Positions 1 to 64,000 of a DNA stretch of 64,000 nt are shown here, piece after piece. Location of the stretch: the IMG/VR virus record IMGVR_UViG_3300045988_110026. The stretch is one strand, 5' to 3'. Each line of letters starts with the position of its first letter. Within the stretch, counting starts at the first letter, position 1. The translations under genes were made by a program, and so were the position numbers. The notes beneath the pieces were generated by a model. The model was given only the letters and a program-made list of their open reading frames with translations. It searched no databases and was not told the origin of the DNA. This DNA comes from a virus.

Positions 1-151
1 TTCTCTAATTTTTAAAATGTGGACTAAGTTTTTAAAGAGAATGGGAAGGGAGAACTTAGAGAAACCCTTATCAGCAAAGACGCGACCTCTGCCTATCCCG
101 GTTGCAAATGTAGTATTCACAAATTGATAATTGAATTAAAAAAGTATAATT

Positions 152-565
152 ATGGCTTGTGTTTCTAAAATAGGATCGTTGTATGAGATGGTTACGAAGA
201 ATGTTATTGTCAGTACGACAAATACAGTCTTCGGTATTAACCCACGGGCTTGGATCGCCCTTCCGTGTGAGGGTCTTATCCTTCTTAAGATAAGGCAAGT
301 AGTTCCCACAGCCGGAAGTGCTCTACCGGTACAGATTGCGGTCCCGGCAAACAGTACAGTTTCAACAGTAGGAGCCGACACCTGTTGCCCGGTTACGGGA
401 GTGAATGTCGTGAACCCTATTAACGTAGCTGTCACGGGTGCTGCTATGGTAAATGGCACAGAACGCCTTCTGTACTTCAATAAAGTTCGTGGCGTGTTAA
501 GATTAATGGATTGTTGTGTTCCGACAACAACAGCCCAGGCGTCTGAAGTTAAAGCAGGTAAATGA
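152..565 (+). CDS. hypothetical protein
   Basis: 137-aa ORF with ATG at 152. It is followed directly by a hairpin terminator (573-600). The overlapping antisense ORF 136..480 is judged a shadow. Confidence 0.5.
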   Translation: MACVSKIGSLYEMVTKNVIVSTTNTVFGINPRAWIALPCEGLILLKIRQVVPTAGSALPVQIAVPANSTVSTVGADTCCPVTGVNVVNPINVAVTGAAMVNGTERLLYFNKVRGVLRLMDCCVPTTTAQASEVKAGK

Positions 566-572
566 TTTCAGT

Positions 573-600
573 AGGGTGATGGAGATCATCACCCTATTTT
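573..600 (+). terminator. rho-independent-like hairpin (agggtgat / atcaccct, 7-nt loop) followed by ATTTT
   Basis: 8-bp perfect stem read directly; weak T-run. Confidence 0.45.
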
Positions 601-615
601 CACCTAACTAATATT

Positions 616-1110
616 TTGATCATGTTTTCAGATTTGAAGAAAGGGTTTCAGGTACATACCCTTGATACTAATACAGTACCTAAATACGAATTGGGAAAGG
701 TAGTAGCCGTATCCGAACCCAGGTATCTTCCTCCTCAGCCAGGTCAGTATCAGGCGATGCAGACCCGCGTGGTGGATCTGACGGTAGAGCTCACTGGCGA
801 AACCAAGACCTATACGGTCCCGGAATCCCAGAATGTGGCTAAGGCTATGGGCATAACATTATCTACCAGCATAGATCCGATTATGAACGAGCTGAATGCC
901 ATAAAAAGCACCAGTCAGGAAATAATAGACAGCGTAGATGCCCATCGTGCCAAGATAGAGGCTTGTGAATCTATATTAGAAGATATCAATCCGGCATTCA
1001 AGCAAACGAGAGAGCAGGATCGTAAAATAGCTGGTATAGAAAATAAGGTGAATGACCTTACTGATTCATTCGAAGATTTAAAGAAGTTAATTGTAGAACG
1101 TTTGAAATAA
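616..1110 (+). CDS. hypothetical coiled-coil protein
   Basis: ORF track starts at TTG 616. The first ATG is at 622 (MFSDLKKG...). The C-terminal half is heptad-like and Glu/Lys-rich. Confidence 0.5.
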   Translation: MIMFSDLKKGFQVHTLDTNTVPKYELGKVVAVSEPRYLPPQPGQYQAMQTRVVDLTVELTGETKTYTVPESQNVAKAMGITLSTSIDPIMNELNAIKSTSQEIIDSVDAHRAKIEACESILEDINPAFKQTREQDRKIAGIENKVNDLTDSFEDLKKLIVERLK

Positions 1111-1117
1111 GTATAAT

Positions 1118-1486
1118 ATGATAGTATATGATTTAAATTCAGGACACAGAGAATATCCTGGATATGACGAGATAGAAGACAGACGAGGTGGAGGCAGAGG
1201 CAGAAGCCGGCGTTCTGATGGGACGTACATGGGGTACGGTGGTGGTATTTACGACCATTACGGTATGCATGAGAAGATGAAGGAAATGGAAGAACGCGAA
1301 AACGAGCTGGAAGAAAGGGAAAGAAGGCTTGAAGAGCGCGAACGTCGTCATGAAATGGAGGACCGGGAATACCGGAGGATGGGTTACGAATCCTACCCGA
1401 CCGATTACTATGGAGACGACAGATACTACGGTGACGGACCTCAGATGCGTAGAGGTCGCGGACGTGGCAGAGGTCGTTCTTATTGA
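1118..1486 (+). CDS. low-complexity RGG / Arg-Glu-repeat protein
   Basis: Contains GGGRGRSRR, GRGRGRGRS and EERERRLEERERRHEMEDREYRR runs plus Tyr/Gly-rich segments. Lies in the co-directional + array 7 bp after the previous stop. Confidence 0.5.
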   Translation: MIVYDLNSGHREYPGYDEIEDRRGGGRGRSRRSDGTYMGYGGGIYDHYGMHEKMKEMEERENELEERERRLEERERRHEMEDREYRRMGYESYPTDYYGDDRYYGDGPQMRRGRGRGRGRSY

Positions 1487-1579
1487 GGAGCAGACGCAGA
1501 GGATCCAGCTTATCAGAAATATGTAGATACTTACGGCTACCATTTTTCTAATGCTCTCGCTGATGAGGCGGTAAAGAAG

Positions 1580-1873
1580 ATGGTCAACGTCGATGGATCC
1601 AAGAGGATCTGGAAGCAGCCGGAAATAAAAGATATTTTTGAAAAGTGCGGAGCGAAGAAGCCGGATAAAGCGACATGGGGCGATGTCCAATATGTCTTTG
1701 CAATGTACTATTCGGATGGTTTTCCGAAGGTCTTCAAATGTGAGAACGAGTTGGTGAAAGCTACGTTAATGTATTTGGATGATCCGGATGCTCCCGAAGG
1801 AGTAGCCTTTATAAGATGGCTTGCCGTGCAAGATTACCTCGGCGAAAAAATAAACTGGAAGGATCTGACCTGA
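1580..1873 (+). CDS. hypothetical protein
   Basis: 97-aa ORF in + array; no motif recognised. Confidence 0.45.
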   Translation: MVNVDGSKRIWKQPEIKDIFEKCGAKKPDKATWGDVQYVFAMYYSDGFPKVFKCENELVKATLMYLDDPDAPEGVAFIRWLAVQDYLGEKINWKDLT

Positions 1874-2031
1874 GATCCAGATCCAGGTCCTTCCGGTGGT
1901 GCGGGAGCCATAGTAAAAAATATGATTCCCGCATTCCCGTTTTTCCCGTTTGGAAAAAAAGGAATAAAAATATTATACCGGTCGGCGGGCAATAGAATAC
2001 CCGTGGCCGGTTTGTTTCACATAACTTTTTT

Positions 2032-2214
2032 TTGGATATGAATATAGCACACGAATCTAAATCGAATAAAACCCCATTGTATTTAATAGGAGAGTTGATT
2101 GGCGTACCGAATACGGTTATGGACTCAGCATTGCATGAACTGAAAGATAGAATAGACAAAGACCCCAAATATAAAGATGTTAAAAATTGGCTCGAATCTT
2201 TACCCAAGATCTGA
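2032..2214 (+). CDS. hypothetical small protein
   Basis: 60-aa ORF followed by hairpin terminator 2238-2272. Confidence 0.3.
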   Translation: MDMNIAHESKSNKTPLYLIGELIGVPNTVMDSALHELKDRIDKDPKYKDVKNWLESLPKI

Positions 2215-2237
2215 ACCTATTTTTTTTCAATACCAGG

Positions 2238-2272
2238 CCCGATGCGATTTTAATGTATCGGGTTTTTATTTT
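2238..2272 (+). terminator. hairpin (cccgat...atcggg) followed by TTTTTATTTT
   Basis: read directly. Confidence 0.5.
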
Positions 2273-2317
2273 AATTCATATTGTTTTATTTTAAATCTAA
2301 TTAATTCATGAATGTCG

Positions 2318-2325
2318 TACTTTTG
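2318..2325 (+). promoter_or_regulatory. Bacteroidota-type -7 promoter element TACTTTTG (TAnnTTTG)
   Basis: exact TAnnTTTG 17 bp upstream of ATG 2343. Confidence 0.4.
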
Positions 2326-2342
2326 TTGAAAAAGTATTCTAT

Positions 2343-2570
2343 ATGGAAAATAAGGAAGATTACGTTGGTTACGAAGATCAAGAACTGTGTAACCGGTATT
2401 ACAAAGAGGCTGAAGCCATGAGGCAAAAGCAGGACTGGTCTCGGCTTAGGGCTGTCCCTGCTCCGGCCAAGGGAACGCCATCGCCCGGCTGGGGTCAGCT
2501 TGGACGTGGAAATGATGTCCGTGTCAAGTATGTTAGCATCAATTCAGGATTAGGAGGAGATAGGTTATGA
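2343..2570 (+). CDS. hypothetical protein
   Basis: 75-aa ORF after promoter-like motif. Confidence 0.45.
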   Translation: MENKEDYVGYEDQELCNRYYKEAEAMRQKQDWSRLRAVPAPAKGTPSPGWGQLGRGNDVRVKYVSINSGLGGDRL

Positions 2571-2782
2571 CTGTAGAAGAATTGGCTAATAAAAGATACG
2601 GTGGCGAATTTGTTTTCATGTTTGGTCATCTTGAAGGTAGAACAAGATTCGTTTTTGAATGCTTTGATCCCAGACCTGATCACGAAGGTAAAAACACTTA
2701 TATGGTTTCCTATTTTGATAAGGGACTTCGTAGAAGAGATGTGGTAGATGTGCCATGTTATATGAATATTTTGCCAAAATAA
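2567..2782 (+). CDS. hypothetical protein
   Basis: 71-aa ORF; ATGA overlap with the upstream gene. Confidence 0.45.
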   Translation: MTVEELANKRYGGEFVFMFGHLEGRTRFVFECFDPRPDHEGKNTYMVSYFDKGLRRRDVVDVPCYMNILPK

Positions 2783-2985
2783 TGGAAACATTAATCTTAG
2801 ATGTACCTGTATTTTCCGGTAAGATTATTTCTCCTATCTGGATTAAAGCCGTAAGAGATTTTCAATCCAAATCGAAGACAGAAAGAGACTCGTATTGTTT
2901 GATTTGTGGATGTACAGGAGGGTGTAACTTGTGCGATGATATAAGTAAATATAGGATTTCAGAACAATTAAAATATTACAAATAA
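2755..2985 (+). CDS. hypothetical Cys-rich protein
   Basis: 76 aa; CLICGCTGGCNLCDD cluster. Confidence 0.4.
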   Translation: MLYEYFAKIMETLILDVPVFSGKIISPIWIKAVRDFQSKSKTERDSYCLICGCTGGCNLCDDISKYRISEQLKYYK

Positions 2986-3749
2986 TGGAATTAAAAGATT
3001 CAGTCAGGGTAATGACTAAAGAAGAGTTCGAATCAGCAATCAACGAAGATATTAAATTCGTTGAAGGAATTAAGCATTTTTTTAAACATGATGATGCTAC
3101 GAGGGTAATGGAACACGTAAAGTCCGTGTTAGAAGCATCAGTAGACTACCACTACCCGAATCATCCTGAACCTGAAGCAGAACCTGGAGACATGGGAGAG
3201 GTTTCTGATGGATACCATACTTTCAATGAATTGTATCGGTACCGCATGTTGTATAACGCCGCCTTCTTTAATCTATTAGCCAGAAACGGACAGGTTGAAG
3301 TTTGCAAATCAAGAAAGCACAGTGACGGAGAAAAATGCTTCGGTTCTGATGATTGGTTTATTGTGATGGCAATGTTACCTACTGGTCAGGTGTCTAATCA
3401 CTATGAAAGCAAGTACTGGGATTTGTTTGATGTTCCTGAAAGAGAAACCGCTTTCGAATACGACGGCCATACACCAAATGAAGCCGCCGACAGACTTGAA
3501 CAGTATCTTAATCAAAAGAAGTCAGGTTTAACATTTGAAGAAGCTTTTAAATTTCTGAAAGATGGTAATATGATTAAAAGACGTGGATGGAAAAATGAAC
3601 ATCTTGATGCTTTTAGAAGAAGTGGTGTTGGCTCAATTCATATGGAAAAGTCATTGATCATAATTATAAATGAAGAAACACGGAGGCTGACATCGTGGAA
3701 CCCAAGTATAGAAGATATATCGTCGAATGATTGGGAGATTACGAAATGA
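2985..3749 (+). CDS. protein with C-terminal DUF2829 (Tad2-like) domain
   Basis: C-terminus LTFEEAFKFLKDGNMIKRRGWKNEHL...SWNPSIEDISSNDWEI matches the DUF2829 pattern (GxxvrRxgW...W.Ps.eDllaxDWei). The N-terminal ~180 aa are unassigned. Confidence 0.55.
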   Translation: MELKDSVRVMTKEEFESAINEDIKFVEGIKHFFKHDDATRVMEHVKSVLEASVDYHYPNHPEPEAEPGDMGEVSDGYHTFNELYRYRMLYNAAFFNLLARNGQVEVCKSRKHSDGEKCFGSDDWFIVMAMLPTGQVSNHYESKYWDLFDVPERETAFEYDGHTPNEAADRLEQYLNQKKSGLTFEEAFKFLKDGNMIKRRGWKNEHLDAFRRSGVGSIHMEKSLIIIINEETRRLTSWNPSIEDISSNDWEITK

Positions 3750-4021
3750 GTTTGTTTGTGTGTTCAAAATGTGGCTGTATAGATAATACAGCCACATCAT
3801 ATTACTGGGCTCTTATAAGACCTTGTAAGAATCGTATTTACGATAAGTCGCTAAAGGGATATGAAGGCAAGCCTCTTTGTTCTGAATGTGCCGCTATTGA
3901 ATATAGTAAGGGAAGCGAAGTGATGGTAGTTCCTGGAACGTGGCATGGTAAGTTCAAGAAAGAATGGCCTACTGAAGAAGAAAAGAAACATATTGGTAAA
4001 AACGGTATTTTAAATTATTGA
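3731..4021 (+). CDS. zinc-ribbon protein
   Basis: CSKCGC...CSEC motifs. Confidence 0.5.
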   Translation: MGDYEMSLFVCSKCGCIDNTATSYYWALIRPCKNRIYDKSLKGYEGKPLCSECAAIEYSKGSEVMVVPGTWHGKFKKEWPTEEEKKHIGKNGILNY

Positions 4022-4024
4022 TTT

Positions 4025-4330
4025 ATGTGTGATAAGGAAATTGTTGTATGCGCGGCCATCTGGGTACAGGATGACAAGAAACGTCCCTATCAGCCCACCA
4101 ATATACCATCCGGCATCGTGTTCTGTGGATTGAGACACCCCTCTATACTATCTCAACTTGCGGCATACGGTATAGCCCATAAAAACCGCAGTGTGCAAGG
4201 ATTTTTGACAAGCAAGAATCGGTTTCTAACAAGAGAGGAGGCATCTGAACTTGTTAAGAGCAATAATCAGGAAATGGTAGTAGATAGGAGTGCCATTAGA
4301 GAACAATTGTATTCAGAAGATCTATATTAA
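4025..4330 (+). CDS. hypothetical protein
   Basis: 101-aa ORF in + array. Confidence 0.45.
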   Translation: MCDKEIVVCAAIWVQDDKKRPYQPTNIPSGIVFCGLRHPSILSQLAAYGIAHKNRSVQGFLTSKNRFLTREEASELVKSNNQEMVVDRSAIREQLYSEDLY

Positions 4331-4347
4331 CTAAAAAACAAAACAAC

Positions 4348-4701
4348 ATGGGGTTTAAAATCAAAAAGTCAATCACTTATGATATGATGAACAGTAGTCG
4401 GGTAGAGTACGAATTTGATAATACCAATGATTTAAATCATATCATATTTAAAGGTAATTGTAGAGAACCTTTTTCATTTAGCAGAGTACTTGTTGAAGAA
4501 TTGATTAAGACATTTGAAACCATACGGGATAGATACTCTGATAATTATGAACTTAAGGTCTATCTTTACAATTGCATAATTCAACTGAGCGTAAATCCAA
4601 AGGATCCCAGTGAATCCTTTTTTGGCGTATATGATAGAGATGAGATGAAATTGATATATAGTATAAAAAATAGTATCTTGAAAGGAATGTTTGGCATATG
4701 A
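4348..4701 (+). CDS. hypothetical protein
   Basis: 117-aa ORF. Confidence 0.45.
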   Translation: MGFKIKKSITYDMMNSSRVEYEFDNTNDLNHIIFKGNCREPFSFSRVLVEELIKTFETIRDRYSDNYELKVYLYNCIIQLSVNPKDPSESFFGVYDRDEMKLIYSIKNSILKGMFGI

Positions 4702-5018
4702 TTACTAAACAAGATATACAAGTAGCAGCATCGTATGTTTTCCGAAGCAGTTTTGTCTCGGAGGACCAGACAAGGAAAACAATGGTAAAAGCCGGCAATA
4801 ACGCTACCAAGATCCTCGTCAATACCTTTAGAGGTAAGTTGTTCAAGAAAGCTTTTGAAAGAGCCCGTAGAGGAAAGGATATCAGTTCTTTTGAAAGACA
4901 GGAAAAAGAAAGTAGTTTCAATTTTCTTTACAATCCTAATAATGGTCGTATGCAAAGCGGTCATGTAAAAATAGATGAAATTGGACTATTTAAACAAATA
5001 ATAAAGTCGGGTACGTAA
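4698..5018 (+). CDS. hypothetical protein
   Basis: 106-aa ORF; 4-bp overlap with the upstream gene. Confidence 0.45.
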   Translation: MITKQDIQVAASYVFRSSFVSEDQTRKTMVKAGNNATKILVNTFRGKLFKKAFERARRGKDISSFERQEKESSFNFLYNPNNGRMQSGHVKIDEIGLFKQIIKSGT

Positions 5019-5047
5019 GTTATCCGACTTTTTCATATATTTGTGGC

Positions 5048-5368
5048 ATGGCACGAGGTTATTATTGGATACCGCAGACAGATGAAACGTTAAATGGCAT
5101 AAGCTATTACGTGACTAAGGTAGTAGGAGATATAGTGTTTGATACTAAACGAAAAAGAATAGTGTTTCAAACTACCAGGTATTTCCCAGTAGGCTCCGTA
5201 TTCCATTTTACTCACAACTGCTTTAAATACGTCATAACCTGCCGGCTCCGTAAGCCGGGGCTTTGGTTTGAAGCCAGGAGAGAAGATTCGGGCCCTATTT
5301 GCCCTGAAGATATTGAGCGCTTTGAATCGGGAAGGTATATTCACCGAGATGGTTACATACATACATAA
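5048..5368 (+). CDS. hypothetical protein
   Basis: 106-aa ORF. Confidence 0.45.
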   Translation: MARGYYWIPQTDETLNGISYYVTKVVGDIVFDTKRKRIVFQTTRYFPVGSVFHFTHNCFKYVITCRLRKPGLWFEARREDSGPICPEDIERFESGRYIHRDGYIHT

Positions 5369-5420
5369 GTTGAACTTGACGATTTTTCGTCAGATTATAA
5401 TTTTTTTTCATATTATTTTT

Positions 5421-5458
5421 AAGCCATCAGACTGAGAAGTTAGATGGCTTTGTTTTAT
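5421..5458 (+). terminator. hairpin aagccatc...gatggctt followed by TGTTTTAT
   Basis: 8-bp perfect stem read directly. Confidence 0.5.
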
Positions 5459-5477
5459 CATATGCTTGATTTTTAAC

Positions 5478-5485
5478 TACCTTTG
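5478..5485 (+). promoter_or_regulatory. -7 promoter element TACCTTTG (TAnnTTTG)
   Basis: 24 bp upstream of ATG 5509. Confidence 0.4.
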
Positions 5486-5508
5486 TCACATAACAAAAAT
5501 GTTTCATT

Positions 5509-8500
5509 ATGGCATCAACGTGTATTATTAAAAGAGATAATAAAAAGAAAGTTGTTTCTGTCTCTACCAGATCAGGGGACAGGTCTATGTTGTTTGATAA
5601 AATAGCATCTATTCCTCTTATGGAGAACAGGGAACGGGCTACTACTGTTTTTAAAACCGTATTTTCTAATAAGTTCTTAAAGGCTTTTGGCGACTGGAGA
5701 AAGAAAGTGCCTATCAACAAAAAGGCTTATAATAAGGTAAAATCCAACATCGATCTCATTCCGGAAGCCTATAGAGAAAGGGTGCTGGATAAGGCTTCTA
5801 AGATGAGTAACCCTGTTCTTGTGTCAAAATCAGATGCACCTTATGAAATCCGAGAATCGGGCTTTGGATTTTACAGCCAAGATCTGGGTGATAATATTAT
5901 GTTGGTAGATGCTATGGTCCCGTCAAGTATTTCCGTACCGGAAGGACCTGGAATAGACGCCGGGCAGTATTTACAAGATGCTATATCTTCGGACTTCACT
6001 CCCGTATCTATGGTACAGGATAAGGGTGTTAATTATATGGTTATAAAAGACGGTCTTAAGATATTTAGCCCAGAAGAGTTACCACAGACAGATTCTAATC
6101 CTGTGGGTGTAACGTATCAGACCGGAGAGCCTCGTTTGTTTTTCATGAACGATCGTAATCAATTATTTGAAGATTACGGAGAAGCTCTTCGCTCTGGCGG
6201 GAATGATATTAGAATAGGATTCTTATCAGGCACCGTTCAAGAATCTGCCTGGGATGGCGTGGCAGACATTACTTACAAAGCTGGAAGGTATGTTCTTAAT
6301 AATCCCAAATCTTTTATACCGGTCATGACCGCTTCTGCTTCTACTTCTTTATCAACAAAAGGTGGTATAATTAACTACCTTATAAAGAAAGGTCTTTTGT
6401 CCGGATCTAAGATATTCGATCCTGAAACAAGAAGCTATTATCTTACAGGAGAAGGTCATACAGGACAAATTAGACTTTTCAATTCAGCCTTATCCTACAC
6501 CGAGCTCCGTAATCATTTTGGTTCAGATGTTTCCATGAACGACCAAGGTATGATAACCATAAGCTCGTTGGATAATAGTAAGGTAACTATGAGGCTCGCC
6601 ACCGGAGGAACGGAAAGGGTTAGCAAAGAGCAGATAAAGAACGATCTAAAGTCAGGAAGATACAATGAATTGGACGCCAAGTACGATCATTTTGATGCGC
6701 TTGTAGTTTCATTCATATTAGAAGACAACGATCTTTATGCTGATACTAAAGCTAAGATCGTATCAGATTATAGCAGGCAGGAACGTGATCAACGAAATTC
6801 TATTGTCGAGATACTGAAAACGTTGGGCGTTAGTGTCATAGGTATGACCGATTATATAGAGAAGTATCAAACCAAATACGGGCACGAACCTTCTGCTAAG
6901 GCATTGGCGGATATTGCCAATAACGTAATAGCAGTTGGTGAAGATGCTACTTTATCTGATTTAGTAGAAGAAACAGCCCACTTCCTTGTAGAGGCATACA
7001 GAGATCAGAATGCTGTTGAAGCTGTTCTGCAAGATGTAGAAGGCACAGAAGAGTGGAACCAGTATGCAGGTCAGTATTATAATACATACGGTAAAGTATA
7101 TGAAGGAGCCGAGCTTGATAATGCTGTTAGGAGGGAAATTCTTGGAAAGATCCTCGCCAGGGAGATGCAGACCGGCACAGCACAGGCGCCGGTAGAGCCC
7201 ACCTCCTTCCTGGGGCGCGTCCGGCAGCTTCTCTCTGGAATAGTAAGCTGGCTTAAATCAGCTTTATCTACTCAAAGACAAGATTTGAATAACGTTATTA
7301 AAAACATTCGTGATCTTGCCATTACTGACATAGATAAAGGATTTGACACTTCTCTGTTAAAGGATAATGACTTTACATTATACTCCCTTTCTTCTATGAA
7401 CAAGAACAAGTTTCTTGAGTCTAAGATCAGATCGCTAAGAAAAACATTAAGAGACTTACGTCAGATAAGCTCTGATAGGGCTGTAACTACGTCTATGACC
7501 CTTGCTCAGCTTAAGACCATAGAAGATAAGATAAATAAAGTAGAGACCGAGATAGACAAGAATGAGATGGCGGCTGCCATGAACAGCATGATCTCCACAG
7601 CCGAAGCTCAGGTCAGATACTTAAGCAATGTGGTGAACACCATCCTTCATGGTGATACCAAAGACGGTAAGCTTCACTTCAATACCAATGATCGAAAGAA
7701 CGTCGATATTATCAACAATCAGGTTCTTCCGATCATGAACGATCTTCGAGGATATATCCGTAACAGAAGTACCGAATTTGATGAACGTGAAAAGCAGGAT
7801 TATACAAATAGGATCAATACCGTCATTGCCGACATCAATGGTATTCAGTCTGATATTAAATCAGTACAAGACCTTGATGAAAGTACGTTGCTTGATAAGT
7901 TAATGAACGAACTTCATGTGCCGGCAGATAAGGTAAAGAGAGTAAAAGAATTTTTCGACAAGGTTCAACACGATGTTTCTTGGATAAGTAGGTGGTTTGG
8001 TATATTAGAGCATTCTTCCAGTCCGTTCAATAACGCTCTTGGAGCTATGATTGCCAAAGACAATTACAATGCGATGGTGAATGCCCAGCCCGCCATATCC
8101 GACTTCCTGGCATATGCTAAAAAGCATGGTTTTAACAAATATGAATTTGAAAAACTGCTTCAGAAAGTAGACGGCAAAACTTCTAATTACCTTCGTAGTG
8201 CTCTTGATATGGCTAAATACGATCGTAATAAGAAGCTGGCGCAGATGCGAGCGTTTGCGACTGCCATGAACATAGAGATATCAGAAGAAGAAATCAATGA
8301 TGTGGTTGACAATAACCGTAATTACGTATTTAAAAGAGAAGTAGTTGACAAGGATGGAAATACGGTTACTGAAAACGCTAAATTCAAACCATCGTCTGAT
8401 AGAGTTAATACCGATATTTTTACCATCGAGCAGGAAAAGATCTATACGGAACAGATGGAAAAGTGGGATGCTGAAAATTCGGAACTGGAATTTAGCGAAA

Positions 8501-11500
8501 GTTATGCCACAAGAATGGAATCCATATACAAAAAGGCTGAAGAAGAATTAGGGTATCCGGTTTCTCAAACAACCAAAGAATACCTTAATGCCCTATCCCG
8601 GCAAAAACAGATATTGAGGCAGCCTTTTATTGATAGCGGTGGTAATTTTGATGAGGTTGCCTATTTTAAAAGCAGCAATTACGAAGAAGAAGGACTGCTT
8701 CGTAAACAACGTAAGGAAGCAGCTTCAGAATACATATATGTAGGAACCAGGAGAGTGGAAAAAACCGGCGACCAACTTAAGATGGCCAAAGAAATACAAG
8801 CTATAAATGAAGTTTGGAGAAAGGAATCAAATAATGCCACTAATGCCGTATCAGAATCGTTTTTGCAAAAATTAAGAACGATTCAGAGCGAGTCTGGAGG
8901 AGAAGCTGCGCTGAAGACACTTATGTTGGGAGGTCACCTGTCATTCAACGATCGGTTTTGGAATGATGTAGAATCAGAACAGTCGGCACGTACCGAATCA
9001 AATAACAAGGCTTCGTATCTTAAAATGGCGCATGATATCATTAGTTCTACGACAAGTGATAGAGATGCGACTGACGTGGATTCTATTGTGAAAGATATAG
9101 AAAAAAATAAGGCTATTATCAAGGAAATAATCGGAAACAATCGCGATGTGGCTGATATCGGAGAGATTAACGAAGCGACATTTACCTCATCTGAAAGAGA
9201 TGCTTTTAGGGCTGCATCTGAAGCTATTGAAGCCGATTACGCTATCTTAATAGATTATGCTAAGATGGTGGGTCTTGAAGATATTGATAAGTACCTTACT
9301 AAAAGCAGTAAGGCTGAAAACGAAGTAAATCAGTCTTATTTAAATGCTCTTGCTGACTCCAAGGAAGTGGAATGGAAGTTCGTACAACGTCATACTACGG
9401 CGAAGAAAGCAAAAAGGATTCAGGCTTTAAGGGATAAGCTGTTTAAGGCTGCTGATAACCGATATCTGTTTACCGTATCTGAAACCAACTACCTGTCAGA
9501 AAAGCTTGGTATAAGCAAAGAATTAGACGGTAGAGATTTCAGGAATGCTGTTAATGCTAAGATGGCCAGCTTATTTTTAAATAATACAAGAGAAGAGGGC
9601 GTAGAAGAAGCTAATGCTATTGTTAATGAATTTGCCAGAAGCCAGGTTTTTTCGTACTATAAACGCATGGCGCCTACCGGATATGCAGCTATGATCGACA
9701 AAATCGGTCGAGGTGAGATAGATGTGGCGCAAATGGTTAAGGACGTACAAAACGGTACATCCACCCAAGATTATGGCATGGACATATCGTACTTGTCTTT
9801 CGACCCTGTAAGGGCATTGGTGGCTGAATCTGAAGCCGAAAATAGCGGTCGTAATCCTGATTATGTAAAAGATCATGGGTATGGTCATCGAATGCCTAAG
9901 AAAAGCCTGTATCGTGACGAATCGTATTTCAATGACTTTGGTATCAAGTATGATGCTGACGGTAATGAGGTTGCTACTAAAAACGTAGAGCAGTGGAATA
10001 TGATTCAAAAACTCAAGGAAATAAAAAGACAATCCCTTGATCTATACAAAGAGCAGAGCCCGAACCTGTATGCTATTCCACAGATATCCAAACAAGATAT
10101 AGAACGTGTAGAAGGATTGGGTATTAACTTCAAAAATACGGTTCGTAATTTTGTATCAGATCTGTGCCTGGACAGAGTAGACGATTCTCTATATGGTAAG
10201 ACCAGGCAAGGAGAAGTGTATGATCCAGAAGACAGGCTTAGGTCTATACCTAAATACTACATATATGAATTGGAGAACCAAGATGATGTATCTCACGATT
10301 TTGGCTACTCTTATTCGATGCTTATGATGCAGTCATCGTTATACAACGAAAAGCAGAAGTCTATAGAGCTCGCTCAAGGACTGGAGCAGATGTTACTAAA
10401 TAAACAATTTGAAGGTGGTAAAAAGGCTGAAGCAACCCAAGCATATCAGATGTTCAGGGACTTCTTCAATGACCATTATTATGGCATTAGAATGAACACC
10501 AAAAAACTGACGGTAAACATCGGTGGATACACAGTAGACCTTACCAGGATAATGATGGCCGTTGAAAGATTTATGTCGGTCATGAACCTGGCGCTGTCCC
10601 CGTTTGTGGCAGCTACCGGCGCCCTGACAGGTCATATCAACCTCATCATGGAATCTGCCGTAGGACAGTATATAAGCAAAGACTCCCTTAAATACGCATC
10701 GGCTGAATTTTCACGCCTTGCTCCATCTTGTATAGCAGAAACCGGAGACATAGATAGGAAAAGCAAATTATATGTCATAGGTGAGAGAATGGGGATATTC
10801 AATATCCGAAATCGTATGTATGGTGCCGGATATAATAGAGTGGCCAGGACCTTAATGCGTTCGCCTATGTATGCTTTTATGGAAATCCTGAACTACCCTC
10901 TTGATCCGCAGGTTATGATTGCTACTATGGACAATGTTCGTTATTACAAAGGTCGGTTCTACACGTTCCAAGATTTCAAGATGGAAAAAGAACGCAATAA
11001 AGAACAGAGTACCATAAAAAGAGAATGGAACGCATTAAAAGATCGTACTTTATGGAGTATGGTAGACGTCGTGGATGGGAAGGTGGTTGTAAAGCCCAGA
11101 TCGGGTGTTACTGTTGAGGAAGTTGAAACCCAGATGGCTATAACCAGAAATCAAGTTCGTAGCTTGTCGCAGATATGTAACGGATCTTTGAATGAAGAAA
11201 ACCGGACTGCCGCATCGCGCAACTGGATAGCCAGGTTCATGACCGCCCACCGAGGATGGTTGGTGCTGGCGGCTCAACGCCTGTGGAAAAGACGTGGCTT
11301 CAATTTCCAAACAATGCAAGAAGAGGAAGGGTTGTCAATTACGTTAAAGAATATGATAGCCAAAACATTTAGCCTGGCTTCCGAGTCTGGTATGAAAAAC
11401 ATCATAGATGCCTGGAACGAAAATAAAGACAATATGAATGAGGTAGAAAAAACCAATCTCAAACGTCTTAGTGTCTATGCCGGCACGTTCCTTATCATGC

Positions 11501-11931
11501 AGGCCGTATCTATGCTTCTTGCCGGATGGCGTGATGATGATGAAAACGAAGAAAGTTGGCTTACTCAATTCGGATCCTATGTCGGATTCAGAACCATAAA
11601 CGAAATAGCTTCACAGATGCCGTTTATTATGGAGCTTAATGTGGTAGATATCATTAACGACCCGTTTGTTATGGGACGGAAACTTAAGGATCTTACCGAT
11701 CTTAGGAACTACTCACTTGATAAGGTGACGTCCGGTACATACAAAGGAGAGTCTAAGTTATTTAGGCAACTCGCCAAACAGACGTTTATCAAACAATGGT
11801 ATAATATCAAGACGCCGGAAGATATAGCGCGCGCCTATAATTGGTGGCAGCAGACAAACAACAAGTCAATGATGTTCTTCATCGGCGCCACTCCTGATTC
11901 GGAAGGAGACGATGATGTTAGTTACAAATAG
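5509..11931 (+). CDS. giant 2140-aa protein; candidate virion tape-measure / ejection-type protein
   Basis: Uninterrupted 6.4-kb ORF. It has a long central coiled-coil-like Lys/Glu/Asp-rich region and C-terminal hydrophobic segments (MMAVERFMSVMNLALSPFVAATGALTGHINLIM; VYAGTFLIMQAVSMLLAGW). No polymerase, helicase or methylase motif was seen. Confidence 0.75.
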   Translation: MASTCIIKRDNKKKVVSVSTRSGDRSMLFDKIASIPLMENRERATTVFKTVFSNKFLKAFGDWRKKVPINKKAYNKVKSNIDLIPEAYRERVLDKASKMSNPVLVSKSDAPYEIRESGFGFYSQDLGDNIMLVDAMVPSSISVPEGPGIDAGQYLQDAISSDFTPVSMVQDKGVNYMVIKDGLKIFSPEELPQTDSNPVGVTYQTGEPRLFFMNDRNQLFEDYGEALRSGGNDIRIGFLSGTVQESAWDGVADITYKAGRYVLNNPKSFIPVMTASASTSLSTKGGIINYLIKKGLLSGSKIFDPETRSYYLTGEGHTGQIRLFNSALSYTELRNHFGSDVSMNDQGMITISSLDNSKVTMRLATGGTERVSKEQIKNDLKSGRYNELDAKYDHFDALVVSFILEDNDLYADTKAKIVSDYSRQERDQRNSIVEILKTLGVSVIGMTDYIEKYQTKYGHEPSAKALADIANNVIAVGEDATLSDLVEETAHFLVEAYRDQNAVEAVLQDVEGTEEWNQYAGQYYNTYGKVYEGAELDNAVRREILGKILAREMQTGTAQAPVEPTSFLGRVRQLLSGIVSWLKSALSTQRQDLNNVIKNIRDLAITDIDKGFDTSLLKDNDFTLYSLSSMNKNKFLESKIRSLRKTLRDLRQISSDRAVTTSMTLAQLKTIEDKINKVETEIDKNEMAAAMNSMISTAEAQVRYLSNVVNTILHGDTKDGKLHFNTNDRKNVDIINNQVLPIMNDLRGYIRNRSTEFDEREKQDYTNRINTVIADINGIQSDIKSVQDLDESTLLDKLMNELHVPADKVKRVKEFFDKVQHDVSWISRWFGILEHSSSPFNNALGAMIAKDNYNAMVNAQPAISDFLAYAKKHGFNKYEFEKLLQKVDGKTSNYLRSALDMAKYDRNKKLAQMRAFATAMNIEISEEEINDVVDNNRNYVFKREVVDKDGNTVTENAKFKPSSDRVNTDIFTIEQEKIYTEQMEKWDAENSELEFSESYATRMESIYKKAEEELGYPVSQTTKEYLNALSRQKQILRQPFIDSGGNFDEVAYFKSSNYEEEGLLRKQRKEAASEYIYVGTRRVEKTGDQLKMAKEIQAINEVWRKESNNATNAVSESFLQKLRTIQSESGGEAALKTLMLGGHLSFNDRFWNDVESEQSARTESNNKASYLKMAHDIISSTTSDRDATDVDSIVKDIEKNKAIIKEIIGNNRDVADIGEINEATFTSSERDAFRAASEAIEADYAILIDYAKMVGLEDIDKYLTKSSKAENEVNQSYLNALADSKEVEWKFVQRHTTAKKAKRIQALRDKLFKAADNRYLFTVSETNYLSEKLGISKELDGRDFRNAVNAKMASLFLNNTREEGVEEANAIVNEFARSQVFSYYKRMAPTGYAAMIDKIGRGEIDVAQMVKDVQNGTSTQDYGMDISYLSFDPVRALVAESEAENSGRNPDYVKDHGYGHRMPKKSLYRDESYFNDFGIKYDADGNEVATKNVEQWNMIQKLKEIKRQSLDLYKEQSPNLYAIPQISKQDIERVEGLGINFKNTVRNFVSDLCLDRVDDSLYGKTRQGEVYDPEDRLRSIPKYYIYELENQDDVSHDFGYSYSMLMMQSSLYNEKQKSIELAQGLEQMLLNKQFEGGKKAEATQAYQMFRDFFNDHYYGIRMNTKKLTVNIGGYTVDLTRIMMAVERFMSVMNLALSPFVAATGALTGHINLIMESAVGQYISKDSLKYASAEFSRLAPSCIAETGDIDRKSKLYVIGERMGIFNIRNRMYGAGYNRVARTLMRSPMYAFMEILNYPLDPQVMIATMDNVRYYKGRFYTFQDFKMEKERNKEQSTIKREWNALKDRTLWSMVDVVDGKVVVKPRSGVTVEEVETQMAITRNQVRSLSQICNGSLNEENRTAASRNWIARFMTAHRGWLVLAAQRLWKRRGFNFQTMQEEEGLSITLKNMIAKTFSLASESGMKNIIDAWNENKDNMNEVEKTNLKRLSVYAGTFLIMQAVSMLLAGWRDDDENEESWLTQFGSYVGFRTINEIASQMPFIMELNVVDIINDPFVMGRKLKDLTDLRNYSLDKVTSGTYKGESKLFRQLAKQTFIKQWYNIKTPEDIARAYNWWQQTNNKSMMFFIGATPDSEGDDDVSYK

Positions 11932-12070
11932 ACGAAGAATATCGGACTTGCATTGTTTTTGTATGATTCCAATATGCTATATTAGTATCGTCAAAGAGTA
12001 GATTGTACGTTTTTTTGTTCTTACTTGAAAGATTATGTAGGTTTAATTTTTTTTCTGAAATTGTTTTCTT

Positions 12071-12114
12071 ACCGGTTCTCAGTCAGAGATGATAGGGAAC
12101 CGGTTTCTTTTGTT
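12071..12114 (+). terminator. hairpin accggttc...gaaccggt followed by TTCTTTTGTT, at the convergent junction
   Basis: read directly; 215 bp after the giant ORF. Confidence 0.55.
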
Positions 12115-12146
12115 ATGAAAAAAAAGGTATATAATTACCTAAGTTT

Positions 12147-12635
12147 TTAAGCATTAACTTCATGACCTTCCCTATCTGTTAAAGCCAAACCAACACCTTC
12201 TATAACGTATCCTACTACAGGAGCCTTATCAAATTCTTCCTTCGTAGCCCAAGTAGCATTATCAGGCATCAGATCCTTAAATGCATCCGAAACATCACCT
12301 TGGCACCAGCAGTTATTTGATGTAACAATACCCTTCCCTTCGATATTGATATACATTTTTCTTCCACCACATCCAAGGCTATTCCATCCTCTTGGCACGT
12401 TTTCCACCATAGGCTTAAGCACCCAGCTTACACCGTCTATCCTAACCCATCCAGGATCGTCTTTGTGCTTGTCGTACAAGTTTTGCCAAAAAGAGCATTC
12501 GTAGCACCATCCCCTGTCTTCCATGACAGTTCTTATCTCACTCCTTTCAAATCCATCTGCATCCATCGTGTGCGGAGAATGAGGCTGGTGAGGGGTGCCA
12601 CATTTTGGACATACGAGTTTTAAATTATTTTTCAT
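12147..12635 (-). CDS. zinc-finger protein
   Basis: CPKCGTPH...CYECS. Confidence 0.5.
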   Translation of the reverse strand: MKNNLKLVCPKCGTPHQPHSPHTMDADGFERSEIRTVMEDRGWCYECSFWQNLYDKHKDDPGWVRIDGVSWVLKPMVENVPRGWNSLGCGGRKMYINIEGKGIVTSNNCWCQGDVSDAFKDLMPDNATWATKEEFDKAPVVGYVIEGVGLALTDREGHEVNA

Positions 12636-12636
12636 A

Positions 12637-12870
12637 TTATTTCACTTTTACGATTTTAATAGAATCTCCGATATTGTATTCTCCTTGGTATCCAACGAAT
12701 TTTATGATTCTATTATGTTTAAATATTGAAATTCTTTCGTCTTCAGCATAATACATCACACGTCCACCCTGTAAAGGACGTAGATCATATATAACCCATC
12801 CGTCATTAACCTGATGATTATTTGAACATGATGATAATACTAATGTTATCAATAAAATAAAATACTTCAT
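12637..12870 (-). CDS. putative lipoprotein
   Basis: N-terminus MKYFILLITLVLSSC: signal peptide plus lipobox Cys. Confidence 0.5.
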   Translation of the reverse strand: MKYFILLITLVLSSCSNNHQVNDGWVIYDLRPLQGGRVMYYAEDERISIFKHNRIIKFVGYQGEYNIGDSIKIVKVK

Positions 12871-12877
12871 ATTATTT

Positions 12878-13789
12878 TCAACATAAAAATTTGTAACCTG
12901 GTTTTACTGCCTCTGCTTCTTCTCTCGTATCAAACATTAAGATAGTGACAGCTCCTATGCCTTCGCAAATGTAAGACACTTTCACCCACCACCTAAAAAT
13001 ACCAGAACCGTAATCATCATAGTACGGCTCGGAAAGAATCTCTTCTACATACCCATCTAAATAATTCACGATCTCTCCTCCTTGTTTTTTAGATTCTGCC
13101 TCTTCGAGTATGCTGATCACCTTATCAACAATATCTGAATCGGATATTTTCTCAATAAAAACATCCATTGCCTTAGTTATGTCATTGGCTTCTTTTTCTT
13201 CAAGAGCTATTTCTCCACCGGTAATAGCATCAGATAATGATGTAGATAAGTGTCTTATCTTATCAATGCTCATAAACGTAAATGGATTACCACCTTGACC
13301 CCCACCCATTTCTTTCATGATCTGATATCCACCTGAGATAAGTCTGCCTGATGTCGTGGCCAAGGAGGATACGATTAGGGACAGTACCGCCGCTTCCGTC
13401 CGCTCCTCGGACACACCCCTCGACCACACGGCTGCCCTTATAGCGCCGGCCAGGTCGTCTATGTATGGCATGAGGCAATCTTCCATCGCTTGTGTTATAT
13501 CAGCTATAACCTCACTACGCTCTTTATTTATGTAGTAGATAGAAGCATTGTACCTCTTTATCTCTTTGTCCATGTCATTTAAAAGACGCTTGATATTGTG
13601 CTTATACATAGGACTGGTTTTAATTACTTCCTTTAGCTTAAGAATGTAATTATAAGCCTGGTCGTTTACGAACAACGTCATGGTCTCAACCGTTGAATGA
13701 AGCGTGTTGAGACTGTTAAGGATCTTATCGAAATTGTTTATCAAATAAGCTTTTCTGGCTTTTGCTGCATAGTTAATCATCGTATTCAA
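12878..13789 (-). CDS. hypothetical protein
   Basis: 303 aa. Confidence 0.5.
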   Translation of the reverse strand: MNTMINYAAKARKAYLINNFDKILNSLNTLHSTVETMTLFVNDQAYNYILKLKEVIKTSPMYKHNIKRLLNDMDKEIKRYNASIYYINKERSEVIADITQAMEDCLMPYIDDLAGAIRAAVWSRGVSEERTEAAVLSLIVSSLATTSGRLISGGYQIMKEMGGGQGGNPFTFMSIDKIRHLSTSLSDAITGGEIALEEKEANDITKAMDVFIEKISDSDIVDKVISILEEAESKKQGGEIVNYLDGYVEEILSEPYYDDYGSGIFRWWVKVSYICEGIGAVTILMFDTREEAEAVKPGYKFLC

Positions 13790-14315
13790 ATTTTAGATTT
13801 TCAAGTTCATGTATTTGTAACCTAAGAGACTTAATTAAATTCGTTCTCTGTTCCTCTGCATGTTTTAAAGCCTCTTCCTTGCTTTCAAAAGCACAATCCC
13901 CTATCTGATAAGGGGTGTAACGACCAGGAGTGTCGGCTAATAAAAGACCACCACAATCTTCTATTCTGGCTTTTACCTTTCTTATTTTCCCATCTTTTAG
14001 ACACATGTCTGTAACCCATACGAATTTACCATATAATTTATCATACTCTTCTGATCTCTCTTCTTGCAATTCATACCATTTCGGCTTAGGAAATCTTAAT
14101 GTGAATTTAACCTCAGTATCTTTTTCTAAGACATTAATATCGTATGCTTCCGGCCACAGCTCTTTTATGCTGTCTTCGTCTTCGGCATACGCTACAAGTG
14201 TGAATGAATCATCAGATTCACCACTACACCAATATGGATATTTTATAGGCCATTTGACTGGACGGTAGTCGTTACTACAGTCGGATTTTTTAATGTAAAA
14301 TCTTGCTCTAATCAT
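13773..14315 (-). CDS. hypothetical protein
   Basis: 180 aa. Confidence 0.5.
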   Translation of the reverse strand: MIRARFYIKKSDCSNDYRPVKWPIKYPYWCSGESDDSFTLVAYAEDEDSIKELWPEAYDINVLEKDTEVKFTLRFPKPKWYELQEERSEEYDKLYGKFVWVTDMCLKDGKIRKVKARIEDCGGLLLADTPGRYTPYQIGDCAFESKEEALKHAEEQRTNLIKSLRLQIHELENLKFEYDD

Positions 14316-14322
14316 ATCGTTA

Positions 14323-14634
14323 TTAATCTAATAATTTTTCAATTTTAATTGATTTTGATGATAGATACATATTCCATGTTCCTCTGCCTCTGTCACCTTT
14401 TTCGTTTTGTTTTTGGATTGTCAAGTACAGATCTCCGTCTTCACATACTTCAACTTTTTTCAAGAAGCCTATCATTTCATCTCCTGTTTCGTGTAAAATA
14501 CGGATCTTACCTCCTTCTTTTAACCCATAATTGGAATCAAAGTATTCTTTTTTGATTCTATCAATATTGTCTTTATGGTTTTTTATAGCATAAAGCTCTT
14601 TTCTTAATAAATAATTTAGTTGTTCTATTGTCAT
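14323..14634 (-). CDS. hypothetical protein
   Basis: 103 aa. Confidence 0.45.
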   Translation of the reverse strand: MTIEQLNYLLRKELYAIKNHKDNIDRIKKEYFDSNYGLKEGGKIRILHETGDEMIGFLKKVEVCEDGDLYLTIQKQNEKGDRGRGTWNMYLSSKSIKIEKLLD

Positions 14635-15188
14635 TTCTTTTCCTCCTTGTTTAATGGTATCAACCCTTTTCCATGCTTGTCATACCACAGCATAGCTATA
14701 CAGTTCCATGCACATTGTGCAAGATGAAAACATCCTGTATCGGAATCCACTCTTTCCCCTTTCATGTATTCCATTAGGTGTCTGGCAGCCGCAGCACGAT
14801 ACCGTTCAAACCCGTTGTCAAGGTTCTGCCATTTATTGGGTCCGTACTTCTTTGCACCAGCATGATAGACTCTTACAATATCCTCAATCTCTTTCATTGG
14901 AAGCAAATCCCATCGTAGTTTGTCGTCAATGATGTCATTTTTCACCGATTTGTTTTCTATGGGGTCTTTGGTAAGAATAATATCCATAATATCCGTTTCT
15001 ATGACGAACGTCTCCCCATTGCAACAAACCTCAGCATATTTATCATTTACTTCTATGTCTGATACTGCCTCCGCTATAGCTCCTTTGACGATTTTAAATT
15101 CGGCACTGATTATATCATCTTTTAATATGCGAAAAATAGATCCTTTTGGATAAAGGATATTTTTAGTATTATCATCCATCTTTTCCAT
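14631..15188 (-). CDS. protein with C-terminal MazG-like dATP/dGTP pyrophosphohydrolase-type domain
   Basis: C-terminal half LRWDLLPMKEIEDIVRVYHAGAKKYGPNKW...AARHLMEY...DSDTGCFHLAQCAWNCIAMLWY fits the phage all-alpha NTP-PPase signature (KYG..nW, RH, D.dsG.HlA...N.LaLl). Confidence 0.55.
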   Translation of the reverse strand: MEKMDDNTKNILYPKGSIFRILKDDIISAEFKIVKGAIAEAVSDIEVNDKYAEVCCNGETFVIETDIMDIILTKDPIENKSVKNDIIDDKLRWDLLPMKEIEDIVRVYHAGAKKYGPNKWQNLDNGFERYRAAAARHLMEYMKGERVDSDTGCFHLAQCAWNCIAMLWYDKHGKGLIPLNKEEKK

Positions 15189-15240
15189 TGCTTTATCGTT
15201 GTTTTACCTCATTTCGATAGTAATATAATCCATCTTCGTC

Positions 15241-15528
15241 TTATACCCTATCATTTCTGTTTTTCTCAAAATACTGTTTTACGGCTTCAATCGCCTTATC
15301 GTCATCAAAAGCCTCTACAAACCCCTCATAGAATCTATTTCGCTCCATAGAGAACGTATTGCTTCCATCCGGAATGGTTCTGAACACAACTACCTTCTCT
15401 CCATCTACGTTCGTTCCTATGATGTTGTTATGGAGAATAATAGAATACCGCCCAGAGTTTTTGTTCTGGACGACACTATGTTCGAGATTGTAGAGTCTAA
15501 GTAGTTCTCTTATTTCTTTTACTCCCAT
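15241..15528 (-). CDS. hypothetical protein
   Basis: 95 aa. Confidence 0.45.
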   Translation of the reverse strand: MGVKEIRELLRLYNLEHSVVQNKNSGRYSIILHNNIIGTNVDGEKVVVFRTIPDGSNTFSMERNRFYEGFVEAFDDDKAIEAVKQYFEKNRNDRV

Positions 15529-15529
15529 A

Positions 15530-16297
15530 TTATTTTACGTTTTTAGAAGTTACAGCCTCTTCTCCCCATTTCTTTACATATATAGATCTCATCATGTTCA
15601 TTAAATTAGAGAAAGAAGAGATGGTTCCCATCTCTATGCAGAATGCAAGATTAGACTGTAGGGTTTCAAGTTCTTTCAACTGCTCCTGTGTAGCCCTATT
15701 TCTTATCATGCTTTCATGCTCATTAAATACAATCCAATTTAAGCCTTTAGCCATCTTGGAGTAATCGGCATCCGGAAATCTTGATATAGCTCTTGACAAG
15801 ACATTGTATTTATCACCTGCCTCTATTCGGTTTAAGATAAGCTTATCTGTTAACCACGTAACAACCTCAGCATACAACATAGGGTTTAGTTCCATAGCTA
15901 CAAGCACCCATATATATGGATTACACATAGTTCTCCTATTCTCTCCTCTACCCATTGTCTTATAAGCTCCCATTTTTTTCATCACTTTTATAAGTGACTC
16001 TTTTTCAACAGATTGTATAAAACCAGGAAATCCTGATTCTATCTTATATCCTTGTTTTTCAAGGATATAGTAAACACGTTCCGCACTCTCCTTATTAGAT
16101 AGGATATTCTCTATTCTCTTTTCATTCCACCCCATCTCAACCCTCTTCTTCGTATAGGCTTCCTGAAGGTCTGTTAAGGACATAAACGAAGTTTTAGTGT
16201 CCTGCTTAATTATTACGCCAAATAATTCTCGGTCTTTTGATACCATTGTAACATTTGTTTTCATAAAATATAACACATAAAAAATAATACGATACAA
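15530..16297 (-). CDS. hypothetical protein
   Basis: 255 aa; the true start may be an internal Met. Confidence 0.5.
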   Translation of the reverse strand: MYRIIFYVLYFMKTNVTMVSKDRELFGVIIKQDTKTSFMSLTDLQEAYTKKRVEMGWNEKRIENILSNKESAERVYYILEKQGYKIESGFPGFIQSVEKESLIKVMKKMGAYKTMGRGENRRTMCNPYIWVLVAMELNPMLYAEVVTWLTDKLILNRIEAGDKYNVLSRAISRFPDADYSKMAKGLNWIVFNEHESMIRNRATQEQLKELETLQSNLAFCIEMGTISSFSNLMNMMRSIYVKKWGEEAVTSKNVK

Positions 16298-16361
16298 AAA
16301 TATGTATCGTATTATATCTATACAAATATATTGTGTTAAATTTTATGATTATATTTTTACG

Positions 16362-16724
16362 TTATGCGCCTATGGCTGCCTCTAAATTCCCTATAATACC
16401 AGTTTCTATGTCATTGATTTTATCATCAATGGTTGAAACCGCATTCTCTAAATCCCCTACAATACTTTCTATATCATCAACAACCGCCTCCATATTAGCT
16501 ACAGCCTCATCTGATTGATAATATCTTTCTGTATCTTGTAACGACTCCGGCATATTATCTCTTGCTTCCGTCTCTTCGTCTAAAATCATATCAACATCAT
16601 CCTTGGCTGAATCCAGATTATGCCTAACCTCTGACAGCTTTGATTTGATAAACTCAAGATCTGTTTTATGCTTTTCCAAATTGGAAATAATATCCTCTAT
16701 TTTCTTACGTCTTTTGCTGTTCAT
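16362..16724 (-). CDS. hypothetical acidic coiled-coil protein
   Basis: 120 aa. Confidence 0.45.
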   Translation of the reverse strand: MNSKRRKKIEDIISNLEKHKTDLEFIKSKLSEVRHNLDSAKDDVDMILDEETEARDNMPESLQDTERYYQSDEAVANMEAVVDDIESIVGDLENAVSTIDDKINDIETGIIGNLEAAIGA

Positions 16725-18142
16725 GCTTTTATTCTATTATAATATTCGATAATCTTTTCTTTCCTGTCTCCTGGTTTTACTGCCATATTCTCAGCCAAGA
16801 ACCTAAAATACGACACTGGTATGTCCTTGAATCTAATTCCTTCATATTTTCCAAACCACATTATTATGCTGTCAAGATCGTCTTCTCTCCTACCATCTCC
16901 ATTCACAGATTTAAGCGAGGCTGCCCGACGAAGGATCTCGTCTTTGGTAATAATATCACCCATCCTTATATTAGACAGAAGTTGATCGCCGGCAAACATA
17001 CACCAGCCCTTAGAAGGGAATTGCTCGATTGTCAGGTCTTCTATCCGACCAAAGCGTCTCATGTTGTCGCAGCAATCAACTATCAGCGCCTCTTTCTTGT
17101 CAGGATGGATGCGGACGGCGCGGCCTAATATTTGGTAATAAGTTGAATATGAGAAAGTTGGTCGACCAAACATCACACAATCAAGTTCAGGGAAATCAAA
17201 TCCGGTAGCAAGCGTTGAATAATTAAAAACCACCTTCAACTTACCTTCTTTGAAATCGGATATGATTTGCTCTCTTTTCTTTTTGGTTGTTAGCGATGTT
17301 ACGACACCGGTTATGGCTCCCATCCTGGCATTCATGAACTCTGATATTCTATTACATGATTCGATAGAATCCATGCAAACCAAAATGGCTTTACGCTCGT
17401 TCATAAGTTGAAGAAGGCGCTTGTAGATAGAGTTGTTTAAGCCGTTTCGTACAATACTTTCTTTAATAGATTCGTTGGTGTATTCGGCTCCGGTACTGTT
17501 TAACATCAGAGCCGATTCATCAAACGACCATCGTTCGTACTTAAGTGGACACCAAAACCCTTGAGAAGTTAGTTCTTGTATTTGAGTCACATGAACTATT
17601 TTCTTGAAGAAGTTATGCTCGTCTTTCGTCAGCATATTGAGCTTGCTATAGTTCCCTTCCAGCATGGAACTGTAGGTTCGGAGGCGGCAGGGAGTGGCGG
17701 TGAAGCCCAGTACCTTCGCCTCTGGAAACCCGTTCATAAACTCCATAAATTCAGAACCTTCTTCAGGAGAATATCCTGAATGACATTCGTCTATCAATAA
17801 GGTATCTATCCCTATATCCTTCAACCTCGCTACATCTTTCTTTATGCTCTTTAATGTTGCATAAGTCATAGCCGACAGCTCCTTTATACCACATGAAGCA
17901 GAATATATAGTAGGTTTAGAACCGAATGATACGGCCTTTGCATAATTCTGCTCCAGAATCTCTTTTGAGGGCTGTAATACTAATGTCGGTCTATTTATTT
18001 CATGTGCTATCTTGGATATCAGAAGGCTCTTTCCACATCCGCATGGGGCTACGATTATGCCAGGCTTCTTAGATCTTCCTGCAAGAAACTTAAGCCCGGC
18101 ATCTACTGCTTCTTTTTGGTAAGGTCTAAGTTCAAAGCCCAT
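16721..18142 (-). CDS. SF2 DNA/RNA helicase (DEAD/DEAH-like, DECH box)
   Basis: LRPYQKEAV (Q-motif-like), APCGCGKS (motif I), LLIDECH (motif II), FTATP (III), QILGRAVR (VI). Confidence 0.8.
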   Translation of the reverse strand: MGFELRPYQKEAVDAGLKFLAGRSKKPGIIVAPCGCGKSLLISKIAHEINRPTLVLQPSKEILEQNYAKAVSFGSKPTIYSASCGIKELSAMTYATLKSIKKDVARLKDIGIDTLLIDECHSGYSPEEGSEFMEFMNGFPEAKVLGFTATPCRLRTYSSMLEGNYSKLNMLTKDEHNFFKKIVHVTQIQELTSQGFWCPLKYERWSFDESALMLNSTGAEYTNESIKESIVRNGLNNSIYKRLLQLMNERKAILVCMDSIESCNRISEFMNARMGAITGVVTSLTTKKKREQIISDFKEGKLKVVFNYSTLATGFDFPELDCVMFGRPTFSYSTYYQILGRAVRIHPDKKEALIVDCCDNMRRFGRIEDLTIEQFPSKGWCMFAGDQLLSNIRMGDIITKDEILRRAASLKSVNGDGRREDDLDSIIMWFGKYEGIRFKDIPVSYFRFLAENMAVKPGDRKEKIIEYYNRIKA

Positions 18143-18518
18143 CGCAATCTATTATATTATTTTTTGAAAGTTCTATTATCGCCTCTTTCAACATCTCCCT
18201 TGCTTTATTCTCATTATCTTCAAACAGGCATACACTGCATGTAGCACCTTTGGAGGGGTAGTCTCTGTAGGCTTCTGCTCTTTCTACAACGTACTCACAA
18301 CAATAGTCGTGACTCATGTCTTTTGCTATACTTATAAAATGATCTTCTCCATCCATCAACACGCAATATTCAGCATCGTTTTCGCATGCAATAACACCTT
18401 TGTTTTTTAAAATGGATAGCACTTTGTTTCCAAAAAGTCCAATATAGACCCATATATCTTTCCCTGCATTTTTGTAAAAAATATCCATTCCTTCTTTGAT
18501 TGTGACTTTCTTTTCCAT
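18132..18518 (-). CDS. hypothetical protein
   Basis: 128 aa. Confidence 0.45.
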   Translation of the reverse strand: MEKKVTIKEGMDIFYKNAGKDIWVYIGLFGNKVLSILKNKGVIACENDAEYCVLMDGEDHFISIAKDMSHDYCCEYVVERAEAYRDYPSKGATCSVCLFEDNENKAREMLKEAIIELSKNNIIDCDGL

Positions 18519-18524
18519 AATCCC

Positions 18525-18848
18525 TTATTTTATATCAGTAATTAAAACATATATTTTAGCAATATCTTCAAGACTCACAGAAGAACGTATATATAGTTTT
18601 TCTTCGTACTCATATAGAGCGTACCCTTCTTTTACGTCTAATATCTTAATCACATGCTTGCCTCTTTCAAATGGATCCTCAAAGTAGTTCTTATGTTCGT
18701 ATCTTTGACCGACTTTTATTTTGTCAGTTTTCTTCTTCATCTTATAACGATCTACTGCTCTACCTGTTTTTATGAAAGCTGTCGTGAGTAAGTATAATAA
18801 AACTAAATACAAAAGGATCGCTACTCCACATATTAGATCTTCTTTCAT
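18525..18848 (-). CDS. hypothetical membrane protein
   Basis: N-terminal hydrophobic helix. Confidence 0.45.
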   Translation of the reverse strand: MKEDLICGVAILLYLVLLYLLTTAFIKTGRAVDRYKMKKKTDKIKVGQRYEHKNYFEDPFERGKHVIKILDVKEGYALYEYEEKLYIRSSVSLEDIAKIYVLITDIK

Positions 18849-19014
18849 TGGACTCCCTTTAAGTAGTTAAACCATATATCCTCCAGCTTCTCCTGAAGCT
18901 CAAATGCTTTCTTAAAATCCCCGCATCTTACAGCAACGTCTCTCATGTATGTCAAGTTTATAACTTCCGGATCTTGCCGGTATTTTGTTCTTAACTTTTG
19001 AACATCCTCGTATT

Positions 19015-20034
19015 TCATCGCTTTATCTTTTTAGACGGATCCCAATCTGAAGAGAAAGGGCATTCGTTTTTGTTATGTAATCCAAAGTCACAATAATAAC
19101 ACAGTGCCGACGGGCAGGGTAGCTTGTTTTGCGAAACAGGCTGGCTTAGGGTGGCACGCCGCTTGCTATACCTGGCTCCTTCTGCTCCCTGGATGTACGC
19201 TTGAAATGATTTTACACTATTATCTTCAAAATCATACATTTTAGATAAAGTGTCATTTAGCATCTCTATAGATTTTGTTTTACGTTCCTCATCCACTTTA
19301 ACCTTTTGGTATTGTCTGGTCCTGGTAAAGAAATAGATGTTCATATCTGGCAGAACTCCACCATATTTTCTATAGATGTAAAACGAATATATAGGATGCT
19401 GTAAATTCGTTTCCAACTTCTTAGAATCAAAAACCTTATTACCTGATTTCCAATCTATGACATAATGGTGAACTACGTTCTTGCTCTTTATAGCCAGATG
19501 AAGATCTACCGATCCTACTATGTACACATGTGTATGAACGTCACCATTTATATCAACAGGCTTAGGAAGACGATACGGCAGCACAAAATCTTCTTCGACT
19601 CCAATTATAGCGCCGTGTCTGATAAGTTTCTCACAGGGATTAAGATCACTATCAGCTATCATAAACCTATTGCCGTCTTTTTTGAACAGATCCACAATCC
19701 AAGCAAGAAGCTCCCCAGATTGTTTCATGGCTATCATCATATTTTCCGGTGATTGCCAAGGTATGTCTTCTTGATAGGAATAGTAACTTATCGCTTCTCC
19801 AAGGTCTTTACCAGAAGGCTGTCTTCCGTTCTTAAAGAAGTATTCCAGTGTTTTATGGATAACCGTACCATAAGATGTAGCTTCTTGTTTTTCTGTAGAC
19901 CTTTTACCCTCTACGTAAGTCTTATACCATTTCATTGGACAAGTAAGAAACGTATCTATCTGGGAATAAGATATGGCAAGACGTTTCACACCATTAAACT
20001 CCTTATATAGCAAATGTGTTTCCGGGACCATCAT
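19015..20034 (-). CDS. Cas4-like / RecB-family PD-(D/E)XK exonuclease with Fe-S Cys cluster
   Basis: N-terminal SYSQIDTFLTCPMKWY plus GTVIHKTLE; IDWKSG (D-x-K); Q..IYSFYIY (QxxxY); C-terminal CPSALCYYCDF...NECPF. Confidence 0.8.
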   Translation of the reverse strand: MMVPETHLLYKEFNGVKRLAISYSQIDTFLTCPMKWYKTYVEGKRSTEKQEATSYGTVIHKTLEYFFKNGRQPSGKDLGEAISYYSYQEDIPWQSPENMMIAMKQSGELLAWIVDLFKKDGNRFMIADSDLNPCEKLIRHGAIIGVEEDFVLPYRLPKPVDINGDVHTHVYIVGSVDLHLAIKSKNVVHHYVIDWKSGNKVFDSKKLETNLQHPIYSFYIYRKYGGVLPDMNIYFFTRTRQYQKVKVDEERKTKSIEMLNDTLSKMYDFEDNSVKSFQAYIQGAEGARYSKRRATLSQPVSQNKLPCPSALCYYCDFGLHNKNECPFSSDWDPSKKIKR

Positions 20035-20390
20035 AAGTCATTGTCTTTAAATCCTTCCGGGTAATATACGACATACTTCTTACCGTCTTCTGGTGTCATG
20101 GCAAACTGCATGTAGTTATTACGATTACGATGCTTGCCATCTAATCCTCGCTTCCAATACAGAATCCCGTCTATCTCCACATAAGACCGTCCGCGTTCGG
20201 CTCTAACTACGTCCGTGTGTAGCAGATACCCGTCGGAAGACACGATCCATACTTTATCACCTTTGTTTAAATAAGATATTCTTTTTCTTACAACAACCTT
20301 TTTCTTATTATCCAATACAAATTCCTCATCAGTCATACTCTTCATCCTCCTCTTCTTCTGTTTCAAAATCAATTCCATAACACTGATCAT
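20031..20390 (-). CDS. hypothetical protein
   Basis: 119 aa. Confidence 0.45.
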   Translation of the reverse strand: MISVMELILKQKKRRMKSMTDEEFVLDNKKKVVVRKRISYLNKGDKVWIVSSDGYLLHTDVVRAERGRSYVEIDGILYWKRGLDGKHRNRNNYMQFAMTPEDGKKYVVYYPEGFKDNDL

Positions 20391-20553
20391 AATGCTTGGT
20401 CAGTTCTTCTGGTTCTAAATCTTGTCCAAAATCCATGTTAAAAATATCGTAATTAGTAAAGCACTTAAAAGCACTGTTTCCGCCGGCAGGAAATCTATGA
20501 ATGCTGCTTTTATTTCTTCAATTAGGCCCAAGTGTAACCTTGGGCCATTGTAT

Positions 20554-22254
20554 TTATTTTTTGTCATCTCCCTTTAACTTCTTTAAAGTATCTGCAATCG
20601 GAAGCTGATCAATGACTCCCAATGCCGGAGCGACGGTCTTGACAACATTGTTAAGGAAATTACCGGTACTGTTCTGACCGCCGTCAAATACCGTGATATT
20701 TCCGAGGTTAATGTGCTCAAATGCCTTAACCTGTTCTCCGGCAATTTCTTTCCACTGATTAACCATCTTGTACTGGATGGCGATCTGAGGATTGGATTCT
20801 GCTGCTTCCACCATAGCCTTAAATCCGTCGGCTTCTGCCATCAACGATTTTTTCTTACCTTCGGCTTCTGCCTCCAGCTTCATCTGAATAGCTTTTGCCT
20901 CCGCCTCAGCTTTTGCCAAATGTGCTGCTGCCTCTGCCTCAGCCCGGCGTTTGATCTTCTCGGCTTCAGCATCAGCTTGCAAGATAGCCTCTTCCTTCTG
21001 GGTTTCAGCCGGCACAATCTTTTCAGCCTTAAGCGCAGCCTGAACTTTCTTAGCCTTAGCTTCTTCCACTTCTTTGTCGGCAAGCTCTTTTGCTGTTTTT
21101 ACAGCCGCTTCCGATTTAACTTTTTCTTCTCCGGCCTTCTTCTCTGATTGAGCTTTGATGATCTGTAGTTCTGATACTGATACAGCAACCTCCTTCTGGG
21201 CATTGTTGTATCCTATAGACGCATTTTTCTCAGCCTCAGCCTTCTTAATCTGAGCTTCAGAGTCTTGTATTGCTATAGCTGCTTCCTTGTCAGCTTCAGC
21301 CTTATTCTTTCCGACTTCTTCCATTCTTTCAGCCTCGGCTTTATTTACTTCAAGTTCTGCCTTAGATCTTGCGATCGCTGATTCCTTATCAGCCAAAGTC
21401 TTTGCAATAACCGCAGCCCTATCTCTATCGGCTTGAGCTACACCGATCTGTTTTTCTTTATCGGTTAAAGCCAAAGCTACTTCTTTTTCTTTCTTTGTTT
21501 CAGCTACTACCGTTTCCTTTTCTTTTTCAGTATAGGCAATTTGAATCTCTTGCTCTTTTTGGGTATTAGCTACAGCCGTTTCTTTTTCCTTTTGCTGTAC
21601 AGCAATCTTAATAGCACCCAGCTTTTCCTGTTCTTCGATATTAGCCTGTGCTTCGTTCAGGGCCTTACTTTCAGCTTCTTTGCCAAGATTCATGATATAG
21701 CCGGCTTCGTCTCTGATGTCACTGATGTTGATATTTAGGAGGTAAAGGCCTAACTTATTAAGTTCGTTATCAATGTTTTTTCTTGCCTTATCCAAAAACT
21801 CATCCCTGTCAGAATTAAGTTTTTCAATCGTCATTTCAGCAATGATCAAACGCATTTGGCCATAAACAATATCCGTAATAAGATTTTCAGTAGATTCAGT
21901 ATCCATCCCCAAAAGCCTTTCTGCTGCATTCTGCATAATTTCAGGATTTGTGCTGATTGCTACTGTAATAGTAGTAGGTACATCCACTCTGATATTTTGA
22001 GACGACAAAGCACCGGTGAGCCTACAATCTATTTGCATAGGCTCCATAGACAAAATATCATAGCTTTGAATAATAGGCAAGACGAATGCCGCTCCACCAT
22101 GATATAATTTCGCCGATTTCTTTTCCCCACCTGTCTTACCATAAACGACCAAGACTTGGTTAGGCTTACATCTACGATACCTTGATAAGACTCCGATGAT
22201 TGTCAAAATAATCACTACAGCTAAAATAGCTGACACGTACATGATTGTTGTCAT
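20554..22254 (-). CDS. flotillin-like SPFH/band-7 protein (FloT/YuaG-like)
   Basis: N-terminal TM helix, SPFH core (VVYGKTGG...GAAFVLPIIQ...), then ~250 aa of EA/KE-rich flotillin-type coiled-coil repeats. Confidence 0.8.
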   Translation of the reverse strand: MTTIMYVSAILAVVIILTIIGVLSRYRRCKPNQVLVVYGKTGGEKKSAKLYHGGAAFVLPIIQSYDILSMEPMQIDCRLTGALSSQNIRVDVPTTITVAISTNPEIMQNAAERLLGMDTESTENLITDIVYGQMRLIIAEMTIEKLNSDRDEFLDKARKNIDNELNKLGLYLLNINISDIRDEAGYIMNLGKEAESKALNEAQANIEEQEKLGAIKIAVQQKEKETAVANTQKEQEIQIAYTEKEKETVVAETKKEKEVALALTDKEKQIGVAQADRDRAAVIAKTLADKESAIARSKAELEVNKAEAERMEEVGKNKAEADKEAAIAIQDSEAQIKKAEAEKNASIGYNNAQKEVAVSVSELQIIKAQSEKKAGEEKVKSEAAVKTAKELADKEVEEAKAKKVQAALKAEKIVPAETQKEEAILQADAEAEKIKRRAEAEAAAHLAKAEAEAKAIQMKLEAEAEGKKKSLMAEADGFKAMVEAAESNPQIAIQYKMVNQWKEIAGEQVKAFEHINLGNITVFDGGQNSTGNFLNNVVKTVAPALGVIDQLPIADTLKKLKGDDKK

Positions 22255-22286
22255 AACTTTTAAAATTTAATTGTTGATAAAAAAAA

Positions 22287-22781
22287 TTAGATGCTTAATT
22301 CTCCTTCTTCGTATTTTATATTCACCTTGTCACCGTTTTTGTAATTTTTTCCAGACAAGCATCTTACTCTCATTTGCTCTTGTCTTCCATTTTTCGAAAT
22401 ATTTACCATATAATGATTCTTCCCTGATCTAAACACTATCTCCACCTCTCTGCCATTTAAATCTTCCGGACATTCGTACACCATTTCTTGCTTTAACTTA
22501 AGAAGTAACTTATATACATAAAACAAAACGATAAAGAAAAACGACCCTATTACGATCCCTACTAAATGGGAACCCGAAAAGTATGTGGTCCAGCTATATC
22601 CAAGAATAAAATGTGTTATGCCCTTGAATGATATGATGTCCGACAAAGACATGCTTAAATCAGAAGCGCTGTTAATGTCAATATCCGTATCCAGATCAGA
22701 TCCTAATATCGACAACAAAAACTGTATAACAAAAGCAAATGACGCTATTAAAGCCATGCATAAAATTATATCACTTCCCAT
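22287..22781 (-). CDS. NfeD-like membrane protein (YuaF/YqiJ-like)
   Basis: Hydrophobic N-terminal half plus C-terminal beta-rich OB-like segment (GREVEIVFRSGKNHYMVNI...). Sits immediately upstream of the flotillin gene, as in NfeD-SPFH operons. Confidence 0.65.
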   Translation of the reverse strand: MGSDIILCMALIASFAFVIQFLLSILGSDLDTDIDINSASDLSMSLSDIISFKGITHFILGYSWTTYFSGSHLVGIVIGSFFFIVLFYVYKLLLKLKQEMVYECPEDLNGREVEIVFRSGKNHYMVNISKNGRQEQMRVRCLSGKNYKNGDKVNIKYEEGELSI

Positions 22782-23022
22782 ACCCTTCTGTTATTATTTT
22801 GTAAACAAGATCAGTCATATCTTTGATGGTCTCCATATCATAATCAATAATAACAATATTGAATTTTTGTTCCACCATCACATCAAGCTCAATCCGATCA
22901 ATAAAATCTAATCCAAGTTCTTTAAACGACACATCTTCTTCATGAACTATATCTATTTCCGAATTAAGAAACTGAGTAATAATTATATCCTCTATTATCT
23001 TTCTGATTCTTACTTTTTCCAT
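22771..23022 (-). CDS. acyl-carrier-protein-like protein; phosphopantetheine Ser replaced by Phe
   Basis: SFKELGLDFIDRIELDVMVEQKFNIVI aligns with ACP [28 protein letters not shown]. The DSL Ser corresponds to F here. Confidence 0.6.
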   Translation of the reverse strand: MEKVRIRKIIEDIIITQFLNSEIDIVHEEDVSFKELGLDFIDRIELDVMVEQKFNIVIIDYDMETIKDMTDLVYKIITEGYGK

Positions 23023-23723
23023 TGCTTTCTAATTTTGTTAAATAAGTATGTTTTTATGTTTTTCAATCTCTCTTTGTCTGTTTCAGAACTTCCGGTAAAT
23101 AAATAATCCGGATTGCCTTTAGCCGGCGGCGTAGGCAATTTAGATACGGCAAACAACCAATCCATTTCCTTATTCTTCTTAGGCTCCAAATAAGGCTCGG
23201 TAGCGATCTTAAATTTTTCAGCTATTAAGTCAAAGAGCTTTGAATTTTTAAGGTTCATATGAACTGAAAAAGCTTGAGAAGGTGGTTTCCATATGAAGTT
23301 ACATAAGCTCATTGTATAATCTCCTGACTCTGCTATATAAGATTCCGTTACCTGAAGTATGACCTCTTTCTTGAATGAGGTGTTACCCATAAACCAACAC
23401 AATCTGGATTCTGCTTCTTTTCTGCTGACACCTATGTCTTTTGAATATGATTCGTACATTCCTATCATAATCTTCAACGTTTCCAGAACCTCGTCTGTCA
23501 TTTCCGGTGTCTCTATATAATTCACAAAAGACGTTCCCTTGTTGGTCAATCTCATCACGCCTGATTTTAATTTCTCAACCAGGCCAAGCTCTATATACCT
23601 CCCAGCATCTTCTTCCGGCATGGCTTCGATCATAACCGAATCCTTCTGTCTTATGGCAAGAAGATTGGCAAGATCATTAGGAGTCATGTCTGATGCTGCA
23701 AGTTGTCTGAAATTGATGTACAT
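23010..23723 (-). CDS. hypothetical protein
   Basis: 237 aa. Confidence 0.5.
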   Translation of the reverse strand: MYINFRQLAASDMTPNDLANLLAIRQKDSVMIEAMPEEDAGRYIELGLVEKLKSGVMRLTNKGTSFVNYIETPEMTDEVLETLKIMIGMYESYSKDIGVSRKEAESRLCWFMGNTSFKKEVILQVTESYIAESGDYTMSLCNFIWKPPSQAFSVHMNLKNSKLFDLIAEKFKIATEPYLEPKKNKEMDWLFAVSKLPTPPAKGNPDYLFTGSSETDKERLKNIKTYLFNKIRKQWKK

Positions 23724-23725
23724 TC

Positions 23726-23923
23726 TTAATCAGCTTTAATAAAAATAACATTCTTGTTATCTTGTCTATCAACATGTCCACATGGACCAATAATTATGTC
23801 TGTACATGAACAAGAATCGTAATCTTCGAATATACACCTATCGCATTTATCACCTTCCACACATTTTAATCTTACAAGTCCGGCAGTAAATACTTCTCCT
23901 ACTTTAAATTCCTTCTTTTCCAT
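23726..23923 (-). CDS. small Cys-rich protein
   Basis: 65 aa, 8 Cys. Confidence 0.4.
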   Translation of the reverse strand: MEKKEFKVGEVFTAGLVRLKCVEGDKCDRCIFEDYDSCSCTDIIIGPCGHVDRQDNKNVIFIKAD

Positions 23924-23938
23924 ATTCCCTCCTTGTTT

Positions 23939-24541
23939 TTAACTGTTGTACCCTTCTTTAATAATCGAATTTCTACCGGTAGATACCGACTGTCGAAGAT
24001 CGTCATGTACAGAATCTACCGTAGAATACTTGTTTCTGGTTGTAAAAATCACTTCCAGCATCTCCTTGTAATCACCTAAAGCTACTTCGTATCTCGGATC
24101 TACTTTGGCTTTTCTTTCGGCCTCGGCATTACTTTTAGCCAGTTCTCGGTCGAGGAGGTCTTCTTTGATTCGGTCAGCAATCATATCAAGTTCTTTTTTA
24201 ATAACTTCTCCTGCTGCCCGAAGTTGACCTTCTACGTCACCAAGCTGGTCTTGGACGGTTCCTATTTCTTTCTTTAAACGATCGTATTCGTTAATCATAC
24301 CCATATCACCTGCATATCCGGAAAAGTCCTTGATTATTCTGGTTCCTTCTTTAAGGAGCTCAATGACTCGTCTTTTACGTTCTCTGCTTATTAAAGACGG
24401 AAGACGATAATTCATATCCGCCACCGCCTTATCATGTATGGAGTTGATTAAAAACATCTCTCTTTCATCTCCTGCAAACTCAGTAAGAACCAAAAGGAAC
24501 TTACTTATCAGGTATTCGTTTTCTTCTACTGTTAGTCTCAT
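23939..24541 (-). CDS. hypothetical coiled-coil protein
   Basis: 200 aa. Confidence 0.5.
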   Translation of the reverse strand: MRLTVEENEYLISKFLLVLTEFAGDEREMFLINSIHDKAVADMNYRLPSLISRERKRRVIELLKEGTRIIKDFSGYAGDMGMINEYDRLKKEIGTVQDQLGDVEGQLRAAGEVIKKELDMIADRIKEDLLDRELAKSNAEAERKAKVDPRYEVALGDYKEMLEVIFTTRNKYSTVDSVHDDLRQSVSTGRNSIIKEGYNS

Positions 24542-24556
24542 GGTTCTTATTTTTTT

Positions 24557-25690
24557 TTAATACAATGACTGTTCTTCTCTTGTCTCTTGTTCTTGTTCCT
24601 GATTGTCCGTAACATCTTCCACAGTATAGAGCTTGGGCGGCGTCGGCGGCTGGTTGGGGTTCACGAACTTCGTCCCTCCCTCCCCGTACATCCATCCATG
24701 TCCCGGCAGTATCTCTGGGTGGATTGTATTAGTAAGCTCTTCCATACTAACTTGCCTTACCTTCAGTATATGATGAAACACCAGTCCGGCTGTCCTGAAT
24801 GATGTTTTGTTTTCAGTTTTAAACCTATCAAGAGTCTGATACCAATCTTTCCCAAATATCATATACTTATCCAGCCCGTACCTACGAGGATTGTGCAAAC
24901 CTATCATTAACGTACATAACTGACCCAGCGTATCAGACTGGTAAAAATCAGAAAGACGCGGAGGCTGTTCTTGTGGGCTTTTTATCCTTCCTTCTATCTC
25001 TCTGTTGAATTGGGATATGATGAGGAAAAATATGTTTTTATATACTAATTTAGCCTCGTTCATAACCGCCACCAAATCATCTATAGCCGACTTAGGATCT
25101 AACCCCATTCTTTTTATCAAAGCAATATGATCGACTTTAAATATTATAAGACGTTTGTCTTTGTGCTTGGTAGCTATATGATACACAGCCGCCTCAAACT
25201 CTTTTACCGTACACGGAGCATCGATGTATATTATATTATTCCTGATTTCACCTTGAAGGATTTCAAACATCCTCATCTCTTCTACTGTATTAGAATCTTG
25301 CCTTCTTAATATTTCAGGAGCTCGCTTTTTCATATCCTGGCTCATTCTGCGAAGAAGAAGATCTTGAGGATTCATTTCGAACTCGCAATTAACAAGAAAA
25401 TAATCTTCTGCTTGCGGGTTGATCATCGGATTCATCACATTTTCCAATATCTTTTGGGCCACATACGATTTACCTACAGATGGCCGGGCTCCTATGGCAA
25501 TAGCGTGCTGAGGAAAAATACCTCCAAGCAAAGCCTCATCAATATAATCGTATCCGGTTTTAGCGGGGATAAGCTCTCCCCGCCTGTATTTCAAGATATT
25601 CTCATACGCCTCTTCCATAACCTGTTTAGAGGTTTTGAATATCCTTCTTATATCTATTTTATTTTTCAGATCCTCTTGCATTTTTGTCAC
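24557..25690 (-). CDS. DnaB-family replicative helicase (RecA-fold domain)
   Basis: GYDYIDEALLGGI...IAIGARPSVGKS (H1 / Walker A), IFKVDHIALI (Walker B), ISQFNRE (SQLNR-like). Confidence 0.8.
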   Translation of the reverse strand: MTKMQEDLKNKIDIRRIFKTSKQVMEEAYENILKYRRGELIPAKTGYDYIDEALLGGIFPQHAIAIGARPSVGKSYVAQKILENVMNPMINPQAEDYFLVNCEFEMNPQDLLLRRMSQDMKKRAPEILRRQDSNTVEEMRMFEILQGEIRNNIIYIDAPCTVKEFEAAVYHIATKHKDKRLIIFKVDHIALIKRMGLDPKSAIDDLVAVMNEAKLVYKNIFFLIISQFNREIEGRIKSPQEQPPRLSDFYQSDTLGQLCTLMIGLHNPRRYGLDKYMIFGKDWYQTLDRFKTENKTSFRTAGLVFHHILKVRQVSMEELTNTIHPEILPGHGWMYGEGGTKFVNPNQPPTPPKLYTVEDVTDNQEQEQETREEQSLY

Positions 25691-25937
25691 CTTTCGTATC
25701 CGATTTGGATCCCCTATTAGCTTTTACTGATTTATACCTAAGACCGTTCTTGGTATGAGAACAATCCTTTCCTTTTCTCCAGCCCTTACCCTTCTTCTTG
25801 TCCGTTTCGTAGTTTTTACGACCAAGCTCTCGGCGTTTGGCTTTCTGTTCCGGTCTGGCATTTATCTCCTTGTCCTTTTTAGCCTTTTTCTTCCTGGCTT
25901 CGGGATGAGTCCTGTAGTACTCTGTTGATCTGCCCAT
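25659..25937 (-). CDS. highly basic Lys/Arg-rich small protein
   Basis: 92 aa, about 35% K+R; 3' end overlaps the dnaB-like start by 32 bp. Confidence 0.4.
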   Translation of the reverse strand: MGRSTEYYRTHPEARKKKAKKDKEINARPEQKAKRRELGRKNYETDKKKGKGWRKGKDCSHTKNGLRYKSVKANRGSKSDTKGDKNARGSEK

Positions 25938-25988
25938 ATGCTTATATTTTTTTGATTAATAATAGCACAAAGATAGGCAATTCGCGCC

Positions 25989-26555
25989 CTATTTCAACCT
26001 GCCGTAGCTCATATCAGGATCACACCAGACATATCCGTCTTTCTCATCATGAAGATACTCAGGACATCCTCTACATGCGCTACTGCCTGACACTATTTGA
26101 TTGTTTTTATTAGGGCACTTATCTCCAGGTTTATGCCATTCTATTCTCGAACCTGATCGTTCTTTGTTTACATGACAGAACTGAAAGATTTTTCCCATCG
26201 TCTTCTCGCCGAACATACCTATATGTGTGTATTCTTCCGGTATAGAGAGAAATTCAGATAAATCTTTATACATCCTTTTCCGTTCCTCCGGCGTAGACCA
26301 TAGTCTGTCAAGTTCGGCATGGACTCTTATCTTAAGAGATCTCAGTGATGGCCCCGCAAGCCGGCCTTTAGCTTTTCCCTTATTCGGCCCTGATTCATGA
26401 ACACCGACATAAGCGTTGCATGGTTTGCACATCATAACCATCCCTAAGCCTTTTCTGCTATATATTTTATCGGCATTTACCAGCTCAGTTTCTCTTCCGC
26501 AATAAGGACAAATTTCGCCTCTTAAAACCCGTTGTTGGCGCTCATTAAGTTCCAT
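25989..26555 (-). CDS. zinc-ribbon protein
   Basis: CPYCG...CKPCN. Confidence 0.5.
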   Translation of the reverse strand: MELNERQQRVLRGEICPYCGRETELVNADKIYSRKGLGMVMMCKPCNAYVGVHESGPNKGKAKGRLAGPSLRSLKIRVHAELDRLWSTPEERKRMYKDLSEFLSIPEEYTHIGMFGEKTMGKIFQFCHVNKERSGSRIEWHKPGDKCPNKNNQIVSGSSACRGCPEYLHDEKDGYVWCDPDMSYGRLK

Positions 26556-26797
26556 ACCCTATTCTTTTGTTTTTCTTTAAACTTTTCATACAAACTGCTT
26601 TCAGTTTCCATTTCTGAGATCTCTACCTCTACGTCCTCTCTTTTGAAAATTACTTTCTTGGCTGTCGGATACGCGCATTTAGAGATACGAATAGCATTAC
26701 GAATAGCGTAAACAAAATACGTTTCTGGTGACGATTCGATCACCACTACCTCGTTTAAAGTGTTTTTGTAATTTTCCATATTATCTGCTTGCTTCAA
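26522..26797 (-). CDS. hypothetical protein
   Basis: 91 aa. Confidence 0.4.
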   Translation of the reverse strand: MKQADNMENYKNTLNEVVVIESSPETYFVYAIRNAIRISKCAYPTAKKVIFKREDVEVEISEMETESSLYEKFKEKQKNRVWNLMSANNGF

Positions 26798-27134
26798 TTA
26801 TATAACCTGGATTATCTTCACACGCCTCTTTATATTCGATAAGAAACTTAAGAAATGAATCATAAGACCCCCATCCGTTTTCCGGCTCGTATCTCAAAAG
26901 ACTTTTTCTCTTAGAGATCATAATACATATACCTTTTGTAAGTACATTCTTCATCTCATTGGTATATATTTCTTTATACAATTCTTCTGGTCTCCAAACA
27001 TAATCGTACAGCGTTTCTTTATTTTCCGATACGAATATTCTTTGTGCCATCTTGTTCATGTTGTGGGTGATGTTTGCAACCCATTCACGATCCTCTTCTT
27101 TCTTCTTGTTCTTAATATAAACATCCAGGCTCAT
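26781..27134 (-). CDS. hypothetical protein
   Basis: 117 aa. Confidence 0.45.
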   Translation of the reverse strand: MSLDVYIKNKKKEEDREWVANITHNMNKMAQRIFVSENKETLYDYVWRPEELYKEIYTNEMKNVLTKGICIMISKRKSLLRYEPENGWGSYDSFLKFLIEYKEACEDNPGYIIEASR

Positions 27135-28125
27135 GATATTTCTCTTTTACCTTGTTATTAATTATCAAATCTGCCACATCATCTCCGTCTCCTACATTTT
27201 CAACATTTTGAAGATAGTCTGATACTTTTATCCTTGACTTCATCATCATCCCATCTATCTTTTTACTCCATGTCTCAAATGCTTGTCCTTTGTCCGGAAA
27301 AGCTACAGTCTTTCTATCTTTTAAAACATCTATCACTTCCGGCCTTAGATTCTGCAACCCTCCGGTGGCCACAAATAATTCATCTGGTTTATTCACAGCG
27401 CATATAATAGCCGTCTTTTCTGATTCCACCAGATTAACCACCTTATCCGGATACTGGCTTAGAAGATGCTCTCCGAACAGGCATTGTCTAAACAAGAAGT
27501 CTCTTGCATGCAACGAGTGATAAAACATAACATGAGGTCGTTCATTGTCACCTTCTTTTTCCTTCACTCTTTTTACATCAATCTCATTACCCTGGCTGTC
27601 GGTCTTTATATAAAAGTCCATGATTTTGCCAGTTCTACATACAAAATCCTTATCTATCTGCCAGAATATACAACACCCTTTCCATCCCCATAAGTCCATT
27701 GTTCCGACATGATATCTTCTAAACACGTCAGATACCCTTTCTTTTCCCCATAGAGACGATAAAAACCTAAACACAGTATTTCTATCATCTGGAACCACAG
27801 TCCTCTCAAACTCGCTAAAAGGTATGTAATTTACAACATCAGGATTTACAGGAGGGCGATAAGCTCTTATACACTTATTCCCAGAAATCCAAAGATCTTT
27901 GTCGCCCACATCCTTGCCGGTAGGCCGTTTGTCATAACCGCAAGTCCGTTCATGATCACATCTTCCGAACTCGTTTCCAACAACCTGACCTGTTGCCACA
28001 TCAATATAAGGAGTGAGGCACCGGCTTTTTCCGCAAGCCGGGCAGGTTAGCTTCAGTCGGCTCCTGCCCGGCCTGCGGTCAAGTTGAAACCGAGGTACGT
28101 TTTCGTATTTTCTAAAATCAAGCAT
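27112..28125 (-). CDS. DNA primase (Zn-ribbon + TOPRIM)
   Basis: CPACGKSRC...CDHERTC zinc ribbon; TOPRIM Glu (LVESEKTAIICA) and DGDD acidic motif. Confidence 0.75.
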   Translation of the reverse strand: MLDFRKYENVPRFQLDRRPGRSRLKLTCPACGKSRCLTPYIDVATGQVVGNEFGRCDHERTCGYDKRPTGKDVGDKDLWISGNKCIRAYRPPVNPDVVNYIPFSEFERTVVPDDRNTVFRFLSSLWGKERVSDVFRRYHVGTMDLWGWKGCCIFWQIDKDFVCRTGKIMDFYIKTDSQGNEIDVKRVKEKEGDNERPHVMFYHSLHARDFLFRQCLFGEHLLSQYPDKVVNLVESEKTAIICAVNKPDELFVATGGLQNLRPEVIDVLKDRKTVAFPDKGQAFETWSKKIDGMMMKSRIKVSDYLQNVENVGDGDDVADLIINNKVKEKYHEPGCLY

Positions 28126-28468
28126 TTTTAACTCCTCTCATCGCCTCTATGATTCTATCTGCTATAGTTATAGACCATGACACCACATCTGGTACATATA
28201 CTCCGCAATCTATTTCACCTTTTCTATTTTGTGCTTTAACAAACTCAATAGAATAAGCCTTGATAAGATCGAATCTACGTTGCTCCCAGTCTACATCTTT
28301 GTTTTCGTCATTTACAGGAAGGGTATCGAGATAAAAATTTAAACTCTCACTTATCACATTCCCATTATCACCATAGAACTGTATTCTGTCATGGTCGCTT
28401 CTTGTAGTTGAGCTACTGAAAGTGATTACGTCTATTATCTCTCCTGTTCTTCTAATTTTTCTTTTCAT
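28118..28468 (-). CDS. hypothetical protein
   Basis: 116 aa. Confidence 0.45.
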   Translation of the reverse strand: MKRKIRRTGEIIDVITFSSSTTRSDHDRIQFYGDNGNVISESLNFYLDTLPVNDENKDVDWEQRRFDLIKAYSIEFVKAQNRKGEIDCGVYVPDVVSWSITIADRIIEAMRGVKNA

Positions 28469-28698
28469 ACTCTTCTTGTATTTCTGACCAATATAGGCAT
28501 TATTATTTCGATGGTCTTGCCATATTTCTTATGAGATGCAAGTACACATATTGCATATTTATCTCCTATTTTCAAATCTTTCGATAATCTTAATCTCGAA
28601 CCCCTTTTGATGTTAATAAAATAATAACCAAAAGGATTGATGCATATCGGTTTTACGATTTCTATATAATCTCCTTCAGGAATAACAATATCGTTCAT
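28465..28698 (-). CDS. hypothetical protein
   Basis: 77 aa. Confidence 0.4.
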   Translation of the reverse strand: MNDIVIPEGDYIEIVKPICINPFGYYFINIKRGSRLRLSKDLKIGDKYAICVLASHKKYGKTIEIIMPILVRNTRRV

Positions 28699-30014
28699 AT
28701 TATGAATCTTTTAGACATTTCCTCTGCAATATCATACACGACCGTATGATCCTCTTCATTGTACGGCTTATTGATATTCAGCACTCCTTTTCTCACTTTG
28801 AACTTCTTATCTTTTCTAAGGTGATTCAACATACCTTGTTGGAACACGCAGTCCGCTTTCTCCATAGCAGCATTTTTATCAGACCATTCTTTTAGCGTAT
28901 AACCTTTACTGTTCGTGCTTTTTGGAGAAAAATTCATAATACGTGCATCAATTCCGTACCAGTTTTTAACCATTCTTCTTTCAGCCTCCAATTGAAAAGC
29001 GTGTTCATTTCGTATGTCACCTGATTTAAAATCTAAGATAACAATCTCTTCTTTCTCCACTTCTCTCACTTCCTTCTTCGGATCACCTTTTTTGAACTGC
29101 CCTGTGGCCCTTTGATACACGGCTCCAAAATAACCTTCTTCTTTGTATTTGAATGTCATTTCAACCATCGCATCTATCGGCGTAGCTACCAAATAGTCCT
29201 CTAATGACAATATTCTTTCAATCATCATCGGCTTAACCTTATACTCCGAACAAAACTTAGCAAACTTCATAACTCTGACAATCATATCATCAAGATCATC
29301 TATGCTACCAAAGAATTTGTCAAGATTCTTTTTTGATATTTTAAGCTTGCCTTCTTGCACTGTCTTAACTATAAAACTTCGATTTAAGACCATATCTCTA
29401 CCTGTCAAGTACAATCCGTATAGGTAGTGCATGATCGTTCCTTTATCTGCATCATATTCTGATACTTCTTCCGGATTGCGACCAATCATCCTCATCTCCT
29501 GTCTCCATTCTTGAAGAGCCGTCTTGTCATCTACGAATCCGTCTCTGATCATGGTTGTTACCGAGGCGTATATCTTGGCTGTCCCATCGTCCATCTTTCT
29601 TACATAAAAACGATTACCGTCTAATGTCAATCTTACGAATTTGGGAGTCTCGATCTTCTTTAACTCATCACAGATATAAAACGGTTCTAACGTTTCCTGA
29701 TTTTCTGTAAACGGATTCGAATCCTCTTCTCCAGGGTTAGGAGCGGCTTCCTCCGCCGGAGCTTCCGGTTCCTCCTTCTGGGCCTGCTCTGGCTCAGGCG
29801 CCGGCTCTTTAACTACTGGAACCTGTCCGCCTCTTTCTGCTATGTCTTTGTTTTTTATTAAAGACATAACTTCCTTTCTCAATTGCTCCGGTGTTTGATT
29901 AGGATCTGACACCGACATCACAACATCGTTCATTCTAAACAACGTATTTCCTTTTCCCTCCACCATAGGTACAAACCCTAAATCTGTCAATATTTTTATT
30001 TTCTGTTCTATCAT
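28695..30014 (-). CDS. PD-(D/E)XK nuclease (RecB/Cas4-like core, no Cys cluster) with N-terminal Pro/Glu-rich linker
   Basis: GTIMHYLYG (GTxxH), EEIVILDFKSGD (E..D-x-K), QLEAERRMVKNWY (QxxxY); PEPEQAQKEEPEAPAEEAAP linker. Confidence 0.55.
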   Translation of the reverse strand: MIEQKIKILTDLGFVPMVEGKGNTLFRMNDVVMSVSDPNQTPEQLRKEVMSLIKNKDIAERGGQVPVVKEPAPEPEQAQKEEPEAPAEEAAPNPGEEDSNPFTENQETLEPFYICDELKKIETPKFVRLTLDGNRFYVRKMDDGTAKIYASVTTMIRDGFVDDKTALQEWRQEMRMIGRNPEEVSEYDADKGTIMHYLYGLYLTGRDMVLNRSFIVKTVQEGKLKISKKNLDKFFGSIDDLDDMIVRVMKFAKFCSEYKVKPMMIERILSLEDYLVATPIDAMVEMTFKYKEEGYFGAVYQRATGQFKKGDPKKEVREVEKEEIVILDFKSGDIRNEHAFQLEAERRMVKNWYGIDARIMNFSPKSTNSKGYTLKEWSDKNAAMEKADCVFQQGMLNHLRKDKKFKVRKGVLNINKPYNEEDHTVVYDIAEEMSKRFII

Positions 30015-30096
30015 CGCAATTTCTCAATTAATTCCTCTTTAACATAATACAACACAGTTACAGTCTCATCAATATCTGTGGCTGCTTTCTCAAATA

Positions 30097-30618
30097 CTAT
30101 TTGGGGTTATATCTGTCAATTATTTCAATAATCAACCTACCTCTTTCTTTAATCATTCCCCTGCTTTCCATATCCAGTACCTTCTTTACCGCATATTTCC
30201 ACACAAAAGGAAATTCTGTTTCAAGTTTATCAAATTCTATCCGGTCAAGATACATGTCGAATACCGTATGCTCCGATTCATGTAGAAAAACTATATTATC
30301 TCTGCAAGTGGCAACCGACTTATATATCCTTTTCGGAAGTATGTGACATACGTTACATACTGTAGGAAAATGAATAGCCCTACCAGTCATAGACATCCGA
30401 ATACTATTTAGCTCTTCCAGCATAAGACGAAAAAACCCGGATAAATCCGGGCTCTCTAACTTTTTCTTCTTGCTGCTGTTTTTAATGGATGTAATTCTGT
30501 TTTTCTTCTTCGGAGTCAACTCTTTGCTCCTGCAAGCCTGGCATAAGCCATGACTTCTTATCATCACTTTTCGTCCGCATCGTTCGCAGACGTATAGCTT
30601 CTTTTCCTTGCTTTCCAT
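30097..30618 (-). CDS. zinc-ribbon protein
   Basis: CERCG...CQAC. Confidence 0.5.
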   Translation of the reverse strand: MESKEKKLYVCERCGRKVMIRSHGLCQACRSKELTPKKKNRITSIKNSSKKKKLESPDLSGFFRLMLEELNSIRMSMTGRAIHFPTVCNVCHILPKRIYKSVATCRDNIVFLHESEHTVFDMYLDRIEFDKLETEFPFVWKYAVKKVLDMESRGMIKERGRLIIEIIDRYNPK

Positions 30619-30803
30619 TCGAATAATAATGATATTATTGAAAAGAACAATCCCGCTGAAGCCAGTAGATAAGGTACGTTCATTAATAATTTAGATACCT
30701 CGTCTGTCTTAATCACTATCAGAAGGAAAGCGCCTGCTGAAAGCAATGATATTATCGCCACAACAAGCGCTATGTTGGAAACTACATCAGCCTTACTCTT
30801 CAC
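30564..30803 (-). CDS. small two-TM membrane protein
   Basis: 79 aa with two hydrophobic helices; overlaps the downstream gene by 55 bp. Confidence 0.4.
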   Translation of the reverse strand: MKSKADVVSNIALVVAIISLLSAGAFLLIVIKTDEVSKLLMNVPYLLASAGLFFSIISLLFEWKARKRSYTSANDADEK

Positions 30804-31263
30804 TCTTCTTCTCGCCTAATTTTTCAGCTCCCTTCTGAAGATCATATTTGAATACGTCAATGATCTTCGTTTCAGCAATAGCTTCGCAATTCCAGTCGCC
30901 TAACGTGCCCTGCATACCTTTAGTCAACACAGCTTCGGCATCCTTAGGATTGCCGGCCTGGACATACATATAGCATGGAGTTTTCTTTTCTTTACCTTTC
31001 TTTTCATCCAGTGTAATGTAATTTACCTTACACTTATACCAGTACTCAGCTTCTCCGTTGAAGAAGATTTCCGACACTTTAATAGGATTTATTTTAACAA
31101 TGTCGAACACTTGAAATAAATCCTTGAAAATCTCTAAAGATCTTGATTCTGCCTCTGTATAAGATAAGGCATCTACCAAATACTTTTCAGTTACTTTCTT
31201 TTTTTTGCCGTTCTCGATATTATCAATCTCGGCTTTTACCGTAATTTCAAACCAGCGATTCAT
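30793..31263 (-). CDS. hypothetical protein
   Basis: 156 aa. Confidence 0.5.
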   Translation of the reverse strand: MNRWFEITVKAEIDNIENGKKKKVTEKYLVDALSYTEAESRSLEIFKDLFQVFDIVKINPIKVSEIFFNGEAEYWYKCKVNYITLDEKKGKEKKTPCYMYVQAGNPKDAEAVLTKGMQGTLGDWNCEAIAETKIIDVFKYDLQKGAEKLGEKKSEE

Positions 31264-31267
31264 TGTA

Positions 31268-31582
31268 TTAATATTTAATTAGTTGATTTTTCCCTTTCTC
31301 TATACTGTTTTTAAATCTTTCAGAACACCATTGCAAAACGTCCATCATCATCATCTCATTATTAGATAAGATACCTTTTATAACTAATGCCAATTGATGT
31401 TGTGACATTCTTAGGCTCATATCAAATCTTCTTTCCTCTTCGTTTACTATCGTAGCCACGAAATACTTACACCCCTCTAAGTGCGTCAGGGCTTCAATCA
31501 TAGCTTCTTTTATCTCTTTTTCTTCCATTCTGTTTGTTTTTTTTGGACAAAGATATGTCTTTTGATAATAAAAAAGATTCAA
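31268..31582 (-). CDS. hypothetical protein
   Basis: 104 aa. Confidence 0.45.
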   Translation of the reverse strand: MNLFYYQKTYLCPKKTNRMEEKEIKEAMIEALTHLEGCKYFVATIVNEEERRFDMSLRMSQHQLALVIKGILSNNEMMMMDVLQWCSERFKNSIEKGKNQLIKY

Positions 31583-31602
31583 AATGATTTAATTTAGCTT
31601 AA

Positions 31603-32271
31603 TTACTGCTCTTTTGATTCGTTCGGCATAGGCATGTCAAACTTTTTCCTGATAAACGATTCTGTTTCTTCATTGAATGGATAGGCCTCCTTAATAAAAT
31701 TCATAGCTACTTCCATGTCACCGTCTGCTATATCTTTATACCTTTCAAAGATACCAACCAGGTCATTGTTGTATGAACGTTCTTGTTTTATATTGTACAC
31801 GTATTTCAATACCCTGTCTTTAATTTCATTGGCTTTTTTCACAGTATCATTGAAAGAATTTATACTTTCCAATTCTGGATCTTTGTTTTCCTTGTTTACC
31901 TTATCAAACTCTTCCTTGCTATATCCCGCTTCTCCTGTAATGGCTGGGCAAACACTTCCATTTATGATCCAAAACTGCTCATACGATCCTATCAGAAACT
32001 TTGATTCCATTTTAAATGCATTATATTTAATAAGCAAATTAGCCACCTCAGTTGCACCTTCTATGGTTCTAAAACCGATGCCGATATCTTTTAACATAAA
32101 TACTGGAACTCCAGTTCTTGGATACACGACTTCTTTTTTGTTCTTTATATTCCAGTTTTTAGCTTCAATTGGAATACCTTTACCAGCAAGCTCTTTGTCT
32201 ATATACAGATATATCTCTTTGCATGTCAATGACACAATCTCATCTCTGCTTAAATCAAAAACTGTTTTCAT
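31603..32271 (-). CDS. hypothetical protein
   Basis: 222 aa. Confidence 0.5.
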   Translation of the reverse strand: MKTVFDLSRDEIVSLTCKEIYLYIDKELAGKGIPIEAKNWNIKNKKEVVYPRTGVPVFMLKDIGIGFRTIEGATEVANLLIKYNAFKMESKFLIGSYEQFWIINGSVCPAITGEAGYSKEEFDKVNKENKDPELESINSFNDTVKKANEIKDRVLKYVYNIKQERSYNNDLVGIFERYKDIADGDMEVAMNFIKEAYPFNEETESFIRKKFDMPMPNESKEQ

Positions 32272-32471
32272 TTCTTTTTATTTATTAAATTAAACAATCT
32301 ACCTCTTTGTTCAGGCTCCGTATATTCCACCCATATATCGGCTGCCACATTTCTAAGAAATTCCATAAAGTCTTGATGATCCCTGTATTCAACAGAATCA
32401 ACTTTTCTCACAAAACTTAGAATTTCCTTTAACATCTTATTGTTTTCTTCAAGAAGTTCTCTGTCGGTCAT
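32268..32471 (-). CDS. hypothetical protein
   Basis: 67 aa. Confidence 0.4.
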   Translation of the reverse strand: MTDRELLEENNKMLKEILSFVRKVDSVEYRDHQDFMEFLRNVAADIWVEYTEPEQRGRLFNLINKKK

Positions 32472-32492
32472 GATCTCGTGAAAATATATTAT

Positions 32493-32828
32493 TCAACATG
32501 TAATAGGCAGTAAATTTTCGATGTAGGCCCATCTTACGATATGGAAAATTCTAACAGCTATTTTCCAATTAGAGTTATTTGGCCCACAGACAATAGGAGT
32601 TCCATCTTGTTTAATAGCAATCAACATTCCACTGTGTTGTGGTGTTTCGCTTGCATCATGCCACGCGCTGCTGATGCTCCATTCTGCACCTGCCATGAAG
32701 TCTTCATAGCAATTATCCTTGCGTAAAACATAATCGTCTGCATCCACTTCTTTGAGAACGTTTCGCCGAAAATGTGTTTTACCTATGGTATAATCTTTTG
32801 CTGCTTTTTCAATATCTTCTCGTTTCAT
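32493..32828 (-). CDS. hypothetical protein
   Basis: 111 aa. Confidence 0.45.
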   Translation of the reverse strand: MKREDIEKAAKDYTIGKTHFRRNVLKEVDADDYVLRKDNCYEDFMAGAEWSISSAWHDASETPQHSGMLIAIKQDGTPIVCGPNNSNWKIAVRIFHIVRWAYIENLLPITC

Positions 32829-32845
32829 TTCTTTTTAGTTATTCG

Positions 32846-33106
32846 TTAAATACAATTTGTTCGATATGTGTATTCATCAATCATATCATTACCGATAATC
32901 TCAGGTAGCTCAAAAAATCTTGTAACCGGACAAACATGCGCTTCAATCTCCACACAAAGACCGTCACCCGGTATATAGGCACAACCTACGTTATTATTCC
33001 AGTTTATATGCTTTTGGGCTGCTTTAGCTACTTTATCGCAAGCTGATAAGTATTCAGTATATTTACTGTTAGCTCTTTTTATTTTCCTGAATAGTATATC
33101 GTTCAT
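32846..33106 (-). CDS. hypothetical protein
   Basis: 86 aa. Confidence 0.45.
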   Translation of the reverse strand: MNDILFRKIKRANSKYTEYLSACDKVAKAAQKHINWNNNVGCAYIPGDGLCVEIEAHVCPVTRFFELPEIIGNDMIDEYTYRTNCI

Positions 33107-33120
33107 TTCTTTTTATATTA

Positions 33121-33384
33121 TTACCAATCTCCGCCATCATTCGGTATTCCATCAATGATGGTTATACTATTTTCAATGTTACTGCCTCCATATTGCGTAA
33201 ATTCCGGTGTGGGATTATAGTTTGTATCTCCATGCATCATTACATGTAATGTTCCGCTTGCTGAATATATCCATAATCGTTTCCCATCTTTCTTCCATTT
33301 TTTGGCAAGCCTCTTAAATGAATCAATTAGCTTGCATTCTTCTTCCGTGCATTCTATTCCGGCTTCTGTTCTGTATTTGCTCAT
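33121..33384 (-). CDS. hypothetical protein
   Basis: 87 aa. Confidence 0.45.
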   Translation of the reverse strand: MSKYRTEAGIECTEEECKLIDSFKRLAKKWKKDGKRLWIYSASGTLHVMMHGDTNYNPTPEFTQYGGSNIENSITIIDGIPNDGGDW

Positions 33385-33537
33385 ATCTTTTTAAAGTTTA
33401 TCTATTATTTTGTCACCCATTTCCTGCCATTCATCACTCACGCTTATAACCAATCCTATGACAGTGAGTGATAATAACAACGTAAAAATAAGCCATAACA
33501 GAAAGCAGATAAAAACACATATATACCTCATGATTTT

Positions 33538-34290
33538 TTAGTTGTTAGATAAAAGCAAAATCGGTTCATTTGACTCCGCAATTGCTTTTATTTGTTCTGG
33601 ATTGATAAAACTCTTAATTTGTTCACTTATCTTACAAATAGATTTGATCATATCAACGAATAATTTTGAGGTGCATTCGTTGCATTCCACTTCCATTACC
33701 GGCTTATATCGATTGTATGACATACCTGCTACACAATTCAGCCAGTGTGTATAAGTTCCTTTTTCTGCATTCAATCTATCGTATTCTACTTTTTTCTCTC
33801 CATTACCATATTCAATTACTCTTTTTAGAAATGGTTTTGCATAAATACTAAAACCGAAAGGTTCGGCATTTAAAGCATCTAAACGAGAAGTTCCATCTCT
33901 CCATTCTCCATTCTCATAGTTCCCTGTCCATTCCACAGAGGGGTTAGGAACAATGTCTCCGTTTTTGTCATAGGCAAATAAACAGAGAGTTTCTAACTGA
34001 TACTTAATAACAGGTACTTCTTCTACTATTTTATAGCTTAAACACCTCTCCAGGACTTTCCTGATTTGATTTTCCAGATCAGAAAGTGATGTGCTATTGA
34101 AATATCCTTCGTTGCCTAATCTGTTGACAGGTAATTTGATCTTATAAGAATGAATCTTGTCCACATCTTCTTTTGATAAAGTAGTGGTAAACACTCCTTC
34201 TTTGGTGACATTCACTTTAACAGTTACAGATAAACTGTTATTGGTATTCTTTTCCGTTATATTTAGTGTTGTTAATGCTGCCATAATCAA
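33538..34290 (-). CDS. hypothetical protein
   Basis: 250 aa. Confidence 0.5.
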   Translation of the reverse strand: MIMAALTTLNITEKNTNNSLSVTVKVNVTKEGVFTTTLSKEDVDKIHSYKIKLPVNRLGNEGYFNSTSLSDLENQIRKVLERCLSYKIVEEVPVIKYQLETLCLFAYDKNGDIVPNPSVEWTGNYENGEWRDGTSRLDALNAEPFGFSIYAKPFLKRVIEYGNGEKKVEYDRLNAEKGTYTHWLNCVAGMSYNRYKPVMEVECNECTSKLFVDMIKSICKISEQIKSFINPEQIKAIAESNEPILLLSNN

Positions 34291-34302
34291 ATCTTTTTAA
34301 AA

Positions 34303-34554
34303 TCAATTTGAATAAATATAATGCATTCCTGCTTCATATACCTTATGTATATCAGGGTCATTCTTGTCTTCCGGTTCCAATTCACTCTCTTCAAGAGTAT
34401 AATCCCATTCAGAGTTGTAGTACATATTCTCATTTGTTTTCTCCAAGGAGCAATCTTTCATCAAATTCAGATATTCTCCCCAAACTGCAACTTCCTGCTG
34501 TTGCTCTTCTTCTGTCATAAGAGATATTTTGTCTTTCAATTCTTTCCAAGTCAT
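34303..34554 (-). CDS. hypothetical acidic protein
   Basis: 83 aa. Confidence 0.4.
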   Translation of the reverse strand: MTWKELKDKISLMTEEEQQQEVAVWGEYLNLMKDCSLEKTNENMYYNSEWDYTLEESELEPEDKNDPDIHKVYEAGMHYIYSN

Positions 34555-34583
34555 AGCTTGATTTATAAAAGGTGATTACTAAT

Positions 34584-34967
34584 TTATTCCACATCAAAAA
34601 GTTGATCCAATACCAATAATTCTGCATTCATATCTTCATCTTTTTGGAAACGAACCTTTATGTTTCCGAACTTAGATGTTTTAAATAAGATGTAAGGATT
34701 CATATCTTCGGCAGTCACCGGCTTATACTCCTTAACTTCCGACATCTTGAGATACCAGTCACCTATTTTCACAAATTTGGAGAAGACAGAACACAAATGC
34801 GCTTTCACGGACAGTATTTCCCTTTTATCTTTAAAGGGTATAATTTCCTCCTTCCCTCTTATCCTGATTGATAGGAAAGGACGAATGTTGTCTGTTTCAT
34901 TTTGGAATCTGAAGCCTGTTATGGCTTGCTTTGGGATTCTTCTCCCCATTAATACAAAATAGCTCAT
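34584..34967 (-). CDS. hypothetical protein
   Basis: 127 aa. Confidence 0.45.
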   Translation of the reverse strand: MSYFVLMGRRIPKQAITGFRFQNETDNIRPFLSIRIRGKEEIIPFKDKREILSVKAHLCSVFSKFVKIGDWYLKMSEVKEYKPVTAEDMNPYILFKTSKFGNIKVRFQKDEDMNAELLVLDQLFDVE

Positions 34968-34979
34968 TGTTGAAAATAT

Positions 34980-35777
34980 TTAATTAGACATAAATATACA
35001 AGTTTTACTAAGATATCCTTCTGTCATCTCTATGAAATTCACACAATCTAATTTGCTTAACTTGTAAATCAATGCCGGATTGTGTACTATGGCTATAATT
35101 TGTATTTGTGGTTTATGGAATGACAATACATTATAAATTTGCATTATGTTATCAATATCAAGATTCCTGTCTGGCTCATCCATGAGAACCGTGTATTCAA
35201 AACTGCTTTTTGTTAATGCTATGCGGTTTCTTTTATAATACTTCAACAGGTTATCAATTCTTTTAATCCAAAACGCATTTGATTTTTTCTTGTATTCTAC
35301 AAGATCTTGTATTGGAAACGTATAATCCTTCTGACTGAACATTAAATTGAAAAGCGATTCCAATGATAACACCACTTTCTCTCCATAAGATTTTCGAATA
35401 TTATTCACATACAAATCTAAATTGCTGATGTTTTTCAATATACTATCTCGATTCATCTCCGCCGATGGCAATAAACGGAATACTTTCCCTGCATAATCGG
35501 ATGATATGTCAATCCCATCAAAAACCTTATCATCGTCATCAAATATAGGTGGAAAATCCAGTGCCTCGGTCGGCATTTCAGAGCACATGGATTTCTCGCA
35601 TAACGCATACATTGATATGATGTTAAACAAGGTTGATTTTCCGCTACCGTTTTTACCTATAATTACATTCACTCCTGGCTTGAAAATAAATTTCTTGCCA
35701 TTTTCAAATGCTTCTATATCCGAAACATATTCAAATGGAGTTTTTGTATTGTCTTTTATTTTTACCGATGTTATCAT
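34980..35777 (-). CDS. small ABC-type (AAA_21-like) ATPase
   Basis: Walker A GKNGSGKST, Walker B TVLMDEPDRNLD, H-loop-like IAIVHN; 265 aa with no other domain. Confidence 0.7.
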   Translation of the reverse strand: MITSVKIKDNTKTPFEYVSDIEAFENGKKFIFKPGVNVIIGKNGSGKSTLFNIISMYALCEKSMCSEMPTEALDFPPIFDDDDKVFDGIDISSDYAGKVFRLLPSAEMNRDSILKNISNLDLYVNNIRKSYGEKVVLSLESLFNLMFSQKDYTFPIQDLVEYKKKSNAFWIKRIDNLLKYYKRNRIALTKSSFEYTVLMDEPDRNLDIDNIMQIYNVLSFHKPQIQIIAIVHNPALIYKLSKLDCVNFIEMTEGYLSKTCIFMSN

Positions 35778-35788
35778 TGTAATTCTTT

Positions 35789-36661
35789 TTAAAAATCAAT
35801 TACCGTCCGAACCATGTCTCCGATGTGCTTGTTGCCGGTGCCCGTGAGACCACTGGAGAAGACCACGTACCACGCGACGGCCTGGCTGCTCTCAGTACTG
35901 GACCAATACCACGTCGAGGAGAGGGGAGATGCCGAAACATAAGTGAATGCTTTGTTTAGTTCGTCCATATAATGGGCCATTAAATTTAATTGACCAAGAG
36001 ATGGTATATACTCGCCATCTTCCAGCAGATTTCTCAATTTTGGATTTCTGGCTACAAGGCGTTCCGTATTGCCGCGTCCGTCAATGTCAAACAGCGCATC
36101 ACATTCACGTTCGTAATATGTCCCACTTCCGGATTCTTCACGGCTATCATCGTCAAGCAATTGTACGATATCATGTTCCGTCAGTGAGATTGCAAATGAC
36201 ATGTATCTGTGCTTCAACCCAATGTATCGTACACAATCTTTGGAGTTATCGCCGGTAAACGGCTCTACATGTCCATCTTTGTAGATTATATACAGTCCAT
36301 CAGTTGACTTTTTCTTATCCTCTTCGGATGGTACTCTGTTTTCACATGTACATTTCTCACTTTTGGATCTTACGATTATATTCAACTCATTTAATACATG
36401 ATCCCTGATGACGCTCTCGCACGCTCTTCTTACAAAATTATGATCTCTTTGTTTAAGCTCATCTGTTACCATACATCTGATCCAATGTTCTATCTGATTG
36501 TTTCCTCCGTATGTATTAAGCATACACCGTTTTACGAGTTTTTCCAATAATGGCTCTATGTTTTTGATTATATCTTCTTTGGTAAGGTGAAGTTCATTTA
36601 ATATATAGTTCCTTACTGCCTTGTATTCTTTACTTGTGCTCATAATATACCGATTTAACAT
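35789..36661 (-). CDS. protein with C-terminal DUF1566/Lcl-C-like (C-type-lectin-fold) domain
   Basis: C-terminus YWSSTESSQAVAWYVVFSSGLTGTGNKHIGDMVRTV matches the DUF1566 pattern (YWSST...AW.V.F..G.......VR.V). Confidence 0.5.
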   Translation of the reverse strand: MLNRYIMSTSKEYKAVRNYILNELHLTKEDIIKNIEPLLEKLVKRCMLNTYGGNNQIEHWIRCMVTDELKQRDHNFVRRACESVIRDHVLNELNIIVRSKSEKCTCENRVPSEEDKKKSTDGLYIIYKDGHVEPFTGDNSKDCVRYIGLKHRYMSFAISLTEHDIVQLLDDDSREESGSGTYYERECDALFDIDGRGNTERLVARNPKLRNLLEDGEYIPSLGQLNLMAHYMDELNKAFTYVSASPLSSTWYWSSTESSQAVAWYVVFSSGLTGTGNKHIGDMVRTVIDF

Positions 36662-37122
36662 TGTGAATCATATTTTCTTTCTCTCCCGCTGTCTTCCCCT
36701 ATCGGATTGTCCCATCCATATTTTACAGCCGTAGCTTTAAATAGAGGGAGTCCATAAAATGCATAATCATCCTCACTCCAGCCTTCAAGACCTTCTTCCA
36801 GAATGTAGTTCCACATCATCACACATTCAAACATCAAACTGGCTGATATTCCTCTCTGATTTAATGCCTTTTCAAAACCGAATCTTACGTCTTCTTCAAG
36901 CTGTTTCAGGACATTTTCTCTGGTAAATTCAACTACAGTACTGTTCCACTTTTCCTCGTTGTCATATTCTTCATTCGGCTCCATACCGAAATCCTTTATC
37001 ATGCTATATGGAACAAATTTAGCCAGTCTGTTAAAATCTCTACCGTCTAAACATTTTGATGTTAATTCTTTAAGTTGTTCTAATGTTTTCATAAGCAATT
37101 TTGTTTTATAGGTTAATCCCAT
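36655..37122 (-). CDS. hypothetical protein
   Basis: 155 aa; 10-bp overlap with the upstream NTase gene. Confidence 0.45.
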   Translation of the reverse strand: MGLTYKTKLLMKTLEQLKELTSKCLDGRDFNRLAKFVPYSMIKDFGMEPNEEYDNEEKWNSTVVEFTRENVLKQLEEDVRFGFEKALNQRGISASLMFECVMMWNYILEEGLEGWSEDDYAFYGLPLFKATAVKYGWDNPIGEDSGRERKYDSQC

Positions 37123-37790
37123 CCTCCAGTAGCATACAAAGATACATCTTCCTCCTCTACATTTACACCTTTAAGAGCCTGTAGAAGTTTTTTCTTTGCC
37201 TCCCGGCACATATTGTAACCATATCCTTTATACCGATATGAGCGTTCCCATGTGCTTACTGGAAAAGGAATATTTTCATCAATGACCAGTCTCTTCATAT
37301 GAAGATGTTCGAAGAATTTCTCATGGTAGAGTAGTTTGTACTCGTATGCTACTATACTTGCAGATGAGAATGGAAAATAATCATCTTCCTCTTCTTCGTA
37401 TTCCTCTTCTTCGTATTTAGGCTCCTTGTAGTAAGCCATTTTTGCCACAGTAAAGTCGAAGCTCCTGAGAATCTCTTCTGGCTTTCCGAACTCTGACTCT
37501 ATGAACTCTACCCATACCTTTTCTCCCTCTTTCTGGAATGCGCATACCTTCTCATTCCTGTACTTAAATTTCCATCCTTCTTTCTGATGTTTTTCATCAT
37601 TGAACAAATCAACAGCTTCCTGAAAATCGTCTTCGCTTTCAAAGAAAATATCAATATCTTTTACTTTTTCTCCGGAAAGGATATTCTTAAAACATCCACC
37701 AGCTATGAACCCCTTGTGACCTTCCATATATTTGTCAAGCCATCTTATTTGCCAGAAATTATCTGGAGTATCTATTATAAAATTGTTCAT
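37113..37790 (-). CDS. truncated class-II tRNA nucleotidyltransferase / poly(A)-polymerase-family head domain
   Basis: FIAGGCFKNILSGEKVKDIDIFF matches (GGxVRDxLLG....DxD); LRSFDFTVAKMAY matches (RRDFTINA); only 225 aa. Confidence 0.65.
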   Translation of the reverse strand: MNNFIIDTPDNFWQIRWLDKYMEGHKGFIAGGCFKNILSGEKVKDIDIFFESEDDFQEAVDLFNDEKHQKEGWKFKYRNEKVCAFQKEGEKVWVEFIESEFGKPEEILRSFDFTVAKMAYYKEPKYEEEEYEEEEDDYFPFSSASIVAYEYKLLYHEKFFEHLHMKRLVIDENIPFPVSTWERSYRYKGYGYNMCREAKKKLLQALKGVNVEEEDVSLYATGGWD

Positions 37791-37808
37791 ATTGTTTGTA
37801 TTTTACTG

Positions 37809-38063
37809 TCACCAAGCGAGATAAAAATTCCGCTTTACTATAACACAGTGGGTATAGTTATCCAGATCAACCCCATTTTCTTTGAATGTATCCAGAACCC
37901 TCTTTTCCACATGTTTCAATTTTACTATTATTCCCTTCCTAAACTCTTCTATTAACTTCCCGTTACATTCAATAGGCCCAATAAAACAGTATCTATTCGA
38001 AGGACTGTCTGATATACAATATGTCTGACATCCTAACATGTTGCTTAAAATTACTTCGTTCAT
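37809..38063 (-). CDS. hypothetical protein
   Basis: 84 aa. Confidence 0.4.
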   Translation of the reverse strand: MNEVILSNMLGCQTYCISDSPSNRYCFIGPIECNGKLIEEFRKGIIVKLKHVEKRVLDTFKENGVDLDNYTHCVIVKRNFYLAW

Positions 38064-38070
38064 AATTTCT

Positions 38071-38547
38071 CTATGATTTTAATATGGCGTCTACAAACTC
38101 CGTTATTTTATCAACGGATTCTTTTGATAAGGTATATCTTCCCCAATCCCATCTAAAATGTGCTTTTGGGAGATTTTTAGTAGAATATTTTTCATTTCCG
38201 TCCTTGTTAGTCCATTCGTAATTATCCTCTGGATCCGCCACTTTTATCCCCGATTTAGGTCCGTTACGAAAGCTATATAGCATTCTTATAACCGATTCAA
38301 AATCCGAACCTATATCAAATAGCATATGATACACCTTGTTTATTAAAGCCCTATCAGCTTGTTCCAAGTCTTCACCAAACAACTCTCTTACACTCCAATT
38401 TTTCATTTCTGAATAACGAATGAAATTAAGTTTCCCTTTTTCTATATTAGGATCTTTTCTTGATAATACAAGCTCCAAATCTTTCACAAATGATTCTTTT
38501 AGTTTCTGTTGTCCTAACAAGGCGGTGTATTTGCTTACTATATCCAT
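38071..38547 (-). CDS. hypothetical protein
   Basis: 158 aa. Confidence 0.45.
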   Translation of the reverse strand: MDIVSKYTALLGQQKLKESFVKDLELVLSRKDPNIEKGKLNFIRYSEMKNWSVRELFGEDLEQADRALINKVYHMLFDIGSDFESVIRMLYSFRNGPKSGIKVADPEDNYEWTNKDGNEKYSTKNLPKAHFRWDWGRYTLSKESVDKITEFVDAILKS

Positions 38548-38918
38548 TATCCAAAGTTTTTTAATATTGCTCCAAACGAATCATATTTAATCCCTAATGT
38601 ATCATGTGCCTTTTGGGATCCACATTCACATTCACCAACTCTTGCGCCGGACCCACACTCGCATAAGTCTATTCCCCAATGGTTGACGCAGTGGTTGCAG
38701 CAGCAGGACTGGTGAAGCCATGTGGCATCACCAGCATCCAAATCCAATTTTTCAAATGTTTCCCAAAACATGCTATTCGAAGCACCATTATCAAAGCTGA
38801 TAGTGACTGCGCCGCATTTACATTTTTGTATGTATTCTATTTTCATATATGTTCCATTTTCAAAATTTCTGGGGACAGATATTCTTGTAACTCCAATTTG
38901 CGTATTGGAACAAGACAA
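38547..38918 (-). CDS. Cys-rich protein
   Basis: 123 aa, many Cys/His. Confidence 0.45.
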   Translation of the reverse strand: MSCSNTQIGVTRISVPRNFENGTYMKIEYIQKCKCGAVTISFDNGASNSMFWETFEKLDLDAGDATWLHQSCCCNHCVNHWGIDLCECGSGARVGECECGSQKAHDTLGIKYDSFGAILKNFG

Positions 38919-39091
38919 TCCAGATGTTTAGCGTCCATTTCTTGCCTATTCTCATCTACCCACATTAAAGTATCTTTACTGCTACATTCCGGGCATTTGT
39001 CAGCTCCACGTGGAAGAAGCATTTGTGCTCCACATTGAGTACATCTCACCCAGTCTCCATGCTGCACCCCTTCGTATGTTCTTGTTTTCAT
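38843..39091 (-). CDS. zinc-ribbon protein (start uncertain)
   Basis: CTQCG...CPEC; overlaps the downstream gene by 76 bp. Confidence 0.35.
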   Translation of the reverse strand: MKTRTYEGVQHGDWVRCTQCGAQMLLPRGADKCPECSSKDTLMWVDENRQEMDAKHLDCLVPIRKLELQEYLSPEILKMEHI

Positions 39092-39093
39092 AT

Positions 39094-39288
39094 TTATTGT
39101 TTATCATTTATAACATTTACTTCTTCGCTCCACAAATGTCTCTTATATATCGGAGTGATGCCGATCAGAATACCACTATCTTCGCCCCAATACTGAAGTG
39201 TTTTAGGCTCAATTTTATGATGCAATTCTTGTATTCCTCCTTTGTTTCTGTCATAAGGAGAAAAATCAGATAATTTTACCGTTTTCAT
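39094..39288 (-). CDS. hypothetical protein
   Basis: 64 aa. Confidence 0.35.
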   Translation of the reverse strand: MKTVKLSDFSPYDRNKGGIQELHHKIEPKTLQYWGEDSGILIGITPIYKRHLWSEEVNVINDKQ

Positions 39289-40019
39289 TTTTCTGGATTT
39301 TCAGCAGTTCCTAAAAGATATTCATTGCCCTCAAAAGGAATGCAATAAACATACACTGTTCCATTCAAGCATTCATATTTAGTCTCCCCATCCTGATCGT
39401 CTGTAATTGTTCTTATGAATAAACTGGCCTCCCAATTATCGTCCTCATAATATTTTGCTAACACTTTGTCAAACGGCTTAAACTCATATTTCGGCTTTTC
39501 TTCAATCCCGAAGAAGCGTTTTAGATATTCTTTTGCTTTAGGATTTTTGCTTTTCTTTAACGCTTTAATCATCCTCTGTTTTTCCGAATCTGTTGCAAGT
39601 CTATAGCATTCTATTTTGTTATTACATGCAGCAAGATTATCCGATATATTAAGACCTGTTCTCGCTGCAAGACTCGCATAAAAAGATGTTAAATATTTCC
39701 CATGTATATTTAAAATAAAAATAAAACTTCCATCTTCGTTGCTTAACACCTCTCCATCTTTAAATGTAATATATTCTGGAACTTCAAGAAGGAGGCGATT
39801 TTCGCCGCTAATTGCTTTTCCTGTAGCAGAAAACCAATCTGCCGATACAGAAATCGAATGAATTACAACCAATAACGGACAAATTGACGAATTGTCTTCA
39901 TATACGATTTCTGCTCTATTTCGTCCTTTCTCTGTCACAATACGACCTGCTATTTCCCCTATGTTTATTTTTTTCGCCGTTTCTAAATCAAACGGAATTG
40001 TTGCTGTTCTCTGTTCCAT
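39285..40019 (-). CDS. hypothetical protein, tandem paralogue A
   Basis: 244 aa; shares end-to-end similarity with the adjacent 247-aa ORF (IPFDLETAKKINIGEI...YECLNGTVYVYCIPFEGNEYLLGT). Confidence 0.55.
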   Translation of the reverse strand: MEQRTATIPFDLETAKKINIGEIAGRIVTEKGRNRAEIVYEDNSSICPLLVVIHSISVSADWFSATGKAISGENRLLLEVPEYITFKDGEVLSNEDGSFIFILNIHGKYLTSFYASLAARTGLNISDNLAACNNKIECYRLATDSEKQRMIKALKKSKNPKAKEYLKRFFGIEEKPKYEFKPFDKVLAKYYEDDNWEASLFIRTITDDQDGETKYECLNGTVYVYCIPFEGNEYLLGTAENPEK

Positions 40020-40023
40020 GATC

Positions 40024-40767
40024 TTATTTGCTTTTATTAGTTCCTAAAAGATGCTCATTTCCTTGGTATGGAATACACTCTTTGTATCTCAAACCTCCCA
40101 AGCATTCATATTTGTATTCTTCTTCTCTTACTCTGGCAAATAAGTGTAGATTCCAATTTCCCAAATTGCTTGCTCTCACCAAGACTTGATCGAATGGCTT
40201 AAAATCGCATTTCTTTTCTTTAGTCAGCAAGTATTCGTACTCACTTAGATATTGTTTTATTATTCCTGCTTTTTTAAGGTTTTCTGTATTAGCAATTCTT
40301 TCAGCAAAAGATTTTTTCTCTTCCTCTGTGGCTAATCTAACATACTTGGATTTATCCTCACCACACACACTTGTCCATATTGGAACTTCTTCAGATGTAA
40401 TCTCGCCATATGCCGATATACCATATATGCATCCCATATCTCCTTCTCTATTAATAATACCATTATATATAAATGGGTTCCCAAGCGTGCTTATTAATAC
40501 ATCTCCTTTCTTAAAATACGCTCCAGCCTCTACTTCCAATTCCAGAACGTTGTTGAAAAAAGTACGACCTTCTGTATCGGCATATATAGCACTTATCCCA
40601 GATTCATCTTTTTTTACAAAAAGTAAATTATAACGATCTGCACAGTCTTTTGACTCATATACAAATTCTATTTTAATATTACCAATTAATACTGAACCTT
40701 CTATTTCTCCGCTTTTAATTTTTCTCGCCGTATTTAAATCAAACGGAACAATAATTGGATTTTCCAT
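40024..40767 (-). CDS. hypothetical protein, tandem paralogue B
   Basis: 247 aa (VPFDLNTARKIKSGEI...YECLGGLRYKECIPYQGNEHLLGT). Confidence 0.55.
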   Translation of the reverse strand: MENPIIVPFDLNTARKIKSGEIEGSVLIGNIKIEFVYESKDCADRYNLLFVKKDESGISAIYADTEGRTFFNNVLELEVEAGAYFKKGDVLISTLGNPFIYNGIINREGDMGCIYGISAYGEITSEEVPIWTSVCGEDKSKYVRLATEEEKKSFAERIANTENLKKAGIIKQYLSEYEYLLTKEKKCDFKPFDQVLVRASNLGNWNLHLFARVREEEYKYECLGGLRYKECIPYQGNEHLLGTNKSK

Positions 40768-40813
40768 ATCTTTTTATTTTTAATTATGTAATCAATAAAA
40801 CAAGATGGGTTAC

Positions 40814-41875
40814 TTAAACCCATCCCAGTTGTTTTGCTATTCTCTCCATTTCGTTATATGCTATCCTATGACATCCAGCGGTTAGCAAATCGTTTTCGTA
40901 CCGATTTAGACTCCACTGGTGACCGGTGATGTCCTCCACCAGACCGTGCCGAAACTCGGCGCCCCGGTGCATTGCCGACACAGCCCGCCACAGTTTTCTG
41001 GCTTCTGCTATTCCAATCTTTATCTGTTTACTTGTCTCAATAATATTTCCTTTTATACGAATCCAGGCGTTAGGTTTTTCACCAGGAATATAGAAAGGTG
41101 TATTCAAGAAATTGATTTCTCCTGACTTCCACTCTTCCAGTTTTTCATCAAAATCCTTGTAACGGGCTTCTTCTTCCTTTCTTAATCTCTCTAATTTTAT
41201 TCTTTCTCTTTCTTCCTCACCCTTTCTCCATCTTTCAGATCTTTCTGAATACTTAATCCATGTACCTTCCCCGCAAACTTCATCAACAATCACATTTACG
41301 GTCCCTAACACTTTTAATCCTTGATGATCCAATAAAATTTGAAAGATGCGTTTTAATTCATGTACGTGCTTACGCTTGATACTATCTCCGCTCTTGGATA
41401 ATTCATGATTGGTTCCAAGCCAATCATTAGCACTCTTTTTAAGGATACTCTTAGCAGTTCCCATGTTAAAGAACTGAATGTAATCCATCATATTCCCAAA
41501 AGCGCCCCAAATATCTGTATAAGATAATTCTGTTTTAGCTCTTTTGTATTTTTCAATAGACTTCTTAATTGATTCCAGTTTGCTGGCAACAAACCTCATA
41601 TTACCAGTATCCGATATATTATCCCCTACACTGAAAACCATTGCCCAAGTTGGTATCGCATTACGAACATAGAATTGATGTTTGCTCGTGGTAACAGAAT
41701 AATAATCTTCATTTATCAGGTATGCTTTCTTCCCTTGTTTGTTTTTTACTATTCTCCCGACTTCAAAGTGATGCCCATAAGAATAAATACTTGTACCTTC
41801 AAAGAAGAAATTGCTCCCTGATGCTGATTCTTCTTGTTCATGAGCCCACAAGTGAGCGACCATTGAATTGTTCAT
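40814..41875 (-). CDS. hypothetical protein
   Basis: 353 aa; internal Arg/Glu-rich helix. Confidence 0.5.
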   Translation of the reverse strand: MNNSMVAHLWAHEQEESASGSNFFFEGTSIYSYGHHFEVGRIVKNKQGKKAYLINEDYYSVTTSKHQFYVRNAIPTWAMVFSVGDNISDTGNMRFVASKLESIKKSIEKYKRAKTELSYTDIWGAFGNMMDYIQFFNMGTAKSILKKSANDWLGTNHELSKSGDSIKRKHVHELKRIFQILLDHQGLKVLGTVNVIVDEVCGEGTWIKYSERSERWRKGEEERERIKLERLRKEEEARYKDFDEKLEEWKSGEINFLNTPFYIPGEKPNAWIRIKGNIIETSKQIKIGIAEARKLWRAVSAMHRGAEFRHGLVEDITGHQWSLNRYENDLLTAGCHRIAYNEMERIAKQLGWV

Positions 41876-41887
41876 ATAAATATCTTT

Positions 41888-42202
41888 TTAATTGTTTAAC
41901 TTACCTTTATCATATGACATTCTCTTTTCGTATTTTTCAATACGTTCGGTTATCATATCGCAGAAGACTTGCCCCTCTTTTTCGGAACCTCTGAAGTAAC
42001 CAACCATCTTCAGAATATTTCCGTCAAATTCATGGACAAACTTGTTATAATAATGTTCACCCATAACTTTCCCGTATTTTCCCATAAACAAATCCTTGTC
42101 TAACGACTCATCCTTGAAACAACGGTTGTAATCCCATCTTACAATACGAAACAATGTTTCAAAATCCAATCTTTCCATATCCTGTATTTTATTTAAGCTC
42201 AA
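41888..42202 (-). CDS. hypothetical protein
   Basis: 104 aa. Confidence 0.45.
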   Translation of the reverse strand: MSLNKIQDMERLDFETLFRIVRWDYNRCFKDESLDKDLFMGKYGKVMGEHYYNKFVHEFDGNILKMVGYFRGSEKEGQVFCDMITERIEKYEKRMSYDKGKLNN

Positions 42203-43085
42203 ACTTAATACCTTCCGGCAACTGAGAGCGGTCTACCTTATTCACAAAATCATCAAACTCTTCCTGTGTGATTTTTTCTCCATAACCGTTCCAGTTGAAA
42301 GACAAAGTGTTCGTGTGAGAATAATATATAACATTATCGGTAGACAACCCATAATCAAACACACAGAGCATTATCTTCTTTTCTGCTTCTGCTTGTCTGA
42401 TTTTCTTATCGTATCGCTCACAAATTTCAGCACGTTTTGCCGCCATCTTTGCTTTATGGGCTTCCACTCTGCGTTTCTCTATATTTTCTGAGGAATAATG
42501 CCCGGCTTTAATACGCTCTTCAATAAGAGATCGTTCCTCGTCCGTTAGTGTTAAAACAAATCTTTCTTCTTCCGGCTTATATGGATTAACCCACTTCTTA
42601 CCACACAATTTTTCAAGTTCCGCAATAAGTTCTTCTGATTCTCTTTTCCATCTATCCACGATCCCCAGATTGAAAAGCATATACCTGAAATACAACTTAT
42701 CCTCAGAGGCTTTATATAATTCTACGCATTCTTGTTCTGATATACGCAAATACTCCATTGCCACAGACATACCGCTTCTTCTAACGTGATATATGCCATT
42801 TTCCACCGGATACATAGGAGCACCATAATGGTTACAAAGATGCAACGATATGAATTTTGCCAATTCCGGAAAATGTTTTGCAACTTCATCATGGCAGCAG
42901 CCTCCTAAGTAATCCTCATATTTTCCATGCTTGTTTTTCCAGTCAACGTCGGCTGTTATACTCCAGTCGCATATGTTATTTTTGCAGTCATCATCCAAAG
43001 AGATTCTAACTGTTATTCTATAATCTTCTTCATTTTCTGTAAAGAATTTTGTACCTGAATAAAACAGTTTGTTTGTAGTTTCCAT
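42189..43085 (-). CDS. hypothetical protein
   Basis: 298 aa. Confidence 0.5.
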   Translation of the reverse strand: METTNKLFYSGTKFFTENEEDYRITVRISLDDDCKNNICDWSITADVDWKNKHGKYEDYLGGCCHDEVAKHFPELAKFISLHLCNHYGAPMYPVENGIYHVRRSGMSVAMEYLRISEQECVELYKASEDKLYFRYMLFNLGIVDRWKRESEELIAELEKLCGKKWVNPYKPEEERFVLTLTDEERSLIEERIKAGHYSSENIEKRRVEAHKAKMAAKRAEICERYDKKIRQAEAEKKIMLCVFDYGLSTDNVIYYSHTNTLSFNWNGYGEKITQEEFDDFVNKVDRSQLPEGIKFELK

Positions 43086-43096
43086 ATTATTTCAAT

Positions 43097-43333
43097 TTAA
43101 TCATTACACTTATGAAAAATAAAATCTGCACACTCTCCGGGAAGTGTTCCTGCGTCATTACAACGGTAAAACCCTTGTGTTTCCAAATCTACATCTACCG
43201 GATAACCTTCTGCTGCTTCCAAGAAGCGTTGGATTTCCTCACATTCTTCATCCGTTAATCCAGTGTAATCATCATTGATTAACGGGCAAGCCCAATAAGA
43301 GGGCAACCTGTATCTTATTACTTTTATGCTCAT
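43097..43333 (-). CDS. hypothetical protein
   Basis: 78 aa. Confidence 0.4.
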   Translation of the reverse strand: MSIKVIRYRLPSYWACPLINDDYTGLTDEECEEIQRFLEAAEGYPVDVDLETQGFYRCNDAGTLPGECADFIFHKCND

Positions 43334-43722
43334 AGTTTTATTAATCTACAGTTACTATCTTCAAATACCGGAACCTTCCCTTGTTCTCTAAAATAAGCAG
43401 TGGCCACCTTGAAAGCATAAAGCGGATTTACTTTCTGGATTTCTTGTTGTGATTTATAGAAAGATAGCGGCTTACATACATAGAAATTTTCATTGCCAAG
43501 ACTCCCAAAAAGCCAATCCATACTGCCTTCATCACAATTAGTGCCACCCAATATTATTAAATCACATCCGGTCTTCCGGGTTCCAAGAATAAATATCTTA
43601 TTCCTGTTTTCCGGTTGCATAAATATCTCCCTGTCAATCCTAAACCAGTCATTCTGGCAACTCTCCACATCCCGGCGAACAATTTCGTCAATTTCAAGTG
43701 CGTATTCTTCTTGTGTTTTCAT
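43330..43722 (-). CDS. hypothetical protein; weak nucleoside 2-deoxyribosyltransferase / SLOG-like signature
   Basis: CDLIILGGTNCDEGSMDWLFGSLGNENFYVCKP loosely resembles the Rossmann-like D.GT..E.G.A...KPV pattern; speculative. Confidence 0.4.
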   Translation of the reverse strand: MKTQEEYALEIDEIVRRDVESCQNDWFRIDREIFMQPENRNKIFILGTRKTGCDLIILGGTNCDEGSMDWLFGSLGNENFYVCKPLSFYKSQQEIQKVNPLYAFKVATAYFREQGKVPVFEDSNCRLIKL

Positions 43723-43730
43723 AAAATATG

Positions 43731-44249
43731 TTATAAAAAATGATAAATGAATATTCCTCTTATTTTAATGACGGTTCCAGGCTTTAAACCTTGAACCCAT
43801 TCTATTAGTGTTATTGGATCTTTTACAACATATCCCGGATATGAATCAATGCAAATACGATACGCGTATCTGCAAATCCCATATTTTATTACATAAATAA
43901 GATTATGCCCATTCATATCTTTGTTAACATTCATTTTATCTACCCCATTTTGTATAGCACGCATCCATTCCTCTTTTACATCTTCTATATTACCATTATA
44001 TATAATTTCATCATCAACTTCCCCCTTTTCAAATATTTTACCAAGACAAGGGTCATTTAATAAATCCTTGATCTCACTCTTTCTGTCACATTCTCGTATT
44101 TCTTTCGTGTAATCTATAGATGTGTTATTATAGGAGATTTCCCCATCCATGTATCTCCCTGTATATTTCGACTTTTCTTCTAATTCAAATATTATTCCAT
44201 TCATAAAGCATTTTTTAAATGTAGTTATATAACTTCTGAATAAAATCAC
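43731..44249 (-). CDS. hypothetical protein
   Basis: 172 aa. Confidence 0.45.
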   Translation of the reverse strand: MILFRSYITTFKKCFMNGIIFELEEKSKYTGRYMDGEISYNNTSIDYTKEIRECDRKSEIKDLLNDPCLGKIFEKGEVDDEIIYNGNIEDVKEEWMRAIQNGVDKMNVNKDMNGHNLIYVIKYGICRYAYRICIDSYPGYVVKDPITLIEWVQGLKPGTVIKIRGIFIYHFL

Positions 44250-44580
44250 TCATGGTATTGGCATGTTCTCTAAGATCATACCAGTCCATTTCTTCAATAT
44301 CCCAAGGTCTATTCTCCTTTATATGTGGATAGAATACGTTTGTGTCCCCTATCTCCAAATTAATCAACTCATCTATTATCGATTCCGGTTTGCCAACAAT
44401 GAAATACCAATGCGTCGAAATCTCTTCTTTATCAAATTCTTCCCATTCATTATTCCAAAACTCTTTTGATGTCATGGATGGGCACTCACTCATTAACTTC
44501 TCCCAAGCCTTCTTATCTTTGTTTCTAGACCAATAGACTTCTCTGTTTTGCTCTGTAATAGGAATTTTTATTATTTTCAT
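44215..44580 (-). CDS. hypothetical protein
   Basis: 121 aa. Confidence 0.45.
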   Translation of the reverse strand: MKIIKIPITEQNREVYWSRNKDKKAWEKLMSECPSMTSKEFWNNEWEEFDKEEISTHWYFIVGKPESIIDELINLEIGDTNVFYPHIKENRPWDIEEMDWYDLREHANTMSDFIQKLYNYI

Positions 44581-44593
44581 ATCTGTATAGGTT

Positions 44594-45007
44594 TTAAAAG
44601 AAACTCCAACAAAATGTTACGATAAATCCTCCCACTCCGTATTCAGCAAGTTGCTTAAACGATTCTATCCCATTGCAATAACAAAAAACATCATCATTGT
44701 CATCATCGTTGATGCTCAATGATAGTTTTATTGTCTTTCTTTGTTCATCTCCTGTCTCTTTCCGTACAATCTGACATTCTACGTATTCAGGCTCCTTACC
44801 TGTTTTTTCTACAAATTCATGAAACCTTAAATCAATTTCATGTTTGACTCCTTCAATGTTGGATATTATCACCTCGTTTTCACAATTCGAGCAAATAGCA
44901 TGCATGAAAGATTCATCAAGATAATCTATTATTTTTCCAGTATTCGGATTTACTATGGCTTCACAGACAACATTTGTTCCACCACATCTTGTACATATAT
45001 ATCCCAT
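44594..45007 (-). CDS. zinc-ribbon protein
   Basis: CTRCGG...CSNC. Confidence 0.45.
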   Translation of the reverse strand: MGYICTRCGGTNVVCEAIVNPNTGKIIDYLDESFMHAICSNCENEVIISNIEGVKHEIDLRFHEFVEKTGKEPEYVECQIVRKETGDEQRKTIKLSLSINDDDNDDVFCYCNGIESFKQLAEYGVGGFIVTFCWSFF

Positions 45008-45151
45008 AATTATCTGTTTTTAAAATGTTCAACAATTTCATCTACTGTAGCATTACGCCACGCAGAGCAGGCCGCGTCTCCTCTGAACCGGAACTCTTCG
45101 CGCTTTACCCACCTGTCTCCTGCGGCGTCCGTCACTATCAGCCATTACAAC

Positions 45152-45952
45152 CTATTCTTCTAAGCCATTCTCTATCATGACTTCCTTTATCAATTCATCT
45201 GTCTCCTCGTAACATCCCCAGCAAGAATCAACCTCTTCCCATTCTTCGCAATCTTCATCCTCTCTTGATTCGTCTTTGTATTTCTTGGTAAATGCTACCT
45301 TCTTTTCAAGAACGTACCCTTTTACATCTCCCCACATCCACATACCTATGGATTTCACTTCATCATCAATCAATTTGTCAATTTGGGTTTTCCAATCGGA
45401 AGTATTATTACTAACCATTTTTGTGTACCTCTCCTTTGTACAGAAAGCTATACCTTTAACATAATCCCCTTGACTGTATCCTGTTGTGGACCATTCTTTG
45501 ACAAATATATCTTTGCCTAAGTCTGAAAGAATCTGAATCAATTCTTCACATCCTAAGTCTTCTATAAATTCATACGTATAATCATACGTGTAAAGATCTG
45601 ATGGAGAAATGCTAAAAATTTCTTTATAATACCACATTTTATCATGGTTATCATATCTCAGTTGATAACCGTCAATCTTGCCTTTCTTAAAATAATTCAG
45701 CAAGTCTTTCCATTTAACATATTTACTAATAAGTTTATGTAGTGCATCTATAAGCGAGTGTCGACTATCTCCGTATTTACCAAATACTTCTCTCCAATCG
45801 CACACATCTTGCAGTTGGTATGAATCGCTATATTCCCATAAGAAACATGCTGCCATATCCCAACTTTTACAAGGACATTCCATGTCAGTATCATAGTATA
45901 TTTTTATACGATAATTCCCTACTTCTTTTGTTGTAATAAGTCTGTCTTCCAT
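45152..45952 (-). CDS. hypothetical protein
   Basis: 266 aa. Confidence 0.5.
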   Translation of the reverse strand: MEDRLITTKEVGNYRIKIYYDTDMECPCKSWDMAACFLWEYSDSYQLQDVCDWREVFGKYGDSRHSLIDALHKLISKYVKWKDLLNYFKKGKIDGYQLRYDNHDKMWYYKEIFSISPSDLYTYDYTYEFIEDLGCEELIQILSDLGKDIFVKEWSTTGYSQGDYVKGIAFCTKERYTKMVSNNTSDWKTQIDKLIDDEVKSIGMWMWGDVKGYVLEKKVAFTKKYKDESREDEDCEEWEEVDSCWGCYEETDELIKEVMIENGLEE

Positions 45953-45956
45953 GTCT

Positions 45957-46241
45957 TTATATTTTACACAAAGTGAATACTATATATCTAACACCATAAC
46001 TGTTATGTTTATATGATACCGAGAAACCCTCAGAACGAGCAAAATCAATTGCCACTTGTTCATGTGCCATACGGATCGTGTTATCGTTAGGCGATACATC
46101 GGTTTCTCTAATATGCTTGTCGCAAATAAAACTTGCATATCCATACGCCTTAATTAGACGAGAGATTTTACTAATAAATTCGTCCTTACTAAATGGTATT
46201 TCTTGCGCTATTTCCATACGCAATTTTTCTGCTGCTGTCAT
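45957..46241 (-). CDS. hypothetical protein
   Basis: 94 aa. Confidence 0.4.
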   Translation of the reverse strand: MTAAEKLRMEIAQEIPFSKDEFISKISRLIKAYGYASFICDKHIRETDVSPNDNTIRMAHEQVAIDFARSEGFSVSYKHNSYGVRYIVFTLCKI

Positions 46242-46432
46242 AATATTAATTTGTTATTCTATATCAATTATTCCATACTCTGCCACTTCCAACACATCCT
46301 GCACTATTTCCGGATAGTCAGTCGTATCTAACGAAGCATCTTGAACGTATGCTTCCGCTAATTTCTTGGCTTCTTCAAACGATTCGGCTTGTATATATAA
46401 GTCAAGCGTCAATGAAAACGGGTATAACATAG

Positions 46433-46747
46433 CTAATCGGTTATTCTGTAATAATAATCAAGTTCTTCTCCCTTAAAATTGTTCATGGCATACTCGTCGG
46501 CTTCTCGCCATAACCGGTCATACAATGCAGCCAGTTTGCGATTGCTTTCATAATGTTGCCAGATTTTATGATTCAATACGAGCGTTAATTCCGTGAAAAA
46601 CTTATAATTACCTTTCCATTCACTGAATGCACGTTTGTAGGTATCTTTGACACCTGCTACACCATACTTGTCGGCTATGCTGAAATCTTCCCAAAAGGTA
46701 GTTATCAGGTCATAGCCGTTCTCCTGCATAAATTCTCGAAATGTCAT
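46433..46747 (-). CDS. hypothetical protein
   Basis: 104 aa. Confidence 0.45.
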   Translation of the reverse strand: MTFREFMQENGYDLITTFWEDFSIADKYGVAGVKDTYKRAFSEWKGNYKFFTELTLVLNHKIWQHYESNRKLAALYDRLWREADEYAMNNFKGEELDYYYRITD

Positions 46748-46781
46748 AAGCTATTATTTTAATCTTCTTTTTACATTATGC

Positions 46782-47027
46782 TTACTTTTTCCAGCACCAA
46801 AAATTCACAGCATATTTCCCAGTAGTTATAAATATCTTATCCCCTCCTATCTCCGCAAGTATGTTCTTTCCAAATATCCTTGTAAGAAGCGGTATGTACT
46901 TTGCATCTATAGGTAAATCCTGGGTTTCTTTTATAGGTCTATATGGCACAAACGCTTTGTTCTCATATACCATCTCAATATACAATCCATCCGGTGATTC
47001 AAATACGTCTTTTCTTTTCTGCCTCAT
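46782..47027 (-). CDS. hypothetical protein
   Basis: 81 aa. Confidence 0.4.
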   Translation of the reverse strand: MRQKRKDVFESPDGLYIEMVYENKAFVPYRPIKETQDLPIDAKYIPLLTRIFGKNILAEIGGDKIFITTGKYAVNFWCWKK

Positions 47028-47057
47028 CCCAGACCGTATTATCTGTTCTTTCCAAGA

Positions 47058-47537
47058 TTAAATATATGATTTTCTACGGGTCTCATTTATCTTATTAATA
47101 ACCTCTTCCTTAAATTCGTAATACTCATATATATGACCTTTGTAGTCAGCTATCATTTCTTCAATCTTACTTTCGGATGCCCATAACCCACAATACACAT
47201 AGCAATCCAGTAATCTATCTACTGAAGAAACACCGATCAACATCATCTTAGAAAATGGATTCCCTTCTTTTTCCAATTCTTCTCTTGCTCTGTCTGTCAC
47301 TGCATCCCACCATTGCCCTTCACACTTCTCTATCTCCCCGTTGTCAAGTACTATATCGAACTTTCTACCTCCGAAAGCTTCTCTTCTCTCATTTCTCTTT
47401 GCAAGGAAATCATAGAATATACCTCCTATCCTTCCAATAATGGTATCATCTCCGTACTTTGTGCTAATTTTATCAGGCATTTCGTCGAAGACAAGAAACT
47501 TCGATTTTCCTGACTCTACTAAGTATAATAGCTTCAT
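47058..47537 (-). CDS. hypothetical protein
   Basis: 159 aa. Confidence 0.45.
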   Translation of the reverse strand: MKLLYLVESGKSKFLVFDEMPDKISTKYGDDTIIGRIGGIFYDFLAKRNERREAFGGRKFDIVLDNGEIEKCEGQWWDAVTDRAREELEKEGNPFSKMMLIGVSSVDRLLDCYVYCGLWASESKIEEMIADYKGHIYEYYEFKEEVINKINETRRKSYI

Positions 47538-47548
47538 GATTTATCTCT

Positions 47549-48028
47549 TTAAATGTAAGTTATGCTGCCAACATTAATCTGCATTATATCGTTTTCCAGC
47601 GTAATGAAATTATTTTGTTTTATGGGTCCAAACATCAATCCATATACACTTACTGTATTAAACAGCCTAACAGTGTGAAAATCTTCATTTAGCTCTACCC
47701 TGTTTTTATCCCAATATCCCAAATCGTTGATAGTTGCCGGGAATCCTCCTACGTCGTTATACTTATAGTAATCGTTTTGATTAAAAATGATTCCCTTTAT
47801 TAACAGGTTCCCGATGCTTTTCATGTTGAATCCGGACAACGCGATCTGCTCTGAGATATAACTAATCAAACAGTTATGATACGTGTTTGGCTTATCTCCT
47901 CTCTCGTTAATAATTTTCTTCCATTTCTTCGTTAATGGAACCCTAATATCCATATATGTACCAAATACGACTATGTTAGGACATTCTCCTTCAAACTTCG
48001 TTAAATCTTCTACTCTCATAATTAACAA
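47549..48028 (-). CDS. hypothetical protein
   Basis: 159 aa. Confidence 0.45.
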   Translation of the reverse strand: MLIMRVEDLTKFEGECPNIVVFGTYMDIRVPLTKKWKKIINERGDKPNTYHNCLISYISEQIALSGFNMKSIGNLLIKGIIFNQNDYYKYNDVGGFPATINDLGYWDKNRVELNEDFHTVRLFNTVSVYGLMFGPIKQNNFITLENDIMQINVGSITYI

Positions 48029-48121
48029 ACATTTGTATTGTTTTCGTTGTTCACTATCTGACTAATGTACGGACCTGGCCACAGACAGCCAGGCCGACCT
48101 CATGGCAGGGCAGGCGCCGCC

Positions 48122-48310
48122 TTACTCTGGCTGTTCTACCCACTCCCTGTATCCTACATTAAAACCAATAGGATCATACCTTTTGATCATAGTGCCATAA
48201 TTCTCTCTACCGCAATACCTGTTCTTTCCTCCAATGATCCATCTCTCATCGTCTCTATCTGGAGATATTGAGTTAAGATACTTCTCATAATCTTTTCTAC
48301 TCTTTCCCAT
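48122..48310 (-). CDS. hypothetical protein
   Basis: 62 aa. Confidence 0.35.
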   Translation of the reverse strand: MGKSRKDYEKYLNSISPDRDDERWIIGGKNRYCGRENYGTMIKRYDPIGFNVGYREWVEQPE

Positions 48311-48665
48311 CTTTGTCTTGATTTAAGCAATAGTTAATAAAATAAGCAACCTGTTCATTTTCCCCTGTATTATCATAATCACCTAAAGTCATATCATCAT
48401 AATCCAGCAGAACTATACGAAAATCGTTTTTTTTGACATACACTTCCGTTAAATACATAGGAATCCCAGCAATTTCTATTATCACCGGAAACTGATCGTC
48501 AAAGTCAAATACATCATTAGTTTCTTTAAATTCTTTAAACTCTTTAAATTTTAGCTTTATAATTCCATTGTTTTCTGCTAATGCTTCTTTGATGTACTTT
48601 AATCTTTTTGCATTCAGATCAACCTCCGCTTTTTCTATTTCTTTGTACAATTCATTCAGATCCAT
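48297..48665 (-). CDS. hypothetical acidic protein
   Basis: 122 aa. Confidence 0.45.
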   Translation of the reverse strand: MDLNELYKEIEKAEVDLNAKRLKYIKEALAENNGIIKLKFKEFKEFKETNDVFDFDDQFPVIIEIAGIPMYLTEVYVKKNDFRIVLLDYDDMTLGDYDNTGENEQVAYFINYCLNQDKDGKE

Positions 48666-49167
48666 ATTCCACTATATTTATGTTGTCAAATTTTTCTTTT
48701 ATAACATCCAAGGCGCCACACTCGTTTGTTACCATAGCATACTTTCCTGGCTTCATTCTCCACAGATTGAAATACCTTGTCACATTTATAATGTTGTTAA
48801 ATAATGATATTTCGTATCTTGTATTCCCATTTACATCATGTCCAGCTTTTTTAAAATAACATAGGGTCGGCTTGTATTTGAAATAATTAAAAAGCCTATA
48901 CCATCCCTTTCCGTTACATGTTTCACGATTCCATATTCCAGTAAGCTTCCTATATCCCCTTACCGGTATTTTCTCTATTTCTTTTGGTACAATCTTGACA
49001 TACTCTCCTTCTCCGATTGGTATAGTCATATTACCTGCCTCTTCCGTGCAAAAGTATTCTATTTCAGATGCCATTCCTTTATACACATAGAACCGGTATG
49101 GGTTCCCGTCAGGGTCTACCCGATCCATATAGTATAATATCACTTTGTCTACTTTTATCTTTTTCAT
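48652..49167 (-). CDS. hypothetical protein
   Basis: 171 aa. Confidence 0.45.
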   Translation of the reverse strand: MKKIKVDKVILYYMDRVDPDGNPYRFYVYKGMASEIEYFCTEEAGNMTIPIGEGEYVKIVPKEIEKIPVRGYRKLTGIWNRETCNGKGWYRLFNYFKYKPTLCYFKKAGHDVNGNTRYEISLFNNIINVTRYFNLWRMKPGKYAMVTNECGALDVIKEKFDNINIVEYGSE

Positions 49168-49451
49168 TCCTTTATTCTCCTTATCTTTAAATCGTTATTC
49201 CCACAGTATTCCTTCAACCAACTATCCGTTAGATAACGATTAACTCTATCGTATTTCTTTTTCGGACCCTTGCTCCAGAATTTCCATTCGTTTGTGATAT
49301 TGTACCCATATTTATCAAACCAATGGATATAATACACTACGTTACCGTACAAATCCACTCTTTTTCTTTCCTGTATGACTACCTCGTAAGGCATCTTCTT
49401 GCCTCTTTTCTCCATCTTTGTCCTCCTTTCTTGAATAAAAAAAAACGGCAC
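49164..49451 (-). CDS. hypothetical protein
   Basis: 95 aa. Confidence 0.4.
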   Translation of the reverse strand: MPFFFIQERRTKMEKRGKKMPYEVVIQERKRVDLYGNVVYYIHWFDKYGYNITNEWKFWSKGPKKKYDRVNRYLTDSWLKEYCGNNDLKIRRIKE

Positions 49452-49494
49452 CTATCTTCGCAGACCAGTGCCGGTAACTAACTTACATGGAAAA

Positions 49495-49905
49495 CTATTT
49501 TACTTCAACTAATTCTACAGAGCTGTAGAATTTAGTGAAGCTACCAACAAATTCTCTTATATTTTTATATTCTTCTGGTCGTTTTCTGTTACCGTCTTTT
49601 ATGTAATTCACCCACAGTCTATCCTCTATGTTCTTAATCGCATTTTCTATCGTAAATTCGTCGCTGACACACATTAAGCACGAAGATCCGGTTTTCTTAT
49701 GTGGTTTGTACATTCTTGAAAAAGACCATATTTTTATCCTGTCGTATATATATCCGTTGTTAGGATAAACGAATCCTATTCGACTGTCACCTTCTTTGGC
49801 GTAAAACACACCTGGCTCCTTCCCGCCCTTTCTATATACTACAAATCCTTTTTCTTTTAGGATCTTAACCACTTTGTCTAATTTATTTTCCACGTTCATT
49901 TTCAT
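49495..49905 (-). CDS. hypothetical protein
   Basis: 136 aa. Confidence 0.45.
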   Translation of the reverse strand: MKMNVENKLDKVVKILKEKGFVVYRKGGKEPGVFYAKEGDSRIGFVYPNNGYIYDRIKIWSFSRMYKPHKKTGSSCLMCVSDEFTIENAIKNIEDRLWVNYIKDGNRKRPEEYKNIREFVGSFTKFYSSVELVEVK

Positions 49906-50356
49906 GCAAGTATTTAAAAACGACTCTCATTATAGTTGCGAAGTTCTCCACCTTAACCCACTCATGAGCTACTGCTCTAAGTACAGATGTTTCATATGTT
50001 GGAACATTGTCTTCTTCAATCATCTTACAAGAGGCCAGAACTCCTTCGGTCGGCTTTAGTCCGCGGTCATGCAGCTGGCAGAGACCGTCTGGCCGGCGGA
50101 ACACGCACCACCCGTCTTTCTCTGTTGGCTGGATCATCGCTATTGGTTTTTCTTTCACTGCAAGATACCCCACCATCCACATTGTCTCTTTTAGCCTGTC
50201 AGCATATCCGGCATCTATGATGGCTTCTATGTCTTTTGGCGTACCAATACAAGAAACTTTACACATGTTCTTGCATTTATCACATGTACAAGGCTGCTCC
50301 CATCTATTATGATCTATGCCAACCAACTTCTTTATCCGTTCTACTTCCTTTTTCAT
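49883..50356 (-). CDS. YkgJ/UPF0153-like Cys-cluster (Fe-S or Zn) protein
   Basis: CTCDKCKNMCK plus DGWCVFRRPDGLCQLHDRGLKP...C resemble the CxxCxxCC...dg.C.iy..RP..C pattern. Confidence 0.45.
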   Translation of the reverse strand: MKKEVERIKKLVGIDHNRWEQPCTCDKCKNMCKVSCIGTPKDIEAIIDAGYADRLKETMWMVGYLAVKEKPIAMIQPTEKDGWCVFRRPDGLCQLHDRGLKPTEGVLASCKMIEEDNVPTYETSVLRAVAHEWVKVENFATIMRVVFKYLHENERGK

Positions 50357-50357
50357 A

Positions 50358-50639
50358 TTATACTGTCTCTGTTAGTTTTTCGTAATACAATTTCATTTCC
50401 GGTGAAGCGTATTCCATGAATGCTTCGAATAAGTGGGGTACCTCTATTATCATATTCACATTACAACCTTCTACCTGTGAAAGATATTCAAGATCATTAC
50501 TGTATGAACACGTTACATGAGCTCCTACATTAAACACATGTAAATCTAATCTCGCATATTCCATACATAAATCTAACGCTTTAAACAAGCTCTCTACCTC
50601 AATCTCCTGAAATAGGTCTATAAACATCCTTAAATCCAT
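50358..50639 (-). CDS. hypothetical protein
   Basis: 93 aa. Confidence 0.4.
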   Translation of the reverse strand: MDLRMFIDLFQEIEVESLFKALDLCMEYARLDLHVFNVGAHVTCSYSNDLEYLSQVEGCNVNMIIEVPHLFEAFMEYASPEMKLYYEKLTETV

Positions 50640-51022
50640 TATTTCACCACCCTTTCCACGTGTTTAATTAATACTACCGCCATTCCCTTACCGGTTTTTA
50701 TCGCACATTCTGACCCTTTTATCCATTCTACACACCCTACATACTTTTCCGTAGCATGAAATCCGGGATTGTATTTTCCAGATGTACTAAACTCTACCGT
50801 ATCCCCTACCTTTAGATCATCAAAAGCGATAGACCATGTGGTCCAAATTCTGTCATGTCTCCCAGGCTGAATGGCTCCGATTACGCCCTTCTTACGACCG
50901 TTTTTTATTGCCCTTAGTATTATCTTTCTGTCACCTTCGATAAGGCTGCAAAAGCGCCCGTAAAAGGTCAAATCAACCTGTTTTCCTCCTATTTCTTCTC
51001 TTATTTTTGTTATTCTGTTCAT
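50639..51022 (-). CDS. hypothetical protein
   Basis: 127 aa. Confidence 0.45.
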   Translation of the reverse strand: MNRITKIREEIGGKQVDLTFYGRFCSLIEGDRKIILRAIKNGRKKGVIGAIQPGRHDRIWTTWSIAFDDLKVGDTVEFSTSGKYNPGFHATEKYVGCVEWIKGSECAIKTGKGMAVVLIKHVERVVK

Positions 51023-51266
51023 TTTCTGATTTTGTTTTATTTTTTTCTTTGTTTTTTCTATCTTCTATAGAAGATGATAATAACATTATCTTTTCTATGT
51101 TACTTTTTGACTGTAAAAAAGAATCGCATTTCATTACTACTACCACCTTCTTAAGCTCCCCATTATCGTATAGCGATACACGCATCATGTTTTGCGCCTC
51201 GTCCACTATCAGACCTGGAGTAGTCTTAACCATTTTACGTAGCTTATTATACTCCGGTCTTTCCAT
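50973..51266 (-). CDS. hypothetical protein with Lys/Asn-rich basic tail
   Basis: 97 aa; 50-bp overlap with the downstream gene. Confidence 0.35.
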   Translation of the reverse strand: MERPEYNKLRKMVKTTPGLIVDEAQNMMRVSLYDNGELKKVVVVMKCDSFLQSKSNIEKIMLLSSSIEDRKNKEKNKTKSENEQNNKNKRRNRRKTG

Positions 51267-51558
51267 TTCCTCTGTTTATTACTCTATAGTATTTATCTTT
51301 ATCTCCCTCTTCCAACTTCTCCAGATAGAAAATTCCATCATGTAAATGAGACAAACAAAACCTGTATCCATATTTCTGCACTCTTCTTACATGATCCCGC
51401 AGTCTTATTTCTTCACTTTTGTCTTGTACTTTGATCTTAATACTGTCTCCTTCTTTGATTGTGTATAAAATAGTTTGAATCTCTTCTTTTTTCATATTAT
51501 AAAATAATTTAACGGCAGCACCTATACTCACGCACCAATACTGCCTTATGTTTAACAA
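51247..51558 (-). CDS. hypothetical protein
   Basis: 103 aa. Confidence 0.4.
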   Translation of the reverse strand: MLNIRQYWCVSIGAAVKLFYNMKKEEIQTILYTIKEGDSIKIKVQDKSEEIRLRDHVRRVQKYGYRFCLSHLHDGIFYLEKLEEGDKDKYYRVINRGNGKTGV

Positions 51559-52368
51559 TTAAATACTTAACTCTTCAATGGTCAAGCCTTTTTCTTCTGC
51601 CCACTTTAACATCGTACATAATTCTGTTTCTGATTTATATTTCGGATCACGCCACGCCCATCCGTATTTATCCAAAACATAGTGATATAATTCGTCGGCT
51701 TCTGCTGTATGCACGTCATTGAATAAATACTCCGAACCTTCCGGTATAAGCATTTCTGTTGTTGCGAAATCGGAATACAACAAACATTCGTAAGCATATT
51801 CTGTTATTTCACTCCATGCTTCTCCGGCTTTAAATCCAAATTCTTTTACAAAAGCCAAAGTTAGATACATATTTAATAGTACTGCCGGATCATATCCTGA
51901 ATTTGGATTCTTTTCTATTATTTCTTTCTCAAACTCCTTTAGATTTTCGGGCCCGAAAAATATGTAGCCCTGAACTGATTTATAATTTACCTCAGCATAT
52001 CTTCTACATCTATCATCATCGATTATCTTACCAATGTTGGATAACAGCATCTGTCGCCACCCATCACAGAACTCCACCTCTACCTCCATCCAATCAGTAT
52101 CATAGTTATACTCTCTTGGGTGTCCGACTGATATCACCTTTATATCCTTTACACCATATACTAAAAGACGTTCTTTAACCTCGTCCGCCCATTTTTGCAC
52201 ATAAGGTATGAACGCATTACAATAAGAATCAAAATCAAAATTTGATTCTTCTTCATATTCCGGCATCTCATCATATTCCTGTGAAAAGAAATGACGCGGG
52301 TCTGCTACTGTTTCATAAAAACTTACGTTAATGAAACAAAATTCGTTGGTTGTTGTTTTTAATATCAT
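51559..52368 (-). CDS. hypothetical acidic protein
   Basis: 269 aa. Confidence 0.5.
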   Translation of the reverse strand: MILKTTTNEFCFINVSFYETVADPRHFFSQEYDEMPEYEEESNFDFDSYCNAFIPYVQKWADEVKERLLVYGVKDIKVISVGHPREYNYDTDWMEVEVEFCDGWRQMLLSNIGKIIDDDRCRRYAEVNYKSVQGYIFFGPENLKEFEKEIIEKNPNSGYDPAVLLNMYLTLAFVKEFGFKAGEAWSEITEYAYECLLYSDFATTEMLIPEGSEYLFNDVHTAEADELYHYVLDKYGWAWRDPKYKSETELCTMLKWAEEKGLTIEELSI

Positions 52369-52619
52369 AACTTTTTGTATTTACGTACATTTTTCTTGCC
52401 ATAGAATCTACACATGGCACGAATCTGACTATAAAATACTTTTGTCCTCCTGGCCTCAAAGTATTTAAACATTTCTTCATTCTTTGTCTCCCACACGTAA
52501 TCCGTTTGAGAACTTATGTGATTTTTATCTTTGCGTGAATAATGGTAATATGATACCACAACACGTTTCGCACCATTCTTTACAGGTACGATATTCACAT
52601 CTATGTTATTATCTGTCAT
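52365..52619 (-). CDS. hypothetical protein
   Basis: 84 aa. Confidence 0.4.
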   Translation of the reverse strand: MTDNNIDVNIVPVKNGAKRVVVSYYHYSRKDKNHISSQTDYVWETKNEEMFKYFEARRTKVFYSQIRAMCRFYGKKNVRKYKKL

Positions 52620-52653
52620 ATTATTATTGTTTTATGTATTATACAAATACAAA

Positions 52654-52681
52654 GAGCGCATACCTTCACAGGCCGGCGCTC
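52654..52681 (-). terminator. hairpin gagcgc...gcgctc; on the minus strand it is followed by TTTGTATTTG
   Basis: read directly; downstream of minus gene 52764..52973. Confidence 0.4.
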
Positions 52682-52763
52682 CTTTCAATAAAAATGAAAA
52701 AACTAACATTACATAAACATATTGTTTTCTGCTCTTTATTACAATACTTTTGTTCCGCAATTA

Positions 52764-52973
52764 TTATATCTTCCGTACTCTTTTTTTCGTATCATTCAAG
52801 ATTTCAAAAACCATCTTCTTGTGATCTTTGTTTGGTAACTTGTCTTTAACGGCCGATATTACACCCGCTATAGACGTAAAACCTGAATCTGTTATTGAAC
52901 ACAGCAATAATCCCCTTTCGTCGTCTGTGCTTATCGCTGACGCCTTTATAATATCATTCTTGTATATTCTCAT
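52764..52973 (-). CDS. hypothetical protein
   Basis: 69 aa. Confidence 0.4.
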   Translation of the reverse strand: MRIYKNDIIKASAISTDDERGLLLCSITDSGFTSIAGVISAVKDKLPNKDHKKMVFEILNDTKKRVRKI

Positions 52974-53379
52974 AATCTTTCGTTTTATTATCTACAAACT
53001 TATCCATATCGTCTCTTATTCTTTTTAGCACTCCGGCTATAATTTCCGGCATCTCTCCTTCGGTACGGTTCAGAGTTTCTATCACCCCATCAATCCTACC
53101 AATTTGACGCCATAAGAAATTGGCGTCTTTCGTATTAAATTTCCCCATCATGTTTTTACAGTAAACAACTTGCTTTTTCAAACACCAGTCTTGCGATTCT
53201 GAGAGTGAACACCGTTCGGAGTCGTTAAAAAATATACAATCTTTGCAGAACATAAGAGGGTCTTCGTCGTCACCAACCACTTTGACATCATACTCTATGC
53301 CATGCAATTTTAATCTAAATACATCTCCTACTTCTTTAGAAGACAAATCCATGTCCGGACCGAATGTTATTACTTCCAT
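52954..53379 (-). CDS. hypothetical protein
   Basis: 141 aa. Confidence 0.45.
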   Translation of the reverse strand: MEVITFGPDMDLSSKEVGDVFRLKLHGIEYDVKVVGDDEDPLMFCKDCIFFNDSERCSLSESQDWCLKKQVVYCKNMMGKFNTKDANFLWRQIGRIDGVIETLNRTEGEMPEIIAGVLKRIRDDMDKFVDNKTKDYENIQE

Positions 53380-53400
53380 ATAATTATGTTTTATTGTTTG

Positions 53401-53460
53401 TGAAATGCCCAGAATCGAACCAGGACCGACACATACATACCGGCACGCCGCGTCATCTCC
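53401..53460 (-). tRNA. tRNA-like element A (non-canonical, ~60 nt; T-arm CCTGG-TTCGATT-CTGGG)
   Basis: Minus-sense ...GGAGATG...CCTGGTTCGATTCTGGGCATTTCA-CA in a 175-bp gap. A 6/7-bp acceptor-like pairing is possible, but I could not fold D or anticodon arms by hand. No CCA. Confidence 0.35.
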
Positions 53461-53554
53461 TCTATGATACAGAAATAGACATGCCTATTCTCACGAACCG
53501 ACATGCCAAAACCCAAAAACTTAATTTGATGAATAAAATAGATTAACAAAAATA

Positions 53555-53869
53555 CTATCCTAATTCTTTTATAATATCTTTCACAATATTCAACCTTACC
53601 TCCTTCGTTTCTGGGCTAATACAACCAAACCACCCATAAAACGTTCTTGTTTCCTCTGGTTCTGTAGCCATACCTATCTTCTCCTCCAATTCCGGGAAAT
53701 ATATTCTCACCATTTCGTCTGAACGAAACTCATAAATATTTTTATGTTTTTTGAAATACATAAACACTACATTTCTTAACGCAACACATATGTATTCCCC
53801 ATCCTCTAACCTATCAATCATCTCATATACCTTTTTCCAAATGAATAATCGCTCTTCTTTTGTAAACAT
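53555..53869 (-). CDS. hypothetical protein
   Basis: 104 aa. Confidence 0.45.
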   Translation of the reverse strand: MFTKEERLFIWKKVYEMIDRLEDGEYICVALRNVVFMYFKKHKNIYEFRSDEMVRIYFPELEEKIGMATEPEETRTFYGWFGCISPETKEVRLNIVKDIIKELG

Positions 53870-53883
53870 ATCTTTCTTTATTT

Positions 53884-54225
53884 TTATGGTATTATTTGAC
53901 TGTATGCAGACTTTTCCATGTACACAACACTATGTTCCTGTCCAAGTATTTTCTTTGCTGCTTCTTTCTTTATCGCGCAATATCTCCCTGTACGATACGG
54001 ATTCTTTTGATCTGATCCATCCTCAACTTCGATAATAAAACAACCTCCGTCATCTATTATCTTTTTGCAATTGTCACATATTTCTCCCGTGCATATATGA
54101 TGCGGCGCCTGCCCTTTGATGTTATTCCCTAATAAAGCAATCCCCATCTCTTCACCGCATACTATGCATAGTTCTATGGATGGATTCAACCCATGCTCTG
54201 GATGCAATACAATACCGTCTTTCAT
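53884..54225 (-). CDS. Cys-rich zinc-binding protein
   Basis: CIVCG...CTGEICDNC. Confidence 0.45.
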   Translation of the reverse strand: MKDGIVLHPEHGLNPSIELCIVCGEEMGIALLGNNIKGQAPHHICTGEICDNCKKIIDDGGCFIIEVEDGSDQKNPYRTGRYCAIKKEAAKKILGQEHSVVYMEKSAYSQIIP

Positions 54226-54626
54226 TTTCTATCCTCCTTTATTAATTCTATTATAAACTTTTTATCTTGTTCCCACAATGGCAGCCCTTCTTTTACTGTG
54301 TATGCCACTGTTTCCCTCTCTCCTATTAATCGCACGGCAATCTCTCTTGCTTTCAAGTCATCCTCCTCATGCGATTTGTTTATTAAATCATAGGCACATG
54401 ATTCCACCTTTTGCCTTTCGATTATTATCGAACCCATTAACTCGCTTATATGCGATCCTAAAAACGATAAGACATTAATAGCTTTCCCAATATCATTTGA
54501 AATAGCACTTGCTAAATACATCTTATCCATATACTCCGGCAAAGCCTCGTATGCCGTTTCTATGTTTTTATACTGATTTTCGTTTACCTCCCTTTTAATC
54601 AGTTCTTCAAATTCTTCTTTTAACAT
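54222..54626 (-). CDS. hypothetical protein
   Basis: 134 aa. Confidence 0.45.
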   Translation of the reverse strand: MLKEEFEELIKREVNENQYKNIETAYEALPEYMDKMYLASAISNDIGKAINVLSFLGSHISELMGSIIIERQKVESCAYDLINKSHEEDDLKAREIAVRLIGERETVAYTVKEGLPLWEQDKKFIIELIKEDRK

Positions 54627-54650
54627 GTTCTTCCCTATTTTAATGTTGTG

Positions 54651-54730
54651 TGAGATCGCCGGAATCGAACCAGCCTACCGCACCATGAATCCCATAAAGC
54701 AAGTGCTCCGATCTTCGCAGATGGGAGCAC
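54651..54730 (-). tRNA. tRNA-like element B (T-arm GCTGG-TTCGATT-CCGGC) preceded by a 7-bp hairpin
   Basis: Minus-sense GTGCTCC-(14 nt)-GGAGCAC hairpin (54703-54730), then ~52 nt ending ...GCTGGTTCGATTCCGGCGATCTCA-CA. Not foldable by hand as a full tRNA. Confidence 0.35.
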
Positions 54731-54959
54731 TTTGTCTAAAGCATAAGAAAATTAATGAAGAAATTTTTCTCACTTACGCCATAGCATCTAAAATAGCTAT
54801 CAGCACTATTTCTATGACAAACATAATAGAAAATATCTTAAATGCCTTTTTCATATCGCTATCTCCTCCTTTTTTTTTTTTAGTTCCACAATAAACTGTT
54901 CCGGCTCTGCTCCGAACTACGTTCCACCTACAACCGCAGGCCTTAGCCCAAGGCGCCGC

Positions 54960-55220
54960 CTACTCCCCCTCTATGGCAGCCTGTTCGTACCTACAACACC
55001 AGTCTCCATCTATACAACTATTACTACGCGATAACAAACATTTATCCTTATAATAATCATAAAAAATACACCTCTCACAACTGTAATCCCTAATTTCTAC
55101 ACAGCTAACTACCTTAGCATATACTATACCATCACTGCCTTCTATTCCTTTCACCCCAAAAATAGAACCTTCTCCCTCCTTACTCAAATCTAAGTCAGGC
55201 GCAAAGTCATATACGTTCAT
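54960..55220 (-). CDS. hypothetical Cys-containing protein
   Basis: 86 aa. Confidence 0.45.
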   Translation of the reverse strand: MNVYDFAPDLDLSKEGEGSIFGVKGIEGSDGIVYAKVVSCVEIRDYSCERCIFYDYYKDKCLLSRSNSCIDGDWCCRYEQAAIEGE

Positions 55221-55294
55221 GTTGTTTATGTTTTAATTGTTATACATTCCGATTACTACTAATCTATAGAATATAGTTTTCAACTCTCAACCTA

Positions 55295-55462
55295 TTGAAT
55301 TTTGTAGAATAAACTCACATTATGCCGTTTTAAAGCACTGTAAGTCTTAATTTTGTAGGAAAACCCTACATAATGCTGTTTTAAAACGCTGATCTGTTGA
55401 ATTTTGTTGGCAGGAACTACATAACGCTGTTTTAAAACGCTGTAAGTCTTAATTTTGTGGGA
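55295..55462. repeat. tandem direct repeats, ~51-bp unit x ~3.3
   Basis: Units start at 55295, 55347, 55397 and 55449 (TTRAATTTTGTDG...ACATWAYGCYGTTTTAAARCRCTG...). Each holds a CGCTG-TTTTAAAA-CGCTG core. Confidence 0.7.
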
Positions 55463-55524
55463 AGGGAGTGCCCTCCCTCTCCCCCTCTCCAACTCCCGCT
55501 AATCCTCCGGCTTTCCGCATAGAA

Positions 55525-55656
55525 CCCACGCCCTACCGCCTCACTACCGGCATACGGAGAGCGCTACAAGCTTATACTCTGGCATGGAGTATGGGGGATT
55601 TGGAGATAATATCATTCCATAGAGAGAATAGAGAGCCTTCAGCCCACGCCCTACCG
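55525..55656. repeat. GC/pyrimidine-rich island with 14-bp direct repeat CCCACGCCCTACCG (55525-55538, 55643-55656)
   Basis: Local composition shifts sharply (CCCTCCCTCTCCCCCTCTCC at 55471-55490), and there is an exact 14-mer repeat 118 bp apart. Confidence 0.45.
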
Positions 55657-56154
55657 TCTGCTCCTCCTATCAAGATAGATATTCAAAACTATAATCAAAG
55701 CCAAAAACAAAAAGCAAAAGACCATCACAATATTATACTGATCTGGTCCGTACTCTAACATAGACCTTACTCCAACCGATAAAAAATACAGGTCAGCTAC
55801 TAATAAAAACCACCACATAAAATAAAAAATTTACAATAAGTATGTCCGAAAATACGGGTATTATAAAACCTAACTAATTGATAATCAAGCATACCTTATT
55901 TTTAAGAAAAATACAATAAGCCCAATTTTCAATCCATAGAGACGAAAAAGGCGGCATCCGACACCATATTTTGGGTCAGAAAACCGCCTACAGTTTCGTT
56001 TTAGACCAATTTTAACGACAATATATAGACAAAATACCGGCATTATATCCAAACAGCCTTATTTTTGTTTCGATTTGAACCAATATACGCATTCCTACCT
56101 TGTTTGTCGTCGTGTTCACTCTCAGAATATCCTACCCGTAAATAGAAAGAGTAG

Positions 56155-56197
56155 GATACAAAAATAGGGCTGCTCCGATATTCGAAACAACCCTATT
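56155..56197 (-). terminator. hairpin AATAGGG...CCCTATT, with a T-run on the minus strand
   Basis: read directly; downstream of minus gene 56203..56409. Confidence 0.45.
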
Positions 56198-56202
56198 CCT
56201 AT

Positions 56203-56409
56203 TTAAATACTGTTTATATTTTCCTTAACGTACGTTCTTGACGTATGAACTTTACGCTTGCACTTTTCTTTTCCGGTATCGGAATGATACGCCTCTTTGA
56301 GATCACGATACAACATAAATTCACGATACGCTCTTTTCCGCTTTTCTTTGGCTTCTTTCCTGGACAGACCGCGAACATCTACCATGTAAGATTTAAATTT
56401 CCTTTCCAT
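56203..56409 (-). CDS. small basic protein
   Basis: 68 aa, Lys/Arg-rich. Confidence 0.4.
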   Translation of the reverse strand: MERKFKSYMVDVRGLSRKEAKEKRKRAYREFMLYRDLKEAYHSDTGKEKCKRKVHTSRTYVKENINSI

Positions 56410-56431
56410 TTTCTTTATGCTTTAATTATGA

Positions 56432-56602
56432 TTAACCCCAGCGGTTAAGTGCTTCGATATAGAAACCTTCCGCCTCTTTGTACTCACTTTCGCTCAATGT
56501 TTCCACCGTCTCGATATAGTTACGCAATGTTATTTTTACGCAACTGTTTTTAGATTTATTGAACGCTTCAATTAAAGCGTTGATCATTGCTTTCTTTTCC
56601 AT
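56432..56602 (-). CDS. small hypothetical protein (56 aa, below ORF-track cutoff)
   Basis: Hand-translated MEKKAMINALIEAFNKSKNSCVKITLRNYIETVETLSESEYKEAEGFYIEALNRWG; sits 22 bp upstream of the next minus gene. Confidence 0.35.
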   Translation of the reverse strand: MEKKAMINALIEAFNKSKNSCVKITLRNYIETVETLSESEYKEAEGFYIEALNRWG

Positions 56603-56627
56603 GCTATTATATTATTTATAATTTAGA

Positions 56628-56688
56628 GGTTGCTCCGGAATCGAACCGGACGCGCATTCCTATCCTATAGAGATTTTATGCTACAACC
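56628..56688 (-). tRNA. tRNA-like element C (61 nt between acceptor-like halves; T-arm TCCGG-TTCGATT-CCGGA)
   Basis: Minus-sense GGTTGTAGCATAAAATCTCTATAGGATAGGAATGCGCGTCCGGTTCGATTCCGGAGCAACC-TCTA. Shares AAAATCTC with the tRNA-Cys anticodon region but appears to lack a D-arm. Confidence 0.35.
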
Positions 56689-57161
56689 AACAGCCCGTAA
56701 TTAGTACGTAGTTCTTGCGTACAGGCTCGTACTATGTTGTTATTATATTTTCCGTCCGCTACACAACTTAGCCACAAATAAAGGCGATTGTGTCCTTGCG
56801 TTTTGATACGGCACGTCCCTACATGGTAGGCTACATGCTTGTACCCTGTAATTTAATCTACAGCCTTGTTCTATTTTTCGTGTAAGCAAGTAAGACACGT
56901 TTCGATCTGGAGATAAACCTCGTACAACGGCATGTTTTCCAAACTGTAATCACATACCTAACATAAACCATACCTATTCGGATAGTCCATGCAGTAATAC
57001 CAGCCCTTTAATTGCCAACGGCAAGGGCAACGGTATATCTATCTCCAATATGTAAAATAACTCTCTGTTTTGTCAGCTTCAGTCTAAAGCATACGCGGGA
57101 CGTGCACCCACCAACAACGGCGCACAGACGCGTTTAAAGGTACGCGCCCAACCTTGTTTTT

Positions 57162-57764
57162 TCACTGCTGATTACTTTCGTGTGCTAAATACTCAGATAC
57201 GCACTTTGCAACGGTGCGGATAGAATAAGACTTAATCTTAACGGCCACATAAGTGGCTTTATATTCGTCCGTCTCTTTAACGATCCATTTTGCACTACTT
57301 TTCGTTTCCAACGTTTCCGCGGTTGCAAATCCGAAAGGCTTATACTCACCGCCATAAACTACATTATCGGAACACCAATCAGCCGTTTTTGCCTCAATTC
57401 CTTTCTCTTTATCTACTTTGCTATCCTTATATACTTTAGAGTATAGGGAAAACTTAACAAAGGTATCATCAACTTTTGGTAACATTTGGCTACACACAGC
57501 CACCAGGCGTTTTTTATCCTTGGCCAGAGATGCAACCTTTACAGCGTATTCTGCCGGTATTTCCAAGGCCTTGCAAATAGCCTTTAGATCAGCTCCATTA
57601 GCAAATAGAGCGTTGTACAGTTTAACAGCACCTACCAAATTTGCAGCATTTTCTTTGATAACGGCATTCTGTAGTTTGTTTACATTTTTTTTCGTAATCA
57701 TATCCCAATATATTTTAATTGTTAAACAAATGATATTCAAATTAATGACCCACAAAGCAGGCAA
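57162..57764 (-). CDS. hypothetical protein (start possibly at internal Met, 57701)
   Basis: 200-aa ORF; Ala/Lys-rich; follows a ~550-bp repeat-rich leader. Confidence 0.5.
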   Translation of the reverse strand: MPALWVINLNIICLTIKIYWDMITKKNVNKLQNAVIKENAANLVGAVKLYNALFANGADLKAICKALEIPAEYAVKVASLAKDKKRLVAVCSQMLPKVDDTFVKFSLYSKVYKDSKVDKEKGIEAKTADWCSDNVVYGGEYKPFGFATAETLETKSSAKWIVKETDEYKATYVAVKIKSYSIRTVAKCVSEYLAHESNQQ

Positions 57765-57927
57765 TTACAGATACATATATAGCCAGCCCAACGGGCACAC
57801 TATATAGGATCACTATGTTAACTCGTAATCTCTCTCGATCACGACGCAAATATACGACATTTATCAATATTACATATATATATGCTATATTTTTTTTGTT
57901 AACTTGTATTAATTTCGATTCTATTAT

Positions 57928-58076
57928 CTGATTATCAGTAAGTTACAAAAAACACAAGAGCAGTATTACACGCGTACATTAATATGTAGGATATATTCTT
58001 ATTTAAGTGGCTTATAATCAATAGGTTATAATAACACATTGATTATCAATAATTTAAATAAGTGATTGATAATCAG
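57928..58076. promoter_or_regulatory. cluster of TTGATWATCAA-type palindromes (57928-57938 CTGATTATCAG; 58039-58049 TTGATTATCAA; 58065-58076 TTGATAATCAG)
   Basis: Read directly. A fourth perfect copy, TTGATAATCAA, is at 55878-55888. Confidence 0.45.
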
Positions 58077-58097
58077 AGAGTTTGTGGGTTTGAGGTA

Positions 58098-58149
58098 AAA
58101 CGCGTTTCCGGTTTTCCAGCGAAGGGGGTGCGGGGGAGAAAACGCGTTT
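58098..58149. repeat. two copies of AAAACGCGTTTC(C)GG (palindromic core AAACGCGTTT) 42 bp apart
   Basis: 58098-58107 and 58140-58149. Confidence 0.45.
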
Positions 58150-58181
58150 CGGGGGCGGGAGGTTCGTGATAGGTACCCCCT

Positions 58182-58262
58182 CTCTCCCATCACATAAACC
58201 TCTTTCTCATATCTCTCCCATCACATAAACATTTCACCATTCCTCTCCCTCATCACATAAAA
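58182..58262. repeat. three phased 18-bp iteron-like direct repeats CTCTCCCATCACATAAAC (starts 58182, 58213, 58243; the third has a 1-nt insertion)
   Basis: about 31-bp periodicity, read directly. Confidence 0.55.
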
Positions 58263-58310
58263 ATATGGGGAACCTATCCAAAGTTCCCCATACTTATTTT
58301 ACGACGGTAA

Positions 58311-58703
58311 TTATTTACTTTCCCATATTAGTTTATCTTCGGCTATTCCGATCTTTACTTCCTCGCACTTTCTCCCTATCCATCCATTGAGATACGAGAA
58401 TGGTTCTGAGTTTTTTACTTCTTCTCCTAAGAAATTAAAAGCTTCAGTAGAAACATGGGATGCTTCATGGCAAACTGTTTCAAAATCAATTATTTTCTTA
58501 TTAAGAAACCATATCAAAAATCCCGTATTAGGATTTAATTTACACCCTCCGTATGGAACGGATACAGTTACAGCCTTGCTATTATCTACGTAACTAAAAT
58601 CGTTATTGAAACATTCTACCATGCCAGATACGTCTTTTCCTACGTATATCCACAGATTAAAAGGATAGACTTCCGGATAGAACTGATATAATTCACGCTT
58701 CAT
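58311..58703 (-). CDS. small HExxH-motif protein (putative zinc metallopeptidase-like)
   Basis: VCHEASHVSTEAF; 130 aa. Confidence 0.45.
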   Translation of the reverse strand: MKRELYQFYPEVYPFNLWIYVGKDVSGMVECFNNDFSYVDNSKAVTVSVPYGGCKLNPNTGFLIWFLNKKIIDFETVCHEASHVSTEAFNFLGEEVKNSEPFSYLNGWIGRKCEEVKIGIAEDKLIWESK

Positions 58704-59656
58704 TTCGATAAAAGTTTTTTACTTTCAAGGAAGTCCTTAAACTGGTCACTTGATACGTCTATAACGAATCCAGCAGCACCAGCATGTCCTCCACCACCGA
58801 ATCTCTTACTTACCTCACAGCAATCTACGCTGTCTTCTACGCATTCGTAAAGAGAGAACCTAACCTTACCACATGGCATGATACAAAATGGCATCAGAGC
58901 TTTAATTTTTCTACCGTCTAACCAGTCCGGTGTAAGAGAATCAAATACCTTAGAGCTAAATTCAGCGGTATTCATAGCCACTACCTTCACCTCGTCGACG
59001 TAAGCTTCGAACGAGTACCTACTTACCTCATCTTCGTTTTTACAAGCCATGTAATTAATTATAGCACGTCCTTCTTTAGCAAGATCATAAAAAATAAGAT
59101 CAATTTCATTGTCTTTCATGTTTTCTTTAAAGTGATCATATAAATACGACAATGCAATCAATACATTGAGTCTTATTTTTGATCTCAAGGCATACTGGAC
59201 AGCTACTACCGTATCCCAGCCTAAGCCAGATTCTTTATTCCACACATCGTAGTCTGACAGGCATCGGACGATCGCCGGCACCTTCCCCATCAGCAGGTCC
59301 GAAGCCAGTGCGCACGCACCGACACCGACCCTCCTCAACCCTGGAACTACGAACCCCCATGTCTTACTGTCCTCAATAATTCCCTTGTGGTGATCTATCC
59401 ACATCAGGCTCTTCCCTTCATCAAGCCACTTTTTGAAAACAGTTTTAGAATCGGCTCCAAAAGACACGTCAAGAACATAAACAACATCTAAGTCACGTAC
59501 TTGGTCAACAACTTTCTTAACATCATCTTCATACGAATACGGGATATAAACAACATCCTTGTTTTTACTGTTTTCGTACATGGTTGCGATGGCTGCCGAT
59601 ACAACGCCATCTAAATCCGATTTATGATAAACTATCGCTGTTTTCTTTACTTTCAT
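58700..59656 (-). CDS. DHH-DHHA1 phosphoesterase (NrnA/DhhP-like)
   Basis: HKSDLDGVVSAA (motif I DxD), WIDHHKG (DHH), C-terminal GGGHAGAAGF (DHHA1 GGGH). Confidence 0.75.
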   Translation of the reverse strand: MKVKKTAIVYHKSDLDGVVSAAIATMYENSKNKDVVYIPYSYEDDVKKVVDQVRDLDVVYVLDVSFGADSKTVFKKWLDEGKSLMWIDHHKGIIEDSKTWGFVVPGLRRVGVGACALASDLLMGKVPAIVRCLSDYDVWNKESGLGWDTVVAVQYALRSKIRLNVLIALSYLYDHFKENMKDNEIDLIFYDLAKEGRAIINYMACKNEDEVSRYSFEAYVDEVKVVAMNTAEFSSKVFDSLTPDWLDGRKIKALMPFCIMPCGKVRFSLYECVEDSVDCCEVSKRFGGGGHAGAAGFVIDVSSDQFKDFLESKKLLSK

Positions 59657-60563
59657 GATATAAGCTTGTATATTTGATACTACCGTCTTTTAATGTTTCT
59701 ATTTTTATAACATCACTATATGAATTAAAATTCTGATCTTTATCAATCCTTATATTCAGCACATCATCTACGGTTGCAGTTTTTCCATCATCGGTTTCAA
59801 TCTTATAAAAATCTTTTAAAGTGATTTTTATATTAAGACCAACCCCATATGGATTTTCAAGGATATATATATGATCGTTGTTTAGAATAACTATTCCTTC
59901 ACTTGTATGTTCTTTGGACAATACATATTCTAAATCAAGATCTTTATCCAAAAATGTAGTAATATCCATATAGTTAATACCGGAATTATAGGCACATACC
60001 TTATCCGAATCAGAGAACTGCCCTGGCAGACCACTGGCGTCCCCGACCATCAACGAACATCCCTTAAGTTGACTGAAGTTCATACCGCGCATTACCGTGT
60101 CTTTACACTTCATAAGAATATCATCAATCATGCCCGTATTAGGCTTCCTCATCGGATTTTGTTCGTCATTTGAATAACACAACCTTTTTTCATATAGGAC
60201 GCCTCTTATACCTCTCTTTACCGCCAGATCATGTACGGACCTCAGTACGTATTCTATCTTAGCTTCAATATCAGCTCCAGAAACAAACCCAGCTTCTACT
60301 CCTCCTTGATTGCTTACGATAGCAAATACCTTAACACCGTTCTCCTGCATGAGGTCAAGAGCCTTATTCACCACATCCATCTTAATCCTCATATCTGTCA
60401 AGTCTGTAGCGAACGTATTCCCAGAAGCGGTTTCTATAAGCGTTCCATCAAAATCAAACAATAATATTCGTTTGGATTTTATATCAATATCTTGTACCAT
60501 ATCATTCTCCTTTCTCAAACTTACTTTTCTTAATCTCTCTCGGAACCAGGCAGAACACACCAT
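59622..60563 (-). CDS. HAD-IIIA phosphatase of PNK-3'-phosphatase / GmhB type with extra C-terminal domain
   Basis: LLFDFDGTLIE (DxDGT), IVSNQGG, RKPNTGM, MVGDASG; about 140 aa of unassigned C-terminus. Confidence 0.7.
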   Translation of the reverse strand: MVCSAWFRERLRKVSLRKENDMVQDIDIKSKRILLFDFDGTLIETASGNTFATDLTDMRIKMDVVNKALDLMQENGVKVFAIVSNQGGVEAGFVSGADIEAKIEYVLRSVHDLAVKRGIRGVLYEKRLCYSNDEQNPMRKPNTGMIDDILMKCKDTVMRGMNFSQLKGCSLMVGDASGLPGQFSDSDKVCAYNSGINYMDITTFLDKDLDLEYVLSKEHTSEGIVILNNDHIYILENPYGVGLNIKITLKDFYKIETDDGKTATVDDVLNIRIDKDQNFNSYSDVIKIETLKDGSIKYTSLYHESKENSDSLS

Positions 60564-60924
60564 CTTCGTCCTTAACCTTCACAATATCATAAACCGCATA
60601 CTGATTATCACCGATATCCCAACCTAACGAAGACAGTACATCACGGAGGTAAATACGTCTATATTTATCACCTTGTTTATTTAATAAAAACGATCTCTCG
60701 TCTTCTACCTTAGAAGGAGCTATATACAAATTAGAATCCAACACCCCTTTAAACTCAGCTCCTTCTTCCATACCAATAATAACCGCATCTTCGATACCCA
60801 TCCATTTCAGATTGTCCACCGATATGGTCATAATCCGATCTTTGCTAATAGAAAGCTTTCTGATTTTAGCTTCTTTTGTCTTAGAACCTACATAGGTTTT
60901 ACTGCTTAAAAAGTTTATCTTCAT
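60502..60924 (-). CDS. hypothetical protein
   Basis: 140 aa; overlaps the downstream gene by 62 bp. Confidence 0.4.
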   Translation of the reverse strand: MKINFLSSKTYVGSKTKEAKIRKLSISKDRIMTISVDNLKWMGIEDAVIIGMEEGAEFKGVLDSNLYIAPSKVEDERSFLLNKQGDKYRRIYLRDVLSSLGWDIGDNQYAVYDIVKVKDEDGVFCLVPREIKKSKFEKGE

Positions 60925-60931
60925 GATATAA

Positions 60932-60989
60932 TGTTTTTAAATTGTATCGCAAATATACGCAATAATATAAACAATACAATTTAAAAACA
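60932..60989. repeat. 16-bp perfect inverted repeat TGTTTTTAAATTGTAT / ATACAATTTAAAAACA with 26-nt spacer
   Basis: read directly; sits between minus genes 61004..62209 and 60502..60924. Confidence 0.55.
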
Positions 60990-61003
60990 ATTAAAATATG
61001 ATA

Positions 61004-62209
61004 TTATAATACAGGTAATTTTTTGAACTGCTCTGGAGCCACCTCGGATATGATTCCACGGAAAGCAAGACGCGAACCGAAGTACGAACTCGCGCTCAAC
61101 GCGTTGCGAGACGCATACGCATACGCCACGCCACTACTCGTATCCGAGCCGCTATAGGAGCGCGCCAAAACAATGGAGTTGCTCGATGTCTGACTATAGT
61201 AATCTGAATAATGCATGGAATCGTTACCGCCAACATTTGTCGGCACCACATCGAAAAACGGACCGTTTTCCGCTGCGATATTCGTTATCCAGCCATTGGA
61301 AGTTCCGGCGTTCACATTGCGAGTCGATCCGTCTGGGTCGGTGATTTTCCAAACTCGGTTGTTGATTTCTACACCTTCAACCCATTCATAGATACCACCA
61401 AAAACCCCTTCCAAACCTAAGCCGCAAACGTACTTTGAACTTTCGTTTTTGGTATCCGCACCGCCGGTTGCGTTGCTGCTTCCCGTTGTTGTAGCCGGAT
61501 TATTATTTGCGCCACCTAATCCTAATACAGATTGAATATTACGTGTTTTGTACTTAGCATACAACATCATAGCAATCACGCAATGTTGTTGAAAATCTAT
61601 CATCTGAAACCCGGTACCACGCGCTTTCGCATAACCTTCAAAATCGTTGAATGATTTTGAAGTTGTAGGACTAACACCACTCCAGCTATATAATCCATTC
61701 AAAGATACATATCCTTTATATGCTCCAACAAGAGATTCCGGAACATGAATGTAAGTGCCATCGATATCATGATCAGCAAAATGATAAAGAAATCTATTAT
61801 CATCCACCTTATACCATTTATACCAAAATTCTAAGAAAACGACCATCACATCACCTTCTGGTCCGGTAAGAACAGCCGGACTGCCATCAAGATATAAGTT
61901 ACTGTCGCTATCTTTTAACCTACATACAAAAACCTCTCTTCCTCCCATAGCGCTCTTGCAAAGAACTCTATAAAATCCACTTGTAATCAACCTGTATAAA
62001 AAATCGCCATCTTCACTTATTGTTATATTAGCCGGATCTGATACAGATTTATCAAAAACTATAAAATTATCAGTAGGGAGATTACCCCCCCCCACTATTT
62101 TATTAAAAAATCTTCTTCTCATGATTGTCTTATATTTTAGGTCAAATATAGATTTTAATTTATAAACATGAATAATATGATTTTCGTGTAATAAACTTAT
62201 ATTTGTCAA
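61004..62209 (-). CDS. protein with FGE-sulfatase / C-type-lectin-fold-like C-terminal region (possible fibre or receptor-binding protein)
   Basis: GVFGGIYEWVEG and C-terminal ...SYFGSRLAFRGII resemble FGE / DUF1566-type motifs; Gly/Ser/Asn/Thr-rich central region. Confidence 0.45.
   Translation of the reverse strand: MTNISLLHENHIIHVYKLKSIFDLKYKTIMRRRFFNKIVGGGNLPTDNFIVFDKSVSDPANITISEDGDFLYRLITSGFYRVLCKSAMGGREVFVCRLKDSDSNLYLDGSPAVLTGPEGDVMVVFLEFWYKWYKVDDNRFLYHFADHDIDGTYIHVPESLVGAYKGYVSLNGLYSWSGVSPTTSKSFNDFEGYAKARGTGFQMIDFQQHCVIAMMLYAKYKTRNIQSVLGLGGANNNPATTTGSSNATGGADTKNESSKYVCGLGLEGVFGGIYEWVEGVEINNRVWKITDPDGSTRNVNAGTSNGWITNIAAENGPFFDVVPTNVGGNDSMHYSDYYSQTSSNSIVLARSYSGSDTSSGVAYAYASRNALSASSYFGSRLAFRGIISEVAPEQFKKLPVL
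62198..62205 (+). promoter_or_regulatory. -7 promoter element TATATTTG (TAnnTTTG) for the + gene at 62241
   Basis: 36 bp upstream of ATG. Confidence 0.45.
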
Positions 62210-62224
62210 GATATTAATTAACTA

Positions 62225-62232
62225 CAAAATTA
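62225..62232 (-). promoter_or_regulatory. divergent -7 element TAATTTTG (minus strand) 16 bp upstream of minus-gene start 62209
   Basis: reverse complement of CAAAATTA read directly. Confidence 0.4.
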
Positions 62233-62240
62233 TTTATGTC

Positions 62241-62897
62241 ATGGCAGAAATGAAAATAGGTTTTGTAACCTTCAATCCAGGATCAGGTGATGGTGATCAG
62301 GCGGTTACCGTATCAGGTGAAAAATACGAAGGTCGTGTACAGCGCACGCAACAAGTAGAATTTGGTGCCGAATCCGGGGGCGTTAAGAAAAGTGCTACCA
62401 TAAACCAATCTCCGGCAGCTGAGTTTGTAAAAATAGATCCTACTGCATCTGTAGGGAAAGAAGGTGGTACTGTAACAATCAACGGTACAAGTAACTCAAC
62501 TAAATTAACGTTCTCTTTAACTCCGGACGAGACTCATCCTCTGACGTTAGAAATACCTGCCAGTTATCAAGCGGCAGGCAAGGCTACCAACAACGGCGCT
62601 GTTATTGCCGACGACCCTGGTGCAACAGGATCTTTCGCTTTCAGTATCGTATTCTCCGATATTGCAGAGAACGCTGATGTAAACGATCTGGTAAATACTC
62701 TTAAGGTGACGGCCTCCGGTGGTCAGACAGCCAATACGGTTATTACCCAGACAGCAGGTGATCCGTTCTTGGAAATAGACAAGAATGTAATCAACTTGGA
62801 TGCAAACGGTACTCCTCAGACTATCAACGTTAATGCAAACATCAAGTGGACTATCACGCAAGCTGTTTCTAAGTTGGTAAGGAAAGTAATGAAATAA
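62241..62897 (+). CDS. Ig-like / BACON-like repeat protein
   Basis: Three beta-rich repeats (VTFNPGSGDGDQAVTVSG; GGTVTINGTSNSTKLTFSL; TPQTINVNANIKWTI). Lone + gene with its own promoter and terminator. Confidence 0.5.
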   Translation: MAEMKIGFVTFNPGSGDGDQAVTVSGEKYEGRVQRTQQVEFGAESGGVKKSATINQSPAAEFVKIDPTASVGKEGGTVTINGTSNSTKLTFSLTPDETHPLTLEIPASYQAAGKATNNGAVIADDPGATGSFAFSIVFSDIAENADVNDLVNTLKVTASGGQTANTVITQTAGDPFLEIDKNVINLDANGTPQTINVNANIKWTITQAVSKLVRKVMK

Positions 62898-62910
62898 CAA
62901 TCACTTACAG

Positions 62911-62948
62911 AAAAAGAAAAGGGACGTCTATTTGGCGTCCCTTTTTTC
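62911..62948. terminator. bidirectional rho-independent terminator (A-run, GGGACG...CGTCCC hairpin, T6)
   Basis: AAAAAGAAAAGGGACGTCTATTTGGCGTCCCTTTTTT. Confidence 0.6.
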
Positions 62949-63197
62949 TATGCATTGTATGTAGTATTTATCTTTTTGCCTACTGACAAAAATCTTTTTG
63001 AAAATCATCTGTTTCCTGATATGGACTCTTTTCCCGTCATCTAATTCCCTCCATATTTCATTAAAGATCAAATCTATTAATTCCATGACCTTCTTATCAG
63101 AGACAAGATTCTTTCTACCGGGACTGACCCATCCATCATCAGTCATCTTACCGGCTATCCTATTAGCTATCCTGCTTAATTCACGTGGGGTGCTCAT
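62928..63197 (-). CDS. hypothetical protein
   Basis: 89 aa; its 3' end overlaps the terminator hairpin. Confidence 0.4.
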   Translation of the reverse strand: MSTPRELSRIANRIAGKMTDDGWVSPGRKNLVSDKKVMELIDLIFNEIWRELDDGKRVHIRKQMIFKKIFVSRQKDKYYIQCIEKRDAK

Positions 63198-63886
63198 TTT
63201 AATATACCTTTAAATATTCTACCTTTTTCACACTGAAGTATGCAGTCTCTCATGGGATGATCCTGTTCATGATCGTCACACATCGGAAATTCTTTTCCAT
63301 AGGGGAAAGCAATGTGCGGGCACTGCGCCCTGAACGCATCCCAGGCCGACTTCCTCACAGCCTCAGCTCCGGCACGCACGCCTTTCTCTCTTTCCTTGGC
63401 CGGGTCAGCATACACGTTTGAAATAGCTCTTTTCTTCCAAGTAAGCATATTGTAGTAAAACTTATCCACCAGTTTCCTACCCACTACATCAAACTTCTGT
63501 CTATGAATTAAAGGTGCTACCTTAACGACGTTCTTCCTATTTTTACTAACATCGACATAAATCAGCCCGGCATAAGACGGAACTTCATTTACGTCAATCA
63601 TATTAGGCGGACAGGCGTAGTAGAAATAGTTTGGAGGATAGCTTATGACACCACCTACCTTAATAATGCCGTCCTTAAGAACTTTATGTTTTTTATCCTT
63701 TTTGAAGTCGTTAAAGAAATCTTGTTTAGACATCTTGACCTCTACTTCATAAGCGTACAATGATCTTGTTATGGCCAGGAAGTCAGATTCCCAATCATAT
63801 ATATGGAGATTGTTAATAACATACATCGGATTACTTAGCAGATCCCTATTAAGGATCTTAAGCATTTGTTGCTCTGGGTAGTTCAT
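63194..63886 (-). CDS. hypothetical protein
   Basis: 230 aa. Confidence 0.5.
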   Translation of the reverse strand: MNYPEQQMLKILNRDLLSNPMYVINNLHIYDWESDFLAITRSLYAYEVEVKMSKQDFFNDFKKDKKHKVLKDGIIKVGGVISYPPNYFYYACPPNMIDVNEVPSYAGLIYVDVSKNRKNVVKVAPLIHRQKFDVVGRKLVDKFYYNMLTWKKRAISNVYADPAKEREKGVRAGAEAVRKSAWDAFRAQCPHIAFPYGKEFPMCDDHEQDHPMRDCILQCEKGRIFKGILK

Positions 63887-63903
63887 TGTCTTACTTTTTT
63901 TAG

Positions 63904-63975
63904 AGGCTTGTGGCGGAATCGAACCGCCCTACGAGATTTTGCAGATCCCTGACTAAACCACTCATCCAACAAGCC
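63904..63975 (-). tRNA. tRNA-Cys (anticodon GCA), 72 nt, CCA not encoded
   Basis: Hand-folded. Acceptor GGCTTGT/ACAAGCC; D-arm with GG; anticodon stem GGGAT/ATCTC with loop CTGCAAA; T-arm GGCGG-TTCGATT-CCGCC; discriminator T. Confidence 0.75.
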
Positions 63976-63978
63976 ATG

Positions 63979-64000
63979 TAGCCCAACCGGGAGTCGAACC
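63979..64000 (-). tRNA. 3' part of a second tRNA, truncated by the window edge
   Basis: Minus-sense ...GG-TTCGACT-CCCGG-TTGGGCT-A: T-loop, T-stem 3' strand, acceptor 3' strand and discriminator are visible. Confidence 0.55.

Follow-up and report, generated by a model that had tools for sequence, protein, structure and literature searches.

Iteron-type theta origins, such as lambda ori, pSC101 ori-repA, P1 oriR/incA and RK2 oriV, carry direct repeats at approximately integral helical spacing together with IHF-type sites, an AT-rich tract and a segment that is GC-rich or palindromic; a small gene is tightly linked to them, and they are found once per genome. Operator clusters, such as lambda OR/OL and the CG-centred palindromes of LacI/GalR/PurR, place several short palindromes upstream of a promoter. 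Partition and repeat arrays (F sopC with 12 units of 43 bp, P1 incA and parC/parS) consist of tandem units with a conserved core, placed in a non-coding region of a mobile replicon, and tolerate changes in copy number, whereas the rolling-circle dso (in pMV158 a nic hairpin with three direct repeats) and oriT bring together a hairpin inverted repeat, direct repeats and IHF-type sites. In the crAss-like phage phi14:2, long intergenic regions are transcribed very highly from the earliest time point, and its non-coding-RNA locus consists of long gene-free stretches clustered among small genes (bioRxiv 10.1101/2020.03.07.982082). Epsilon crAss-like phages, which are uncultured, abound in the human gut. 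In the literature searched, one paper was devoted to them; it does not mention promoters, origins or intergenic elements (PMC11054128).

The window analysed here is a stretch of 64,000 nucleotides (64 kb) from an epsilon crAss-like gut phage, 89% identical to crAssE-Sib, and one non-coding interval in it resembles each of these systems in part. It has all the components listed above for iteron origins, but the number of repeats in relatives ranges from 0 to at least 13, the AT tract is ~220 to 320 bp away from the repeats, conservation is strongest in a mutually complementary palindrome pair rather than in the repeats, and neither a DnaA box in the window, a Rep/winged-helix protein nor a skew signal was found. 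As in operator clusters, CG-centred AAACG-CGTTT sites are located four helical turns apart with a third site 100 to 130 bp away; unlike in such clusters, the putative sites are 120 to 300 bp upstream of the -7 box without overlapping it, nucleotide conservation is far above that usual for phage immunity regions, and complementarity between the copies is preferred over the symmetry of each site. In contrast to partition arrays, the repeat units contain no inverted repeat and the array is missing in some lineages; no ParA/ParB domains were found among nine neighbouring proteins. A rolling-circle dso or oriT differs in that no HUH/relaxase gene is present here and the 30-nt loop is far above known nick loops. 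With the phi14:2 locus there is no sequence or repeat similarity. No homology to that locus was found, and the neighbouring phi14:2 protein g004 is not homologous (hhalign probability, 0.4%).

Layout and conservation of the interval

The interval is the boundary between two minus-strand transcription units. The upstream operon contains genes for a PNK 3'-phosphatase and a DHH phosphoesterase and a 130-aa gene. For the downstream gene, the ATG at 57701 is the most likely start rather than the TTG at 57764, and yields 179 to 180 aa as in the crAssE-Sib annotation; with this start, the non-coding interval spans 57702 to 58310 (609 bp), so that the gap of ~550 bp and the 200-aa protein given in the initial annotation were both revised. 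Along the direction of transcription, the order is intrinsic terminator, tandem array, 98-bp GC-rich block, AT-rich stretch with TGATWATCA palindromes and IHF-consensus matches, -7 box and 180-aa gene. Behind this gene and in the same transcription unit follows a conserved 560-nt non-coding stretch, described as tRNA-like-ended. The features are as follows.

57162-57701, minus strand: gene for a 179-aa protein without known function, always linked to the element
57702-57846, minus strand: presumed 5' leader, so assigned because of the position of the promoter box; less conserved, except CCCAACGGG at 57787-57795
57847-57855, minus strand: predicted Bacteroidota-type -7 box TATATTTGC (consensus TAnnTTTG), invariant in relatives
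57875-57937, no strand assigned: invariant AT-rich block T8-GTTAAC...AATTTCGATTC...TGATTATCA, from the conservation profile; G+C ~21%
57966-57990, no strand assigned: third CGCG-centred palindrome ACACGCGTAC fused to TACATTAATATGTA; 57972-57990 invariant in relatives
57998-58082, no strand assigned: AT-rich near-palindromic segment with TGATWATCA at 58040 and 58067, four IHF-consensus matches and inverted repeats
58083-58180, minus strand: ultraconserved GC-rich core (98 bp), on the gene strand GGGGGUACCUAUCACGAACCUCCCGCCCCC-GAAACGCGUUUUC-(C-rich spacer with CACCCCC)-GGAAACGCGUUUUA
58097-58108, no strand assigned: promoter-proximal copy of AAAACGCGTTTC, on the gene strand the 3' arm of the stem between the copies
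58139-58150, no strand assigned: promoter-distal copy of AAAACGCGTTTC, on the gene strand the 5' arm of the stem between the copies
58181-58262, no strand assigned: tandem array of three units (31 + 32 bp) with core CTCTCYC-A-TCACATAAA; plus strand without G
58255-58290, minus strand: intrinsic terminator of the upstream operon, hairpin AUAUGGGGAAC-UUUGGAUAG-GUUCCCCAUAU followed by UUUUUAU

The region is a strongly conserved non-coding control region between two gene blocks. Conservation of 57870 to 58310 was above that of the surroundings in crAssE-Sib and likewise across 101 distinct related sequences, in keeping with the expectation that the region would be conserved in relatives. The order array, core, AT-rich segment, ACGCGTACAT, promoter and gene was kept in two diverged lineages, L175 and L179, and partly in L178, L181 and L183, lineages in which the flanking protein is only 25 to 46% identical. 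These data support the interval as a dense, conserved cluster of cis elements, unique in the genome, that includes a predicted promoter of the downstream gene. The G+C content of the AT tract reported at 57840 to 57925 was confirmed to be low (22%), that of the tract from 57856 to 57960 was 21 to 22% and that of the block from 58083 to 58180 was 60%, compared to 38% in the whole window. The other listed motifs were likewise all present and non-random. Together with its neighbours at 54.6 to 57.2 kb, the region is among the densest non-coding clusters of these genomes, and these loci offer handles for studies of transcription, replication and packaging.

A tRNA search yielded only a tRNA-Cys at 63903, and Rfam 15 gave no match in the whole window at gathering thresholds and, at E <= 1, only a chance mir-17 match elsewhere in the stretch 54500 to 58500. 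The element was found in no plasmid of PLSDB. Among GTDB genomes, one match was obtained, a 3.9-kb contig in a Veillonella MAG that starts 48 nt from the core and is probably a mis-binned phage fragment. The motif AAATCGAAA was not enriched across the window (48 observed versus 44 expected); a longer version of it is locally repeated near 56.0 kb. An ORF of 55 aa at 58026 to 58193 (WOZ57220.1 in crAssE-Sib) was rejected as a gene: the GC block does not vary at any of the three codon positions, and the corresponding ORF of the diverged L175 is in another frame (read by eye).

We tentatively favour the interval as a control platform upstream of a promoter at a transcription-unit boundary. On this proposal, the upstream operon would stop at the strong intrinsic terminator, and a host-type (Bacteroidota sigma-A) promoter with TATATTTGC would start the next unit, comprising the 180-aa gene and the 560-nt non-coding stretch. 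The platform would consist of the GC-rich, nearly invariant core, in which two copies of AAAACGCGTTTT are separated by four helical turns, the third palindrome, ACGCGT, and an AT-rich bendable segment with TGATWATCA palindromes and IHF-consensus sites. Sequence-specific proteins may bind the CGCG-centred sites and an IHF/HU-type protein may bend the AT-rich DNA, and we infer that bound proteins and bending together would set the activity or timing of the promoter of the 180-aa gene. The array would be an expandable accessory, either supplying extra sites or having arisen by slippage from the purine-rich sequence at the 5' edge of the core.

Terminator and tandem array

The terminator hairpin (58264 to 58290), located 20 nt past the stop codon at 58311, had a folding energy of -22.5 kcal/mol (z = -4.6), and none of 200 shuffles folded as well. 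Hairpin and U-tract form an intrinsic (Rho-independent) terminator, and the same hairpin ends the array in 45 related loci. From terminator to promoter the distance is ~420 bp. The strength of this terminator supports a control platform at a boundary between transcription units.

Copies of (T)CTCTCCCATCACATAAAC start at 58181, 58212 and 58244, with a spacing of 31 and 32 bp and with the third copy being degenerate (84% identical). Three copies were observed versus 0.08 expected, a number reached in 0 of 100 shuffles. In close relatives, 1 to at least 13 units of 27 to 33 bp were present, and spacings across relatives were 22 to 33 bp. The distance between the second palindrome and the start of the first unit was always 38 nt, and the final unit was fixed, whereas interior units were duplicated, including 62-bp two-unit periods. 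The diverged L221 and L252 had no array, though the rest of the module was kept. Because of the range from 0 to at least 13 units, the interior duplication and the absence from L221 and L252, the array is a hypervariable (variable-number) tandem repeat and not an essential phased iteron set, which weakens its initial description as three phased 18-bp iterons. A literature search for tandem repeats in crAss-like phages gave unrelated papers only.

The core TCACATAAA was nearly invariant across units, whereas the spacers of 10 to 13 nt differed (14 distinct spacers). Diverged lineages carry related purine-rich repeats (TTTATG...GGGAG or TTTGTTTAAGGAGGG) in the corresponding position, with differing periods. 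The exact array core CATCACATAAA is confined to this array in the crAssE-Sib genome (151 kb), with four single-mismatch look-alikes elsewhere, one of them at the equivalent of window position 55810. An alternative would regard the array by itself as slippage DNA without function (a neutral VNTR), and the remaining motifs as ordinary AT-rich intergenic sequence. The highly variable copy number with interior duplications and the lack of an array in L221 and L252 are what such DNA would give, but the near invariance of TCACATAAA between differing spacers, the recurrence of related purine-rich repeats at the same place and the conservation of the remaining region above that of the flanking genes make this explanation improbable.

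Sixteen of 51 related contigs end within the array. Repeat arrays beside genome ends occur in T7-like phages, and many contigs of ~150 kb end here, so that the array region could be considered a packaging (pac/cos) or genome-end signal in which the repeats bind terminase beside a cleavage site. The genome start of crAssE-Sib, defined by PhageTerm (PMC11054128), is moreover within 2 kb. However, the contigs end at variable registers inside the array, which is the mark of an unresolvable repeat at which metagenome assemblies break and not of a physical end, and the same pattern of contig ends was seen at an unrelated 51-bp array (55317 to 55463). The crAssE-Sib start corresponds to window position 56121, 2.0 kb away, at the centre of an inverted repeat with 27-nt arms and beside a different repeated motif conserved across lineages, ATTGGTYYAAAWCGAAAC; that locus is a better candidate for packaging than the array. 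A genome terminus at the array was rejected on the basis of the variable registers and the distance of the PhageTerm start, and a packaging function of the array region is highly improbable. The two repeat arrays explain the assembly breaks at fixed places and the segment of ~2.7 kb that assembles alone in many public sequencing runs, and array length could be used as a strain marker.

GC-rich core and paired palindromes

The core was nearly invariant in the 101 distinct relatives, at every codon position, and was recognisable in L175, L179, L184, L221, L239, L247 and L252 and partly in L178 and L183, while the flanking protein of carriers is only 25 to 46% identical. The constant part of the region is the GC block and not the array. 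Invariance at codon positions and a frame not kept in L175 mark the core as non-coding, as a control platform would have it. The paired palindromic repeats of the initial annotation were recovered as AAAACGCGTTTC at 58097 and 58139, 42 bp apart, the sole exact AAACGCGTTT sites in the 64-kb window and also the only two in the 151-kb crAssE-Sib genome. The spacing of 42 to 43 bp between the AAAACGCGTTTT copies (four helical turns) was kept in L175 and L179. Both this helical spacing of CG-centred palindromes and the uniqueness of AAACGCGTTT and of the exact array core in crAssE-Sib are in favour of the proposed platform.

The finer pattern of substitutions is less easily accommodated by such a platform. 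In L239 and L184, AAATCGCGTTTT is paired with AAAACGCGATTT, a compensatory double change that leaves the two copies exact reverse complements of each other and neither of them symmetric in itself; mutual complementarity is thus kept over symmetry. At position 58108, the foot of the stem and its only variable position, the 101 window-type sequences had C in 84, T in 14 and A in 3 cases, and the change from C to T converts a G.U to an A-U pair on the gene strand; the wobble pairs fit this strand only. Mutual complementarity and gene-strand wobble pairs favour a hairpin over two independent dimer sites. Moreover, conservation of the core far exceeds that of the flanking protein. This is less typical of an operator for a phage regulator than of a structured nucleic acid or of an element that conserved host machinery reads.

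A structured nucleic-acid element read on the gene strand was weighed as an alternative identity of the core. A stem of 12 to 14 bp, in which GAAACGCGUUUUC pairs with GGAAACGCGUUUUA, would close a C-rich loop of 30 nt, and the core would be transcribed, either because polymerase reads through the terminator or because transcription starts within the purine-rich array. The product would be a non-coding RNA or an RNA signal whose variable 5' portion, the array, is rich in GGGAG/AGGAGG-like motifs; alternatively, the same hairpin would form in single-stranded DNA during replication. Besides the compensatory pair in L239 and L184 and the change from G.U to A-U at the sole variable stem position (14 of 17 variants), the pair flanking the stem, which is C-G in window-type sequences but U-A in those of the L179 type, is consistent with pairing, and so is the invariance of the core at the nucleotide level. 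The gene strand folded better than shuffles (z = -2.56) and the opposite strand did not (z = +1.21), and highly transcribed intergenic regions have a precedent in phi14:2 (bioRxiv 10.1101/2020.03.07.982082). Covariation was thin, however: 2 of 13 stem pairs were changed on both sides, representing approximately two independent events, pairing was 87% versus 24 to 60% in slid controls, and 17 of 500 shuffles attained the covariation score. Any pair of identical palindromes is complementary from the outset, and template-switch correction between inverted repeats could give a double change without selection. The stem was not kept in L178 and L183, no promoter was recognisable upstream of the core, which has a strong terminator just before it, and Rfam gave no match even at E <= 1. 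Taken together, a structured element is unlikely. The same low likelihood is given to the broader proposal that the core is a previously undescribed gene-strand hairpin (AAAACGCGUUUU stem, 30-nt loop) of a widespread gut phage group, read by conserved host machinery as RNA or single-stranded DNA, that the array is a contingency locus that tunes by rapid expansion and contraction and that both form, with the 560-nt stretch, a new non-coding RNA hub of epsilon crAss-like phages. If the array were a contingency locus, its length would determine how many binding motifs or transcription starts are available.

Predicted promoter, AT-rich segment and linked gene

The sequence TATATTTG(C) at 57847 to 57855 corresponds to the -7 element of a predicted Bacteroidota sigma-A promoter. 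It was invariant in relatives, and TAYATTTGC preceded the homologous gene in all seven lineages examined. In the window, minus-strand TAnnTTTG was ~4-fold denser in intergenic gaps than in coding sequence, and the extended form cgTATATTTGcg also precedes the gene at 60502 to 60924. A -33 element TTTG was not found 19 to 21 nt upstream of the -7 box, where by inspection only TATG was present, 18 nt upstream; instead of it, L175, L179 and L182 share AATCGAAAA-N7-TAYATTTGC. A sigma-54 promoter (GG-N10-GC) was considered and, by inspection, rejected, with L179 alone fitting, by chance, and the other lineages not. The invariance of the box, its occurrence in the seven lineages and the enrichment of TAnnTTTG in gene-strand gaps are in line with promoter control as the role of the interval.

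Distances to the promoter bear on this role in both directions. The second palindrome was located 203 to 206 bp from the -7 box in L175, in the L179/L184/L239/L247 group and in the L221/L252 group, a spacing thus preserved in three diverged carrier groups, and the order of elements was maintained where the protein is only 25 to 46% identical; both argue for a platform acting on the promoter. However, the core lies 250 to 300 bp upstream of the -7 box, which is far for a simple operator, and its distance to the promoter in the window type is ~46 bp different from that in the remaining lineages, which amounts to 4.4 turns and is out of phase. The nearest palindrome (57929 to 57937) is ~75 bp upstream of the box and the CGCG palindromes are 120 to 290 bp upstream of it; no palindromes overlap or flank the core promoter as the operators of a dimeric repressor do.

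The AT-rich segment may provide for bending. The motif WATCAANNNNTTR, the E. coli IHF consensus, which may not be that of the host or of a phage HU/IHF protein, was found 13 times in the window versus ~7.5 expected. Four of the matches to this E. coli consensus fall within 56 bp (58016 to 58071) in alternating orientation, a density that speaks for an architectural part of the platform, given the ~7.5 expected in 64 kb, and at least one match was found in the corresponding region of five of six diverged loci scanned. A motif search of the 64-kb window for the TTGATWATCAA palindromes of the initial annotation recovered the 9-bp core TGATWATCA at 57929, 58040, 58067, 55879 and 60602 (5 versus 1.6 expected; 5 was reached by 3 of 100 shuffles), with three of the five copies within 147 bp; perfect 11-mers were found only at 58039 and 55878. 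For the third CGCG-centred palindrome, ACGCGTACAT or ATGTACGCG was also present in L175, L179 and L182.

Repeats, GC-rich palindromes, IHF-like sites and an AT-rich tract are the layout of the lambda, pSC101 and RK2 origins, and this resemblance is the starting point for reading the interval as a replication origin. The core hairpin or palindromes would be the entry for initiator or primase, the tract of 22% G+C the unwinding element, the IHF-like sites architectural and the array a set of accessory initiator-binding repeats; the 180-aa protein would represent a new type of origin binder, or else transcription that starts at the nearby promoter would activate firing. The element is found once per genome (crAssE-Sib), sits inside a block of replication and nucleotide-metabolism genes and is linked to one protein family across lineages, its core is conserved far beyond neighbouring proteins, and in the L184/L247 lineage alone a DnaA-box match of 8/9 (ATATCCACA) directly follows the second palindrome. 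By contrast, the best DnaA-box match in the window was 6/9 (by inspection), the element was absent from PLSDB plasmids, and 0 to at least 13 array units are incompatible with an essential phased iteron set. The array and the AT tract are ~250 bp apart, with the GC block in between. Cumulative GC skew of crAssE-Sib had its minimum at 17 kb and its maximum at 110 kb, both at switches of gene orientation; there was no inflection at the site (~2 kb of crAssE-Sib, with the extremes 15 kb away), across which the slope was uniform, but this evidence is weak because skew here follows the direction of transcription. The 180-aa protein, in addition, had no winged-helix or Rep-like fold in structure comparison. 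An origin is on balance rather unlikely. Between the two functions first proposed, a switch promoter with its leader fits the data, while the variable array and the lack of a skew inflection left the origin without evidence. Should the core nevertheless be a true origin, or a new RNA, no earlier element of that kind would have been defined in epsilon crAss-like phages.

For the 180-aa protein, also proposed to be the cognate initiator, nothing beyond the conserved linkage to the element was obtained. HUH/relaxase identity was rejected, the alignment having no HxH motif and no structural match being found. Most of 334 homologues were >=87% identical; distant homologues were 25 to 46% identical. 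Structure and family searches gave no match, and the AlphaFold2 model built from the alignment had a pLDDT of 91.9 (45 in a single-sequence run), pointing to a confidently predicted fold without known relative. Separately, crAssE-Sib has a 75-codon gene annotated as 'lactose operon repressor' (95129 to 95353) and a putative DNA-binding protein at 5691 to 5960, and a repressor and anti-repressors have been reported in the crAssE-Sib paper (PMC11054128).

Layout of the element between terminator and candidate promoter

The complete relative crAssE-Sib (OR575929.1, named 'csAssE-Sib' in that record; 151,256 bp; source, human gut), an epsilon-group crAss-like phage (PMC11054128), was 89% identical to the window over 3.2 kb. 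All genes of the window between about 12 kb and 64 kb are on the minus strand (the gene strand), and GC skew there is uniformly negative. The gene upstream of the element closes a gene run that also holds a PNK 3'-phosphatase and a DHH phosphoesterase. For the downstream gene the most likely start is the ATG at 57701, which gives 179-180 aa, as in the crAssE-Sib annotation, rather than the 200 aa first assigned. All motifs listed in the initial annotation were found in the sequence.

Features of the element and its surroundings
58311-58703, minus: 130-aa gene (phrog_1365, unknown function), upstream flank
58290-58264, minus: intrinsic terminator with U-tract, 20 nt past the stop codon (-22.5 kcal/mol, z = -4.6)
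58181, 58212, 58244: 18-19-mer direct repeat, third copy degenerate (3 observed, 0.08 expected, 0/100 shuffles)
58097, 58139: copies of palindrome AAAACGCGTTTC, 42 bp apart
57998-58082: AT-rich near-palindrome with two TGATWATCA sites and four IHF-consensus matches
57968-57977: third CGCG-centred palindrome, ACACGCGTAC
57929, 58040, 58067 (also 55879, 60602): TGATWATCA
57875-57937: invariant AT-rich block
57847-57855, minus: candidate -7 promoter box TATATTTGC, matching the Bacteroidota -7 element TAnnTTTG
56603-57161, minus: gene-free stretch (1796-2498 and 5559-6210 in L175 and L179, contigs of diverged relatives)
55317-55463: second tandem array, three 51-bp units each with palindrome GTTTTAAAAC, unrelated to the element's array

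In the direction of transcription, the terminator is followed by the tandem array (no G on the plus strand), the GC-rich block (58083-58180; 60% G+C) and the AT-rich near-palindrome; G+C of the AT tract is 22%. Neither the window nor the 151-kb genome of crAssE-Sib has AAACGCGTTT sites beyond the two in the GC-rich block. Palindromes of the reported TTGATWATCAA family are indeed present, with perfect 11-mers limited to 58039 and 55878. The IHF consensus WATCAANNNNTTR is matched four times within 56 bp here and 13 times in the whole window (7.5 expected); it is the consensus of Escherichia coli, which may not be the host's. TAnnTTTG on the gene strand is about 4-fold denser in intergenic gaps of the window than in coding sequence, and the extended form cgTATATTTGcg also occurs 26 nt ahead of gene 60502-60924. 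Our tentative reading is a boundary between two transcription units at which a host-type promoter would have a control platform upstream of it.

Conserved core and variable array

Motif frequency and conservation in relatives, the checks named in the initial annotation, both supported the element: TGATWATCA was found 5 times against 1.6 expected, and 58095-58185 was nearly invariant at every position among 101 distinct related sequences. This invariance rules out as a gene the 55-aa ORF WOZ57220.1 (OR575929.1, 1938-2105), whose annotation across part of the non-coding GC block is very likely spurious. A search of cluster representatives returned distant homologues of the 180-aa protein with 25-46% identity, among which those of L175 (41%) and L179 (38%) are preceded by the same elements in the same order as in the window: purine-rich short repeats, TACCACCTACCATGAACCYCCCGCC, and two AAAWCGCGTTTT copies 42-43 bp apart with CACCCCC in the spacer, then an AT-rich segment with ATCAATAATTTA, followed by ACGCGTACAT, TAYATTTGC and the gene. 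The order is kept in part in L178, L181, and L183, and pattern scans added five further carriers of the core (L184, L221, L239, L247, and L252). Judged from these comparisons, conservation is much stronger in the nucleotide sequence of the core than in the protein next to it. The 180-aa protein, encoded in the window at 57162-57701 (minus), belongs to a family known only from these phages, with 334 close homologues and, at the 50% level, 37 representatives. Since its predicted structure is confident (pLDDT 91.9) and no structural relative was detectable in PDB or BFVD, the modelled fold is apparently new.

A protein-guided scan of IMG/VR yielded 51 related loci, 16 of which end 170-480 nt past the 130-aa gene at offsets differing by multiples of about 31; BLAST against the window placed these contig ends inside the array. 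Resolved arrays held anything between 1 and 13 or more units at spacings of 22-33 bp; that of crAssE-Sib has four. The first unit has a constant start 38 nt after the second palindrome and the last is fixed. The interior units are the multiplied part, in one case with a 62-bp two-unit period. That the array by itself is a neutral repeat is improbable: L221 and L252 keep the core without an array, which is thus dispensable, but the unit core TCACATAAA is essentially invariant against 14 different spacers and hence under some constraint. The three phased 18-bp iterons of the initial annotation are therefore three copies of a variable-number repeat. Overall its observation is confirmed and its interpretation is partly right: the element is a genuine conserved cis-acting hub, present once per genome.

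Assemblies also break at the second array, where many related contigs end, so that the 2.7-kb segment between the arrays assembles separately in many public runs; this explains why contigs of about 2.75 kb are so frequent among the results of the protein search. The GTTTTAAAAC palindrome has the AAAACG half-site of the element's palindromes in the opposite arrangement. A GC-rich stretch (55460-55560) adjoins this array.

Hairpin and origin readings

Because AAAACGCGTTTT is palindromic, its two copies can be read as a direct repeat and equally as an inverted one. L239 and L184 carry AAATCGCGTTTT and AAAACGCGATTT instead; neither copy is symmetric in itself any more, yet the second still matches the reverse complement of the first exactly. 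Next to the stem, the window type has a C-G pair and the L179 type a U-A pair. The only variable position at the stem foot is 58108: among the 101 window-type sequences, 14 have A-U there in place of G.U (gene strand), and in 3 the pair is broken. Against shuffles, better folding is seen for the gene strand (z = -2.56) but not for its complement (z = +1.21). Together these observations hint that the copies may pair with each other in RNA or single-stranded DNA. The case is formally weak, however: only about 2 independent events are involved, the covariation score was equalled or passed by 17/500 shuffles, and template-switch repair between inverted repeats could imitate selection. We consider a hairpin acting in gene-strand RNA or single-stranded DNA rather unlikely.

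A replication origin, proposed in the initial annotation, would be consistent with a single element per genome, its linkage to one gene family, an 8/9 DnaA-box match in one lineage and element types that may be likened to those of known origins. Cumulative GC skew over the whole crAssE-Sib genome has its minimum (17 kb) and maximum (110 kb) exactly at gene-orientation switches and runs straight through the element with no inflection; as skew here follows transcription, this counts only weakly against an origin, which we consider possible but doubtful. No relatives of the region were found in PLSDB plasmids. Among GTDB representative genomes, the conserved core occurs only in L258 (NZ_DXLG01000138.1, a Veillonella sp. 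MAG), a 3.9-kb contig whose start lies 48 nt from the core; it is thus probably a mis-binned phage fragment and not a host clue. We found no published description of the element, and the crAssE-Sib paper (PMC11054128) does not discuss intergenic elements.

Probable genome end and tRNA-like fragments

The crAssE-Sib genome start was set by PhageTerm (p = 1.5e-22; PMC11054128), and position 1 of its record aligns to window position 56121. This is the middle of an inverted repeat (27-nt arms, 56045-56071 and 56155-56181) and adjoins two minus-strand ATTGGTYYAAAWCGAAAC copies 74 nt apart (about 55994-56012 and 56068-56086); the equivalent gaps of L179 (6717-6962) and L182 (6477-6786) hold 3-4 copies spaced 64-148 nt. 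The best candidate for packaging or the genome end is thus likely 55990-56190, and a packaging signal within the element itself is very improbable.

A gene-free stretch of 560-700 nt follows the 180-aa gene in the window and in 5/5 homologue contigs that are long enough (L175, L178, L179, L182, and L183), with nucleotide-level blocks common to the window, L175, and L179. In these three the stretch closes with a tRNA-like module made up of T-arm GGTTCGATTCC plus an acceptor stem (perfect 7 bp, AGCATAC/GTATGCT, in L175 and L179), 20-30 nt ahead of the following start codon; ARAGORN and Rfam gave no call for this module. Since crAssE-Sib codes for a CCA-adding/polyA polymerase as well as a Ro60-related protein, a non-coding RNA of the Y-RNA-like, tRNA-mimicking kind is a candidate worth testing.

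A second fragment resembling a tRNA 3' half (54640-54740, minus; GCTGG-TTCGATT-CCGGC plus GATCTCA) lies just upstream of small gene 54222-54626; ahead of the fragment is a hairpin of 14 bp whose loop is GCGA (z = -2.8). Small genes 54222-54626 and 56432-602 each follow a tRNA-like fragment and are bracketed by homology breaks in several relatives (54243/54638 and about 56415/56591), so that the two cassettes look exchangeable. The 14-nt minus-strand motif CGWAKWTCGGAGCA has three copies (plus-strand coordinates 54704, 54908, and 56171), all within hairpins. Two of them follow a small minus-strand gene, 19-39 nt past its stop codon, and the third is in a long gap free of genes; the motif may be a terminator or processing signal specific to the phage.

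Follow-up and report, generated by a model that had tools for sequence, protein, structure and literature searches.

The gut epsilon crAss-like phage from which the 64,000-nucleotide stretch analyzed here derives (IMG/VR virus record IMGVR_UViG_3300045988_110026; the whole stretch is referred to as the window) carries on its minus strand a four-gene unit comprising ORF140, a predicted stand-alone 3′-phosphatase (HAD), a predicted DHH-DHHA1 phosphoesterase (DHH) and an optional small protein with an HExxH motif (HExxH). We tentatively propose that this operon provides 3′-end cleaning together with exonucleolytic trimming or recycling in routine DNA metabolism. HAD would hydrolyze a blocking 3′-phosphate from DNA ends or oligonucleotides to give a 3′-OH, after which DHH would break down the newly accessible single strand or oligonucleotide into 5′-mononucleotides. 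Together these steps would support the replication, recombination and repair of phage DNA and would feed neighboring nucleotide-metabolism genes (dUTPase, ThyA, and MazZ-like). We infer that the substrate is DNA rather than RNA, as we do the polarity of DHH and the action of both enzymes on the same molecule.

The first gene of the unit, ORF140 (60502..60924, 140 aa), is followed by the HAD gene, for which the longest open reading frame is 59622-60563 (313 aa), then by the DHH gene (58700..59656, 318 aa) and finally by the HExxH gene (58311..58703, 130 aa). The last three of these had been located in a sequence-only reading of the window and all were found at those positions on the minus strand. 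The stop codon of ORF140 and the start codon of HAD are one base apart (TGAtATG), the HAD and DHH genes overlap by 35 nt, and DHH and HExxH share an ATGA overlap, and the four genes form a tightly packed operon with coupled translation, situated on the long early/replication arm. The start of HAD is most likely at 60500, giving a protein of 292 aa, based on the TGAtATG junction, on the many closest homologs that are also 292 aa and on the 290 aa called in GenBank for the relative; some other close homologs have been called at 313 aa. Of the 69 clade loci where this could be assessed, 68 have a homolog of ORF140 immediately before the HAD start. ORF140 belongs to the HAD-DHH unit, and the three-gene set first described is not what the clade conserves. 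Two allelic types of the homolog occur, at about 99% and about 61% identity, and ORF140 matched nothing in Pfam, NCBIfam, PADLOC, PHROG or PDB sequences. The unit conserved throughout the clade is ORF140, then HAD, then DHH. Purifying selection acts on DHH, the HAD catalytic domain and HExxH, with median dN/dS values of 0.14-0.18 across clade members.

The catalytic domain of HAD (residues 1-185, 59946..60500) contains the four HAD motifs that had been read from the sequence, namely D16xD18GT (DFDGT), S63-N-Q, K119-P-N-x-G-M (RKPNTGM) and G153-D154...D166 (GDASG...DSD), which change little or not at all in relatives at 34-43% identity, with D16, D18, T20, N64, Q65, K119, G153, D154, and D166 invariant in the alignment of relatives. 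It exceeds the cut-off of 22 for Pfam PF08645 PNK3P (75.3 bits, E=5.9e-21) and that of the HAD-IIIA subfamily model (51 vs. 44.6), and its score with the NCBIfam equivalog TIGR01664 for DNA 3′-phosphatases (71.2 bits, E=9e-20) is below the cut-off of 107.65. The best PDB sequence match is mouse PNKP (E=2e-6), which also heads the Foldseek matches of the AlphaFold model (pLDDT 89; mouse PNKP, E=6e-11; GmhB/HisB, about 6e-6; T4 Pnkp, 0.09), and matches in BFVD include giant-virus PNKP and baculovirus NRK-1/HisP-like proteins. Two family-specific blocks, SGxTFxxxxxD and GDASGxxGQFSDSDxxxAxNxGIxYxD, are kept and align to PNKP. HAD is thus assigned by sequence and fold to the stand-alone PNKP/Tpp1-type 3′-phosphatases, the eukaryote-like 'DNA 3′-phosphatase' type, and its catalytic domain has a median dN/dS of 0.18 in the clade. 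It had previously been likened to both T4 polynucleotide kinase and GmhB; a 3′-phosphatase of polynucleotide-kinase type it does appear to be, but one of neither the T4 nor the GmhB kind according to Foldseek and profiles.

Several other identities were considered for HAD and rejected. Scores against GmhB models were 20-25 bits (cut-offs 150-178) and against the HisB N-terminal domain 27 bits (cut-off 140), and the neighboring genes are those of phage replication and nucleotide metabolism rather than of LPS or histidine synthesis, so the protein does not profile as a sugar- or histidinol-phosphate phosphatase. T4 Pnkp is only a remote fold match. HAD has no Walker A motif, and PNK3P was the only Pfam domain in ten longer HAD homologs. 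The C-terminal domain of HAD (residues about 186-292, 59622..59945), previously put at 140 aa and left unassigned, measures about 105 aa. It is predicted to consist mainly of beta-strands (pLDDT about 80-90), gave no PDB or BFVD match beyond the HAD core and is seen only fused to this HAD. Of 71 clade loci, 30 have this domain and 32 clearly lack it; its median dN/dS is 0.42, and its last 35 nt are those that overlap the DHH gene.

The DHH protein matches both Pfam DHH (E=1.9e-5, 25.4 bits, just under the gathering score of 28.1) and DHHA1 (E=1.1e-5, 26.3 bits, above the cut-off of 25.9), as well as phrog_4771 'DHH phosphoesterase' (E=1.8e-25). The DxD, DHH and GGGH motifs noted earlier are all there, and H11, D14-L-D16, D63, D88-H89-H90, D137, and G288-GGH291 are invariant in an alignment of 25 sequences with identities down to 30%. 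Its profile matches in PDB are led by 6mtz_A (E=5e-9, both halves), an uncharacterized structural-genomics DHH protein, while NrnA, TmPDE and GdpP are matched in the DHHA1 region only (1e-5 to 1e-7) and RecJ-type structures at E=1e-3 or weaker; for NrnA the profile values are 1e-5 to 1e-6, and the single sequence finds it at E=0.12, again in the DHHA1 region only. There was no match to the NCBIfam nanoRNase models, and one homolog of about 30% identity carries the JGI label COG2404 'NrnB/cAMP/cGMP phosphodiesterase'. A pattern scan of 185,579 species genomes confirmed at least 20 weak relatives, which have 43% identity or less, and 30% or less where the match spans more than about 60 residues. 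By these comparisons DHH represents a phage-specific DHH-DHHA1 clade with almost no cellular members and with its catalytic residues intact, and is only distantly related to NrnA, NrnB and RecJ. The initial description of an NrnA/DhhP-like enzyme holds as to the NrnA/NrnB-like two-domain architecture. The residues 'SLY' that precede GGGH are near-invariant in the phage family where 6mtz has 'SLR', so substrate contacts are not simply transferable. DHH is predicted to be a metal-dependent exonuclease or phosphodiesterase, and the nearest-type characterized enzymes, NrnA and NrnB, have short RNAs as substrates (PMC12709177, PMC9757072). It does not profile as a RecJ-like exonuclease: the TIGR00644 model gives 19.6 bits where its cut-off is 396.9, covering residues 2-91 only and with no OB domain, and archaeal RecJ scores 14.5 against 360, the protein being 318 aa with no additional domain.

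The small HExxH protein has its motif, seen already in the initial reading, at residues 79-83 (HEASH), and H79, E80, H83 and E100 are invariant in homologs down to 18-30% identity. It belongs to phrog_1365, whose function is unlabeled in PHROG (E=1.7e-7), and gave no match to Pfam, PDB or SprT/ImmA-type profiles; its AlphaFold model is of low confidence (pLDDT 47) and places the motif on a helix. Of the 67 clade loci in which it could be assessed, 29 (43%) carry the gene, whose median dN/dS in the clade is 0.15.

In a sister lineage the order PD-(D/E)XK nuclease, SF2 helicase, DHH and MazZ-like diphosphohydrolase is kept in 79 of 80 loci. The window retains this block (PD-(D/E)XK, 19015-20034; SF2 helicase, 16721-18142; MazZ-like, 14631-15188), with proteins 52-57% identical to those of the sister lineage but without DHH, which adjoins HAD instead. 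In a 44-kb phage DHH follows PD-(D/E)XK, AAA_24 (Sak4-like), DUF669 and ParB/methylase genes, and two further loci (L002 and L004) have DHH in a similar recombination/replication setting. Stand-alone HAD homologs are flanked by genes for ThyX, UDG, radical-SAM and PAPS-reductase-like proteins and methylase (DNA modification), and the arm that carries the operon also encodes an MmcB-like repair protein, an HU-like protein, SSB, clamp, RuvC, dUTPase, and ThyA. The proposal of DNA end processing draws on these settings, on the resemblance of HAD in both sequence and fold to the DNA 3′-phosphatase domain of PNKP, on the full conservation of the DHH catalytic residues, on an adjacency of HAD and DHH that persists in varying surroundings, and on the fact that the partners called for by other explanations (kinase, RNA ligase, and anti-defence domain) were not detected. 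Epsilon crAss-like phages have no DNA polymerase and a minimal replication set (PMC7886860, PMC11054128), which makes accessory end-processing nucleases plausible. The sequence-only reading had favored counter-defence or RNA repair over core replication, a preference not borne out by DHH orthologs fixed in a replication block, HAD relatives beside ThyX and UDG, and surroundings in which no anti-defence domain was found. Counting against the proposal are the HAD score under the TIGR01664 cut-off and the loci in which HAD is broken, the action of NrnA and NrnB on RNA together with the COG2404 label, and the presence in a relative of a TROVE/Ro60-like protein, a Pol-beta-type nucleotidyltransferase and several tRNAs.

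A less likely but not negligible reading is that there is no functional module at all and that the operon holds independent accessory enzymes that are neighbors by descent in one phage genus, with HAD as a nucleotide or DNA-end phosphatase, DHH as a replication-associated nuclease and HExxH as an unrelated small metalloprotein. None of 80 distant DHH loci has a HAD partner within 6 kb, and no DHH partner lies within that distance in any of 78 distant HAD loci, so the linkage is a single evolutionary event restricted to one clade, and adjacency alone is therefore weak evidence of cooperation. Some clade genomes (L233 and others) encode an additional stand-alone HAD that is nowhere near a DHH gene. 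About 9 of 71 metagenomic loci carry a split or truncated HAD, whereas DHH is intact in 70 of 71 clade loci (median dN/dS 0.14). HExxH is optional and its homologs elsewhere lie between portal and capsid genes in Porphyromonas phages or beside genes for a helicase, a TROVE protein or an M16 peptidase, and with the pair itself confined to one clade the three-gene module envisaged earlier does not hold as such. Against mere shared descent, HAD and DHH are adjacent in all 71 clade loci although the pair and its surroundings are highly mosaic, in that the HAD C-terminal domain, HExxH, an HNH/RRXRR insertion and an upstream tail-fiber-like gene come and go, and the coupled or overlapping start and stop of the two genes is kept in both the long (−35 nt) and the short (+9/+12 nt) form of HAD. 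There are also rare in-frame HAD-DHH fusion products (P0004, P0015, and P0018), which are possibly assembly frameshifts, and an HExxH homolog adjoins DHH in one unrelated lineage (L004) and HAD in another (L271).

An improbable alternative is the healing of RNA, in particular tRNA, 3′ ends after cleavage by a host ribonuclease that leaves a 3′-phosphate or 2′,3′-cyclic phosphate. HAD would remove the phosphate, DHH would trim the end as an NrnB-like 3′-5′ exoribonuclease, and either a CCA-adding-type nucleotidyltransferase would restore the end or a host ligase would seal it, in a ligase-independent variant of T4 Pnkp/Rnl repair. This is consistent with the activity of NrnB-type enzymes as 3′-5′ exoribonucleases (PMC12709177), the NrnB label of one DHH homolog, a tRNA cluster 3.3 kb from the operon and a phage tRNA-Cys without encoded CCA. 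A nucleotidyltransferase is encoded in the window (37113-37790; phrog_1614, E=1e-9), its counterpart in the relative being named poly(A) polymerase/CCA-adding enzyme in GenBank, but it has no Pfam match and is about 21 kb away, and a TROVE/Ro60 gene with an HExxH paralog directly after it is found in the relative, but in the structural arm. Neither a polynucleotide kinase nor an RNA ligase was found in the window, as already noted from its sequence, and an extension of that search to the related complete genome OR575929 gave the same result; the 206 annotated features of OR575929 include no RNA ligase, and PHROG and Pfam detected none among the larger early ORFs, although a very divergent one could have escaped these searches; the only P-loop ORFs in both encode helicases, DnaB, an SMC-like ATPase and structural proteins. 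Moreover, the phosphatase is of the PNKP DNA-3′-phosphatase rather than the T4 type, and the DHH orthologs are in DNA recombination/replication blocks and not by RNA-repair genes.

We consider counter-defence highly doubtful. DHH would hydrolyze c-di-AMP, CBASS or type III CRISPR signals or pAp/nanoRNA, and HAD would dephosphorylate the product ends. The DHH-DHHA1 proteins GdpP, Pde2 and the Sulfolobus membrane DHH nuclease degrade cyclic nucleotides, a cyclic-nucleotide-degrading role has been proposed by Iyer et al. for the DHH proteins of some jumbo phages (PMC7824862), and in L003 and L004 Acb2/Tad1-hairpin and Tad2-like genes are 2-6 kb from DHH. However, DHH is fixed in a replication/recombination block across many phages, unlike the genes of variable anti-defence islands, its likeness to GdpP, Pde2 and NrnA is confined to the generic DHHA1 GGGH region, and the 'SLR' arginine is replaced. 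Neither the window, including the surroundings of the operon, nor the complete relative yielded an anti-defence domain of a known kind, and the module proteins matched no anti-defence family (e.g., Acb1, Apyc1, and AcrIII-1) in Pfam, PHROG and PADLOC. Similarly little probability attaches to ORF140-HAD-DHH with or without HExxH being a ligase-independent '3′-end rescue' cassette against Bacteroidia defence nucleases, which by analogy with the eukaryotic Spartan/TDP1/PNKP route that clears blocked 3′ ends would neutralize 3′-phosphate, 2′,3′-cyclic-phosphate or protein-adducted ends on phage DNA or tRNA, with HExxH as a protease or accessory hydrolase and ORF140 as a specificity or targeting subunit, and which, if true, would mean that phages have assembled a new form of counter-defence from repair enzymes.

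The HAD and DHH families are both known already, and GenBank annotates the same genes likewise in a genome close to that of the source phage. The analysis adds the phage-specific clade of DHH nucleases tied to recombination and replication genes, the common occurrence of stand-alone PNKP-type 3′-phosphatases in gut phages and the spread of the small HExxH family phrog_1365 through Bacteroidia phages. The human gut is rich in epsilon crAss-like phages, to which 13-18% of crAss-like reads belong (PMC7886860), and in uncultured phages without a DNA polymerase each conserved early-arm enzyme hints at how replication proceeds on host machinery. If HAD and DHH do act in series, they would represent a simple and testable form of 3′-end cleaning in phage DNA metabolism.

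HAD, DHH and HExxH have counterparts in better known systems. HAD has in common with PNKP, Tpp1 and plant ZDP the HAD-IIIA fold, the full set of four catalytic motifs and the family-specific blocks that follow motifs I and IV, but it lacks FHA and kinase domains and has the optional clade-specific beta-rich C-terminal domain. With the T4 Pnkp and Rnl1/Rnl2 system it shares the principle of a phage-encoded HAD-type 3′-end phosphatase that could heal blocked ends, whereas no 5′-kinase domain or RNA ligase was found in the window or the complete relative, and the partner is a DHH nuclease instead. The HExxH protein resembles the zincins (HExxH...E, gluzincin-like) in its invariant HExxH, an invariant Glu 16 residues on and predicted beta-strands before the motif, but differs as a phrog_1365 protein without a Pfam or PDB profile match and with a model of such low pLDDT. 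NrnB and NrnA, the latter also a pAp phosphatase, are similar to DHH in their two-domain DHH-DHHA1 structure of about 300 aa, in the catalytic motifs and in the N-terminal 'YHxxDLDG', while DHH stands apart in its phage-specific clade, its 'SLY' and its context of DNA recombination and replication. With RecJ and archaeal GAN it has the DHH catalytic core in common but not the OB-fold and extra domains, and the position of DHH in sister phages directly downstream of the SF2 helicase and PD-(D/E)XK nuclease recalls the RecQ-RecJ or CMG-GAN pairing. The bacterial enzymes Xth, Nfo and the LigD phosphoesterase domain combine 3′-phosphatase activity with 3′-trimming and so restore a usable 3′-OH, and by analogy the phage would achieve the same with unrelated folds and with the two activities split over two proteins.

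The minus-strand operon was described in a sequence-only reading as a module of three genes, encoding a DHH-DHHA1 phosphoesterase, a HAD phosphatase and a small HExxH protein, and the three ORFs are present where that reading placed them, with all of the motifs that it listed. Each is a real gene, and within the clade (71 IMG/VR loci) each evolves under purifying selection, with a median dN/dS of 0.14 (DHH), 0.18 (HAD core) and 0.15 (HExxH). The HAD gene most likely starts at 60500, which gives a protein of 292 aa and leaves the start codon right behind the stop codon of the ORF upstream (TGAtATG). This upstream gene, ORF140 (60502-60924), encodes 140 aa without a detectable family, is spaced from the HAD gene by one base, and precedes it in 68 of 69 loci. 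The HAD gene overlaps the DHH gene (58700-59656) by 35 nt, the short form of HAD leaving instead a gap of 9-12 nt, and the DHH gene overlaps the HExxH gene (58311-58703) through an ATGA. Given this tight packing and the pattern of presence and absence in the clade, where HExxH is found in only 29 of the 67 assessable loci, the conserved unit consists of ORF140, HAD and DHH, and HExxH is an optional addition to it. HAD-DHH fusions of 380-536 aa were also seen as three single-member protein clusters (P0004, P0015 and P0018, two of them with PF08645 as well as PF02272 listed), and these may be real or may be assembly errors, as the same product would result from a frameshift within the 35-nt overlap.

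Between positions 57000 and 62300 the window is 85.6% identical, over 68% of the length, to a 151-kb human gut phage deposited as 'csAssE-Sib' (OR575929), which in print is crAssE-Sib and belongs to the epsilon crAss-like phages (PMC11054128). Members of this group have genomes of ~150 kb and a minimal replication gene set that lacks a DNA polymerase (PMC7886860), and published CRISPR-spacer matches suggest Bacteroides, Parabacteroides and Porphyromonas as their hosts (PMC11054128). The operon is located within a minus-strand arm that is very long and holds early genes and those for replication and nucleotide metabolism. In OR575929 this arm has helicase, ThyA, RuvC, beta-clamp, SSB, dUTPase, tRNA, MmcB-like and HU-like genes on one side of the operon, and on the other side small ORFs in large number and then the genes for a nucleotidyltransferase, primase, DnaB, PD-(D/E)XK exonuclease, SF2 helicase, MazZ-like diphosphohydrolase and methyltransferase. 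Just upstream of the operon the window has a 401-aa tail-fibre/tail-protein-like ORF (61004-62209, minus strand; phrog_14959, E=3.5e-46; phrog_5302 'tail protein', E=1.2e-32) that is found in 40 of the 71 clade loci and is missing from crAssE-Sib, and the early-gene arm is an odd location for a gene of structural type. Downstream of the operon, where the sequence is mostly non-coding, there are two tandem repeats, one of 31 nt x 2.6 copies at 58179-58261 and one of 51 nt x 3.2 copies at 55298-55458, the latter array being larger in relatives (a repeated peptide in ORFs of locus L008). Rfam detected tRNA-Cys alone between 50 and 64 kb, and a scan for sigma-70 promoters and terminators, which is ill-suited to Bacteroidia promoters, gave counts no higher than in shuffled sequence.

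The HAD protein matches Pfam PNK3P (E=5.9e-21), its matches in a PDB sequence search are to the phosphatase domain of mouse PNKP (2e-6), and among NCBIfam models the DNA-3'-phosphatase TIGR01664 (9e-20, below the equivalog cut-off) scores well ahead of histidinol-phosphatase and GmhB. With the AlphaFold model as the Foldseek query, PNKP is the best match (6e-11) and GmhB/HisB follow at ~6e-6. Among viral proteins, the structural neighbours are PNKPs of giant viruses, NRK-1/HisP-like proteins of baculoviruses and a crAssphage protein of 138 aa that carries an automatic GmhB annotation. Among 1.84 billion representative proteins searched there are 819 relatives, the majority of them stand-alone proteins of ~170 aa with 35-47% identity, and a kinase domain is absent from the ten longer relatives examined. 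Because PNKP is the best match by both sequence and fold, and because the four HAD motifs and the PNKP-family blocks that follow motifs I and IV are invariant in the family, the protein is assigned as a stand-alone, predicted PNKP/Tpp1-type 3'-phosphatase. The original comparison with the T4 Pnk 3'-phosphatase and GmhB was thus right about a polynucleotide 3'-phosphatase but not about the type, which is that of PNKP, the T4 Pnkp phosphatase being a remote structural match (0.09). A GmhB/HisB-like sugar phosphatase was rejected on scores and context, and the metabolic neighbours that would accompany a sugar-phosphate phosphatase were not found.

The HAD protein also has the C-terminal domain that had been noted, with a length of ~105 aa rather than 140. 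It is a beta-rich extension in the AlphaFold model (whole-model pLDDT 89), evolves faster than the core (dN/dS 0.42) and is cleanly missing in 32 of the 71 clade loci. Reuse of this domain as a module was considered and rejected, as among the collected loci it is seen only on this HAD protein. A second stand-alone PNK3P-type HAD is encoded in L233, L246, L247 and L258, which are on the same contigs as clade loci L062, L113, L031 and L017; it is ~59% identical to the representative P0352 and is situated ~30-60 kb from the HAD-DHH operon, with tail-fibre-like and TnpB genes around it. The window and OR575929 contain no extra copy of HAD or DHH.

The DHH protein matches Pfam DHHA1 above threshold, DHH slightly under it, and phrog_4771 'DHH phosphoesterase' (1.8e-25). 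Nearly all of its 687 homologues are from phage-sized contigs, and every catalytic residue is invariant in the family. A pattern scan of one genome per species in 185,579 prokaryotic species found at least 20 weak relatives, and among the matches listed identity is at most 43%, and at most 30% where the match exceeds ~60 residues, with no informative cellular operon on the prokaryotic genome contigs. Since nearly all homologues come from phage-sized contigs and the prokaryotic relatives listed are few and weak, the protein is placed in a phage-specific clade of DHH-DHHA1 enzymes of NrnA/NrnB size. The best PDB match to the family profile is 6mtz_A, an uncharacterised structural-genomics DHH protein that aligns over both halves (5e-9), while NrnA, TmPDE, Rv2837c and GdpP align only through the DHHA1 GGGH region and RecJ-type proteins match at ~1e-3. 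The 'SLR' that precedes GGGH in 6mtz is a near-invariant 'SLY' in the phage family. One homologue is named COG2404 'NrnB/cAMP/cGMP phosphodiesterase', and the sequence does not fix the substrate. The sole NCBIfam match is a weak one to RecJ over the N-terminal part (19.6 bits vs 396.9), and full RecJ identity was rejected on scores and absent domains. No usable literature was found on a phage DHH anti-defence enzyme, on 6MTZ or on PNKP residue roles.

The sole match of the HExxH protein is phrog_1365, a family of unknown function; Pfam gave no match, PDB profile and single-sequence searches gave none that was meaningful, and the AlphaFold model (pLDDT 47) is unusable. H79, E80, H83 and E100 are invariant in homologues down to 18-30% identity, which fits a predicted minimal gluzincin-like metal site. 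The commonest allele (P0247, 123 aa, 79 contigs) is frameshifted at the C-terminus past ~residue 112, and several cluster representatives in alignment A1 have internal deletions that remove the HExxH motif. Homologues are located between portal and minor capsid genes in Porphyromonas phages and upstream of a helicase in the Bacteroides LoVEphage. A second phrog_1365 paralogue in crAssE-Sib (E=4e-11; 12852-13265 of locus L006, 74851-75264 of OR575929) is immediately downstream of a TROVE/Ro60-like gene and two tRNAs. In the distant relative L134 (2541-3722, 4001-4414), an apparently split HExxH gene follows an M16 (insulinase-like) peptidase and not DHH, and a 180-aa gene downstream is syntenic with 57162-57701 of the window. 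The gene is directly upstream of DHH in locus L004 and directly upstream of HAD in L271, two independent adjacencies that are intriguing, yet there is no consistent partner.

Genomic context is the most informative evidence on the role of the operon. In a sister lineage of 80 loci, on gut contigs of 80-157 kb, the DHH gene has a fixed position in 79 of 80 loci, in the order PD-(D/E)XK nuclease, one gene, SF2 helicase, DHH, small genes and a MazZ-like dATP/dGTP diphosphohydrolase. The window has a copy of this block at 52-57% identity, with the nuclease at 19015-20034, the helicase at 16721-18142 and the MazZ-like enzyme at 14631-15188 (PF18909, E=6.7e-26), the last of which may point to a purine pool that is modified or sanitised. 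This copy is without DHH, the clade gene being next to HAD and not the helicase, and with the DHH proteins only ~35% identical the clade position may reflect either relocation or replacement. In other phages, DHH genes follow DnaB, PD-(D/E)XK and DEAD helicase genes (L002), lie within PD-(D/E)XK, helicase, methylase, HExxH, DHH and methylases (L004), or come after PD-(D/E)XK, AAA_24 (Sak4-like), DUF669 and ParB/methylase genes (L319). Stand-alone HAD homologues adjoin ThyX, UDG, metallophosphoesterase, radical-SAM, PAPS-reductase-like and methylase genes. The contexts of both families thus fit enzymes that act in the replication, recombination and repair of DNA and in nucleotide metabolism, contrary to the earlier view of counter-defence or RNA repair rather than core replication. 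Intein-like insertions were also seen, in a ThyX gene (with LAGLIDADG) and in an SF2 helicase gene (with Hint and LAGLIDADG), at loci L079 (3622-5388) and L003 (478-2946).

The reading that these data best support, and which we hold tentatively at somewhat less than even confidence, is that the operon provides two sequential 3'-end activities in phage DNA or nucleotide metabolism. The PNKP-type HAD would take the 3'-phosphate off a nucleic-acid 3' end, and the DHH enzyme would then digest the strand or oligonucleotide to mononucleotides, during phage DNA replication, recombination or repair, or in (oligo)nucleotide recycling. Such a function would be a plausible need of a phage that encodes no polymerase and has few replication genes. 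The family assignments, the conserved active sites, the tight packing of the operon, the selection on its genes and the genomic contexts are directly established; what we infer is that the substrate is DNA, which polarity the nuclease has, and that HAD and DHH cooperate. All 71 clade loci have HAD and DHH side by side, whether the HAD C-domain, HExxH and the upstream tail-fibre-like gene are present or absent, and a 397-aa RRXRR+HNH (IscB-like) gene (Pfam RRXRR, E=2.3e-51; HNH, E=1e-10) is inserted between them, truncating the HAD C-terminal domain, at L019 (2271-3321) and L020 (6869-8062). Outside the clade this pairing is lost: at 80 distant DHH loci neither HAD nor HExxH occurs within 6 kb, and DHH does not turn up at any of 78 distant HAD loci. 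Confidence is limited because the linkage within the clade is a single evolutionary event, and mere co-location of independent genes is a less probable explanation that still deserves some weight.

Healing of RNA or tRNA 3' ends independently of a ligase is more doubtful than co-location. The statement that no kinase or ligase is visible holds for the window, and the search extended to OR575929 found no RNA ligase, DNA ligase or polynucleotide kinase among 206 annotated features; a Walker-A scan of both recovered only helicases, DnaB, an SMC-like ATPase and structural proteins, and PHROG identified no ligase or kinase among ten larger early ORFs. An RNA-end role is kept in play by a 225-aa Pol-beta-type nucleotidyltransferase (37113-37790; phrog_4400, E=6.5e-64; phrog_1614 'nucleotidyltransferase', E=1e-9; no Pfam match), named poly(A) polymerase/CCA-adding enzyme in the GenBank record of a relative, by a TROVE/Ro60 protein encoded in the structural arm of OR575929, and by the several tRNAs of the phage group, including the tRNA-Cys (63903-63975) without an encoded 3' CCA, but none of these shows a link to the operon. 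Destruction of cyclic-nucleotide or pAp signals is improbable, as the contexts of DHH and HAD are unlike a variable anti-defence island and no anti-defence Pfam or PADLOC family was found within or close to the operon. A counter-defence cassette of repair enzymes for blocked 3' ends is just as improbable.

Both enzymes belong to known superfamilies and the locus is not a new system. GenBank orthologues are already labelled 'polynucleotide kinase, 3 phosphatase' (HAD) and 'phosphodiesterase (NrnA)' (DHH), and the operon genes are discussed in neither the crAssE-Sib paper nor Yutin et al. (2021). What is new is that the phosphatase is assigned as PNKP-type and not T4-type, that its C-terminal domain is optional, that the orphan ORF140 is a constant partner, that the DHH proteins form a phage-specific clade at home in the recombination block, and that phrog_1365 is spread widely and independently of context.
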